DNA of 64,000 bases from Mobula hypostoma (taxonomy: Eukaryota): contig NC_086097.1 in the NCBI RefSeq assembly GCF_963921235.1, positions 173,974,001 to 174,038,000 on the forward strand, given 5' to 3'. The notes beneath the pieces were generated by a model, which worked only from the letters and a program-made list of their open reading frames with translations, made no database searches and had not been told where the DNA came from. Both the position numbers and the translations under genes were made by a program. Below, one piece after another: positions 1-64,000 of the stretch (positions within the stretch are counted from its first letter, which is position 1; each line of letters starts with the position of its first letter).

Positions 1-140
1 CAAAGTTAGGGCCTAGTTCCGATCACACGTTGAAATGCCGCTTCCTCCAACATCCTCCTCCTGCTGTCACTAACGCTTCCCCACAGGAGGACCAACGCCA
101 GTCTCTTCCAATATCCCGAAGCGCAACGCTCCCGCGCGGC

Positions 141-152
141 TGCGCCTGCGCA
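141..152. promoter_or_regulatory. NRF1 binding motif
   Basis: TGCGCCTGCGCA matches the NRF1 consensus (TGCGCATGCGCA, with the common central variant) inside a CpG-rich segment. Confidence 0.6.
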
Positions 153-204
153 ATCTTTCAATTTCGGCCAGAGAAAGAGGCAGGTGGCCACTGCGTTCAA
201 CGCG

Positions 205-502
205 ATGCCAAAACGAAGCGCGTCATTTCCGACGGCCCGTTACCTCCCCCCACCCTACCCGTAAGAGGCGGGACGATTATGGTGGTGTTGTACGTGTATT
301 GTGTTCAGGGAATACATATATGGTGGGAATCGGGACGATTGTCGAGCGTGAACAATCCTTTACACAAACGTTATAGCAATGGCCAACGATGCTGCTAGTT
401 CTCCTGTCTCCTCAGTATCCGGGAACTGGAGCTCGAGACCCCTACCGCCCGGGGCTCTGACCGATACCCTCTGACAGGATCTTCCATTGAACCGGGGCTG
501 AG
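205..502 (+). other. Candidate first two exons (205-260, 416-502) of a spliced transcript with a short open frame
   Basis: ATG at 205; donor CCC|GTAAGA at 260/261; pyrimidine tract ttctcctgtctcctcAG| at 415/416; donor GAG|GTAACA at 502/503; phases are compatible, giving MPKRSASFPTARYLPPPYPIRELELETPTARGSDRYPLTGSSIEPGL. No homology recognised. Confidence 0.3.
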
Positions 503-1627
503 GTAACACCCCTTTCATCCATTCCCCGGTTCCCGTTGAAGTCTTGTTTCTCTCTCCAAAGAGGCTGATTAACAGCAATTTCTAGTTTTATTTCAGCTTT
601 CCACCATCTATTGAATTTTGTTTTTGGGTGCTATGCAACTGGGTTTTTAACCACAGGAATGTCGCTCTCATGCATTCATTTGAAAGGGTAAAGGGATCTT
701 TTTCAAACACACAACTCAGTTTGAATTTTACATGCAATCTTTGCTGGTAAGAGTTGCTCGTTTTACAACCAAGAAACTGCAAGAGTTTAAAACAATGTCC
801 TCTTCGTCGCAAAGTTCAATCCTACAATTACGTTAATACTTTTTGTACAAGCTTACATTTTTAACATAGTTTGAAGAACTTTGAAATAAAAGTTGCATTT
901 CATTGCAAAGCTGAATACATGTGTATTGAACTGGGTTGATCAGACCCAAAAAAAAACAAATAATTTGAGTGTCCAGGAGATGTGGTAAGAAGTGTACACA
1001 ACAGAGTAACTTAAGCCTAATTATCATAAAATAGAAAACACAAATAATCCACATAAAATACTACGTAGTATTGTCACAAAGATTTCAGGGTTCTTGGTCG
1101 CTCCTCGATTGTCGCTTCTGTCAGGGGACTTGATTAGTGCTGTTGTTGGGGGAACTCCGAATTGTGACTCGTGAAATCACCGTGTCCGTCCTCGGCATCG
1201 ATCGCAATCTCTCGGTCTGGGTGAAGTCCCAAGAACTGAGCGAAAGGTGCCTCAATAAATAGGTGTTCAATACATAAGCATAGCGAGACAGAGACAGGTA
1301 AATTATTTCACCTTTTGTTCTCATGCCCCTAACTCAGCATGGTTTCTTTCATTCAAACAACTTGTGTTAGGCAGACATCCTGATGCCACTGTGCCAGGGA
1401 AGACTCCAGCTGCTATCAATAAACATTAGATATTAACAATCCTGCAGTGTTAATGCTTGTACAGACACAGTGACACCTTACATTTTGCGAGCTAACAAAG
1501 TGTCACTTGGAGCTCTTCAGATTTTCATCCAATATTTGACAAAATTTAATACATCAGAACAACTTGTATTAATGTTCAACAGTTTTATTTGAAAAGTTTA
1601 TGTGAGAAACTATGTAAAGTTTTAATA

Positions 1628-2110
1628 AGACCAGAAGATATAGGAGCAGAATTGGGCCATTTGGCCCATCCAGTATGCTCTACCATCCTATTGTGGTTGA
1701 TTTGTTATCCCTCCCAGCCCCATTTTCCTGCCTTCTCCCTGTAACCTTTGATGCCCTGATTAATCGAGAACCTATCAATCTCCACTTTAAATGTACTCAA
1801 TGACTTGGGCTGCAGAGCCATCTCTAGCAATGAATTCCACAGATTTGCCACCCTCTGGCTAATAAAATTTCTCCTCATCTTTGTTCTTAATGGATGTCTC
1901 TCTAGTCTAAGACTGTATCTTCTGGTCCTAGACTCGATCACAATAAGAATTGTCCTCTTGAGATCCACGCAATCTAGGTCTTTCAATATTCGATAGGTTT
2001 CAATGAGATTCCCCCTCATTCTTCTAAACTCCAGCAAGTACAGGCCCAGAGCCATCAAATGCTCCTCATACATTAACACTTTCATTCTCAGAATCATTCT
2101 TGTGGACCCT
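1628..2110 (-). mobile_element. CR1 LINE 3' fragment
   Basis: ORF 1705-2097 is the CR1 ORF2 C-terminus (YEEHLMALGLY..LEFRRMRGNLIETY..NLWNSL), followed by the CR1 3' UTR/tail. Confidence 0.9.
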
Positions 2111-2789
2111 CTCAGTGCACTTTATTGATGTGCAGTTGATGTTCTATGGCATCCACTGTTTTTATTAGTGAGAGATGAAATCATTGGAAGAAGCACAAAT
2201 GAGAAAGCCAACGAATAGAAGCAAACATCAGAATCAGTAGGCAAGGATCAAGGAAGATTCAATAAGTGTTTCAATAACAAGTATAGAGCTAGCAAATGTT
2301 CATCTTAATAAATTTAATTCCAAATGATATGAATAGTGGCATTAATCAATGAAGCTTCTTTCTGTTTGGTGAATTCTGCCTGTCTTCTGCTAGTGAATCA
2401 ATTCTCCAAGGTGGAAAGAGAAATAAGGACCTAGAAAGGGCATGGATTGCGAGCTTTCATAAAGAGTAGCTTGGCTACACCACTGGATGACCGTCAAAGG
2501 ATACAGGTACCAGACTGGACCCATGGCAGTAGTGAGATAACCAACAGAAGAAAATAAGATGTCCTTGACCAGTCTAGCTTTTATAAATGTGTGATAATAT
2601 TGGTATGAAAGACCACTGCACAGACTTTATGCAGGCTAAGTGCTGTCTTCACACTGAGCACACCCCTTTTTTGTTTGCTAAAGCTGATTGATTCATAACA
2701 AATCCAGCACCTCAAAATTAAGCATGTGTCATAAAATTGTATTCCACAACAGTCTTTAACCTCATTGCTTGACATTCCTTGCTACAGGC

Positions 2790-4392
2790 TGCTGGAAGTA
2801 TTTCAGTTTTCAACTTTTGGAAATCTATATAATGAGATAGCTTGGGGATAGAATCCAAGTCTAAACACTAAATTCCATTTACATTACATATACAACTTAT
2901 ACATATACGCTGAAGTTAGTGTTATATAATACTTCAAAAATAATTTTGTGCATGAAACAATACATTGAACCATCAGAAAGGTAAGCTGTCACTACCTCAG
3001 CCACTCATGTTGACAGTCAGCGGCTATTTGGCATCGCCTTCATACCCAACTTTTAATTTATGTGCGACCGGTAAGCAGTCTTTCTCTTATACTTGATCAT
3101 CGTACATATGTACTTAACAGCAAAAATTATTAAATATAACAAAAATCTAATGTGTGCGGGGTAACAAAAGCAATATTGGGAGAATACCTGAATAGGTTGT
3201 TAAGCAACAACAAGCAACAGTAGGGTTTCAGTCTTCACCTATGATGTTGTGTCTTGATTAAAAGTTATAGTACATTGTGTTTGTATTTTACTTTTTTTAG
3301 GTTTTATATAGGTGTAAAATCAAAAGATTGATCTTAAATACAACGAAAACTGAGAAAAGGCAACATTTTATTTTTAGTGCAAGAACACACTCAAATATGG
3401 GATTTTAGTGGAGATGAAATTCAGATTTCACACTGTATTGTAATTACAGAAATAGCTAATGTTTTTCACTCACAAAATAAGTTAAATGCAGCACCAAACA
3501 CTGCACCTACAGCAGGTCTGAGAAACTTGAGGGAGAGGGTACATCATTGTGAGGAGGAACAGAAGAAGCAGTTGAGGGACCTGGAAGCTGATGCCCTTGG
3601 GATGAGGAGGCACTGTGCTATATGACTTTTTAAAATATTTCTTCCAGTGTCGTCTGCCTCATTGACAAAGATTTTTGTCATAACCATCTTCCTTTGATTT
3701 TATAAACTGACATGATTTCTTGTTCTATTTGAATGCATGCTGCCTTTCAATAAGTCCATCATGTTTTCACCATTTTGTCTGTGGGCACCTTTTCTACTGT
3801 GTTAACAATATGATCTTCACTGTTTATGATCAGATGCTAATCACTGCAAATCTTTAAAAATTTATTGCGGTGCAGTATTTTTCTATTTTTCATTAACCAG
3901 CTTAGAACTTTTCACAGTTTGTCCTTCAGTTCCTTCACATCATATATACTGGTCATTCCAACACGATACTACTCTGCCAGATGCTTCACACTTACACCAC
4001 TGTCAAGTTTTTCCAATAATTTGTCTTTCTGTGTTATAGCTAAACATAAGTACTTCCTGTTTTTACCCATAAAGGTAACTGCAAGCCTTCTTACATTTTC
4101 AACAATATCTTCACTGCACAGAGCAGAGTTTAAGACACATGGTGATCACTGTGAGTAATGCACGAAGGTCTAGCTATGATGACTGCTGAAAACAAACTGG
4201 CGCCAACTGGGCCCCACTCAGGGTGTGTGAGGTCACTCTCAGAATTGTCTGTGGTGTGCAGAGACCTGCACATTGCCTGGAAACCTTCCCAGCACCTTGT
4301 GGAATTTTGAATTTGTGACATCATGTCAGCGCTCAAAAAATTTCATATCTTGGAGGGTTTTGGATATTGGATTTTCGGGTAAGGGGTCTCAA
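2790..4392 (-). mobile_element. Degenerate Tigger/pogo-like (Tigger4/MER46-like) DNA transposon
   Basis: Terminal region (catgtcagcgctcaaaaaatttc...ggattttcgggtaagggg) resembles Tigger4/MER46 ends; minus strand ~4070-3900 translates to a decayed CENP-B/psq-type HTH (RKYLCLAITQKDKLLEKLDSGVSVKHL). Left boundary approximate. Confidence 0.65.
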
Positions 4393-5040
4393 TGGCTCTC
4401 CGCACAGCCTTGGACCACCTGGACAATGCAAATACCCATGTCAGGATGCTGTATAGCTCAGCATTTAGCACCATCTTTCCTGTAGTCCTGATCAAAAAGC
4501 TACAGAACCTAGGCCTTTATACCTCTCCCTGCAACTGGATCTTCGACTTCCTAACTGGAAGAACACAATCTGTACGAATTGAAAGTAATGTCTCCATCTC
4601 GCTGACAATTAACACTGGCGCTGCACGGGGATGTCTGCTTAGCCCACTGCTCTATTCTTTCTACACACATGACTGTGGCTAGGCGTAGCTCAAGCAGCAT
4701 CTATAAATTTGCTGATGATACAACCTTTGTTGGCAGAATTTCAGATGGTGATGAAAGAGCGTACAGGAGTGAGACATACCAGTTAATTGAGTGTTGTTGC
4801 AACACAACCTTGCACTCAGCATTAGCAATACCAAAGGACCCATTATGGACTTCAGAAAGGATAAGACAAGGGACTACAAACCAATCCTCATAGTGGGATC
4901 AGAAGTGGAGAGAGTGAGTAATAATCAAGTTCCTGCGTGTCAATATCTCTGATATTGAGGACCTAACCTGAACACAACATTGATGCAGCTGTGAAGAAGG
5001 CAATGCAACGTCTATATTTCATTAGAAGACTCAGGAAATG

Positions 5041-7600
5041 TTATGATAGTCATGGGAGATTTTAACATGCAGGTCCATTGGGAAAATCAGGTTGGTAATG
5101 GATCTCAAGAGAGTGAATTTGTTGAATGCCTATGAGTTGGCTTTTTAGAGCATTTTGTCATTGACCTACTTAGGGGATCACCTATACTGGATTGAGTATT
5201 AGGTAATAAACCAGAGGCGATTAAGGAGCTTAAGGTAAAAGAACCTGTGGAGCCAGTGATCACAATATGATCGAGTTCAACTTGAAATTTGGAAGGGAGA
5301 AAGTAAAGTCTGATGTAGCAGTACTTCAGTGGAGTAAAGGAAATTACAGTAGTATGAGAGAGGAGTTGGCCAAAGTAAACTGGAAGGAGCTGCTGGCAGT
5401 GATGACAGCAGAGCAGCAGTGGTGTGAGTTTCTGGGAAAAATAAGGAAGATGCAGGACAAATGCACTCCAAAAACGAAGAAATACTCAAATGGCAAAATA
5501 GTACAACCATGGCTGACAAGGGATGTCAAAGTTAATGTAAAAACAAAAGAGAGGGCATACAACAAAGCAAAAACTAGCCGGAAGATAGAGGATTAGGAAG
5601 CTTTTAAAAACCGAAAGAGAGCAACTGAAAGAATCATTAGAAGGGAGAAGTTGAAATATGAAGATAAGCTAGCAAACAATATTAAAGTGGATAGTAAAAG
5701 CTTTTTCAAGTATGTGAAAAATAAAAGAGAGATGATAGTGGATATAGGAGAATGGGCACAAAAGTGGCAAATGAAATATAATGTTGGAAAATCCATGGTC
5801 ATGCACTTTGGTAGTAGGAATAAATGTGCGGACTATTTTCTAAAAGGAGAAAATCCAAAAATCTGAGTTGCAACGGAACTTGAGAGTCCTTGTGCATAAC
5901 GCCCTAAAGGTTAACTTGCAGGTTGAGTCAGTGATGAGGAAGGCAAATGCTCACATTCATTTCAAGAGGTCTAGAACAGCCATTCTCAATGGGGGCCCTG
6001 ACACATTTCAAGGGGGCCTCTGAAAACTGTGAGAAGAGGAGCCCCAAGTGTTTATGGGGGCCCTGGTAACTGAACTGATGAAATACCCAAACAGCAATCT
6101 TCATTAGAGTCAATAGTTTCCCTCCTATTTATAATATCTTTCCAACACACCGTTTGAATTCGGTGCACCTGGTAAATTCATTGCTTAAGCTCCTCTAACA
6201 CAGCTTCACTTCAGAGTCAGTCGCGAATCAGTGCACCAGGTCAATGTATTCAATCAATGGTTCTCCCATCCATTATCGCCATACTTCATTCTCCGAAGAT
6301 CAGCGTGTCTTGCTAGGCCTTTTTTAAACCAGTAACTTTAAAGTATATGTGTTTGGATATATTATACTTTAAGGTAGGTTGTGAAAAGTATTTATTACTG
6401 CATATGAAGTCACCAAAAAAAAATCCCTGGCTCCGGGTGAAGTACAACCCACCCAAGTTGAGGCAGAAACTCAAGAGAGTTTGATTGATCTTCAGAGTGA
6501 TATAACTGCACGTCGTCAGTTCAGTCAGTTTCAAAAAGATTTTTGGATCAAGAGTGATCTGCCAAATAAATTTACAGCACTGTGGGAAAAAGCCCAAAGA
6601 ATTTTTTATTGCCTTTCTCTCAACATATTTTGTTGAGAGCAGATTCTGCAAGGTAGTTTCCTTGACAAAATCCAGGAACAGAATTGCTATCGCAACAAGA
6701 GGTGACCTCCAACTGTCATTGTCTAATTTGGAGCCTGATATCATGAAACTTGCAGAAAAGCACCAAGCTCAAGGATTGCATTAGGCCTGACAGATGTTTA
6801 ATTTAATAGTCCTTTTTTTAAGTTTTGTCCAGTATGTCAGAATGTTCAAGTTTTCTTGGTGTTCAATAATAAATGATTTTCTGTCTGTTCGTGTTGTATC
6901 CATGTTTGAAAAGGGGGCCCTGGAACCTGAGAAGAGCTCCTAAGGGGGCTGTGGCCAAAAAATGGTTGAGATTCACTAGTCTAGAATACAAGAGAAGGAA
7001 TGTGATGCTGAGGCTTTATAAGGCACTGGTGAGGCCTCTCCTTGAGTATTGCGTACAGTTTTGGGCTCCTCATCTTAGAAGAGATGTGCTGGCATTGGAG
7101 ACAGTCTAAAGGAGGTTCACAAGGATGATTCCAGGAATGAAAGGGTTATCATACGAGGAAAGTTTGATGGCTCTGGGTCTGTACTCACTGGAATTTAGAA
7201 GGATGAGGGGGAATCTCATTGAAACCTTTCGAATGTTGAAAGGCCTAGACAGAGCAGATGGGGAAAAGATGTTTTCCATGGTGGGAGAGTCTCAGACAAG
7301 AGGGCACAACCTGAGGATGGAGGGGTGTCGATTTAAAACAGAAATGTGGAGAAATTTTTTTGGCCAGAGGGTGGTGAACTTGTGGAATTTGTTACCACAG
7401 GCAGCTGTGGAGGCCAGGTCATTGGGTGTATTTAAGACACAGCTTGATAGATTCTTGATTGGACATGGCATCAAAGGGTACGGGAAGAAGGCCAGGAAAT
7501 TGGGTTTAGGAGGGGAAGAAAGGAACAGCCATGATTGAATGTCGGAGCAGACGCAATGGACCAAATAGCCTAATTCTGCTGCTACGTCTTATGGTTTATG
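5041..7600 (+). mobile_element. Internally deleted CR1 LINE split by a hAT insertion
   Basis: ORF pieces 5267-5866 (ORF2 linker, EWAQKWQMKYNVGK) and 6987-7538 ([32 protein letters not shown]); CR1 tail near 7590. Confidence 0.9.
5977..6978 (+). mobile_element. Non-autonomous hAT-Charlie/Buster element
   Basis: Perfect 8-bp TSD GTCTAGAA (5969-5976 and 6979-6986); degenerate TIRs CAGCCATTCTCAA.. / ..TTGAGATTCACTA; remnant of the transposase C-terminal dimerisation region (STYFVESRF..KSRNRI..GDLQLSLSNLEPDIMKLAEKHQAQGLH) at 6554-6784. Confidence 0.9.
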
Positions 7601-9419
7601 GAGATTTGGTTTGTCAACTAAAACACTCAAAAACTTCTACAAATGTACCATGGAGAGCATGCTGACTGGCTGCATCACCATTTGGTGTGGAGAGCTGCTG
7701 TACAAGATCGAAATAAATTGCAGAAATTTGTAAAATTAGTCAGCTCCTTCATGGGCACCAGCCTCTGTAGTATCCAAGACTCCTTCAAGGAGCAGTGCCT
7801 GAGGAAGGCAGTGCCCATCATTAAGGATACCCATCACCCAGGTCACTGCCCTCTTCACACTGTTACTGTCGTGAAGAAGGTAAAGAAACCTGAAGGCATG
7901 AGTTCAGCGATTCAAGAACAGCTTCTTCCCCTTTGCCATCCGATTTCTAAGTGGACATTGAACCCATACTACTTTTTTTATTTCTGTTATTTTGCACTAC
8001 TTACTTTAACTTAACTATTTAATAGACACATATATACTTAGCGGAACTCAGGTTTTTTCCCTGTATTTATTTATCATGTATTTTATTGTACTGCTGCCAT
8101 AAAATTAACAAATTTCACAACATATGCCAGTGATACTAAATCTGATTCTGATTCATATATGTACCTAGCAACTTGTGGAAGTGCCAGTACATTTATCTTC
8201 CATCACCAGCAAATCACATTGCATTTCAGTTTCCACCTCCAAAGCTACATCATCTGTGCTTAAATTCCAGATACCATTCTGATGCATCTTATAGTACAGC
8301 ACTGCATTTCAAGTAAATGACTCCGCACCACCTCCTTGGATATCTAGAGACAAATGAGAACAGTTTTCCAGAGATAAGTGTAATTTATTGCTTTCAGCAT
8401 TCATATACTGTATATTCAAAGAAACTTGCAGGTGTGCAGTCTTTCAAACAGTTTGTCTTTTTGTAATTTGTAACTAATTAAGTAGTAATTAGCAGCCTAA
8501 CAAATATAAACAAAAAGCGACATTATTGTATTCAAGAGCCCATTTTATAGAAGTGGTTCTATGCATTTTGCCTGGAAAATTTATACTAGAGCTACAAATT
8601 CATTGGGAGGAGAGCTTCAGCGATTTTTGCTCACTCCAAGCATTGGGATGTTTAACTGTCCTTTTACTTTGGCTGTTTTCAATAGATCAAGCAAATACAA
8701 CACATACTAAATAATGGAATTGTACAAAAGCTTATATTTCATCCTTCACAATAGTATTGTCATATATTCTTCCAGATCTGTTCTAGCATTTCATAATTAT
8801 CATTTGAATTAGGGTGGATAATACTTGCATTAGGATCTGGCAAATCTGAGTTGTTTCTTTGTATATCTGGCAGATAAATTTCAGATGTCTGTTTCAGTTA
8901 CCATTTGCTGCGTAACATTTTTGTAAAGTAAATAAATCTTTTAAAAATAAGTAATTCTTATAATTGCTTGTTATTGTTCTGAAACCTTGTCCAGATAACT
9001 AAACTGTTTTAAATTTTAAAACAAATATTGGCCAGGTTTTCCCTCCTTGAGTATCAGCAAGTTTGGGATTCCCACCCAAGTGTGCACACATGCAGTTTTA
9101 AACCTTTGTTCTTGCATTTACCAGTAGGTTTCACATTTATTGTTTAATACCAGTTGTCCTTAAAGTGCTGATAAGTTTCTTGTTGAAGTGCTGCTCTCCT
9201 TCAAAAGAAAATATCTCCTAATACTTTTGACCAACCTTGATGAAGAATAACAATGTATTTCCAAGTCAAAAAGTTATTTACGTTGAAGAGGGACCTGGAG
9301 GAGTAATCATCCAGTGCACCTGCTATCCTTGGTTATAGATTTGGTCTGCTTTTCAGAACATGAAGATAAGTAATTACACAATTTTTATATGCGGTACACA
9401 GTGTAACCACAATGTACCA

Positions 9420-9810
9420 GTGATGGAGGGAATAAATATTTAGGATGGTATTCAGGAAGTGCTCTCTTCTCATTGCTGCCATCAAGGAGGAGAGCCTGAA
9501 GGCACACACTCAGTGATTCAAGACCCACTTCTTTCCTTCTGCCATACGACTCCTGAATAGACATTGAACCCATGAACATTACTGTACGTTTTTAAAAATA
9601 CTATTATTTCTGTTTTTGCAGTATTTTAATCTATTCAATATACATATATATGCCTACTGTAATTGAGCTTTTGCTTTCTATATTATGTATTGTATTGAAC
9701 TGCTGCTGCTAAGTTATCAAATCTCACGACATGTGCCAGCGATAAATATTCTGATTCTGAAACAAAATATTTCACAACATATGCCAGTGATATTAAACCT
9801 GATTTTGATC
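9420..9810 (+). mobile_element. Rex-Babar LINE 3' fragment
   Basis: Matches the 3' end of the copy at 7850-8152 (ctgccatcaagg..cagtgattcaagacc; ctgattctga tail, partly duplicated). Confidence 0.7.
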
Positions 9811-9924
9811 TCCCAGTTAAATAGGTACTGTTTTCTTATGGATATTGTCAAGTTTCTTACTGGTGCTTGACTTAGTACTCATCCAAGCAAGTGGCAAATA
9901 TTAAATCATTGCATAATCACTCTC

Positions 9925-12070
9925 TTTCTTTCTTTTTAAATCTTTTTATTGAATTAGTACACAAAAGGTAAACCCGATAGGCACTGATACACTGTTGCAA
10001 TATAACTTTACAAGAGATATTAATACACAAAAAGAAGTTAGTACAAACAGTGCAGTTTAGATATAAAATAACAAGGTAATATAATAGTATACTAATTTTC
10101 ATGCATGTCAATAAAGAAAAGAAAAAAAAAACAAAAAAAAACCACCGTGCAACTAATCTAAAAAGCAAAGCAAAGCAATGGGCTAACTAGGTATCAAGTA
10201 GAGTTAAACAATTTAAAACAATCACGTCCTCAAACCCGACCTCCATTAAAAACAGTTAAAAAGCAAGAAGGGAATGGAAATATGGACAGAGAGAGAAAAA
10301 AAGTTACATTAAATGAAGATGTTGAATAAAAGATCTCCAGGTCTGTTCAAATTTAAGTGAAGAATCATAAAGATTACTTCTAATTTTCTCCAAATTCAAA
10401 CATAGTATCGTCTGGGAAAACCAAAAGAACGTAGTTGGAGCATTAATCTCCTTCCAATGTTGTAAAATACATCTTTTCGCCATTAAAGTACGAAATGCAA
10501 TCAATCTACGGGCTGAAGGGGAAAGATTACTGGAAATTTTAGGTAATCCAAAGATAGCAGTAATAGGATGGGGAGAAATATCTATATTCAATACCTTTGA
10601 AATAATATTAAAAATGTCTTTCCAAAAAGTTTCCAAAGTAGGACAGGACCAAAACATATGAGTTAAGGAAGCTATCTCCCCATGACATATGTCACAAAGA
10701 GGGTTAATATGAGAATAAAAACGAGCTAATTTATCTTTGCTAATGTGCTCTATGGACAACTTTAAATTGAATTAGGGAGTGTTTAGAACAGATAGAGGAA
10801 GTATTGACTAGTTGTAAAATAAGCGCCCAGTCATCCGCCGAAATAATAAAGCCCAATTCCTTTTCCCAATCTGACCTAATCTTATCGAATGGAGCTTTTC
10901 TAAGTTTCATAATAGTATTATAAATAATAGCCGTTACACCTTTCTGACATGGATTAAGGTTAATTATAGTATCTAAAATATATGTGGGAGGTAGCATCGG
11001 AAAGGAAGAGAGTATAGTACTTAGGGAATTTCTAACTTGGAGATATCTAAAAAAATATATTCTTGGTAAGTTATATTTGTTAGATAATTGTTCAAAAGAC
11101 ATAAGGGAACTATCTAAAAATAAATCCAAAAACCATGAAATACCATTAGTCTTCCAAATTTGAAAGGCACGGTCCGTGGAAGAGGGAGGAAAGAATATGT
11201 TGCCTAAAATAGGATTCGCAAGCCCAAATTGATTAAGATCGAAAAATTTTCGGAATTGAAACCAAATATGTAAGGTATATTTAACTATCGAGTTACAAAC
11301 CTGTTTGTGGCGTTTCAAATCAAAAGGAAGAGAAGAACCTAAAATGGAACCAAGTGCATAACCTTGAGCAGATTGTAATTCCAATACTACCCATTTAAGA
11401 ATGGATAGTGTATCTTGATCAAGTAACCAAAATTTCATGTGTCGAATATTAATTGCCCAAGAATAGAATCTAAAGTTAGGTAATGCCAAGCCTTCATCTC
11501 TCTTAGCTTTCTGTAGATGTATTTTACCCAATCTCGGGTTTTTATTTTGCCAAATAAATGAAGAAATTTTAGAGTCAACTTTATCAAAAAAGGATTTTGG
11601 AACAAAAATCGGTAGTGCCTGAAATACATATAAAAATTTTGGAAGAATAAACATCTTAACAGCATTAATACGACCAATCAAAGTTAAATAAAATGGAGAC
11701 CATTTAAATGAAAGTTGAGTAATGTGATCGATTAAGGGTAGGAAATTAGTCTTAAATAAATCTTTATGTTTACAGGTAATTTTAATCCCAAGATATGAAA
11801 AATGATTATTAACCAATTTAAACAGAAGATTCTGATACAAGGGAACTTGCTATTAATCGGGAAAAGTTCACTCTTACTGAGATTTAACTTATAACCTGAA
11901 AAAAGACTAAATTGTGCTAATAAATCTAAAGCAGCAGGGATAGATTTTTTGAGGATTAGAAATATATAAAAGTAAGTCATCAGCATAGAGTGATACTTTA
12001 TGGGACTTTAAACCCCGAGTTATCCCAATAATATTTGGAGATTCTCAAATAGCAATTGCAAGAGGTTCTA
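9925..12070 (-). mobile_element. 5'-truncated L1-clade LINE (RT C-terminal half, thumb/DUF1891-like region, CCHC domain), frameshifted
   Basis: YADD at 11987-11976; FSLFSGYKLNLSKSE, FSYLGIKIT, GRINAVKMFILPKFLYVFQ, LCDICHGEIASLTHMFWSC; A-rich tail at ~9925-9950; flanking 16-bp TSD ttgcataatcactctc (9909-9924) / ttacacaatcactctc (12071-12086), 2 mismatches. Confidence 0.92.
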
Positions 12071-12879
12071 TTACACAATCACTCTCATCAATGGAGGTGA
12101 ATCATTGCCACAGGATACAGAATCTCTCAGCTGTTTTTGATGAGCTTACTAATGAATGCTGTCACACAGGGAACAGTTTAAATTAGACCTTACCTAACAT
12201 TTTTTGTATGTATTATTTCAAAAACTTCTCATAAATACATTCTATTAAGTTGACTTCTCAATTATTTTGTCAATTTGTTTTACCTATTTCTTTTATTTAC
12301 TGAAGATAATTTAACCCATTAGATTAACTTTGCTCAAAATTTTTTTTCGATTAATTTTGTCTCTAAATAGGTGGCCTTCAGACATTCTAACATGCAATTC
12401 TTGTTCCTTGTTAAATCTTAGTTCCATCCACACTCGCTTCTCCAGGTTGAGATTGCATTCTTCATCATTAGGGCTTCCCTCTTTTGTCTGTCTTTTCAGT
12501 AGTCAACTATTGTCACCGTACAGCCATAACTTTGTAACAGCAATTAGTCAGATCTATTTTATCCATTAGGTATCTGTTTGTTTTGAATGTTAGCTAATTT
12601 TTAACCACTTTTGAAAATTGTATATTTTAATAGGTATACGGTAATGATATCAGTAAACACCACTGCAATTTTCTATCATATTCTGCTTGATACCCAAATT
12701 GCTGCTTTTTTTAAAATTTAAAGCCTGCACTTACTGTTGTTCTTCAAAAGGTTGTGATAAACTGCTGTCTTGAACCACAACTGAAGATAATCCTACAGTG
12801 CTGTTGCGGAGGAAATTCCAAAATTTAGATCCAGCAATAATGAAAGAGTGACAGTATATTTCCACATCACTTCTATGTT

Positions 12880-15460
12880 TCAGAATCAGGTTTAATATCA
12901 CTGTCATATGTTGTGAAATTTGATGTTTTGTGGCAGCAGTACGTTGCAATGCATAATTTAAAAAACTATAATTTATAATAGCAAATATATATTTACAAGT
13001 AAAATAAATAATTTATTATTAAATAAACAGTGTGAACAGTGAGCAAAAAAAGTAGGTATAGGTAGTGTACATGGATTTATTGTTTATTCAGATATCTGAT
13101 GGCAGAGGAGAAAAAGCTCTTCCTAAAACATTGAGTGTGTGTCTTCAGGCTCTTGTACCACCTCCTTGCTCGTAAGAATGAGAATGGGGTATGTCCTGGA
13201 TGATGGGAGTCTTTAATGACGGATGCCACCTTTTTGTGGCATCACCTTTTGAAGATGCCCCCAATACCGGAGAGGCTAGTGCCCATGATGGAGCTGGATG
13301 AGTTTGCAACCTCCTGCAGCTATTTCCAAACCTGTGCAGTGGTCCCTCCATTCCAAGTACTGTAAGTTCCATCCTAAAGAAGGCACGGCATCATCTGTAC
13401 CTTAGAAGTTTGAACAGATTCAGCATGTCATCTAAAACTTCAACAAACTTACGTAGTTGCGTAGTGGAATGACTGGTTGTATCACTCAAAGCGCAAGAAT
13501 GAAACAGCTTATTAAAAGAACTAGATACAGCCCAGTCCATCACAGGCAAAGCCTTCCATGCCATAGCACATCTACAAAGTGCACTACCCCAAGAAAGCAG
13601 TATCTATCATCATGGACCCTCACCATCTAGGCCATGCTCTCTTCTCACTGCTGCCATCAGGAAGGTGGCACAGGAGCCTTAGGTCCCACAGCACCAGTTT
13701 CAGGAACAATAATTACTCTTTAACAATTAGGCTCAAAGTTCAAAATAAATTTTATTATCAAAGTGCATATATGTCACCATATATAATCTTGAGATTCATT
13801 TTCTTGCAAGCGTATGCTATAAATCTGGAATAATAACTAACAATGAAAGACTGCCCAACTAGGGCATTCAATCAGAATGCAAAAGTTAACAAATTGTGCA
13901 AATACAAAAAGAAGAAGTAATAATGATAATAAGTAAATAAGCAATAATTATTGAGAACATGAGGTGAACCCTTGAAATGAGTCCATTCACTGTGGGAACA
14001 TTTCAATGATGGGGCAAATGAAGTTATCCCCATTGGTTCAAGAGCCTAATGTTTGAGGGGTAGTAACTGTTCTTGTACCCAGTGGTGCAAGACCATAAGA
14101 TATAGGAGCAGAAGTAGGCCATTTGGCTCATTGAGTCTGTTCCACCATTCAATCATGGACTGATCCAATTCTTCTAGTCATCCCCACTCCCCTGCCTTCT
14201 CCCATACCCTTTGATGCCCTGGCTAATCAAGAACCTACCTATCTCTGCCTTAAATGCACCCAATGACTTAGCCTCCAAAGTGGCTCATGGCAACAAATTC
14301 CACAGATTTACCATCCTCTGACTAAAGTAATTTCTCTGCATCTCTGTTCTAAATGGACGTCCTTCAATCCTGAAGTCGTGCCTTCTTGTCCTGGACTCCC
14401 CTATCATGGGAAATAACTTTGCCATATCTAATCTGTTCAGGCCTTTTAACATTCAGAATATTTCTTTGTGTGAGTCCTGAGGCTCCTGTACCACTTTCCT
14501 GATGACAGCAGTGAGAAGAGAGTATGTCATAGCTGGTGGGGGTTCCTGATGATGGATGCTGCTTTCCTGCAACAATGTTTTGCATAGATGTGCTCAATGG
14601 TTGGGAGGGCTTTACCTGTGATGGACTGGGCAGTATCCAATTCTTTTTACAGAATTTTTCATTCAAGGGCTTTGGTGTTCCCACACCAGGCTGTGATGTA
14701 AGCAAGTCAATATACTGTCCACTGCACGTCAATAGAAGTTTATCAAAGTTTGAGATATCATGTCGAATCTCCACAAACACTTAAGAAAGTTTTGAGGGGA
14801 TGATGGTTTTGAATACTGAGCTGTAGTTGATAACGAGCATCCTGATGTATGCATCTTTGCTGTCCTGATGTTCTATAGTTGACAGAAGAGCCAATGAGCT
14901 TGCATCTGCGGTAGACCTGTTGGTCCAGTATGCAATTTGGAGTGGATCTAAGTTACTTCTCAGGCAGGAGTTAATATGTTTCATCACCAACCTCTCAAAA
15001 AACTTCATCACTGTGGGTGTAAGTGCTACTGAGTGATAGTCATTGAGGAGGTCACCATGCTCTTCTTGTGCATCGGTATGATTGGAGCCTGCTTGAAGCA
15101 GCTGGATACCACACACTGCTGAAGCAAGAAACTAAAGATCTCAGCGAACACTCCAGCTGGCTGATAAGCACAGGTTTTTAGTACTTGTCCACATACCCCA
15201 TTTGGACTGGATGTTTTTCATGGATTCACTCTCCTGAAGGCTGCTCGCACATTGACTTCAGAAACTGAGGGCATAAGATAATGGGGGGATGTGGGAGTTT
15301 CTGATGGTACCTCCATGTTTTGATGGTCAGAGCAGGTATAGAAGGTATTAAGCTCATCTGGAAGCAAAGCCCTGCTGTCTCCTATGTCACTTGATTTAAC
15401 GTTATTAGAGGTGATTGTATTCAAGCTCGGCTACATCTGTGAACATCTTTCATTGATTCA
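12880..15460. mobile_element. Cluster of Rex-Babar fragments (minus ~12880-13365, plus ~13375-13725, minus ~13735-15460) with a CR1 3' fragment inserted at ~14091-14466 (minus)
   Basis: Minus-strand RT motifs VALTPTVMKFFERLV..LDPLQIAY..NRSTADA..IRMLVINYSSVFKTIIP and LPDELNTFY; the CR1 piece matches 1628-2110. Confidence 0.8.
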
Positions 15461-16069
15461 AGTTTGGTCATGTTAAGAGTATTATTTATTTACTAGTTTT
15501 TCATTGATTCTATTGTATTTCTTGGTTCTTCTGTGACTGCCTTCAAAAAAATAAATTTCAGTATTATTATACTTTGATAATAAATTTACTTTGAACTTTC
15601 AGCTTGAACTTTAAGTATATCAGCCAAACTTTACTTTTCATTCTATATTTGTTACTCATTTTTGGGCACAGCAACTGGATGATAGTTTATTCACATCATA
15701 TTCTCCTGCAGTCCCCAAAGAAATTCAGCAATATATGTGACTAAATATATCTTTTAAAAGTTTGATTACAACTTCCTCAACAAAGCATAACATTTGCAAT
15801 GACTCTGTGATCAGAATAATGTGCAACAATTTGTTCATACAGGTGTCCCAAACCTTTGATTGCAACATCACAAAGAACGTAACTTCTTTGACAACAACTT
15901 CTGGATTTCTGCATTTAACCATACATGTGGATACCAGAGATTAAGTAAATTGCAGAGTAATGACTTCAATTACTAGTGGCTCTGCTATCCTCGTAACTAA
16001 ATCTCTGGGGCAACATGCTAGAGAAGTGATCAGAAACTGCAAGCATTTTATACAACATTATAATAATCA

Positions 16070-17713
16070 GTGGACAGATCTCCACCTGAGAGAGGGGAAC
16101 TAAGAGACATCAGTGAGTATCCTGATCTCCCCCTGAGAAAGAGGGATTGAGAGGAACTGGTCAGTATACAGATCTCCCCCTGAGAGAGGGGGATTAAGAG
16201 AACCCCATCAGTGTACAGATCTCCCCCTGCGAGAGAGGGACTGAGACACCCCGGTTAGAGTACAGATCAACACCTGAGAGAGAAGAACTGAGAGTCACTG
16301 CTCAGTGTACAGATCTACCCCTGAGAGAGGGGGATTGAGTGACACTCATTAGAGTACAGATCTCCCCCTGTGAGGGAGGGACTGTGAGACACTGCTCAGT
16401 GTACAGATCTACCCTTGAGAGAGGGGGATTGAGTAACACTCATTAGAGTACAGGTCTCCCCCTGTGAGGGAGGGACTGTGAGACACTGGTCAGTGTACAG
16501 ATCTCACCTTGAGGGGGAGGGGATGAGAGACAACAGTCAGTGTACAAATCTCCCCCTGAGAGCAAGAGACTGAGAGACACCAGTCAGTGTTCAGACAACT
16601 CCATGAGAGAAAGCAACAGTGAGACACTGGTCAGTGTGCAGTTCGCCTGAGACTGAAAGGCACCAGTTAGTGTACCGATCTCCCCCTGAGAGACAACGTT
16701 CAGTGTTCAGACAACTCTCTGAGAGAAAGGAACGGTGAGACACTGGTCAGTGTGCCATTCTCCCCCTGAGAGAGAGAGAGAGAGACACACACACCGGTCA
16801 ATGTACAGACCTCCCCCTGAGAGAGAGGGATGAAGAGACACTGGTCAGTGGACAGATCTCCCCCTGAGAGACACCGGTCAATGTACATATCTCTTCCTGA
16901 GAGCAAGAGACTGAGAGACACCGGTCAGTGTACAGAACTTTTCCTGAGAGAGAGGGACTATGAGACACCAGTTCGTGTGTAGATCTCCCCTGAGAAAGAG
17001 ACTGAGAGACACCTGTTAGTGTAAAGATCTCCCCAAGAGAGAGGGATTGAGAGACACTGGTCAGAGTACAGATCACCCCCTAAAAGAGGGGTCTGTGAGA
17101 CACCAGACAGTGTACAGATCTCCCCAGGAGTGGGAGGGACTGAGAGATACTATTCAATGTACAGATCTCCCACCACCCTGAGAGAGAGGGATAGAAAGAC
17201 ACTCGTCAGTGAACAGATCTCTCCCTGTGAGAGAGGGGCTGAGAGACACCGATCAGTGTCCAGATCTCCCCCTGAGAGAGAGGGACAAAGAGACTTCATT
17301 CAATGTACAGACCTCCCCCTGAGAGAGAGGGATTGAGAGACACTGGTCAGTGTGTAGATCTCCCCCTGAGAGAGAGGGACAGAGAGACTTCATTCAATGT
17401 ACAGACCTCCCCCTGAGAGAGAGGGATTGAGAAACACTGGTCCATGTACAGATTTCCCCCTGAAAAAGAGCGATTGAGAGACACCGGTCTGTACAGATCT
17501 CCCCCTGAGAGAGAAGGATTGTGAGACTCCGGTCAGAGTACAGATCTCCCCCTGCGGGAGAGGGATCAGAGAGACACTGGTCAGTGTACAGATCTCCCCC
17601 TGAGAGAGATGGATGGAGAGACTCCGGTCAGAGAACAGATCTTTCCCTGAGAGACAACGGTCTGTATACATACCTCCTACTGAGAGAGAGGGACTGAGGG
17701 ACACCATTCAATG
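16070..17713. repeat. Minisatellite, ~43-45 bp unit (consensus ~GAGACACTGGTCAGTGTACAGATCTCCCCCTGAGAGAGAGGGACT), roughly 35-40 diverged copies
   Basis: Direct tandem repetition visible throughout; all ORFs here are repeat translations. Confidence 0.95.
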
Positions 17714-17714
17714 T

Positions 17715-20015
17715 GTAAGTAGGTACAGAGGGGATGTCAGGGGTAAGTTTTTTTAACGCAGAGTGTGGTGAGTGCATGCAATGGGCTTCCGCAACAATGG
17801 TGGAGGTGGATACAATAGGGTCTATTAAGAGGCTCCTAGATAGGTACATGGAGCTTAGGAAAATAGAGAGCTATGGGTAACCCTCGGTAATTTCTAAAGT
17901 AAGCATTGTGGACCGAAGGGCCTGTATTGTGCTGTAGGTTTTGTATGTTTCTATGCCATAAGAAGGGAAAAGATTAAATATGAAGGCAAACTAACCAATA
18001 ATATGAAGCAGATACTAAAAGTTCTTTCAGTTATATAAAGAGTAAAAGGGAGGTGAGAATTAACATTGGACCACTGGAGGTAGTGATGCTGGTGAGGTAG
18101 TAATAGGGGACAAAGAAATGGTGGATGAACTTAATGAGTACTTTGCATCAGTCCTCACTAGCAGTGTGCCAATGAGTGTCAGGGAGCAGGAGTGAGCGCC
18201 ATTTCTTACAATGGAAAAAGTGTTAGGCAAACTGAAAGATCTTAAGGTGGATAAGCCAATTGATGGACTACATCCCAGAGTTCTGAAAGAGGATGTTGAA
18301 GAGATAGCAGATGAATTAGTCATGATCTTTAAAGAATCACTTGATTCTGGCGTGGTCCCAGAGGACTGGAAGATTGCAGTTGTCACTCCACTCTTTAAGA
18401 ATGGAGGAAGGCAAAAGAAAGGAAATTATAGGCCAGTTAGCCGAACCTAAGTGGTTGGGAAATTTAAACGTAAACAACAGGAATTCTGCAGATGCTGGAA
18501 ATTCAAGCAACATACATCAAAGTTGCTGGTGAACGCTTTTAAAAAGGAAAAGCAGAAGACCAGAGCGGGGTGTCCATGAATTTTAAAAAGGAAAAGCAGA
18601 AGACCAGTTTTAAAAAGGAAAACGCCTGCTGCGTTCACCAGCAACTTTGATGTATGTTGGTTGGGAAATTGTTGGACTCCATTATTAAGTTTAAGGTTTC
18701 AGGGTACTTGGAGACTCATGATAAAATAAGTCAAAGTCAGCATGGTTTCTGTGAAGGGAAATCTTGCTTGACAAATCTGTTAGAGTTCTTCAAGGAAGTA
18801 ACAAGCAGGGTGGACAAAAGAGAGGCAGTGGATGTCATCTTGAATTTTCAGAAGGCATTTGATAAGGTACCAGACGTGAGGCTGCATAACAAGGTAAAAT
18901 CCCATGGCATTACAGAAAAGATTGGCATGGATAGAGGTATAGCTGACAGTCAGAAGGCAGCGAGTGGGAATAAAGGGGGCCCTTTCTGGTTGACTGCCAG
19001 TGACTAGTGGTGTTCCTCAGGGGTCAGTATTAGGAGCACTACTTTTCACATTGTTTTGTCAGTGATTTAGATAATGTAATTGATGGCTATGTGGCAAAGT
19101 TTGCAGATGATACAAAGATAGATGGAGGGGTAAAGCAATGCAATTGCGGAGGATTTAGACAAATTGGAAGAATGGGCAAAAAATTGGCAGATGGAATGCA
19201 GTGCTGGGAAATGTATGATGATGCATTTTGGTAAAAGGAACAAATGTGCAGACTATTATCTAAATGGAGAGAAAATTCAAACATCATAGGCACAAAGGGA
19301 CTTCAGATTCGTCGTACAAGACTCCCAGAAGGTTAATTTACAAGTTGAGTTTGTGGTTAAAAAAAAAGGCAAATGCACTGTTGACATTCATTTCAAGGGG
19401 AACAGATTATAAAAACAAGGGGATAATGCTGAGGCTTTATGAGACGCTTGTCAGATCGCATTTGGAGTATTGTCAACAGTTTTGGGCCCCATATCTCAGA
19501 AAGGATGTGTTGTCATTAGAGAGAGTCCAGAGGAGTTTCACGAGGATTATTCTGGGCATGAAGGGGTTAACATATGAAGAGCACTTGGCAGCTTTGGGCC
19601 TGTACTCACTGGAATTTAGAACAATGTAGGGGAATCTCATCGAAGCCTACCAAATGTTGAAAGGACTAGATAGGTGGATATGGAAAGGATGTTTTCTATG
19701 GTGGGGTGTCCAGAACTAGAGGACATAGCCTTAAAACTCAGGGTGAGCCTTTAGAACGGACATAAGGAAGCATTTTTTAGCCAGTGAGTAGTGAATCTGT
19801 GTAATGCTCTGCCACAGGCAGCTGTGGAGGCTAAGAGCATGGGTATATTTAAAGCGAAAATTGATAGTTTCCTGATTGGTCAGGGCATCAAAGGTTATGA
19901 TGAGAAGGCAGGTGTATGGGGTTGAAAGGGAGCCTGGATCAACCATGATAAAATAGTGGAGCAGACTTAATGGGCTGAATGGCCTAATTCTGCTCCTATG
20001 TCCTATGGTTTTATG
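17715..20015 (+). mobile_element. CR1 LINE fragments (short 3' end ~17715-17955; longer decayed ORF2 plus 3' end ~17957-20015)
   Basis: DGLHPRVLKE..VPEDWKIAVVTPLFK..GNYRPVS; SQHGFCEGKSCLTNLLEFF..FQKAFDKVP; FADD region ~19100; RLYETLVRSHLEYCQQFW; tail ctatgtcctatggttttatg. Confidence 0.9.
18465..18657. mobile_element. Penelope pseudo-LTR-derived fold-back insertion
   Basis: 13-bp TSD TGGTTGGGAAATT (18452-18464 / 18658-18670); perfect 28-bp inverted repeat 18509-18536 / 18631-18658 made of Penelope terminal sequence (same as ~30870-30900). Confidence 0.8.
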
Positions 20016-20904
20016 CCCATTGATAAATGGATCAAAATTGCATGGGTACAGATTCACATAGCAGGAGACCAACGCTTTCTAATATTATCTAATTCTGAAC
20101 AAGAAAACTTTGTTAAGTAAGAGAAGTGGTTTATGCTTTATTCATTTGCAATAAAATTGCTACCATGCATTTGCAAGTTTTGAACTAAATTACTGTTCAT
20201 TTCTGGTGAATATGGCTTTGTGCCACTCTAAGCCTTAGAAAATCAGAAATATATGGTTATACTGGACATAGAGAATCATTTCTTTGCTAGGATGGCAGAA
20301 TTCATATAAGTGCTTTGGCATTGCATAACCTTAAAAGGTGGAGTGACATACAGATTTAATTCATCTCAACTTGTAAAGGATTGGTGCAACAGTAGCCTAG
20401 TTTCAGTTAACTGCAACTGCTTGCAGCAATTATATAAATGCTAAAACGTGCCAGATTAACAGTGTAACAGAAAAATCTGAATCTGGAGTGCAGCTGAACC
20501 TCTTGGCATTCAAGTCGTTCTTTCAGCAATTGAATGGAACTTATAATCAGAGCACAGTAAAAGTATTGTTGAATCAGATGTTGGCTCCTCAGATGCATCT
20601 CATGATTACTCAAACCCATTCTGTATATGAAAGTCATAGTTGATTGCTTCAGTGAAGGAATTTGCTTGATTTCTTCAAGCAAACACATGTATGATTTCAC
20701 TTATCATTCTCCTCATGCTGTATAATAAAATATTTTAATGTTTTGATCAGAGTAGTTTTAACTTGATACAGCTGTTTTTCTTCATACTGCAAAGTTAATC
20801 ATGAACCACCAGAAAGAATGGGTTGTCTTTGGATCAAGGCCAGTTAGGATGTCAAGAAAAATATTTTTTTCAAGAGGGTCAAGCATAAGAAACAACTGTC
20901 GTGT

Positions 20905-23466
20905 ACATACATCTACTGATAATTCTGGACACATCTTCAGTGATGTTCCTGGAATCATCGGGTGTTTCGGGTCTTTCAGCATCATACACTCTCCTCCAGG
21001 TGACCCAGCCGGGGCTGATCAGACCCCAGCTTGTGTCCAGATGGCTAGCTACTTATGACTCCATGGCTCCCCTCTTTTGAGCCACAGCCATCTTGAGGCC
21101 CTCTCTGCCGCATCGGTGGTACTGCGGATGGCTCTCCTCTTCCTCTCTCCCTCGATGCCCAAATTGCTGAAGGCTCTGGCTAAAGAATGGGCTGCAAATC
21201 CCCTACATTCAACCTCCACTGGGAGATACCTCGCTCTCCATCCAGCCTGCTGACAGTTGCTGACCAGTCCTGCATACTTGGAGAGCTTCCTTTCAAAGGC
21301 CTCTTCCAAGCGATCTTCCCATGGGACTGTCAGCTCCAGTAGCACCACTTGCTTAGTAGACTCAGACACAAGGACAATGTCTGGTCGCAGGGTGGTTGCT
21401 GCGATATGGTTGGGGAACTTCAGCTGCCGTTTGAGGTCCACCAAGAGCTGCCAGTCCCTTGCAGAGGTTAGAATGCCTGCAGATGTTCCTTTGGCAGGTA
21501 TTGGCTGCTTCCCAGCTCTGACAAAGGCAATGGCTTGCTTGGAGGGTGGGGACCGCCAGGTCTTCAGGACCTGATCATGCCTCCATCGGTACCGTCCCTC
21601 ACCAAGTGTCCTTGTACAGCCGCTGAGGATGTGCTCCAGGGTTCCTTGCTTGGAGCACAGTGGGCACACGGGTGACTGTGCTTTGCCCCATGTGTGCAGG
21701 TTTGATGGGCTTGGAAGCACATCGTACACTGCCTGGATGAGAAATTGGATGCGGTGTGGTTCAGCTTTCCAAAGCTCAGCCCAGGTCCCTTTCCTCTCAA
21801 CCGCATTCTCCCACCTTGTTCAAGCTCCCTGTTGCTTCATTCCCACCGCCTTGCAGGTTCTCGTCTCCTCCACTATTGCTCTCACCTCCTCCTGAACAAG
21901 GCAAAGCCTTTCCTTCCCTCTTATGGTGTCCATTTGGGGAGTTGGAAAGGGTCCTAGCCCAGCTCGGCCTCGTAAGACCACTCCCACCAGCCTCCTGTGA
22001 CGCAGCCTTGCCTCTGCTTCCTGAACAGCTTCCTCTGCTCTCCACTTCCTGCCAGTCCTGACTTGGATCCCTGCTCTAGCCACCTTCGGATCACTTGAGT
22101 CCCAAAACTGTACCACTTCTCTGGCTCTTGTTACCTTGAACTCTTCCTCCAAGGATTTGAAGGGCAGTTGCAGTTTGTTGTGGTGTCCATAGAGTGCGAT
22201 GCTGCTCAGGCTCTTTGGCAGCCCCAGCCATCTCCTGAGGTGGTTGCTAACCCTCCTCTCTAAGGTTTCAACTGTCAAGATCGGTAACTGCATAAACGAG
22301 GAGGGGCCACAGGAAGCTGGGAAGAATGCCATGCTGATACACCCAGGCTTTGAACTTCCCAGGTAGGCCAGACTTGTCCACAGATTTCAGCCAGCCATCC
22401 AACTCAGTGCAGGTCACCTGAATGGATGTCGTGTCCCTTAAAGAGCTGTCAAAAGCTTTGCCTAAGCTCTTGACTGGCTTTTCTGTGATGGTTGGGATGG
22501 CTGTGCCTGCGATGCTGAACCGGAACTTGTTCTCCACCTTCCCTTTCCTCAGCACCATAGATCTTGATTTGGCTGGTTTGAAACGCATCCGAGCCCACTC
22601 CACCTGCTTTTCAAGCCCCTGCAGAATCCACCAGCAGCCTGGGACAGATTCTGTAGTGACTGTGAGGTCATCCATGAATGCCCTGATAGGTGGTTGCCAT
22701 TGAGCGGAATTCATTCTGGGCCCTCTGCACTCTGGTTCAGCAGACTTAGCGAGCATGTTCTGAGAAAAGTGTCACTGAGATCGTGCACCCTGTGATGATG
22801 CTGATCTCCAACTAGCGCCAGGTTGATGTAATTGCTCCTGAAGAGACCCTCATCCTGAAGTTGCTGAAAAATCAGTGATAAGGTCTCTGATTCTGCTGGG
22901 GACGTGATATTTGGTCAGTGTGAACTGCACCAGCTTGTGCGGAATGGAGCCATTTGCATTTGCCAGGTTGAGCCACAACACTGACAAGTTGCCCTTGTTC
23001 TCTCTGGCCTCCCTGATGAGCTGTGTCACCACACCGGTATGCCCCAGACAGCCTGGCATCCCTGAAATGCCACCCTTCTGGACTGATGTATCAATATAGG
23101 TGTTCTTTGCTAAGTAAGTGCACAGCCAATTGGAAACGGCACTGAAGAAGATCTTCGCTTGACACACAGCAGGAAGAAGATGCAGAACTGGTCTGTCTGG
23201 GTGGCGTTTTCCTCCTTTGGGATCCACACCCCTTCAGCCTCTCTCCACTGTTCTGGGATCTTCCCCATTCTCCAGAAGATTCTCAGGATCTTCCACAGAT
23301 GCAGCAGGAGTTTTGGGCAGTTCTTGTACCCTTAGTACAAGGTGCTGCTTGGTCCTGGAGCCGAGCTTGCCTTTGCTTTGTGGACGATCTCTCTGACTTC
23401 CTTTAGCTGCAGCTCCGACATGTCAAACTGCACATCCAGTTCAGGGGGGTCTATCAAGATGTTGCA
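20905..23466 (-). mobile_element. 5'-truncated, frameshifted RLE-type non-LTR retrotransposon (R2 superfamily, Hero-like)
   Basis: RT motifs SVQKGGISGMPGC, LNLANANGSIPH, PPIRAFMDDLTV; CCHC knuckle CPLCSKQGTLEHILSGC; RHD motif RYRWRHDQVL; restriction-like endonuclease LRPDIVLV..LLELTVPWE..RKLSKY; stop near 21050 followed by a structured 3' UTR. Confidence 0.9.
20925..21040 (-). ncRNA. Putative non-circularly permuted (pseudoknotted) hammerhead ribozyme in the Hero 3' UTR
   Basis: Minus strand: GUA (20987-20985) then UGAUG (stem I); GACCC-GAAA-CAC (20973-20962); CAUCA-CUGAAGA (20945-20934); GGGUC (21006-21002) pairs with GACCC; CUGGACACA (21040-21032) pairs with UGUGUCCAG (20933-20925). Confidence 0.65.
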
Positions 23467-24504
23467 CATTTTCAAAACAAAAATGGTTATGGTGGCCTGA
23501 GAAAGAAAATGTTGTGCTTGGATGTCTACAAATGGTGGCGAGGGAGCATCTGGTCAATCTTGGTGTATCGAAAATATATCCCGTGATACCTTTCATGAAA
23601 TTGTTTTTCATTTACTCCAACTCCATAACTTTTCTCCCCGTTTGTGAAGTTTATCCCCCATCTTGTGTTAGACTGGTTAATTCTGAATGATTTTTCCATA
23701 ATATGTTCATTGAGGCTAGTAATTGCAATTGCTTGCAGCAACTATGGAAACACTGCAGCAGAATTTGTAGAATTTGTAAATTAGTTTTCAGTCTGACTGT
23801 TGTATATACTTTGTAACTTGAATTTTGACAGCATCACCTGAGCCCCTTCAGTTCCACCATTGTTTCAGCAGTTTTCCCTCCGTAGCTTGCGTAGCCGATG
23901 CCAGCTGTAAATTTCATTGCCATTTACTGTGTTCTCCAGAGTGTATAGTTATCTGATTCATATGTTCACTGAAATTATGTATAGTATGCCTGACTGAACT
24001 GGATCCATGATTTGTATAAGCTGAGAGTCACTTCCTAACATTTCTGTTCTATGCCTTTGGCAATACAAGTCGACACTATTTGCTGCCTTTATTTGTTGGA
24101 TAATACTAATCCCCAAAATACTTTGTCAAATGTAATAATATCATTTAGGGGATTATAAAGAGGTGCAGAGCAAAATGTGCCCAGAGTATAACTTACAAGA
24201 TTTTCCATGGAATCTGCAATTGTTTTGTGGGGCATATTTATCCAATTTCCTTTTGAAGGCTTCAATTGTATTTCTCCCTTGAGTCCAGAAGGAGACATTC
24301 ACCCTAGACATTTTCTTATTTTTAGGCAATCCTCTTTCATTTTATTCCATGGCCTTCAATTTTGCTAATGACCTGATATGGGGTAATTTATCAAATGCGT
24401 TTTGAAGGTCAATGTAAACTGTACTATCTTTATTCACACTGTTTACTTCATAATATAAATAAGCAGGTTAGTCAAACACCACTTGCCCTTAACACATCCT
24501 GCAA

Positions 24505-24985
24505 GAATGTAAGAAGCTGCAGGGAGTAATGTGCTCAGCCCAATACATCATGGACATATCCTTCCCCACCATTAGTAGTATCTACTTGAGGCACTGCCTC
24601 AAGAATGCAACATCCATTATCAATGATCCCAACTGTCCAGGCCATGCATCTTCTTGCAGCTACCAACAGGCAGGAGATACGGAAACCTGAAGTCCCACAC
24701 CATCAGATTCAAGAACAGCTACTTCTCTTCAGTTATTTGGATCTTGAACTAACTTGCACAATCATAATCACTACCTCAGTATAGCAACACTATGACCACT
24801 TCAAACACTTCGCACCACAAATCGATCTTGGTTTTGTTTTTTGTTCTAATTGTGTTATTTTTGTAAAAATTGTGTGTAATTTATGTTTTCTTGTGAATAT
24901 TGAGTATCAGATGCAATGCAAGTAAATCTTCATTTTACCTTTGCATACATGTACTTATGCATATGACAATAACTTTGATTTTGAC
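24505..24985 (+). mobile_element. Rex-Babar LINE 3' fragment
   Basis: Similar to 13500-13725 and 7700-8150 (cagcccaatacatcatgg..ctaccaacaggcaggagatac..); tail gacaataactttgattttga. Confidence 0.7.
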
Positions 24986-26459
24986 ACCTATGCTTGCTCT
25001 CATTTATTGGAACAAGCTTGTTCAAGTGACTGATAATATTTTACAAATGTTGTTTTGAAAATCTTTGCATCACTAATCTTAAATTGACTCACTAGTAACA
25101 GCTAAGCTTACCCTTTGTTTTTTGAAAATTCAAAATGTACGTTGTAAACACAAAGTCCCGAAGCCTTCCTTTTTGATCCATTCTCCTTTGCTTCCTCCTG
25201 CTCAGCTTATTTTAAATAAATTGCAAAAGCATTTCACCTGTATCAAAATTACAGATTTGGAAACTTTCCTGCTGTGTTGCATTGTGTCAAATTTCCTTGG
25301 GAAAATCCAAATGATATTTTTTCCCTTTCATCTGGCTATCTCCTGAAAGCTTCATATGGCATTTATGTGCCTGGGAAGGTTTGTATTCAGCTGCCCCCAA
25401 GGCACTTGGGCCACAAGTTTCAGCAGAGAAAAAATCCTCTTTAAACTCATACTGCTCCTCTATTGCTCATACGCTTTGGATGTTCTCAAATTAAGGACAA
25501 TTATAAACATTGAATTGCGTTCATTCAAAACTAGTGAATATTTGCTCTTTGTCTTTTCAATTGTTTCTCTTCATTGTAATGAACAAAATTGTATTCATTG
25601 GGGCAGAGAATTGCACACAGCACATATGTTTATGAGGAATCCAACATTGGAGCACATATAGTGAAACCCAGCACAGAGCTAGTTCTACCCCATTAGGCCA
25701 GGGTACAGGTAAATGCAATCGGTAGCCAATACAATAATGCAAAGCATGCAACCAGCTACTGTATAAGTCAGGAAAGGTCAAAATAATCACTGATTGTTTT
25801 AGTCCAGTAATATGCTTGAATCAGCCAATTTGATAAGACTCCATTGAAGAATGGTGTGTTAAAAATAAGTTATGAGCTGTTGTTCAAGCTAAGCAATACC
25901 AAATAGGAGACTTTATAATTGAGCTGACCTCAAGACAAGGCTGCAAGTCACAGCAAGAAAAATAATTCATAATTCTGTTCATAAGGATCTGAAAATAGAT
26001 TAGCTTTTTCAATGCTTTATTTAACTGGAAGCCAGGATAACATGACAAGCACAGAGATAGTAGGTTCTTTCATTGACACAGACAACCAGAGCATAGAGGT
26101 AAGGGTTTGGATGATAATTTCAAAAGTGAATAAGTTCAATATTAGAAGAGTTGAAATAGGTAGACTTAATATAGGCACAGGAATGAACTCTCAAATTCAA
26201 CTTGAGGTCAAAATGTCATCAAGTTTGCTTCCATTCTATCAGAAAGTAACTGCTGGAATCATTACATAGATGAAGATCTTGCATATTTTTATTTCCAACA
26301 GGTTTTGTGTTCATCAATTCTCAAGTTTGAGAGAATAAGAATTAACATTACAGTCAAATTATCTTTGTGTAACTAAAGTAGTCAACATTCTCAACAGCAG
26401 ATCATCACAGACATAAAACAGTGTAAGAGAAAACACATTAAATCAGAATGTAGTTATTA

Positions 26460-27545
26460 AGAGCACAAGAGATTCTGCAGTGCTGGAAATCCAAAGCAAC
26501 ACATACAAAATGCTGGAGGAACTTAACAGATCAGGCAGCACCTATAGAAATGAGTAAACAGTCTCTTCACCAAGACCCTTCATCAGGACTAGAAAGAAGG
26601 GGGATAGAAACCAGAAAAAGAAGGGGAGGGGAGGGGAAGGAATACAAGCTAAGGATAATAGCTGAAGTTTGCCCACCTGGCTTCCCCTATTACCTTTTAG
26701 GTTATGCTTCTTACCCTCCTCTTATTCTAGCTTCTTCCCCCATCCTTTTAAGTCCTGAAGAAGGGGCTCAGCCAGAAACATTGACTTTATTTATTTCCGT
26801 AGATACTGCCTAACATCTACAGGAAGGGGAGAGAAGATGGCGGCGCAACGACAGTGCGCGCGGCCACTTCGGTGATGAATATCTGTTATTTGTCAAGTAG
26901 GGGACCGTGCACAATCCTCATTAAATGGAGACAGACGTGAGAGCACAGCAGAACATCTGGAAAACTTCTGAAATGCCTGCTTTGCTACTGTGTGGTAACC
27001 GGAATCTCCGGAGCTGAAGGCCCCGAAATCCTCGGCTTTGCGTGTTTCAGCGGCCGGGAAGAGGTCGAAGGCGTTCGGCAGAGGATAGCGCTTGGGAGGC
27101 TGTATCGGAGAGGCTGCTGGGAAGCTCGGATTTTTCAGACGGATGGAGTCAGGGTCGGTTGTGGTCAGCTTCTTCCAAGGTATCGGCAAGTTGACGGTGC
27201 CTGGAGGTTTATGGCAGGGAGTTTCTCCCTTGTGCCGCCTGCTATCGGGGACTCGGGAATCGATCGACTCGGGACTTTGAGAATTTTTTTACTGTGCCTA
27301 TGGTCTGTTCTTTATCAAATTATGGTATTGCTTTGCACTGCTGTAACTATATGTTATAATTATGTGGTTCTGTCAGTGTTAGTCTTTGGTCTGTCTTGTT
27401 TTCTGTGATATCACTCCGGAGAAACATTGTATCATTTCTCAACGCATGTATGTATTTCTAAATGACAATAAAAGAGGACTGAGTGTTCTCATAATCTAAT
27501 CTAACCTGCTGGCATCCTCCAATATTTTGTATGTGTTACTCTGTG
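26460..27545. mobile_element. Inverted pair of Penelope pseudo-LTR remnants, with a ~690-bp element inserted at 26814-27504
   Basis: cacaagagattctgcag..gctggaaatccaaagcaacac (minus-oriented end) and agtcctgaagaagggg..gaaacattgact..gatactgcctaa|cctgctgg (plus-oriented end). Confidence 0.75.
26814..27504 (+). mobile_element. Short non-coding non-autonomous retroelement (YY1-motif 5' end, LINE-like 3' end with (ATCTA)n tail)
   Basis: Cleanly splits the Penelope sequence gatactgcctaa|cctgctgg; AAGATGGCGGC at 26834-26844; CpG-rich body; gacaataaaa signal and ataatctaatctaa tail. Confidence 0.65.
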
Positions 27546-28079
27546 GCTATTAGGACATGACAAACTAAGATTTCAGGGCTATAAAAGAAAGCAATTACTT
27601 ATCATTTATTGGGTCCATAGTTATGAGATAGAGAGAAATAACATGAGAAAAAATATGATTGAAGTTTATTCCTACACAGGCTACAGAGAATATATGAGTA
27701 AACGGTGCTTTTGGAACTTAACATGAACTGCAATGCAAATCTAAGAGTTAGCTTGATCAAGAAAAGGATTGCAAAAGGAATGGAGAGATATGTCAAGTTG
27801 CCAAGAAAACTATGAAAACTATTTAATTTCACATGGGGAAAATGCACTTGAGTAGCAGCTGAATCCCACTTGAAGTGTGTTTTTTGTTTATTGCTGCCTT
27901 ATTGACAGTCAGGCAAATCAGTTAGGAAGGGGGAACAGTCACTGGGAAATTCATAAACATCAGTTTTGGACACAACATTGGATCTTCCTATGGTGACGGT
28001 GATCATTCTTGGTCTCTGCATTTGTTGGATCTTTACATTAGAATGTAGGCTAATATGTTGATATCAATTTGGATGCTTC

Positions 28080-28345
28080 AGTTGTGGATCAGTTGGTATC
28101 TCTCTTAACTATAAGCCAGAAGGAGCCAGGTTTATATTCTGCTCCAGTTGTCTTGAGCACAAAAACTTAAACTGACACACCTGTGCAGTTTTGAAGGAGT
28201 ACTGCTTTGTTGGATGTGTAGTCTTGTAGATGAGATGTTAATTCAATATTTCCTATGTCCTCTGAGGATAGACATAAAAAATTCCCTTGCACTAATTCAA
28301 AGAACAGAGGAGTTATCCTTGCTATTCCAGGCAACTTAATCCCTT
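28080..28345 (+). mobile_element. Deu-domain SINE (SacSINE1/AmnSINE1-like), degenerate
   Basis: ctgacacacctgtgcagttttgaaggagtactgc..tcttgtagatgagatgttaa..gacataaaaattcccttgcacta..aagaacagaggagttatcc follows the Deu-SINE core as I recall it. Confidence 0.6.
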
Positions 28346-28389
28346 GAATATCAAATGAATATTATGGTGGTGTTGTTTATTTCGGACCT

Positions 28390-29600
28390 TAAACACAAGA
28401 GATTTTGCAGATACTGGAAATCCAGAGCAAAACACACAAAATGATGGAGGAGCTCGCAGGTCAAGCAGCATCTATGAAGCAAGAAGCCAGGAGGCAATAG
28501 GTGGAAGAGGCTACCAGACAGGGCCATTTTGTCGAGCACCCTTGCTCCATCTGCCACCCATTTTAAATTATACTTCCCATTCCCATTCTGACATGTTGGT
28601 CTATGGTCTGCTCCACTGCCACGATTTGCCCACTCTCAGCTTGGAGGAGCAACACCTTATATTCACTCTGGGTGGCCTCCAACCTGACAGCATGAATATT
28701 GATTTCTCTAATTTCCAGTAAATTCTCCCCCTCCCCCTTCTCTCTTTTTTATTCCCGATCTGGCTTCCCTCTAAGAAAAGATGTGCTGACATTGGAGAAG
28801 ATCCAGAGAGGTTCACGAGAATGATTCTGGGAATGAAAGGATTAATGTATGAGGAACATTTGACGGCTTTGAGCCTGCACTTGCTGGAGATTAGTAAAAT
28901 GAGGAGGGATCTTATTGAAACCTATCAAATATTGAAAGGCCTAATTTGTGGTGGATGTGGAGAGGAAGTTTCCTACAGTGGGCGAGCCTAAGACCAGAGG
29001 GCACAGCCACAGAATAGAGGGATGTCCATTTAAAATAGACATGAGAATAAGAATTTCTTTATCCAGAGATTAATATATCTGTGTAATTCATTGCCATGGA
29101 CGGCTGTGGAGACCAAGTTATTGAGTATATTTAAAGTGGAGGTGGAAAGTTCTTGATTAGTCAGGGCATCAAAGGCTACAGTGATGAAGGCAGGAGAATG
29201 GGGTTGAGAAGGATAATAAGTCAGCTCTGATTGAATGGAGCATACTCAAAGGACTGAATGGCCTAATTATTGTGCTCTTCTCACCTGCCCTCATGTTCTT
29301 CTGCTGCCTCCCTGCCATCCCATGATGCACTCTCCTACCAGGTTCCTTCATCTTCAGCCCTTTATGTTTTCCACTTATCACCTCCCAGATTCTCAGTTCA
29401 ACGCCTGCACCTGGCTTCACCTATCACCTGCCAGTTTGTACTCCTACCCCAACCGCCTTCTTATTCTGACTTCTTCCCCCTTTCTTTCCAGTCCTGAAGA
29501 AGCTTCTCGGCCAGAAACGTCGACTGTTTATTCCCCTCCATAGATGCTGCCTAACCTGCTGAGTTCCTCCAGCAATTTTCGTGTGCTATTTGAGACGTTG
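28390..29600. mobile_element. Penelope remnant (GIY-YIG end plus pseudo-LTR) interrupted by a CR1 3' fragment (~28772-29280, plus)
   Basis: ttggaggagcaacaccttatattc..ctccaacctgacagcatgaatattgatttctc matches the Penelope C-terminus (LEEQHLIF..LQPDGMNIDFSNF); pseudo-LTR with hammerhead at 29490-29525. Confidence 0.8.
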
Positions 29601-30300
29601 CTGTGTTTCTTAAATTACAACAGTAATTACAATTTACATGTAATTTCTTGCTTGTAAAACACTTCAGAGCACCATTCAAGATTGCCATATAAATGTAAGT
29701 CATTTTGTGAACCAGCAACAAGCAATTGTACCTAATTTTCAGTTCTGTTAAGTGCAACCGTTCGTAAAATGCAGTTGATTTACCTACTGAGTTTTACACT
29801 CAGTTGAAAGTCTAACCCAACATTTTCAAAAGTTTTATTTGGAGAAGGAGTTTTTGATAGAGCTGGAGACCCCTAAAATGACTTCGGGTAGCCATATGCA
29901 CATTTGGATAAAAGATGGCAATAAACAATGATTTAACTATAACTCCACACTACAAGTGGGTTGCAGCTGTTGCTCAAGTGGAAGAAAATAGTTGCAATTG
30001 TGCCAAGTGAAATATTGAGTTGTTGTTAATCTGTGATAAATAAAATCTGGAATTAGAGAAGAATAAGGGGTTATATAAACTACATTATGGCTACATTATT
30101 AGGTACGCCTGTACACCTGCTTGCTAATACAAATATCTAATCAGCCAATCATGTGGCAGCAACTCAATACATAAAAACATGCAGAGTGAGTCAAGAAGTT
30201 TAGTTGTTGTTCAAACCAAACATCAGAATAGGGAAAACATGTGATATAAGTGACTTTGACCATGGAATGATCGTTGGTGCCAAACGGGATGATTTGAGTA

Positions 30301-32389
30301 TGTCATAAGGGGGCATCGGGAGCGGACCCAAATGCAAGACACAGACACTGAAGTACTGGGAACTGGACTGGACTAGAGTTAGGGATGGGACTGGACTCAG
30401 GCAAGAGGCCCGACTAGGAACAGGGACACAGATTTGGGCTAGGACTTTGGCTAGGAAAGCGGGACCAGGACAAGGAACTGGGAACTAAGAGCCTGGGTGT
30501 GGCCTCCGAGCCAGTGACTGGACAAGGACCCAGAACCTGGGTCTTGACTGGGGCTCGGACCCCGGAACTAGGCGAGGATATGACGTGGCTATAGGACTGG
30601 ACATGTCTTGGGTTCTTCGAGGCTTGACTACGGGACTAGGCGAGGCTTGGGTATGGACACCGAGCCAGAGACTGGGCAAGGACCCAGAACCTAGGTCTAG
30701 ACTGGGACTCAGACCCCGGAACTATGCGAGGACTTGACATGGCTATAGGACTCGTCAAGGTTGGGGATCGTCAAGGCTGGGGCAGAGAACAGACCTGCCT
30801 CAGTGTAATGGAAAGACAGTCTGGCTTACCCCACAGAGGCGAGGACGGATCCAACTGCAGGTTAACGGCAAGCAACACATATCAAAGTTGCTGGTGAACG
30901 CAGCAGGCCAGGCAGCATCTCTAGGAAGAGGTACAGTCGACCTTTCAGGCCGAAACCCTTCGTCAGGACGAACTGAAGGAAGAGTTAGTAAGAGATTTGA
31001 AAGTGGGAGGGGGAGGGAGAGATCTAAAATGATAGGAGAAGACAGGAGGGGGAGGGATGGAGCCAAGAGCTGGACAGGTGATTGGTAAAGGGGATACGAG
31101 AGGATCATGGGACAGGAGGTCTGGGAAGAAAGACAAGGGGAGGGGAACCCAGAGGATGGGCAAGGGGTATAGTCAGAGGGACAGAGGGAGAAAAAGGAGA
31201 GTCAGAGAAAGAATGTGTGTATAAAAATAAATAACAGATGGGGTACGAGGGGGAGGTGGGGCATTAGCGGAAGTTAGAGAAGTCAATGTTCATGCCATCA
31301 GGTTGGAGGGTACCCAGACGGAATATAAGGTGTTGTTCCTCCAACCTGAGTGTGACTTCATCTTTACAGTAGAGGAGGCCGTGGATAGACATGTCAGAAT
31401 GGGATGTGGAATTAAAATGTGTGGCCACTGGGAGATCCTGCTTTCTCTGGCGGACAGAGCATAGGTGTTCAGCAAAGCGGTCTCCCAGTCTGCGTCGGGT
31501 CTCGCCAATATATAGAAGGCCACATCGGGAGCACTGGATGCAGTATATCACCCCAACCGACTCACAGGTGAAGTGTTGCCTCACCTGGAGGACTGTTTGG
31601 GGCCCTGAATGGTGGTAAGGGAGGAAGTGTAAGGGCATGTGCAGCACTTGTTCCGCTTACAAGGATAAGTGCCAGGAGGGAGATCAGTGGGGAGGGATGG
31701 GGGGGGCCGAATGGACAAGGGAGTCGCGTAGGGAGCGATCCCTGCGGAAAGCAAGGGGGGGGAGGGAAAGATGTGCTTAGTGGTGGGATCCCATTGGAGG
31801 TGGCGGAAGTTACAGAGAATAATATGTTGGACCCGGAGGCTGGTGGGTTGGTAGGTGAGGACCAGGGGAACCCTATTCCTAGTGGGGTGGCGGGAGGATG
31901 GAGTGAGAGCAGATGTACATGAAATGGGGGAGATGCGTTTGAGAGCAGAGTTGATAGTGGAGGAAGGGAAGCCCCTTGGACAGCCTGACTTACCCCACGG
32001 AGGCAAGGACAGGAAGGGAGCTCAATCTGGGGTGGGTCCGAGTCTCGGGGTGGCCAGCAACCTTGGCTGGCTACGGAAACAGCCAAATCCATATCATGAT
32101 GATTGCTCCGACTAGAGACAACAAGGCTCCATGAAGCAGTGGTCCTCCAACCAGGCCTAGAGATCACAAATGGCTGCTCTAGCCTTCCACCAGCGGGTTG
32201 CTCCAAGGTGATACTGACAAGACAAACCAGCACCCACACTTGATCCCAGAGCCACTTATATTCCCAGCCCCAAGAGGAGCGTTAGGTGTCTATGATTAAG
32301 CCCAAATGAAACAAGGGACAGTCGGATGACCTGGAGTCCACGGACTGGACCGTGAACCGGAATGCAGCTTCACGGAGCGGACCATGACA
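30301..32389. mobile_element. Solo LTR (TGTCAT...ATGACA), same family as 47275-48401 but opposite orientation; contains a Penelope insertion
   Basis: TG..CA termini; perfect 5-bp TSD GAGTA (30296-30300 / 32390-32394); termini are the reverse complement of those of 47275-48401. Confidence 0.85.
30868..31976 (-). mobile_element. Penelope-like element 3' fragment (GIY-YIG endonuclease plus pseudo-LTR)
   Basis: ORF 31264-31647 FTCESVGVIYCIQCSRCGLLYIGETRRRLGDRFAEHL..LQPDGMNIDFSNF; upstream RGFPSSTI..RVPLVLTY..GTYPCKRNKCCTC; hammerhead motif at 30935-30970. Confidence 0.92.
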
Positions 32390-33385
32390 GAGTATCTCTG
32401 AAACTGTTGGCATCCTGGGATTCCCACGCACAACAGTCTCTGGAGTTTACAAAGAATAGTGTGAAAAACGAAAAAACATCTAGTGAGTAGCAGTTCTGTG
32501 GGCGAAAATGCCTTATTAATGAGAGAGATCAAAAGAGAATGCCGAAACTGGTTTAAGCTGACTGAAAGGCAACAGTAACTCAAATAACTAAGTGTTACAA
32601 CTGTGGTGTGCAGAAAAGCACCTCTGAATGGACAACACATCGAACCTTAAAGTGGATGAGCTACAACAGCAGAAGGCCACAAACATACACTCAGTGGCCA
32701 CTTTATTAGGAGGGCATACCTAATAAGGTGACCGCTGAGGGTATATTAGTGAATTGAAGATACCAGGAGATATTTGTGTTAGTACTGTTGTTATTGCAGT
32801 TTCCTCAACATGCAAATACTTCTTGGCTTGATAACTGACAAGTCATATTTGTGCTCTGCAAACGTGCATGACTATTAAAAACACTAGGCACTTTCATTTA
32901 TATTCAACCTAACCATCAGTCTTCAGTCATCAGCTTGACTTTGACCAAAACTTGATATTTCAACCACAAATTATATGGCCATTAGGACAAGTCAAAGACA
33001 GGTATTTTGTATTAACTGTCTCACCTCCTAATTTCTGAAGACCATTTGCCATCTGTGAGTTATATCCGCAGCTTGACAGAATACTGACTTGGATGTGTAT
33101 GCGCACTTGTTCCCTTAATTTTCACAAGATCAATTTGTTTGTGTTTTCTGTCTCATGGCATTATGGATGCACCTTCAATTTAGTACGTTGGCACACCAAC
33201 AACAACATAATTCCAAACAACACAGGCGGCCTTTTAGTCCATTGAGTTTACGCTGACATTTGGTGCAATCTCAATACTACTGAAAGTCAATAAATGATGG
33301 GAAATTAATACTGGCCCTAACAACAGCACCATAACCTGAAAAGTTATTTGTACATGTAGATGCTCTATCTTTGTAATGAGTTGTA

Positions 33386-35893
33386 ATTGTACTAAATAAA
33401 CAAATTTTGGCCAACTTTCTCTAGCCTGAAGATAGTGATTTTTCATTTCCAAAAACTACATTTGTGGTAGGTCGTACCTGTTGCCAATTAGTGAATTCAT
33501 TCTCTTTGCCTAATGTGGTATGCATGATGCCGATCTAAGACATGTCATAAGGTGCACGTGTTCTTCAACTTGTGCTCCAGTTCCTCCTTGCCCTCAAGTC
33601 AACCATCAACATTCACACAGTGCCCAAAGATTCAGGAAATCAGCAAATCACTCAACAAACATCTTCATAGATGGCTGCAACATGGATAATGCTTTCTCGG
33701 TCACCTTCTCTCTCAGCTGATTTTACTAGATGATTGTTTTGGCCTAAATGATATTGACTGTTAGTTTCACCAGCAGTATTCTGTGTAATTTATAAGATTT
33801 TAATGAGCTTTTTACCAAAAGAATAATTATATTTAGTGTACTGTCTGATAATAATGGAATGTGATGATAATTAAAATAACACGTTGCATAAGAATACAAA
33901 TCTATCCATTCATGGTGATTTGCCAGTTTTGATTTTGTCATCAATAGAAAACATGGAAAGAACAGTTAAACGTGTGCATCAATTTGGCAGTTGTGTGTGG
34001 CCAGATTTAAAGCAGTATACCGGATTAACTGTTCACTCTGGAAGTGTAGATGAAAAGGAAAATATATTATTACAATAAAATTTGTGTACAAGGTTTAATA
34101 ACCAATTCTCAGTTTAGTCTGTCTGTATTGCAAGAAGGAAGATGATTAAAATATCAAAGTAAAGATTTAAGCATTTCCTTTTGAAGACTATATACATCAA
34201 CAGTATTTAGAATCTTTAAAAAGAATGTTGCAGTTGGAAGGCTCAGTTACGTTTGGAAAACATAAAGAGAACAGTTAAATTCTATCAGTGCCAGATGTTC
34301 TTTAACAGCTGGAAGACTAGTGCACAAACACCAAAAGTACTGGATCTGTTTATAATTGCTGTAATATAATATACTGCAAGTAATGATCTCGACCCAAATA
34401 TATTTTTGTGTAAATTTAAAATCAGTGGTTATGTGCCTTGTGATTTCCTTAGATCTGTAAACCTTTGATTGGGACTTTTATATTACTTTAAAGTCTAAAC
34501 AGTGTGACTAATGAAGTCTTTCAAATATTGATGGTTTCAGTGCACACTTTCTGATTTAAAACCCTGTAAAGTACTGTTACAGATGCATTGGTTGTTATAT
34601 TATTGGATGTGTGCAGATATAATTTCCATTTTTGGTGCAGTTGGGAAATTGTGCCAAATTATGCTAGTTAGGTTACAGCTCAAGTTTCCACAAAATTTTA
34701 TTTGCATAATGACATACATAATATTTATATGAACCAGAGCAATTCAGGGAATATGACTGAATGTAATTATTTTTTCTACTCTGTTCAAAGGTATTGCTGA
34801 ATGTTTTTATAAGTCTTAAGCTGGACATTTATCAATAAAAAATGTGTTTTTCAATGAAAATGTCTTTCCAATAGAGTGCCACAGTAGCATTATGGTTAGC
34901 ATGATGCTATTGCAGCTCAGGGGTTCCAAAGTTTGGAGTTCAATTCTGGCATTGTCTGTAAGGAGTTTGTACATTCTCCTTGTGACAGAATGGGTTTCTT
35001 CCAGGTGCTCTGGTTTCCTCCCACAGTCCAGGATAGAAGGTTAATTAGTCATTGTAAATTATCCTGCAATTAGGCTTAGTGTTAAGAGGATCGCTCGGTG
35101 GTGCAGCTCATTGGCCCAGAAGGTCCTATTCCGCACTCTATCTCTACATAATAAATAAATAAAATAAGTGTTCAGTCTTCTATAATGAAGCCAATTAATT
35201 TTAAGCATACTGAAAACTGACATTGGAAGTAAAATTAAACTCAGCATTTAATGCATTCATTGAAGTAACCTTATAAATTTTTGTTATTTAATATTTGAAT
35301 AATTATTTTAAAACATATCTATTCATGTCTTACACCTAATAAATTTTGGATTTAGAATAAGTTTGTTCAGATAAGCTTTACTTTAACATAACATTTTTGA
35401 AATCTATTTTCAATACACTGGTAATATTAATCTTTTGAGTACAATTTAAATTGGGTAATCAATATAATGCATTTTAATATCACATGCCTTTAGGTCTTTA
35501 TCCATATAATCTTGATTTCAGTCAATATCATTCAGGCCAAAACAATCATTTAGTAAAGTCAGTTGAGAGAGAAGGTGACCAAGAAAGCATTATCCATGTT
35601 GCAGCCATCTATGAAGATGTTTGTGGAGTGATTTGCTGATTCCCTGAATCTTTGGGCACTGTGTGAATGTTGATGGTTGACTTGAGGGCAAGCAGGAACT
35701 GGAGCACAAGTTGAAGAACACGTGCACCCTATAACATGTCTTAGATTGGCATCATGCACACAACATTAGGCAAAGAGAATGAATTCACTAATTGGCAACA
35801 GGTACGACCTACCACAAATGTAGTTTTTGGAAATGAAAAATCACTATCTTCAGGCTAGAGAAAGTTGACTAAAGTTTGTTTATTTAATACAAT
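33386..35893. repeat. 375-bp inverted duplication (arms 33386-33760 and 35519-35893; spacer 1758 bp)
   Basis: Manual alignment shows 17 substitutions and no indels (~95% identity); both arms carry the near-identical 66-aa ORFs in the track. Confidence 0.95.
34873..35165 (+). mobile_element. tRNA-derived V-SINE (HE1-like)
   Basis: A/B-box-like head (gtagcattatggttagc..gagttcaattc) and V-domain gggtttcttccaggtgctctggtttcctcccacagtcc; (aata)n tail. Confidence 0.75.
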
Positions 35894-38800
35894 CTAAAAG
35901 GAAAAACAAAACAAAATTAGAAAAATATGTTCAAAGTAAAAATTGATCAAGCACAGTGCCCATGTATAAATTCCTCTGCTATTTCTAAACCATATATATT
36001 ATTCTGGAAACCATTTCACAATCTTGCTTCCTTCAGTTTCAATCAGTGTACTGTCCTTAAAGTGCTGTGTTGTGATACTTAATGGGACAAGTGTTTGTTA
36101 CAGATCTGTTGTTTCATTTAATGGAGTGAGATAACACTGAGCATAAATTGACAACAATCATCTTACTGATGAATGATATTACATGAAATAGCAAAACAAT
36201 TAGAATACAGGCAAAACAAGACATGGTGAGTAGAAAGTTATATAGTACATAGGAATGTATTAGAAACATTGCAGGCATAAACTCCTAAGGTGCATCTGGT
36301 TAATGTCGTTGGTAATTTAGGATTCCAAGTTTGACAGGTTACAATGCTAAACAAGTGAAATTTCAAAACAAGTCTGCCCTTTATTTATCATTAGATCTTT
36401 TGATGCCAGGATAGATTTGTTACAATTTTTTTTTAATGCTGATTTTTATAGAGTTCCAATAGACAGTGGTAAAGAGTTGAGTGCAGGATCATATATGTAC
36501 TTTCCTGCATTTTGAATTTTCCACTTTGCTATTGTGGATGAAAAGTGGGGAAAAAAGCAGCTGGATTACTCCATGTATTGAGAAAAGGAAATCAAAATAA
36601 TTATAATCCAGAAACAAGGTCTTGTATTTCTGAAGCTGCATCAGCAGAAACTGTGGGAAAGTGTTTTCAGTCCAGCACTGAGAACAAAGAAGTTAGGATG
36701 AGAATTATTTGAGGTCTTCAAAATCATGATAGAGTAAAAGAAAAAAAACACAAAGATGGTCAAAGACCTGAGGACACAGACATGGTAATTGACTGAAAAA
36801 AACAGATGAGCCCCAAATAATCAGTTAAGACGGGAAATTTACTGCCTGAAGGAAGTTAAGTGCTAGCCTTTTCAAAATACAATTAAATAACTAATCAAAT
36901 TGGGAAAAGAAAATGCTCTGTTTTGGCGAAAGAGCAAGGGGATGGGTCAAGAGCAGAAATGGAACAAATAATTCTCATTCAGAAATAGAGTCATAGAAAA
37001 GTCCAGCATAGAAACAGGCCCTTTGGCCCATCTAGTACATAACAAACCATATGAACAGCCTACTCCCATTGACCAATTTTTTCAAAAACTTTAATTACAT
37101 AGGTATAGGTTTTTACTTATTGCCGTTAGTCATTCTGTAATTAATATTTGGTCTGAGCATGAGAATCTGCCTATAAATAACACTTGTCTCAAAGCAACCA
37201 AAGTCAGAATGTTTGCAAAGAGAAGAACAATCAGATATGATACAGAAATGCATGTTGCACTGACCTAACTTGAGAACTTTGCATTTCCCCATTCCTCCTC
37301 TGAACATAATGACTATACTTGAAGTACGTATATTCCCAAACTGATCTTAACTGTCTGACTCTCCTGTACATCCTCCTCTATTGTGTTATTGCTGCCAGAA
37401 CGACTGAGGAGCTATGTTTAGTTAGTTAATGTAGTCTATTGGATACTCAATGTTTCTCAGTCAACTCAAATTTTTTTAAAAATGGATAACTGCAAAGAAC
37501 AAAGAATTGGTCATTTTAATCTTTTTATTATTTATTCATTTTTTGAAAAGTGGACATCAGTGACATGGCCAGCATTTATTGCTCATCCCTCAATGTAGGA
37601 TTTAAGTTCAGTTGTTTCTCCATGCCACTGGGTGTCTCGTCCAGGAACAAACACTGCACCACCATTGTATCAAATGAATGAGAAAATGTACTGTTCTATA
37701 TTCTATAAATGAAGGATATGGACATTGTGTAGGCAGAAGGGATTAGTTTAGCTTGCTAGTTGATTCCTAATTTAATTGATACAGCACAACATTGTGGGCC
37801 AAAGAGCCTGTTGCTGTGCTGTACTGTTCTACATTCTTAAAATTGAAGGACAATTAAAGAACTATTTACATAGAACATAGAATAGTACAGCACAGTACAG
37901 CCCCTTCGGCCCACATTGTTGTGTCGACCCTCAAACCCTGCCTCCCATATAATCCCCCACCTTCAATTCCTCCATATACCTGCCTAGTAGTCTCTTAAAT
38001 TTCACTAGTGTATCTGCCTCCACCACTGACTCAGGCAGTGTATTCCACACACCAACCACTCTCTGAGTTAAAAACCTTCCTCTAATATCCCTTTTGAACT
38101 TCCCACTCCTTACCTTAGAGCCATGTCCCCCTGTATTGAGCAGTGGTGCCCTGGGGAAGAGGCGCTGGCTATCCACTCTATCTATTCTTCTTAATATCTT
38201 GTATACCCCTATCATGTCCCCTCTCATCCTCCTCTCCAAAGAGTAAAGCCCGAGCTCCCGTAATCTCTGATCATAATCCATACTCTCTAAACCAGGCAGC
38301 ATCCTGGTAAATCTCCTCTGTACCCTTTCCAATCCTTCCACATCCTTCCTATAGTGAGGTAACCAGAACTGGACACAGTACTCCGAGTGTGGCCTAACCA
38401 GAGTTTTATAGAGCTGCATCATTACCTTGCGACTCTTAAACTCTATCCCTCAACTTATGAAAGCTAACACCCCGTAAGCTTTCTTAACTACCCTATCTAC
38501 CTGTGAGGCAACTTTCAGGGATCTGTGGACATGTACCCCCAGATCCCTCTGCTCCTCCACACTACCAAGTATCCTGCCATTTACTTTGTACTCTGCCTTG
38601 GAGTTTGTCCTTCCAAAGTGTACCACCTCACACTTCTCCAGGTTGAACTCCATCTGCCACTTCTCAGCCCACTTCTGCAACCTATCAATGTCCCTCTGCA
38701 ATCTTCGACAATCCTCTACACTATTTACAACACCACCAACCTTCTACCCCCACATCCAGGTCATTAATAAAAATCACAAAAAGTAGAGGTCCCAGAACCA

Positions 38801-39578
38801 ATCCTTATGGGACACCACGAGTCACAGCCCTCCAATTCAAATGTACTCCCTCCACCATGATCCTCTGCCTTCTGCAGGCAAGCCAATTCTGAATCCACCT
38901 GGCCAAACTTCTCTGGATCCCATGCCTTCTGACTTTCTGAATAAGCCTATTGTGTGGAACCTTGTCAATTGCCTTACTAAAATCCATATAGATCACATCC
39001 ACTGCACTACCCTCATCTATATGCCTGGTCACCTCTTCAAAGAACTCTATCAGGCTTGTTAGACATGATCTGCCCTTCACAAAGCCATGCTGACTATTCC
39101 TGATCAGACCATGATTCTCTAAATGCCCATAGATCCTAACTCTATGAATCTTTTCCAACAGCTTTCCCACCACAGACGTAAGGCTCACCGGTCTATAATT
39201 ACCCGGACTATCCCTACTATCTTTTTTGAACAAGGGAACAACATTCGCCTCCCTCCAGTCCTCCGGTACCATTCCCGTGGACAACGAGGACATAAAGATC
39301 CTAGCCAGAGGCTCAGCAATTTCTTCCCTCGCCTCATGGAGCAGGCTGGGGAATATTCCGTCTGGCCCCGGGGACTTATCCATCCTAATGTATTTTAATA
39401 ACTTCAGCACCTCCTCTCTCTTAATGTCAACATGCTCCAGAACATCAACCTCACTCAAATTGTCCTCACCATCACCAAGTTCCCTCTCATTGGTGAATAC
39501 TGAAGAGAAGTATTCATTGAGGACCTCGCTCACTTCCACAGCCTCCAGGCACATCTTCCCACCTTTATCTCTAATCGG

Positions 39579-42500
39579 TTACCATAGAAACTACAGCACA
39601 GAAACAGGCCCTTTGGCCCTTCTTGGCTGTGCCGAACCATTTTCTGCCTAGTCCCACTGACCTGCACACGGACCATATCCCTCCATACACCTCCCATCCA
39701 TGTACCTGTCCAATTTATTCTTAAATGTTAAAAAAGAACCCGCATTTACCACCTCATCTGGCAGCTCATTCCATACTCCCACCACTCTCTGTGTCAAGAA
39801 GCCCCCTCTAATGTTCCCTTTAAACTTTTCCCCCCTCATCCTTAACCCATGTCCTCTGGTTTTTTTCTCCCCTTGCCTCAGTGGAAAAAGCCTGCTTGCA
39901 TTCACTCTATCTATACCCATCATAATTTTATATACCTCTATCAAATCTCCCCTCATTCTTCTACGCTCCAGGGAATAAAATCCTAACCTATTCAACCTTT
40001 CTCTGTAACTGAGTTTCTCAAGTCCCGGCAACATCCTTGTAAACCTTCTCTGCAGTCTTTCAACCTTATTTATATCCTTCCTGTAATTTGGTGACCAAAA
40101 CTGAACACAATATTCCAGATTCGGCCTCACCAATGCCTTATACAGCCTCATCATAACATTCCAGCTCTTATACTCAATACTTCGATTAATAAAGGCCAAT
40201 GTACCAAAAGCTCTCGTTACGACCCTATCTACCTGTGATGCCACTTTTAGGGAATTTTGTATCTGTATTCCCAGATCCCTCTGTTCCACTGCACTCCTCA
40301 GTGCCTTACCATTAACCCTATATGTTCTACGTTGGTTTGTCCTTCCAACGTGCAATACCTCACACTTGTCAGTATTAAACTCCATCTGCCATTTTTCCAG
40401 CTGGTCCAAGTCCCTCTGCAGGCTCTGAAAACCTTCCTCACTGTCTACTACACCTCCAATCTTTGTATCATCAGCAAACTTGCTGATCCAATTTACCACA
40501 TTATCATCCAGATCATTGATATAGATGACAAATAACAATGGACCCAGCACTGATCCCTGTGGTACACCACTAGTCACAGGCCTCCACTCAGAGAAGCAAT
40601 TCTCTACCACCACTCTCTGGCTTCTTCCATCGAGCCAATGTCTAATCCAATTTACCACCTCTCCATGTATACCTAGCGACTGAATTTTCCTAACTAACCT
40701 CCCATGCGGGACCTTGTCAAAGGCCTTACTGAAGTCCATGTAGACAATATCCACTGCCTTCCCTTCATCCACTTTCCTGGTAATCTCCTCGAAAAACTCC
40801 AACAGATTGGTCAAACATGACCTACCACGCACAAAGCCATGTTGACTCTCCCTAATAAGCCCCTGTCTATCCAAATGCTTGTAGATTCTGTCTCTTAGTA
40901 CTCCCTCCAATAACTTACCTACTACTGACGTTAAACTCACCGGCCTATAATTTCCCGGATTACTTTTTGATCCCTTTTTAAACAACGGAACAACATGAGC
41001 CACTCTCCAATCCTCCGGCACTTCACCCGTAGACAGCGACATTTTAAATATTTCTGCCAGGGCCCCCGCAATTTCAACACTAGTCTCCTTCAAGGTCCGA
41101 GGGAACACTCTGTCAGGTCCCGGGGATTTATCCACTTTAATTTTCCTCAAGACAGCAAGCACCTCCTCCTTTTCAATCTGTACAGTTTCCATGGTCTCAC
41201 TACTTGATTCCCTCAATTCCATAGATTTCATGCCAGCTTCCTTAGTAAATACAGACGCAAAAAACCTATTTAAGATCTCCCCCATTTCCTTTGGTTCCAC
41301 ACAAAGCCGACCACTCTGATCTCCAAGAGGACCAATTTTATCCCTTACAATCCTTTTGCTCTTAATATACTTGTAAAAGCTCTTTGGATTCTCCTTCACT
41401 TTGACTGCCAAGGCAACCTCATGTCTTCTTTTAGCCCTCCTGATTTCTTTCTTAAGTATTTTCTTGCACTTCTTATACTCCTCAAGCACCTGATTTACCC
41501 CCTGTTTCCTATACATTTCATACAACTCCCTCTTCTTCTTTATCAGAGTTGCAATATCCCTTGAGAACCAAGGTTCCTTATTCCTATTCAATTTGCCTTT
41601 AATCCTGACAGGAACATACAAACTCTGCACTCTCAAAATTTCCCCTTTGAAGGCTTCCCACCTACCAATCACATCTTTGGCAGAGAACAACCTGTCCCAA
41701 TCCACGCTTTTTAGATCCTTTCTCATTTCTTCAAATTTGGCCTTCTTCCAGTTCAGAACCTCAACCCTGGGACCAGATCTATCCTTGTCCATGATCAAAT
41801 TGAAATTAATGGTGTTATGATCACTGGAACCAAAGTGCTCCCCTACACAGACTTCCGTCACTTGCCCTAATTCGTTTCCTAACAGGAGATCCAATATTGC
41901 ATCCCCTCTCGTTGGTCCCTCTATATATTGATTTAGAAAACTTTCCTGAACACATTTTACAAACTCTAAACCATCTAGACCCCTAACAGTATGGGAGTCC
42001 CAATCAATGTATGGAAAATTAAAATCCCCTACCACCACAACTTTATGTTTCCTGCAGTTGCCTGCTATCTCTCTGCAGATTTGCTCTTCCAAGTCTCGTT
42101 GACTATTGGGTGGTCTGTAATACAATCCCACTAATGTGGCCATACCTTTCCTATTTCTCAGCTCCACCCATAAGGACTCAGTAGACAAGCCCTCTAATCT
42201 GTCCTGCCTGAGCACTGCTATAATATTTTCCCTAACAAGCAATGCTACTCCCCCACCTTTCATTCCTCTGCCTCGATCACATCTGAAACATCGGAACCCT
42301 CGGAACCCTGGAATATTAAGCTGCCAGTCCTGCCCCTCCTGTAGCCAAGTTTCACTAATTGCTACAACATCATAATTCCATGTGTCAATCCACGCCCTCA
42401 ACTCATCCGCCTTCCCCGCAATACTCCTAGCATTGAAATATATACACCTCAGAAGATTTTTACCACTACTCACAACCTTTCTATCAGCGGATTTGCTTAA

Positions 42501-42794
42501 ACTTTCAACATCATTTATTTTCACCCCAGCCACACCATCAGCTCTGGCACTCTGGTTCCCATCCCCCTGCAAATCTAGTTAAAAGCCTCCCCAATAGCAC
42601 TAACAAACCTCCCTAAAAGGATATTGGTCCCCCTGTGGTTCAAGTGTAACCCATCTCTCTTGTACAGGTCCCACCTGCCCCAGAAGAGGTCCCAATGATC
42701 CTGAAATCTGAAACCCTGCCCCCTACACCAGTTCCTCAATCACTTGTTCCTCCTCCAGAGCATCCTATTCCTACCCTCACTGGCACCTAGCACA
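39579..42794 (-). mobile_element. Young CR1, 5'-truncated within ORF1, nested in another CR1
   Basis: Outer element reads through across the junction (ctctaatcggt|..|ggttctaccttcactcc); own 3' tail ccatagaaactacag at ~39582. Confidence 0.9.
39648..42572 (-). CDS. CR1 ORF2: APE endonuclease plus reverse transcriptase (974 aa, uninterrupted)
   Basis: EN motifs YFNARS, AISETWL, YYRPP, VVGDFN, SSDHN; RT motifs YRPVSLTS, DFSKAFDKV, GVPQGSVLGP, FADD; CR1 C-terminus. Confidence 0.93.
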   Translation of the reverse strand: MQGDGNQSARADGVAGVKINDVESLSKSADRKVVSSGKNLLRCIYFNARSIAGKADELRAWIDTWNYDVVAISETWLQEGQDWQLNIPGFRGFRCFRCDRGRGMKGGGVALLVRENIIAVLRQDRLEGLSTESLWVELRNRKGMATLVGLYYRPPNSQRDLEEQICREIAGNCRKHKVVVVGDFNFPYIDWDSHTVRGLDGLEFVKCVQESFLNQYIEGPTRGDAILDLLLGNELGQVTEVCVGEHFGSSDHNTINFNLIMDKDRSGPRVEVLNWKKAKFEEMRKDLKSVDWDRLFSAKDVIGRWEAFKGEILRVQSLYVPVRIKGKLNRNKEPWFSRDIATLIKKKRELYEMYRKQGVNQVLEEYKKCKKILKKEIRRAKRRHEVALAVKVKENPKSFYKYIKSKRIVRDKIGPLGDQSGRLCVEPKEMGEILNRFFASVFTKEAGMKSMELRESSSETMETVQIEKEEVLAVLRKIKVDKSPGPDRVFPRTLKETSVEIAGALAEIFKMSLSTGEVPEDWRVAHVVPLFKKGSKSNPGNYRPVSLTSVVGKLLEGVLRDRIYKHLDRQGLIRESQHGFVRGRSCLTNLLEFFEEITRKVDEGKAVDIVYMDFSKAFDKVPHGRLVRKIQSLGIHGEVVNWIRHWLDGRSQRVVVENCFSEWRPVTSGVPQGSVLGPLLFVIYINDLDDNVVNWISKFADDTKIGGVVDSEEGFQSLQRDLDQLEKWQMEFNTDKCEVLHVGRTNQRRTYRVNGKALRSAVEQRDLGIQIQNSLKVASQVDRVVTRAFGTLAFINRSIEYKSWNVMMRLYKALVRPNLEYCVQFWSPNYRKDINKVERLQRRFTRMLPGLEKLSYRERLNRLGFYSLERRRMRGDLIEVYKIMMGIDRVNASRLFPLRQGEKKTRGHGLRMRGEKFKGNIRGGFLTQRVVGVWNELPDEVVNAGSFLTFKNKLDRYMDGRCMEGYGPCAGQWD

Positions 42795-45700
42795 GGTTCT
42801 ACCTTCACTCCTGTCATCCTTTTGGTCTTCACATAATTGAAGAATGCCTTGGGGTTTTCCTTTACCCTATTCGCCAAGGCCTTCTTATGCCCCCTTCTTG
42901 CTCTTCTCAGCCCCTTCTTAAGCTCCTTTCTTGCTACCCTATATTCCTCAATAGACCTATCTGATCCTTGCTTCCTAAACCTCATGTATGCTGCCTTCTT
43001 CCACCTGACTCGATTTTCCGCCTCACTTGTCACCCATGGTTCCTTCACCGTACTATTCTTTATCTTCCTCACTGGGACAAATTTATTCCTCACATCCTGC
43101 AAGAGATCTCTAAACATCGACCACATATCCATAGTACATTTCCCTGCAAAAACATCATCCCAATTCACACCCGCAAGTTCTAGCCTTATAGCCTCATAAT
43201 TTGCCCTTCCCCAATTAAAAATTTTCCTGTCCTCTCTGATTCTATCCTTTTCCATGATAATGCTAAAGGCCAGGGAGTAGTGGTCACTGTCCCCCAGATG
43301 CTCACCCACTGAGAGATCTTTGATCTGACCCGGTTCATTACCTAATACTAGATCTAGTACTGCTCCATTCCTGTTCCTGACTTCCACCCATATTGACTCA
43401 AAAGAGGATCCTGCTTCATTACCCACCCTTTCTGTAGCTGTAATAGTATCCCTGACCAGTAATGCCACCCCTCCTCCCCCCTTTTCCTCCCTCTCTATCC
43501 CTTTCAAAGCACTGAAATCCAAGAATATTGAGAATCCATTCCTGCCCTGGTGCCAGACAAGTCTCTGTAATGGCCACTACATCATAATTCCATGTATGTA
43601 TCCAAGCTCTCAGTTCATCACCTTTGTTCCTGATGCTTCTTGCATTGAAGTACTTGCACTTTAGCCCTTCTACCTTCCTACCTTTACACCCTTTATTCTG
43701 CTTCTCTTTCCTCAAAGCCTCTCTATATGTTAGATTTGGCTTTAGTCCATGCACTTCTTTCACTGCTCTATTGCTCTGGGTCCCATCCCCCTTGCAAATT
43801 AGTTTATACCCTCCCGAACTATGCTAGCAAACCTACCTGCAAGGATATTGTCCCCCTCGAGTTCAGGTGCAACCCATCCAATCTGTACAGGTCCCACCTT
43901 CCCCAGAAGAGATCCCAATGATCCAAAAATCTAAAACCCTGCCCACTGCACCAACTCCTCAGCCACGTATTCAACTGCCATCTCTTCCAATTCTTACCAT
44001 CACTATCACATAGCACTGGCAACAATCCTGAGGACGCCATCCGTGAGGTCCTGTCTGCCTAGTTCCCGAAACTCACACTTCAAGACCTCATCCCTCTTCC
44101 TGCCTATGTCGTTGGTGCCATCATGTATCACGACTTCTGGTTGCTTTCCCTCTTGTACCAGGATGTCATGCACCCAGTCAGAGACATCCCGGACCCTGGC
44201 ACCCAGAAGGCAACAAACCATGTGGGTGTCCTTCTCACGTCCTTAAAATCTCCTGTCTGCTCCCCTGACTATAGAGTCTCCAATGATGACAGCTCTCCTC
44301 TTCTCCGTCCCACCCTTCTGCACCACGGGGTCAAACTCAGTGCCAGAGGCCCTGCCACCATGGCTCACACCCGGTCGGTCGTCCCCGCCAACAGTATCCA
44401 GGACGGTAAACTTATTATACAGGGGAATGGCTACAGGGGTGCTCTGCACTACCTGTCTGCTCACCTTCGCTTTCCCCCCTCTGACTGTCACCCAATGACC
44501 TGCTTCCAACAGCCTAGGTGTGACTACCTCCCTGTAGCTCTCATCTATGATTGCCTCATTCTCCCTTATGAGTTGACGGTCATCCAGCTGCTGCTCCAGA
44601 TTCCTTACAGGGTCTTCCAGATTGCCCAGCCGCATGCACTTCTGGCAGATGTGACTCTGCGGGAGAGGGGAGATCCCCCAAGACTGCCACATCTCACAGG
44701 AGAGGCACCTCACTGTCTCAGGAGGTATTGTAAAGACTAACTGGGAACAAACTTGTCCTCCGCCTCTTCTCGTCGAAGCCTCTGGAGTCAAAACCTCAAA
44801 GCTCCACTCCTTCACTGGCCCACTCACTCACTGGCCGCTCCGCTTGAGCTACCTCTCTATTTATTTGTTTGAGCTGTTCAAACTGCTTGGTCACCTGACC
44901 TCGATTGCCCAATCAGCTGCTTTGTACTGAGTCTGAGCTATTCAAATTTTGATTGTCTAATCAACAGCTTTCTGCTTAGCTAGTCAAATCTTGATTGACT
45001 TGATTGCACAGTCCAACTGCCAGAATCTCTTGAGAAAAAGCCTCAAAGCTCCACTCCTTCACTGGCCCACTGAACTCACTGGCTGCTTTCCACATTTAGT
45101 GACACATTATGATGGAGTGAAGGTTTCAAATAATTTGTGATGAACAGAAAGTGCCTGAGAAATACAAGTTATAGAGAATCCTAAAAATTTCAAATCCTTG
45201 GACAAAATATTTACTGCTATTATTTATAATTTTAAAATATTATCTGTATAAGGTAAAAGAGATGAGTGAGTCCTCTTTCAACTGTTCTGCCAAATTAATT
45301 AATAGACATTCTAGGTCAAAATAATCTCATTTATACACTAAGATTCACTGATATGTGGTCTCAAAAGACCAACGTATGCACCTTAGATGGAGGATCCGTA
45401 CAGCACCTTTTAAAAGTAATAAGATTAGGTAATATCCAAGAATCATTGTTAAAGCTATAAGTTTGTAAATAGTATGCTGAATTGGACTTCAACATATTTA
45501 CTTCTCTTGCACAAAGCTAGTATGTTATCACTTAATTGAATGTAAACAAGAATGAAGATTTTAAAGTTGAGGTGTTGCTTAACCAAAATGCAATTTTAAC
45601 CTTATTTCACCAAAGCTTAGCCAAGTCAGAGAACAGGGGTAGCAGATAGATAGATGGGGCTTGGTGTTGGTTTGAACATTGCAACAGAGTTTTGAAAAAT

Positions 45701-46169
45701 CTCAACTTGATAAAGATGAAATAATGGAAAGCTTGCCAAACCACCGTATTAGAGCAGGTGAAGATGGGGAAAGTATTAGCAACAGTCACCTTCTGAGGAA
45801 AAACATAGATTTTTAATTTTATCCTGAGAAAATGCATTGTGTCAACTTTGTGCCAATTCTGGAACTTAATGTTAATTTCTATGAAGTTGTGTCCAGTTAA
45901 TCATGGGTTCTAAGGATTATGTTTATTTTCCCCATGAGTTACAACTACAGTACTTCATGAATGTCTAGAAGAAATTGTCACCAAGTATATTGTATGATTT
46001 AGAAATAAGGAAAATGTTTATCTTTGATATGATTGAATTGCTTTTATTATTTGGTAAAAAGTTGTAATCAGTGGATGTGTGAATGAATAATCAAGCATGT
46101 GCTTGGCTCTGCATGGTTTAATATAATTTAAACAAGTCCATTTTAATGTATTTCATACAATAATAACAA

Positions 46170-46700
46170 TACAGTAATTTGCTTTTATGTAGGTCTTTAA
46201 ATAGTAAAATGTCCCAAAGTGTTTAACAAATGAGTTATCAAACAAACATTTGCACAGACCCAAATACTAGGTACAGATGACCAATAGTTTGGTCAGAGAA
46301 TGAGTTTTAATGTACGTCAAAGGATTTTTAAAAAGTCCAAAAAGTTTAGGGAAAGAATTCCAGAGTTTAGGACAATGCCCCTTGTGATGGAATAGATAAA
46401 AACAGAAATCAAGTGGACAGAATTATAGCACAAATACTGTATCTTGAATCGTTGCATAGTGAAAGACATTGTGAAAATTGAGATGGTGGGGGTTTTGTAA
46501 ATGAGGATGAGAATTTTCAAGTTGAGTGTTGCTTAACTAGAAAATTATTCTGATATGAAAGCACGGGGCTGATTGGTGAACAGGATGGCACAAATTAGGA
46601 CAGCAACAGAGTTTGAGATTTTCTAAAATTGATGTAGGTTAAATAATAGGAAACTGGACAACTGAGGATAGGAAATGTGGGCAACAACCACTAGCTGAAA
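46170..46700 (-). mobile_element. Old L2-like LINE 3' remnant
   Basis: aatttgcttttatgtaggtctttaaatagtaaaatgtcccaaagtg resembles L2/Deu-SINE tails; a related piece (aagaatgaagattttaaagttgaggtgttgcttaac) occurs at ~45545-45585. Confidence 0.45.
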
Positions 46701-47274
46701 GCAAACATATAACATTTTGACTTTATCCCACAGAACTGCATTGTGTTTTCCTCTCTTTGTTTTGTTAATGTGCTAACTCTGATGGCTGTGTGCTCTCCTT
46801 CAAGACTGTTTCCCCTTGATTTCTGAAAAGGGTCCTTTCCCACTACCAAATGAGCAATGTCGCTCTGTTTCTTTGAGAGGTTTGGGAAAGCTTGTGGCCC
46901 TAATTGACTACAGTGTATTGCTCCAGAATGTTTCTGACAGGATTTGATAAATTCTTCCTCACAAAGAGTTTGAAGACTCTTTTATACCTGTTTGGCCATG
47001 AAGAATAGATGAATTTGGTACATTATAACTCCATTCTAATTTACAAACATTTGTATATATACAGTACTTTAATTCATTTTTTTCTATATCATGATTGCAT
47101 TGTACTGCTGCCGCTAAGTTAACAAATTTCATAACAGATGCCGGTGATATTAAACCTGATTCTGATTGCTGAAGAAACTATTATCAATCCCAGACCCAAA
47201 GAAAACCTCAATGGCTGGTGATACTAGTTTTTCTCTCTAAATTTATCAGGATGTTCAGAATACTTTTCTACTTT

Positions 47275-48401
47275 TGTCATGGTCCGGTCCATGAAATCCG
47301 CATTCCGGTTCACGGTCCGGTCTATGTTCCTTATTCCAGGTTTTCCGGTTTTCCCCAGTTTCTGTTGAGGCAGCTGATTCTCGTTTTGCCTTCGCTAGGT
47401 AGGTACGGCCGTCTGCCACTGCCTTGTGTTGGGAACCATCTCATTGTATTCTGCATTCTGTGTAATGAGCCCCGGCCCTACATCCTGTTTCCAAGGAGGG
47501 GTCCCAGCTCTGTGTTCCATGTTCCTGTCTCTCCCTTGACCAAGGCTCTGTATTCCTGTCTCTCTCTCGACCAAGGCTCTGCATTCCTGTCTCTACCTCG
47601 ACCAAGTCTAGGCTTCGGGGTCTCATCCAGTCCTAGTCGCGATTCAAGAACCTTGTCCTGTCCAAGCCAAGGCTTTGTGTTCTCGTCGTGTCCATGTGTC
47701 TCGCCCAACCCAGGAGTACATGGTGCTGGGGTTCCCTTGGTCCTGTCCAGGAGTCTCACGTCCACTCCTGTTGCCACTCCTTGTCCTGTAGCCATGTCTT
47801 GTCCTCGCCTAGTTCTGGAGTCCGAGCCTGAGTCAAGTCTCAGGTTCTGGGGCCTTGCCCAGTCTCTGGCTCGGAGTCCATGTCCTTGCCTCGAGGAACC
47901 CAAGCCCCGTCATGTCCTCGCCTCAAGGAACCCAAGCCCCACCATGTCCTCGCCTCGAGGAACCCAAGCCCCACCATGTCCTCGCCTCGAGGAACCCAAG
48001 CCCCGTCATGTCCTTACCTCGAGGAACCTAAGCCCTGTCATGTGCTCGCCTCGAGGAACCCAAGCCCCATCATGTCTTCGGCTCGAGGAACCCAAGCCTC
48101 GTCATATCTTCACCTAGATCCAGGGTCCGAGCCCGAGTTAAGTCCCAGATTTCGGGTCCTTGTCCAGTCTCTGGCTCAGAGTCCAAGCCCAGGCTCCTAG
48201 TTCCAAGTTCCATGTCCTGGTTCCACTATTCTAGTCAAGTCCTGGCCCAGGCCCTGTATCCTTGTCATGTCCAGGGCCTATGTCATGTCCAGCGTCCTTT
48301 CTTCCCCATCTCCCTTGCTTTCTTGACTACCTAGTCCTGTTCCTTGTACTTCAGTGTCTGTGTCTTGCATTTGGGTCCGCTCCCAGCGCCCCCTTATGAC
48401 A
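47275..48401. mobile_element. Solo LTR (1127 bp) with internal 32-bp tandem array
   Basis: TGTCAT...ATGACA termini; perfect 5-bp TSD ACTTT (47270-47274 / 48402-48406); ~7 copies of CATGTCCTCGCCTCGAGGAACCCAAGCCCCGT at 47879-48102. Confidence 0.88.
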
Positions 48402-49394
48402 ACTTTATGTTAAAATCCAAGCATAGTATGTCAATGGACCTTGTTGATTTCTGGTGTTCACCTGAAAGAAAACCTCCTTGATTCACTTACGGAATACAGG
48501 CAAGGCCAGCATTTATTACCCAGTCTTAATTGCTCTCAGGAAGATGCTGATGAGCCTCTTTTCTGAAGTCTGTTTGGTATTCCCACTGTAAAATGGTAGA
48601 TTGATTTTTTATTGTCACTTTGTTTTCCATGCCATCTGTAGGAGCCATGTATTCTGTGTTGTGCATTTATTATATTTATTATGGTAACTAGTCACTTTAG
48701 TGGGGTCATGGTAAAAGCGAAGGGAATAATTTACGTATTAATGCTTAATTTGTAGCAGTTTGTAGTTTGGGGCCAGCGGAGGTGTTACCTTTGCTGACCA
48801 CTGAGATAATGCTTAATTGTATGTTTGCTAATTGCCAATAAAGGATCAAAATAAGGAATTCAACTCTTTGGAACAATCATTTTATTGGAGTTGTGGGTGT
48901 GTCACGCAAGTATGACAACCCCGTGGCAGACATAGGCAGACAGCAATTGTTCTGGTTGACTTTGGATCAGTTTTGCTGCTACACCATCCATATAAATCAT
49001 TTCATCACATCAAAACATCAGTACACGTGTTAGATAAGAAGTTGCAGTATATACATCCAGCAATTGTGATGTACCTCCATGATATGAACATGCGTTAGAG
49101 GTGAAACTACAAGTGCTATTATTACCGTGCACCTACTGTCCTCTTTTAAGTGATTGTTATAACGCAGGCAACCCATGATGTTAGTTGGAAGGACTATTCA
49201 TGTTTTGTTCCAATGACAATGAAATATGGGGAAAGATAACTAAACAGAGGTGACATAAAAGTTAGAGGAGAAATAGGAATTGATTGTGGTGTCATGGTAA
49301 TGGAACAGTTGGTTTGTTGAAAACCCACACTTTTTTCATAAACCTGAGTCAATTTAGTTATTTCCAGTCACCTCAGTCATTATGGGTTTATGAA

Positions 49395-50360
49395 GACACC
49401 AGAGAGTTTGCAGATTGCAGGTGCTGGAAATCTGGAGCATTACACAAAGGAGCTGACGGAACTGGACAGGTCAGGCACCACCAATGGATGAAAAATGGAA
49501 AGTCGATGTTTCAGGTCCAGACCTTGAGAGACTGTTCTCTTACATCTTATCTAATCAGCACAAATTGAGTAATTAGATGCCCATTTCTGGCTCTAAGTGC
49601 TTTGGAGATTTGGTTTGCGATGAAGGCAAAATGCACCCAACATTTATGACTGAACACCAAATTTCATTAGATCTTTTTTGATTGGTTTGAACTGGACTTA
49701 ATCATGTTGTTATAATTTTGGAAGCTTTCATAATTCATAGGTGTTATAATTTTCAAGATCTGTGTAAAATGTCAATTATGGACAGTTCCACAACCAGTTC
49801 AAAGAAATAAGCCAATTTGGTAAAATTTTGGTTCCAATACCGACGTTTCCTCACTGTGAACCAAAGCTAAGTTGACTTCATTTGGAATGTAAGTGTGTCT
49901 GTGGATCACTCACTGGTTAAGGTGTCAGATCTGTTTCCTGCACATGCAGTAAAATATAAACAAAATGTTCAAACGGTCAAGCAGCAGCTGTGGCAAGAGT
50001 AACAAAGTTAATGTCGGTGATCTAATCACTTCTCGGCTTGGTAAATTCTGTCATTAACCAACTTGGCAGTGAGCATATATTGGACTTATGGAGGCGAATG
50101 ATAGGGGGAAGTTTTCAGTGTCATATGCTGCTTCTTTTCCTAGGTTTGTTCACGTGAACCTGGTGACATCAGAATTACCTTTGCATCGGCATCTATGTGC
50201 TACCCCTCATCAATATTAGCTGCTATGCTGATGAAGAGTTTTGACCTGAAATGCTGACTGTCCATTTCCCTCCAAAGAAACTGCATCACCTGCTGAGTTT
50301 CTCCAGCTCGTTTGAGTGATGCTCCTGATTTCCAGCATCTGCAGTGTGTTGTGTCTCTGG
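49395..50360. mobile_element. Two degenerate Penelope pseudo-LTR remnants in opposite orientation (~49395-49530 minus, ~50225-50360 plus)
   Basis: gtgctggaaatctggagca..ggtcaggca..agtcgatgtttcagg and ctgatgaagagttttgacctgaaatgctgactg..gatttccagcatctgcag. Confidence 0.6.
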
Positions 50361-50934
50361 TGTTGTTATTGGTAATCAGATGTATTTATCAATATAGATA
50401 CATAAATCAATATATTTAAAAGTTTTACCCAATGCAAATTGCTTGCCAGCATTTTCATTTAAGGTGAAACAGACCAGAACGATTTTTTTAACACAAACAT
50501 TTCACATTTACTGTGGCAGCTGACAGGCAAGTTCCAGAAATAATAACCCAGTCCGTAGTATTTATTGATGTTACAATCATCCATGAAGTGTATTTTTCTT
50601 TCATTTTGCAGAACAGTTCTTTGATGGGCTTGCTTTTATTTAATTTCTGAACAGTGTCTATTTGACCTCCACTGATCTCTAATCTCCCAGGTATTTTCAA
50701 AGTGCACTGTTCATTGTTGTACAAAGAATTTCCCCAAGGCCATTCTCAATGCTCTCCTTGAAGGTTGCTTGGGAATTTTCGCCTGTCAGTGTTAGTGTTA
50801 AAGCTTATCAGATGAAAACAATGGACAGTAACCGGCACATGTCTTTTTAAACATTAGATGTAACCCATGAATTTTTCTTGGTTGTCATGACTTGAATATA
50901 CAAGGTATACTGAGATGTACTACTTATTTACCTA

Positions 50935-52070
50935 CTGAATATTGAAAGGCCTATATAGAGTGGATATGGAGAAGATGTTTCCAATAGTGGGAGAGTCAAG
51001 GTCCAGAGAGCATAGCTTCAGAATAGAAGTATGTTCCTTTGGAACAGAAATGAGGAGGAATTCCTTTAGCTAATGGTTGCTGAATCTGTGGAATTTAATG
51101 GAGGCCAAGTCATTGAGTATATTTAAAGCAGAGGTTGATAGGTATTTGATTAGTAAGGGTATCAAAGGTTATGGGGAGAAGGCAGGAGAATGAGTTTGAG
51201 AGGGACAATAAATCATCCATTCCTATGTCTTATGGTCTTAAATATACATGAAAATATCAATAGTTAAATAGTTCAATATAATATCAGAGAATGTTTACAG
51301 TATACAACCTGAGATTCTTACTCTTTACAGACAACCTCGATACTTACAATTATATGTTCAACCATAAGACATAGGAATGGATGATTTACTGACCCTCTCA
51401 AACCCATCCTCCTGCCTTCTCCCCATAACTTTTGATGCCCTTACAAATTAAGCACCTGTCAACCTCAGCTTTAAAGAAAACCCTGAAGAATGAATAACAG
51501 AAAAATGTTAGAGCCCCAAAACTACCCTCACCTCTCCCAAGCACAAACAGCAGCAAAGCATCAACCCTCCCCCCACCCCTTGTTCCAGCAGGAAGCATCA
51601 GTGCCATCACCTACCAAGCAAATAATAGCAAAGCCCCCAAAGAGACCATAATCTGCAGTCCAACAAAACTATTGCTCACTCAACAATTCAACATGCAAAG
51701 GGCTATCTCTCTTCCTCTCTCGCTCACTCTCACTCTCTCACTAACAAGAGACAAAAAGGAGTCCTTCCACGTAAGAGGGGAGACCAACAAGCAACTTGCT
51801 GTTTCGATGTTACAGTCTGCCGCTTGGCTTTATATTTCAAGTTTCATTGACTCAAGAATCAACAGCAAACTCACCCCCAACATCGAGAGAGAATGGGTGA
51901 TTCCTTGAGTGTAGAGGCCTCTGACAACTGCACCCACTGTCTTGGAGTTTTGTTCTTCCACAAAGCCTCGGTTGCTGTCACCAGTGAGGAATTTGACTCC
52001 ATAGGGCCACACGCAAGGTGACATCCCAGGGCGCCCAACTTCTAAGCCACATCCAGAGTTATCGAAAACA
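50935..52070. mobile_element. CR1 3' fragments (~50935-51240 plus; ~51360-51475 minus) and a minus-strand SINE-like/non-autonomous element
   Basis: CR1 3' motifs (atttaaagcagaggttgatagg..aaaggttatggggagaaggcagga); the intervening element ends like the Rex-type tails seen at ~13740-13800. Confidence 0.6.
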
Positions 52071-52544
52071 GTTATTTCTACTGTATAATATGAGACAGTT
52101 CATAATATGAGACAGTTCTATTAAATCACATTTAACATTCTCTACTCTAAAATGACCAATACTAGTTGGACCAATACAATAATGTCCCTCCACATCATTG
52201 ATGTCATATTAGGGTTCAAAAATGAAGATTGAATATATATCAGCAGATGTGAGCACAGTCTTTGGTCCATTGATAAGATAGTGTTTGAAGATCAAACCCA
52301 GCATATCATGGTCTACTGGGAAGCAATGATCTCCGCTCTCCTGTGTGTTTCTGAGACTTGGACCACCAATAGCAGGTGTTTCAAGACACTGGCAAAATAC
52401 CTTCAATGTTGCAATGCTCTACATTGGTGATATCAGTCTCCTCTTCCAAACATACACCCACAGTATCAGAATCACGTATATTATCACTGACCTATGTCAT
52501 GAAATGTGTTGTTTCGTGGCAGCAGTACAATGCAAGACATAAAA

Positions 52545-53190
52545 ATTCATCATGGCTTGGCTTCACGAACAAAGATTTAGAAAGGCGGCTGCCCACATCT
52601 GCTGCAGGCTCGCTGGTGGCTGTCGAGGCCAATATGGGACAGGCAGTCCGGCCACAGCGGCTGCAAGGGAAATTCTGTTCTGGGTTTGGTGCTGCTGTGT
52701 CACGGTTCTTCCTCCTTCTCCTTTTGTCCTCAATGCCAGCCCTGCGTGCGTTCTCGAAGGAGGAGACAGACTGGTGAATGGTGTGTCGCCAGGCCTCGCG
52801 ATTGGAGGCTAGATTAGACCATTGGTGATGGTCAATGTGACAGGCACCAAGGGATTTCTTCAGAGAGTCCTTGTACTTCTTCTTTGGTGCCCCTCTGTCA
52901 CGGTGGCCAGTGGAGAATTTGCCATACAGCACAATCTTGGGCAGGCGATGATCCTGCATCCTGGAGACGTGCTCTGCCCAGCGCAGCTGCATCTTCAACA
53001 GCATGGCCTCAATGCTGGTGACCTCCGCCTGTTCGAGGACTTCGATGCTGGTGACAAAGTCACTCCACTGGATGTTGAGGATGGTGCGGAGGCAGCGCTG
53101 GTGGAAACGCTCAAGGAGTCGTAGGTGGTGACGGTAGGTGATCCACGACTGGGAGCCATACAGGAGCGTGGTCAGTACAATGGCTCTGTA
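52545..53190 (-). mobile_element. RTE (BovB-like) LINE 3' fragment inserted in a Rex-Babar 3' end
   Basis: LLKMQLRWAEHVSRMQDHRLPKIVLYG..RDRGAPKKKYKDSLK..FPCSRCGR; tail gaagccaagccatgatga. Confidence 0.88.
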
Positions 53191-53439
53191 AAAATTACAA
53201 TGTTACAAAATGTACATAAAACATAGTGCCAAAGAGGAATAGCAAGGTAGTGTTTATGAGTTCATGCGCCATTCAGAAATCAGATAATGGAAGCTGTTGC
53301 TAAAATGTTGAGTGTTGATCTTCAGATTCCTGTACCTCTTGCCCCATAGTAGTAAAGAGAAGAGGGCATACCCAAATCGTGAAGGTCCTTAATGATGGAT
53401 GCTCCCTTCTTGAGGCACCACCTTTGAAGTATTCGGTCG

Positions 53440-53840
53440 ACTAAGTTTGGCAGGCCCTGTTCTTCGCATGCTAGACACCAGCCTCCTGACACACCATTCT
53501 AAACTCTACAAAGAGAACCCCAGAAGAGCAGAGGAAACCATTCAAGAACGTATGCAAAGCTTCCTTACGGGAATGCAACATCTCCATCATCTCTTGGGAA
53601 TCTCTGGCCCACACTCGTGCAATGGGCTGAAGGAACATTGGGGATGGGTTTGAGAACATCACGGTCACGCTGCAGGACAACACAAAGGCCCTATGTAATC
53701 AGCAGAAGAAGAGGACCACCTCCAAAACTCAGCCACCCAAGTTGGTCGTCCCCTGTCCCATTTGTGGAGAAGCCCATGGTTCTCACGTTGACCTCTTTAC
53801 ACGTCTCAGAACCCACAGAAGTGGGAATGGAAGCAAAAAT
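53440..53840 (+). mobile_element. Degenerate RTE 3' fragment
   Basis: WAGPVLRMLDTSL-like remnant and cccctgtcccatttgtggaga (zinc-knuckle remnant). Confidence 0.55.
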
Positions 53841-54198
53841 TTCAACATTTAAGAAAAATGTATTTCTTATTTATGTGGCTCACTCGCGTAGTGGAGCCGG
53901 CCCAAGGCTTGGTCCTTGCCCTTCCTTGTCGTCAAACTGTTGAAAGACTGTTAACCAAAGGGGAACTGATTCCTTCCTGACTACTTTAAATGGAGGACGA
54001 TTCGTTTTATTTTAACGGTTAAATCATAAATAAGACTGCAACTTCGATTTTATGTGTTTTAGTGAAGGCTAGTCATGCACTGTCGTCTATTTAACAATGC
54101 CCCCTCAAATATCCCAGATTTAAAGCGGATATATTTCCCAACGTGTCTAAACACCATTTATTTGTCATTGAACAAAGGGGGCGAAATTCAGTCACAAT

Positions 54199-54376
54199 CT
54201 TCCCTTCCCACTTTCAAATCTCTATACTAGCTCTTCTTTGAGTTAGTCCTGACGAAGGGTCTGGGCCCGAAACGTCGACTGTACCTCTTCCTAGAGATGC
54301 TGCCTGGCCTACTGCGTTCACCAGCAACTTTTATGTGTGTTGCTTGAAATTCCAGCATCTGCAGATTTCCTCGTGA
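54199..54376 (+). mobile_element. Penelope pseudo-LTR fragment carrying an intact minimal hammerhead
   Basis: Near-identical (reverse complement) to 30868-31015; hammerhead at 54245-54280. Confidence 0.9.
54245..54280 (+). ncRNA. Minimal type I hammerhead ribozyme (Penelope-type, palindromic stem III)
   Basis: AGUC-CUGACGA-A-GGGU(CUGG)GCCC-GAAA-CG-UC-GACU: stem I AGUC/GACU, intact core, stem III replaced by the palindrome ACGU. Confidence 0.8.
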
Positions 54377-55679
54377 AATGGCTGACGACTTGAGTTGGAT
54401 GCATGAGGTAACATTGCAAAGGAGATCGCCTTGACGTTTCCTTTGCCCTGCACTGTTTCTTTTGCAGTCGATTAAGCTGCTTGTTTCACAAGCAATAATT
54501 TTTAAAGGCAGCGTTTTTCCTTAATTAACTTTGATAATATTCTCGCCTCCAGACAAACGATTTGACGTGATCATTTACAACAATTACTCCCAGATTTAAA
54601 GCGGATATATTTCCCAACGTGCCTAAACATCATTTATTTGTCATTGAACAAAAGGGGGCGAAATTCAGTCACAATATGACCTCAGCTCTAATGAGCAACA
54701 GGCGTTGCTTTTGATCCTGGTGGCAAAATACACTGAAATGTCGAACGCTCCAGGAGTTACAACGCAGAAAGCGGTCGGTAAAAGACATGGCAAATGGAAA
54801 CATTATTATTTGAAAGTGTGTTAAACCTCAATAACATTTGCCTCAAACAATTCAAGGGTCACTATTCAGGTCCATCAGATAGTCGGTTTATCGGTGATCT
54901 ACTCAAATATGTGACGTTTACACCGAATATCCTTGTATTTCCCATGCTGAGAAAGAATAACGTGCACTTGTATTTCGTCTTTCTCGTCCCGTGGCTTCCC
55001 AAAGCCTTTCCATATGTGCAAAACTACTCTAAAGGTACAGACTGTTTATTGGTGGAATTACCACTGCCAATTGGGCTCAGCAAACAATCAGCAACACCAG
55101 ATAATCTTTTTTTCACATATGTGTGCAATATCTAATCTTGCTAAAGATTTATACGTGCACAATAATATATTTATATGTGGTAAATATAGAGTGTTATATA
55201 TGCTATGTATACAATAATAAATCAATATTGATGTTCATTTATATATACAATTTTCATTTTGTATATATATACACAATAATATTGATTAATGTCTAAATGT
55301 CTGAACTGAGACAGCATCCCTGCTCTTCGGACCAAGTTGTCCTGCAAAAGGAACTTCGTTTAAGGACGCTATATGTCTAAGGTTATTCGTCCTTGCCGGG
55401 ATTCAAATTCATCCTGTATTTTGTTTTCAACTGTCTCGAGCGGATTAACCTTCTCATTCAAATACAAGAGAGCTACTCCACCGTGACGTGCGCAAGAAAT
55501 GCGACAGTTTCATATCGGGACGGCGAAACACTTTTGAAACAGGTTTACCGTTGTGAACATCGGATCCACCCAGGTTTTGATGGCATGAGTTACGTTCAGG
55601 CGGTGATCATTATACATGGAACGAATGTGCTTAATTCGGGTATCGAGCGAGCGCTTGGGAATCTGTGCAGATCTGCGAA

Positions 55680-57660
55680 ATAGAGTTGCACAGCAGGGAA
55701 ACATGCCCTTCAATCCAACTCGTTCATATCAAACAAGTTGTCTTACTGAACCAGTCCTATTTGCCTGTGTTTACCCATAACCCAAATATTCCTATCCGTA
55801 TACCTGTCCAAAGTATTTTAAGCGTTATAATTATACCCTCCTCTACCACTTCCTCAGGAAGCTCGTTCCACATGCTCATTACTATCTGTGTGGAAAAAGT
55901 TGCCCCATCGGATCCTCTTTTATCTTTCCTCTGTCGCTTTAAAATATATTCTCTGGATTTAGATTCCAATGCCTTTGTAAAAGGACTGTGACCTTTTCTT
56001 GGTCCCTCATGATGTCATGTACCTCAAAAAGGTTATCTATCTCTCAGGCTCCTGCTCTTCAGGCGAAATCGTCCAAGCCTGAGTCTCTTCGGCTGTCCAT
56101 CGATTTCGATGTTGACTGTGCTGAGAGTTTAGTCTCTGCAGGCACATTTATGGGCCACAAGACCAGCATTGGATCAGCACTGTCTCCCACATGGGTTGCA
56201 TTTGTGATTTGACTGGTCTAGCACCGAATGTCTGCGTTCATGACCTGCTTCATATTTCTTCTGCCTTTTCTCCTCGATAGCTGGGATTGATTTCTTGACA
56301 ATGCAGTGCCAGCCTCTTCTGTGCAAAGCATCTTTCTCCCGGGTGTTGACATTCATGTCAGTGTTCTTCATGTGGTGCTTGAGCACATCTTTGTAGGGCA
56401 GCTTCTGACCACCATGCTTCCTCTTTCCTTCAGGTAGCTCACCAGAGAAAACAGCTTTGGGTAAACGATCATCGCTCATTCTTGTGACATGACCAGTCTA
56501 ACGCAGCTGAGAAGCTGTAATGAGTGATTCTACGCTGACTGTCCCAGCACGCTTGAGCACTTCCACATCTGGTACCCTCTCTTGCCACTTGATGTGTAAT
56601 ATTTGGCGTAATTGCCTGTGTTGTGTCTTGGTCAATTTCTTGGTGTGCCTCTGATACAATGTCATCATTTCAGTTGAATAAAGCAGAGATGGCAAAACAG
56701 CTGTGTTATACACTTTGACCTTGGTTGCCATTTTAATGTCGTGGTGAGAACAAAGTCGCTTCTGCAAAGCACCAAGGACTTTTGTAGCTGATTGAATTCT
56801 CCTCTCAACTTCCAGATCTGATGAGTTGGTGTTGGTCACAGCACTTCCTAAGTATGTGAAAGAGTCAGAATATTTCAGCGCTACCCCATTGACCGATATG
56901 ACTGGTGGTTGGGTCTCACTGGGACTACACAGAGGAAGAGGCTGGTACAGAAGTTCGGTTTTGGAGACATTGATTCTTAGGCCAAAAAAAGTGGCAGCAA
57001 ACGAGAAGCGGTCTACAATTTCTTGAATCACATTAACATCAGTAGCAACCAGGACTGAGTCGTCTGCATACAGAAGCTCTCTGACACATATCTCTCTTGA
57101 CTTGGTTGAGGCTTTGAGTCTTGACAGGTTGAACAATTTTCCATCTGAGCGAGTCCTGATGTACACACCTTTGTCCAAATTATGATCCATTATTTCCAAA
57201 ACTGCAGCAAGATATGGTGTGAACAAAGTTGGAGCAAGAACGCATCCCTGTTTTACCCCGTGGTTGATGGGGAAGGTTGAGTAGTCCTTCCCTTTTGCAA
57301 AAGCTATCCTGTCCTGGTAACATCCCCGTGAATGATTTCTGCACCTTTTTCAACTTAATGAATCCTTCCAAAACCTAAGCGTCTAGAGCTGTACGCAAGA
57401 TTTCAAATGCGGTCCCTCTAGCGCCTTGTACAGTACCTGATAATTTCTCAACTCATTGCCCTGTCCAATAAAGTCAAGCATGCCAAAGGCCTTCTTCGCC
57501 ACCCTTTCTGATCTGTATCGCCAGGGGACTCCACACTTGCTTGTACCTACTCTGTTCTACTACCGTCACCGGGGCACTGCCAATTGTTGTGTAAAATTCG
57601 CCCTAGTTTTAATTTTACAAACGCAATACTTGGCATTTGTCCAATCATTTCTAAAACATT
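55680..57660 (-). mobile_element. RTE LINE fragment (~56060-57270) inserted in a CR1 3' fragment
   Basis: RTE RT: GVKQGCVLAPTLFTPYLAA..GKLFNLSRLKA..RELLYADD..FTYLGS..QLR; flanking CR1 motifs (MWNELPEEVVE; KKVQKSFTGMLPG). Confidence 0.88.
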
Positions 57661-57699
57661 TTCGAATATTGCCTGATCACACTAATATCAGTGCTCAAA

Positions 57700-60600
57700 G
57701 CCCATAACTCAGCACAACTCCTCATCCCACATCTCAAATTTGAGGACGAGTAGCAACAGTGATGCGAGCTAAAGGAAGCAGGTTCATTCGCACCCAGTGG
57801 TGATTTGTGAGGAATTCAGTGCCACTCAGTTTCTAGTTCAAAAAGCAGAGGTCACGTCCAGAGGTTGGGAATCAAATTTAATTCTGAAAAGTCGTTTGGA
57901 TCAACTGCGATTCTGCTTATTTCTACTTATTCCTACTTATTTCCAAATTTAAAATGGAAAAAAAACAAGAGTTAATGCCCCGGAAATTAAAATGATCTAG
58001 TAGAGAAATGGGACAAATGGGCTTGTCGCCGATAGTAATAGTGACAAGCAGTTTAACGTGCTGTTCACTCAAAATCCTTGCGGACAGGGATTAAGCAACC
58101 TCTCAAAATTACTTCACTCACAGCTATTAATATGAGTAAGATTCACTTCAGCTTTAGCCGTCGCCAATCTTCTTTACATAAGCTTTGCAGTCTCCCACAA
58201 TCAAGTTACATACAACGCTACAGTCAGCGCCGAACGGGTTCTCCAATTTCAACATCCCTCGCCAAATGGGAGAACAATCTTGTGAAGCCCTCTTCAAAGG
58301 ACGAATACTTTGAAAAGGTGCGTCACCTTCTTTGACTTCAACCTTCGATTCCTACGAAATCTACTTTTGCTGACACCATATTCGAAGATGAATGAGTTAA
58401 TAGGATGTGAGACTGATGTACTTTTGGCATTGGCTGCTTTTGATCAGAGTCCAATCCTCTGGGTTGCACAAACTCAACTTCAATACATTTAAAAGGGCTG
58501 AACCGACATTTAAACGTAAATATAAAGGCCCTGACTTCAGATTTTTCAAAAGGTAAAGGTACTTGCCTAGTCCATAATACTGTATATAGTTACTTCCTTT
58601 ATCTATGGCTCAGTTACACTATTTTAATAAAATTAAAAAATCGAACACCAATGCATTTATAAATGCCGGAGTAGGATATGATCATAACTAAGATTAATGC
58701 GACCAATTGATTAATTACAGAATAAATAAACTAAATTTGTGCCATCCCACAGACTCCGTGTGATTGTTAAGGACATTTTGGAGGACTATACTTGAATCTA
58801 TATACAACAATCAGCTTCGAGGTATTCGTCTTTTTCTTGAGTTTTCTTTTGCCTTGATTTCTAGGTTTCCTTTTATATTAATTTATATATCATGTCAATC
58901 TTTTAGCAATAATACATTCAAAACAAACCTTGCTCTACGAAAGAAACGTGCGGTCAACTGGTCTGGCGAAAACGGTCCGCAGTTTTTACCACATTTAGAA
59001 ACATTGGAGGATTTCATGAAATACTTAAATACACCATACCAATAGCCTCAAATCACTTTCTAGTTTAATCAGGCACATTCCATATTAAAAATATCAACCA
59101 GAATCTCACCACCTCACTATTTGCTTTAAACCGATTCGTCACTAAAACTTTGCTTTTACCTCGGCCGGGTAAAGCAAATAACAATCAAAATCATAATAAT
59201 GAGAGAAAGTGAGGACGAAGTAATCATCAGCCGAAAACTCTGAATGCAAAAAAATGCGCTTTGGGTATGTAAACTTTGAATTTCTTTTTGATTTCTTTTT
59301 AAATACCAATTACATTTTCTGGCGGCGGAACTGATAATGAGAACAATCTATACAGTTAAGAAATCCATCCGATTTAAGGTGTTGGGATCTATTTAGCCAA
59401 TTCATTGCTTCTGCGTCCTTCACTTAGTTCGACTGATCTGAATTCTCTAAAGTATTACAAAGTTTTAAAAAACAAAGGGATAGGAACACCTCTCGTTTCT
59501 GTGTACCTACATCCAAACGTCTTGAAAATTTATCCTCCTTCAGTGTGCTGAAGAAACCGTGAACTCCTCCCGGAAGACTTGGTAAACTTTGAATAACAAA
59601 ATATTACTTACACGTTTAGAATTGTCACTACGCAACTAGAGAAAAATAACTATTAGTACACAGACTGTACTGTAATGTAGTTCCACGATATTTACAACTA
59701 AACATAATAGATTGCCAGTAATAATGCAGTCGCGAGCTACTTACCTTGACAACCCATTAAAACTAGGGTGAAGTCTTCACTTAATTCGCGGAGAAGTGTT
59801 GTATAATATTTCCAATAAACTACTAAACTCTTGTACAGTTTATGATATTAGCATAGGCTTTGCAAGAAGCTAGAGTGATTTAAACACACTAAGTGGTTGG
59901 AAAGACACATTTTAATGCAATCGTCGGTAAAGGTAACTGATCCTTGCGATGGCTCTGCTATTTATTATAGGTTTCATTACACAGGGAGGTGTCATTATTG
60001 ACATTCTGATAGTTCATTACCGTTGGTCTTCATGCATAGTTATGGTCGCCTTTAAGGAAATTAAATATTATTTAATATTGAATGACATGTTATTATTATC
60101 ATAAAGATATGCAACAAAATAAAGAGATCATGAAATAAGGAATTTTTGTGATTTTGCGGAGAGAAATTAAAGAGTGTTCTTTACGAACAAATGCATGCTT
60201 TCGATACGGAAAGTGGCAACTGTATTCCTAAACAACATTGGGTGGGGGAAGGGCGGGGAAATCAAACCTATTTATTTACTCAGGAATTATAGTATGATAG
60301 GTTTCCAGTGGAGACATTCATGTTACATTACAGCAATTTTCTTCATTGGCTATGATTTCCGTGTGGTACCTTGTATTTTTAAAAAGACTCATTAATTTTC
60401 ATTCGGTAATGTCCCATTTCAAATTCAGCACACCAGTGACATTCTGTATAGAATATAATAGACTTATTTCTGAGATTGAAATTAGGACTATCCGGATGGA
60501 ATCTTTAGCCATGGCATACAAATTTATGTTTGTAGAGTTATTTGCCGTTAACCATCTGTTTACCACATTGCCTACTGATGAAGCAATTCCAATGAGTTGC

Positions 60601-63600
60601 CTTCAAATGACAGACGTCAGCTGCAGTATATACGTTTTCTCTGTATAGAACAATAAAAAGAAGAAAGATGAATCTACTGAAGGTTTGTGGTAGTTTTGAG
60701 ATACGGCATTAAGTTGTTCTTGTGAGAACCTCGGTCTGCGGGTGAATCATCATTAAAATGTTTGAATGATCCACCCACGTCTATGATATTTAAAGCACCA
60801 CTGCCTATTCCGTGGCGTCAAAACTGTAAATACTTATGTTCATTAACTTTACTTCCTTTAGAGCACAACGTCGGTGCCTTTTTGACAACTTTGCGACCCT
60901 GTTATTTCAGCTTCAAAATATATGAAAGCGGTCCATTCACATAATGTATTGCCTGAGGTTGTAACTACCAGAGCCTCTCTAAATCGAGGCAATGTCATAA
61001 ATATTTCAGAAATATGAGCCAACTCTTTTTTAATCCCGGAATTCACTTCACACTGTTTTAGGAATTTGTTTATATTTTTATAAAATGATATTTTGGAAAC
61101 TATTTACGCCTGCTACTTGCATAGAATTGATTGATTTACTATTGAACTATGAACTTTTCAAAATATTAAATACATGTAAAATCGCGTTGTTCTTCTTGTA
61201 TTAGGTTAGGTATGTTGGGGCATATTACTATGATTTATATGTATGTTAATACTCTTTATAATGTATATTAATATCACATAAGGATATTAATGTACAATCT
61301 ATCATCTGAAAATATATGTCAAATATCTTTGGACTACCATGAGTAAAATTAATATTCTAGTTTGACTATCTTTATATAGTATATCACGATGATACATTGC
61401 AATCCAACCTTAGTGAATATTATGTATTGATTGTACAACGTATACTGATTGATGTGTTGTATAAAATCAAATGTAGAGAAACAATTACTTTGTGCAATTC
61501 ATTACAGCTATAGCAAAATTTATTCTTTTTTCTGTTTGACATCTGGCCGGAGAAAGATTTAGGATGGTAATGATACGATTGAAAAAATAGATTCTACTTT
61601 TCTCTGCCATTTGAAGTAATGCCTCTGGAATGGACGAGAGTTCCCGTCTCTTCATTCACAATCTAGAAAATCAAGAGGTGGTTGTAGTAATAATTCTATG
61701 GCACGGGACCGACAAATCAATGCTAAGCGCCTGCTTTTGCTTCTTACGTTTACAATGTATGACATGTAATTCTTAAATCTCAGCATACTTCTGAACACGG
61801 CCTCTCTTTTACACAGCCACGCTGCTTACATTGAAGAGATTTTGCTAATCTTTTTGTCTATGTTTCTATGTCAGTAGAGTTACGTTGTGCTTGTTATTAT
61901 AGGAACAATACACATACATGTACATATATCCCTGCGGATATGTCTGACTTGCTTACGCTTAAGGGTTATGAGAAGCTTACTCACATTTGTAACGCTGGAA
62001 TGCAGTCAAAGCACGTATGTTAAGTCCTAACATCGCTTTCCACACCGACTACCCTTTCAGGTCCAACACGATTACAAAATGAATTCAATGAAATAATGAG
62101 ACTACTCTGCATTCAGAATAATCGATTATCCTGATATTTCGCACAACGGTCTTGCTAAAAGCCTGCAGCATTGCCACTCCGAAGAAAAAATACTAAAGCC
62201 TATTTTTCATAATAGTTTGCAATCACTCTTACTAAAACGCTAGATGTATAAGCACACAACTGGTTTTAAAACGGTCCTAACTTAAAAACAGCGTGGACTT
62301 TGGGGGTGGGGGGGGCGGACTCTGCATTCATAGAAAAGGAACTCAGGTGATCCAAGGCAAAGACTGCAAGACGCCGCGCTGTTCACAACAAAACTCTTGG
62401 ACTTAATCTGAGGACTAAAATAAAATAAACTAGAAAAGAAATGAAATGTTGCTTGCCGGTCCAAATATAGGTGTAAAATAGCCACTTTAAATTCAAAACT
62501 AAACCTTTCAGTTCTAGGATAGATTTGGGAGAAACTAGCTTAGACAGGGAGGACATGAAAAAATACTTTTCCTTCTGAACATATTGTCCACAAACCAAGC
62601 GTCCGTTGGTGAAAGCGTCTTTCCGAACAACACATACAAGCAAGTTTCGGAACGAGGGTCGGTGCCAACCACCACAGCCAGTTCCACTGGAAGGATAAAA
62701 GAACCAACGTCAGTATCCTCACCCAGGGCCAATGTCCCCAGCGTCCGAAAGATAAAAATTATCATATCATTGTCTGAGAATGCATCTTCGCGTCGCTCCA
62801 AAACTCCGCTTGCGCCGCTGCGCAACACAGTTTTCCAATGCAACAGGTGTTCCCTAACCACCTGTGGACTTAAACTGACATAAGCTTAAACCTATTTCAT
62901 ATATCACCCTCTGACTATTTGAATATATTAAGTATTTAACTGGAGAACGCGAGTCATCAAATAGTTAACGCAACGTTATTAAAGTATTGTATACTCTGTA
63001 ATTTAAACAGAGAACACTACTGTTTTGATTGTACGATAGGAAGTGATTTATGGACAACTTGAACGCTCCAGTGTACAAAGAATCTTTTTGCTCTCCTCAA
63101 TTCAAACCAATTATGGTATCGTGTCGCCAAAGCCGAATATATTTACATTATAACTTTTTGCAAGAGGTTGTCCCTTAGAGAAAGTTGGTTGTTTTCCATT
63201 CACTCCTTTCATGCGAAGCCATCTCAGCATAATTATTCCCAACAGTCCTAGTGCTTATATGAAGTATAGAAACCTAACTTATTTGGTTGTCATTGCAAAG
63301 ATCCGATGTATATGAGCACAGAAAGAAAAGAAAATGAGGAAAGAAAGCGAAGAGATGGCTCGTATGAATGTTAAACAGAATGGAACAAGGCCGTTTCCTT
63401 GTGATGTAAAAGATATAAAAAATCAAGCTAAAATCTTTTAGTTTTCTATATTTTAATTATGATTGACCATCTATTTAAATAAGTAATATTGGTAATATTA
63501 AACCAACCGATCCCTGAATTAAAATGCACATTATATCAAATTGGGCGCTTGTAACTCAAACCACAAGCAGCCCGGGACGCGTTATACTTGAATAACAGTT

Positions 63601-64000
63601 TTAAACTTTGATTTGCAAACATTATAATCAAACGAGAGTTTGTACTCCAGTTAAAAGTTAATCACAAAGCCACGAACTATCGCAAAGCCTCACAAACAGA
63701 AAATACTAATTTGGCATTGAAGAGGGATATAATGAATATTGTTTATCTTGGAGATGGAACAATGAATTTGGGAGCTGTTTGTCCAGGTGTTCACGTTTGT
63801 GATTTTTTTCAATGATCTTCGGCCTACAATAGTAAAACTAAGATTTTAAATAAAGCTTCTTTCATTAACCCCAGAATAAAGGTTGGACTGTCAGTGTAAA
63901 TTGCACTCTCCCACGTTATTAAATAGGCCAGTGAAACATTTGTGAATAACGTTAACAGGACAGCTGAAATAAATTTGCATCGCCACAGTTTCCAGTGTAT
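57700..64000. promoter_or_regulatory. TE-poor, CpG-retaining non-coding block (possible cis-regulatory domain of a neighbouring gene)
   Basis: No recognisable repeat over ~6 kb, unlike the rest of the window; frequent CpG despite AT-richness; TAAT/ATTA clusters (e.g. ccaattgattaattac at ~58703-58718). Judged by eye only. Confidence 0.4.

Follow-up and report, generated by a model that had tools for sequence, protein, structure and literature searches.

A predicted hammerhead ribozyme split by a four-way junction in Hero-clade retrotransposons

What is the hammerhead-like motif that lies just behind the open reading frame of a decayed retrotransposon copy in Mobula hypostoma, and what could it do for the element that carries it? 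The window, the whole stretch of 64,000 nucleotides that was analysed, holds on its minus strand (23467-20901) a host copy that is 91.4% identical to positions 1027-3635 of a full-length copy, L160. The host is a dead, 5'-truncated and frameshifted RLE non-LTR retrotransposon of the Hero clade, and alignment to L160, the ORF pieces and Pfam place its RT, CCHC, RLE and 3' tail within 20901-23467. The last ORF piece (21049-21819, minus strand) carries the CCHC motif and the restriction-like endonuclease (RPD...ELTVPWE) and ends in a stop at 21051-21049; the motif (21040-20925, minus strand) begins 9 nt past this stop. Pfam RVT_1 and zf-RVT scored below cut-off in the window ORF pieces, and RVT_1 scored above cut-off in L160.

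The first-pass annotation, made from the letters of the window, had already called the host a Hero-type element, and this holds. L160 has a 1166-codon open frame, a single ORF with RT, then CCHC, then RLE motifs, which is the Hero arrangement of RT, CCHC and PD-(D/E)XK-like endonuclease. The best solved relatives of its protein are R2 proteins (E 6e-24). The element protein shares 63% identity with AAN12398, a sequence in one cluster with BAC82599 (Tetraodon), and 61% with BAC82598 (Takifugu); the element and both pufferfish proteins share a clade with SH-aLRT support of 100 in a quick tree of 82 rows built without R4, NeSL and CRE outgroups. We take BAC82598 and BAC82599 to be encoded by AB097130 and AB097131 (HEROFr and HEROTn), on the basis of species and consecutive accessions, and AAN12398 to be Zebulon, on the basis of species. 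The available text of PMC2790886 gives AB097130 and AB097131 as HEROFr and HEROTn. Further relatives of the element are present in teleosts, amphioxus and molluscs. Like most Hero elements, this one is without target-site specificity: the 3' flanks of 30 aligned copies differ, and 50 ends show no base preference past +2 or +3. Hero elements are said, in that same part of PMC2790886, to be without a Cys-His motif upstream of the RT. However, L160 and the Tetraodon protein itself both contain a CxC-x2-C...H motif, and the published statement may reflect truncated ORFs, the deposited HERO ORFs starting at a later Met. In both L160 and L161, an ATG situated 14 nt ahead of the insertion end begins the 1166-codon frame; it was rejected as a conserved start, the frame not being open from there in nine other families examined.

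All of the strands named in the first-pass annotation lie where it had put them on the minus strand, between 21040 and 20925. Following the RNA from its 5' side, the motif opens with the 5' strand of helix A (21032-21040), which pairs with 20933-20925 and has 5-16 bp and five first-pair types across families. Hairpin B (21007-21031), recognised by folding and family comparison, is the fourth arm of a predicted junction. Next come the 5' strand of stem II (21002-21006, with G10.1 at 21006) and the 5' strand of helix I' (20995-21000), which covariation pairs with 20953-20948 and which links the far ends of stems I and II. Block S (20978-20991) comprises the stem III 5' strand, the NUH triplet (GUA, H17 at 20985) and the stem I 5' strand, and the predicted cut falls at 20985/20984. 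A 4-nt linker and block G (20960-20977) supply the stem II 3' strand, G12 A13 A14 (20968-20966, within a GAAA at 20968-20965) and the stem III 3' strand. The helix I' 3' strand and block C (20934-20953) supply the stem I 3' strand and CUGAAGA (20940-20934). The helix A 3' strand (20925-20933) begins at the base right after A9, with zero unpaired bases after A9 in 25 of 29 families, and a short tail (20900-20924), without poly(A) or repeat tail, runs to an insertion end that is fixed and lies about 85 nt 3' of the predicted cut. Stems I and III are present as originally described, and their lengths needed correction: stem III has a length of 6 bp, and stem I one of 7 bp, in most of the 30 aligned copies, and the window copy departs from these copies by two changes (20990 and 20979).

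By itself, the window copy would not attract attention. A 12-letter pattern matches once in the window against 1.85 matches expected, so that the motif is not above chance there, and single-sequence folding, which includes helices A, B and II and is blind to pseudoknots, gives a z of -1.39, which is not significant. An Rfam scan of 18000-27000 returned 13 weak matches at E<=10, among them no hammerhead or other ribozyme. Since the window copy alone is not above chance, support for the motif has to come from its relatives.

To avoid circularity, these relatives were picked by protein only; the best 80 of 420 confirmed stretches were kept, giving 79 loci at 38-89% protein identity. A strict parser found an S-G-C hammerhead in the window and in 44 of 68 scorable metagenome loci (11 of the 79 rows were dropped, here and in the geometry-only search below, for a missing ORF end or too little downstream DNA), compared with 76 of 4500 shuffles in which the core letters were kept in place and 0 of 68 coding stretches. 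When the search was widened to 1 kb behind the ORF (16 of 79 rows dropped on the same grounds), the motif appeared in 54 of 63 scorable loci, and 46 of these 54 have all 12 core positions. Two of the nine misses were found by the strict parser, two are variants by eye, one is decayed, two end before the distance seen in a sister locus and two are without the motif. Within the 3.48 Gb genome, 1704 first-look candidates for the element's 3' end yielded 40 scored loci, 30 of which were fetched and aligned; by a strict pattern the core is intact in 44 of 74 scorable copies of the element. Viral contigs gave 37 pattern matches and no relatives. The recurrence of the motif and its fold across the Hero clade is not due to chance.

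Does the core obey hammerhead rules when the search knows nothing of its letters? The core is defined in the accessible part of PMC3088659 as C3 U4 G5 A6 N7 G8 A9, G12 A13 A14, the A15.1-U16.1 pair and H17. In a search on helix geometry only, 52 of 69 sequences outscored every one of 137 controls, and within these 52 matches the expected letter occurs at C3 in 45, U4 in 48, G5 in 49, A6 in 48, G8 in 48, A9 in 47, G12 in 45, A13 in 49, A14 in 51, A15.1 in 49 and U16.1 in 48, counts that retain five matches judged off-register or false by eye (L073, L103, L113, L107 and L122). N7 takes all four bases, and position 17 is C in 20, U in 20, A in 12 and G in none (n=52). Four strict-parser matches fell below the geometry-only threshold. 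Three loci depart from the core by a G12-to-A change within a CpG, the pattern that would be expected of dead copies. Judged from the alignments, the core letters are thus shown to follow hammerhead rules, having been recovered without using the letters.

The helices are supported in the same way. In a structure-blind alignment of 27 non-redundant sequences, which omits two of the 29 families (L103 and L137, in which 10.1 is misplaced), 18 pairs are 94.3% paired (shuffles 0/500; slid controls 29-45%), a figure that leans upward, the sequences being parser-chosen and related. Two-sided changes number 129 against 35.5 after shuffling, and here too relatedness inflates the shuffle tests. Stems I-III are 99%, 97% and 93.9% paired, respectively, with two-sided changes in 11 of their 13 pairs; within stem II, four of five pairs have two-sided changes, and the 10.1-11.1 pair is GC in 23 and GU in 4 of 27 sequences. 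Helix I' is 87.8% paired, with two-sided changes in four of five pairs. On comparative grounds, stems I-III, together with the helix between I and II, are shown to exist and to covary. The first-pass annotation had set conservation of the core and compensatory changes across relatives beforehand as the test that could refute it, and both were found; the non-circular strand order and six helices that it described recur across the clade by parser, geometry-only search and covariation. Covariation demonstrates a fold, not catalysis. Nevertheless, given covarying stems I-III around a core with hammerhead letters, together with the extra helix I', we consider this fold very probably a real ribozyme, one that would cut in whatever role it serves.

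How is stem II built? Hammerheads of types I, II and III have the circular order S, C, G and match Rfam; the order here is S, G, C with a short stem I-stem II linker, which is the type-SGC order. The claim of a non-circular permutation therefore stands as to a natural S-G-C order, which is now placed as the published type-SGC order, and what is new lies in the split between A9 and G10.1. In type-SGC RNAs a stem II strand directly follows CUGANGA. If the Hero motif were a type-SGC hammerhead of the ordinary kind, in which stem II is contiguous, helices A and B would be an alternative, inactive fold; type-SGC is known and active (PMC10085705, in the text available), and 4 of 29 families could form at least four such pairs if 0-2 inserted bases are allowed. 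Over the 27 sequences, however, the strand right after CUGANGA is only 49.6% paired with the strand before GAAA, no better than slid controls (38-55%), and C11.1 is left unpaired in 24 of 27. A contiguous stem II is thus largely refuted, and we regard this explanation as highly improbable. As the stem II strand is missing after CUGANGA, it is supplied instead from upstream: the upstream strand is 97% paired, and has G10.1 in 27 of 27 sequences; the identity of the base after A9 is free. From A9 through helix A and hairpin B to G10.1 there are zero unpaired bases in 24 of 29 families, compared with 27 of 870 shuffles. The bridge across the A9-G10.1 step proposed in the first-pass annotation is present, and it consists of two helices, A and B, rather than one. 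The core, helix A, hairpin B and stem II are thereby shown, in the predicted fold, to make a perfect four-way junction. The new point, as read from the alignments, is that an upstream strand would make stem II while a perfect four-way junction separates A9 from G10.1.

Because G10.1 is invariant and the base after A9 is free, we infer that the core stacks on stem II. In the geometry that we envisage, stem II would stack on the G12-A9 end of the core, helices A and B would stack on each other, and the active site would be assembled although A9 and G10.1 have no backbone link. According to excerpts of Eckert 2023 (PMC10085705), the known alignments never separate CUGANGA from its stems by more than 1-2 bases, a point against catalysis across a four-way junction. 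The search patterns of Eckert 2023 took an interruption of this step to be impossible, and that would explain why searches of RefSeq missed the motif. In Penelope hammerheads an additional base is conserved between positions 9 and 10.1 (bioRxiv 10.64898/2026.07.22.740005, in part), and hammerheads with a short or absent helix II are described in excerpted sources as still cutting, slowly.

Could the fold instead be a docking site? A non-ribozyme 3' structure recognised by the element's reverse transcriptase, with hammerhead-like letters and perhaps a relic, would account for a fold that lies just before the priming end, for a 3' piece that is always retained, and for the strand after CUGANGA being held in helix A, where it cannot form stem II. 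On the other hand, stem II is present by way of the upstream strand. Docking also gives no reason for a free N7, for a ban on G17 while A, C and U occur, or for an invariant U16.1-A15.1 and G10.1-Y11.1 pair down to 38% protein identity, and in a relic the full set of 12 core positions would not have been preserved at 46 of 54 loci. We consider docking without catalysis unlikely, and note that docking and catalysis are not mutually exclusive.

What role would such a ribozyme play? In front of complete elements, and joined to them without a seam, lies a copy of the element's 3' end that varies in length. The 5' UTR served to select 30 loci (336 candidates, 40 scored); in 27 of these, at least 22 nt of such a copy are joined on exactly, with lengths that reach beyond 1500 nt. 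Two long-ORF copies carry about 215 and 600 nt of it upstream, and 9 of 44 metagenome loci run on into a next unit. By virtue of this upstream copy, the ribozyme motif also sits about 85 nt before the 5' UTR. The original placement in the 3' UTR was correct in that the motif lies just 3' of the ORF, and the label is misleading because near-full-length copies start with a repeat of part of their own 3' end. At the few loci that have both ends, inspection by eye gives target duplications of 0-4 nt.

The 5' ends of the 30 copies are informative here. Seventeen lie within 83 nt of the junction, none at 84-142 and 13 at 143 nt or beyond, with the predicted cut at 85; one of the short values is an alignment artefact, and its class is unchanged. 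The rate at which 5' ends stop is 3.2-fold higher before the predicted cut (p 0.004, post hoc, n=30), only 2 of the 17 short ends fall within 3 nt of it, and all 13 long copies keep the whole ribozyme motif. This pattern suits a pool of RNAs beginning at the cut, and stalling on structure could mimic it.

We propose, at a rough probability of 0.48, that a ribozyme acting from the terminal repeat makes the 5' end of a linear element RNA. The upstream ribozyme copy would cut the element RNA out of a longer transcript and set its 5' end, leaving an 85-nt terminal repeat. Reverse transcription would then start at the fixed 3' end and either stop within the terminal repeat or continue; by continuing into a second 3' end, through strand transfer or on uncut RNA, it would regenerate the tandem. 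The element ends about 85 nt after the predicted cut without poly(A), and since every copy keeps these 85 nt, the downstream ribozyme cannot cut and let go, and an extra control step is required. Speculatively, protein binding or the junction's other stacking form might, for instance, keep the downstream copy from being cut or allow it to be sealed again. Against a linear role, 13 of 30 copies continue across the cut without a break in sequence, an outcome that a linear RNA, once cut, could yield only by transfer.

The main alternative keeps the same active ribozyme and has both copies cut and the ends re-joined, so that a circular RNA is read more than once around. Reverse transcription from a fixed start point on such a circle is what sources available in part propose for Penelope-like elements and retrozymes. 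The four helices A, II, III and I' would hold the two cut ends together and so favour self-ligation, and the puzzle of the uncut downstream copy disappears. The 27 of 30 copies with an exact junction and the 9 of 44 loci that run on into a next unit speak for a circle as well, as do the missing poly(A) and the first bases after the element end, which match the next unit (G in 45 and C in 31 of 50). The match ends there, the following T occurring in 12 of 50, and an extended 3' match to the next unit was rejected as a sign of circles for want of any excess past two bases. Position -5, considered as a ligation scar, looked hypervariable and was set aside, lying 5 nt from the cut. One circle read twice should give identical copies, yet in 5 of 12 loci the upstream and downstream copies differ at +69, a lineage marker that shows linkage to others of its kind (p about 0.001-0.002). 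This discordance fits two template copies, in a test that is not decisive, 11 of the 12 loci being internally deleted units, possibly products of template switching, and only two full-length loci being available. Similarly, divergence within loci (97/2017) is close to that between loci (1261/21661), and a circle does not by itself predict the drop of 5' ends at the cut. RNA runs number 24, all of them contigs; the four inspected are without joints or end pile-ups, but contigs cannot show ends. We view the circle as a possibility of real but lesser weight. Somewhat less likely still, in our view, is the fuller scheme in which the Hero clade replicates through a self-cut, self-ligated circular RNA by means of a hammerhead of undescribed topology, with the four-way junction perhaps serving as an on/off switch, target-primed reverse transcription taking place inside the circle and cap-independent translation of an ORF that is often without an upstream AUG.

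If the motif cuts, then animal genomes contain a family of non-circularly permuted ribozymes, something that Eckert 2023 did not come across in RefSeq, and a hammerhead core can be built with A9 and G10.1 on different strands. A rule of search patterns would thereby be broken, implying more hidden hammerheads. The Hero clade would gain an RNA-processing mechanism that would explain both the excision of element RNA and head-to-tail insertion, and its tandem layout would be linked to that of Penelope elements by convergence. A 120-nt RNA and dozens of natural variants would make it possible to test whether partial-tandem retrotransposons originate by a circle or by strand transfer. Since RLE elements are under development for gene insertion, the ends of their RNAs matter in practice.

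How does this system compare with those already known? The closest elements are HEROFr, HEROTn and Zebulon, members of the same clade at the 63% and 61% identity given above; the title of Bouneau 2003 reports a tandem structure for a pufferfish element (Zebulon), and the head-to-tail layout is probably already known. In the literature searched, with subscription journals and Repbase Reports outside its scope, we found no report of a ribozyme or hammerhead in Hero elements. R2, from the sister RLE clade, has an HDV-like 5' ribozyme that releases the element RNA and defines where its 5' end lies, as we propose for the Hero motif here; R2 differs, in the portions available of PMC13708176 and PMC13580325, in its ribozyme class, its single 5' copy, its site-specific rDNA target and the absence of a terminal repeat. 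Penelope-like elements and non-LTR retrozymes likewise have a ribozyme near the 3' end that is carried into a partial upstream copy (the pseudo-LTR), as well as head-to-tail insertions for which a circle model has been proposed, according to the accessible parts of PMC4209133, PMC8557442 and bioRxiv 10.64898/2026.07.22.740005. Their hammerheads, as described there, are of type I, often minimal and dimeric, and reside in GIY-YIG elements, whereas the stems of the Hero motif are full, its order is non-circular and its host is an RLE non-LTR element.

Among hammerhead variants with extra helices, one reportedly has a stem II formed at a distance and may be a precedent for a break near A9-G10.1; these variants are said to be neither in S-G-C order nor in RLE retrotransposons. 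To our knowledge a junction between A9 and G10.1 has no direct precedent, and the same variants may bear on it. They are the ones cited as "containing additional helices" in the excerpted PMC13725137 (Weinberg 2015, Forgia 2023).

Finally, the nearest known ribozymes are the type-SGC hammerheads (HRIMA-1 and variants) of Eckert, Friedrich, Weinberg and Weinberg 2023, which the available text of PMC10085705 reports from metatranscriptomes only, not found in RefSeq, and with cleavage at 0.007-0.13 per minute. The Hero motif resembles them in block order, in the short stem I-stem II linker, in a helix that connects stems I and II at their far sides (helix I' being the counterpart of their helix "I") and in core letters; because the linker and helix I' match RNAs that cleave, we counted the resemblance in favour of a ribozyme. 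In type-SGC RNAs, stem II follows CUGANGA directly, whereas in Hero elements block S is preceded by this strand and by the half of the I-II helix that goes with it, and helices A and B make the connection. The Hero motif would therefore work like a type-SGC hammerhead, yet it stands outside type-SGC as defined.

Downstream of the predicted ribozyme, the main frame of four individual copies of Hero relatives (L066, L072, L085 and L103) lacks a Met ahead of the N-terminal zinc-finger motif, and it opens with a conserved YPQ...RG...E stretch. Together, the missing Met and the conserved start suggest that initiation of this frame is non-AUG or cap-independent, a mode that would suit an uncapped RNA. 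In the 5' UTR that follows the predicted ribozyme, a TGAC word and then a short purine-loop hairpin are repeated three or four times. These repeats, found at L070:2301-2410, L071:2820-2930, L072:3195-3305, L079:2504-2615, L103:1808-1918, L126:1403-1512 and L022:822-1010, are conserved between distant Hero families; they may bind protein, act as an internal promoter or work as a translation element.

The 3' UTR is long in L107, L123, L096 and L084, placing the motif 430-730 nt past the end of the ORF, and GGATTA words are repeated in the long 3' UTR of the clade of L107, L122, L128 and L123. In the L105 and L132 variant, the 10.1-11.1 pair (the stem II pair next to the core) and helix A, the arm after A9, are apparently shifted by at least one base, and the predicted cleavage triplet is AUA. 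This offset variant offers a naturally occurring probe of how much deviation the four-way junction bridging A9 and G10.1 tolerates.

Units of ~1 kb with an internal deletion (L022, L035, L040, L054, L057, L053 and others) retain both element ends and the predicted ribozyme. Several share a breakpoint at window position 21224, some are arranged in tandem (L054, L034), and they are likely a non-autonomous subfamily.

Over the RT region, teleost proteins P0121-P0134 and locus L061 are 82-89% identical to the Mobula hypostoma Hero element, whose best C-terminal match is a ray sequence. Since this identity is high for the teleost-ray distance, the sequences hint at horizontal transfer.

Elsewhere in the window, broken reverse-transcriptase frames at 18196-19629 (+) belong to a further LINE, which we take to be CR1-like, and two motifs, at 54249 (+) and 30966 (-), have the minimal, Penelope-type form of the type-I hammerhead.
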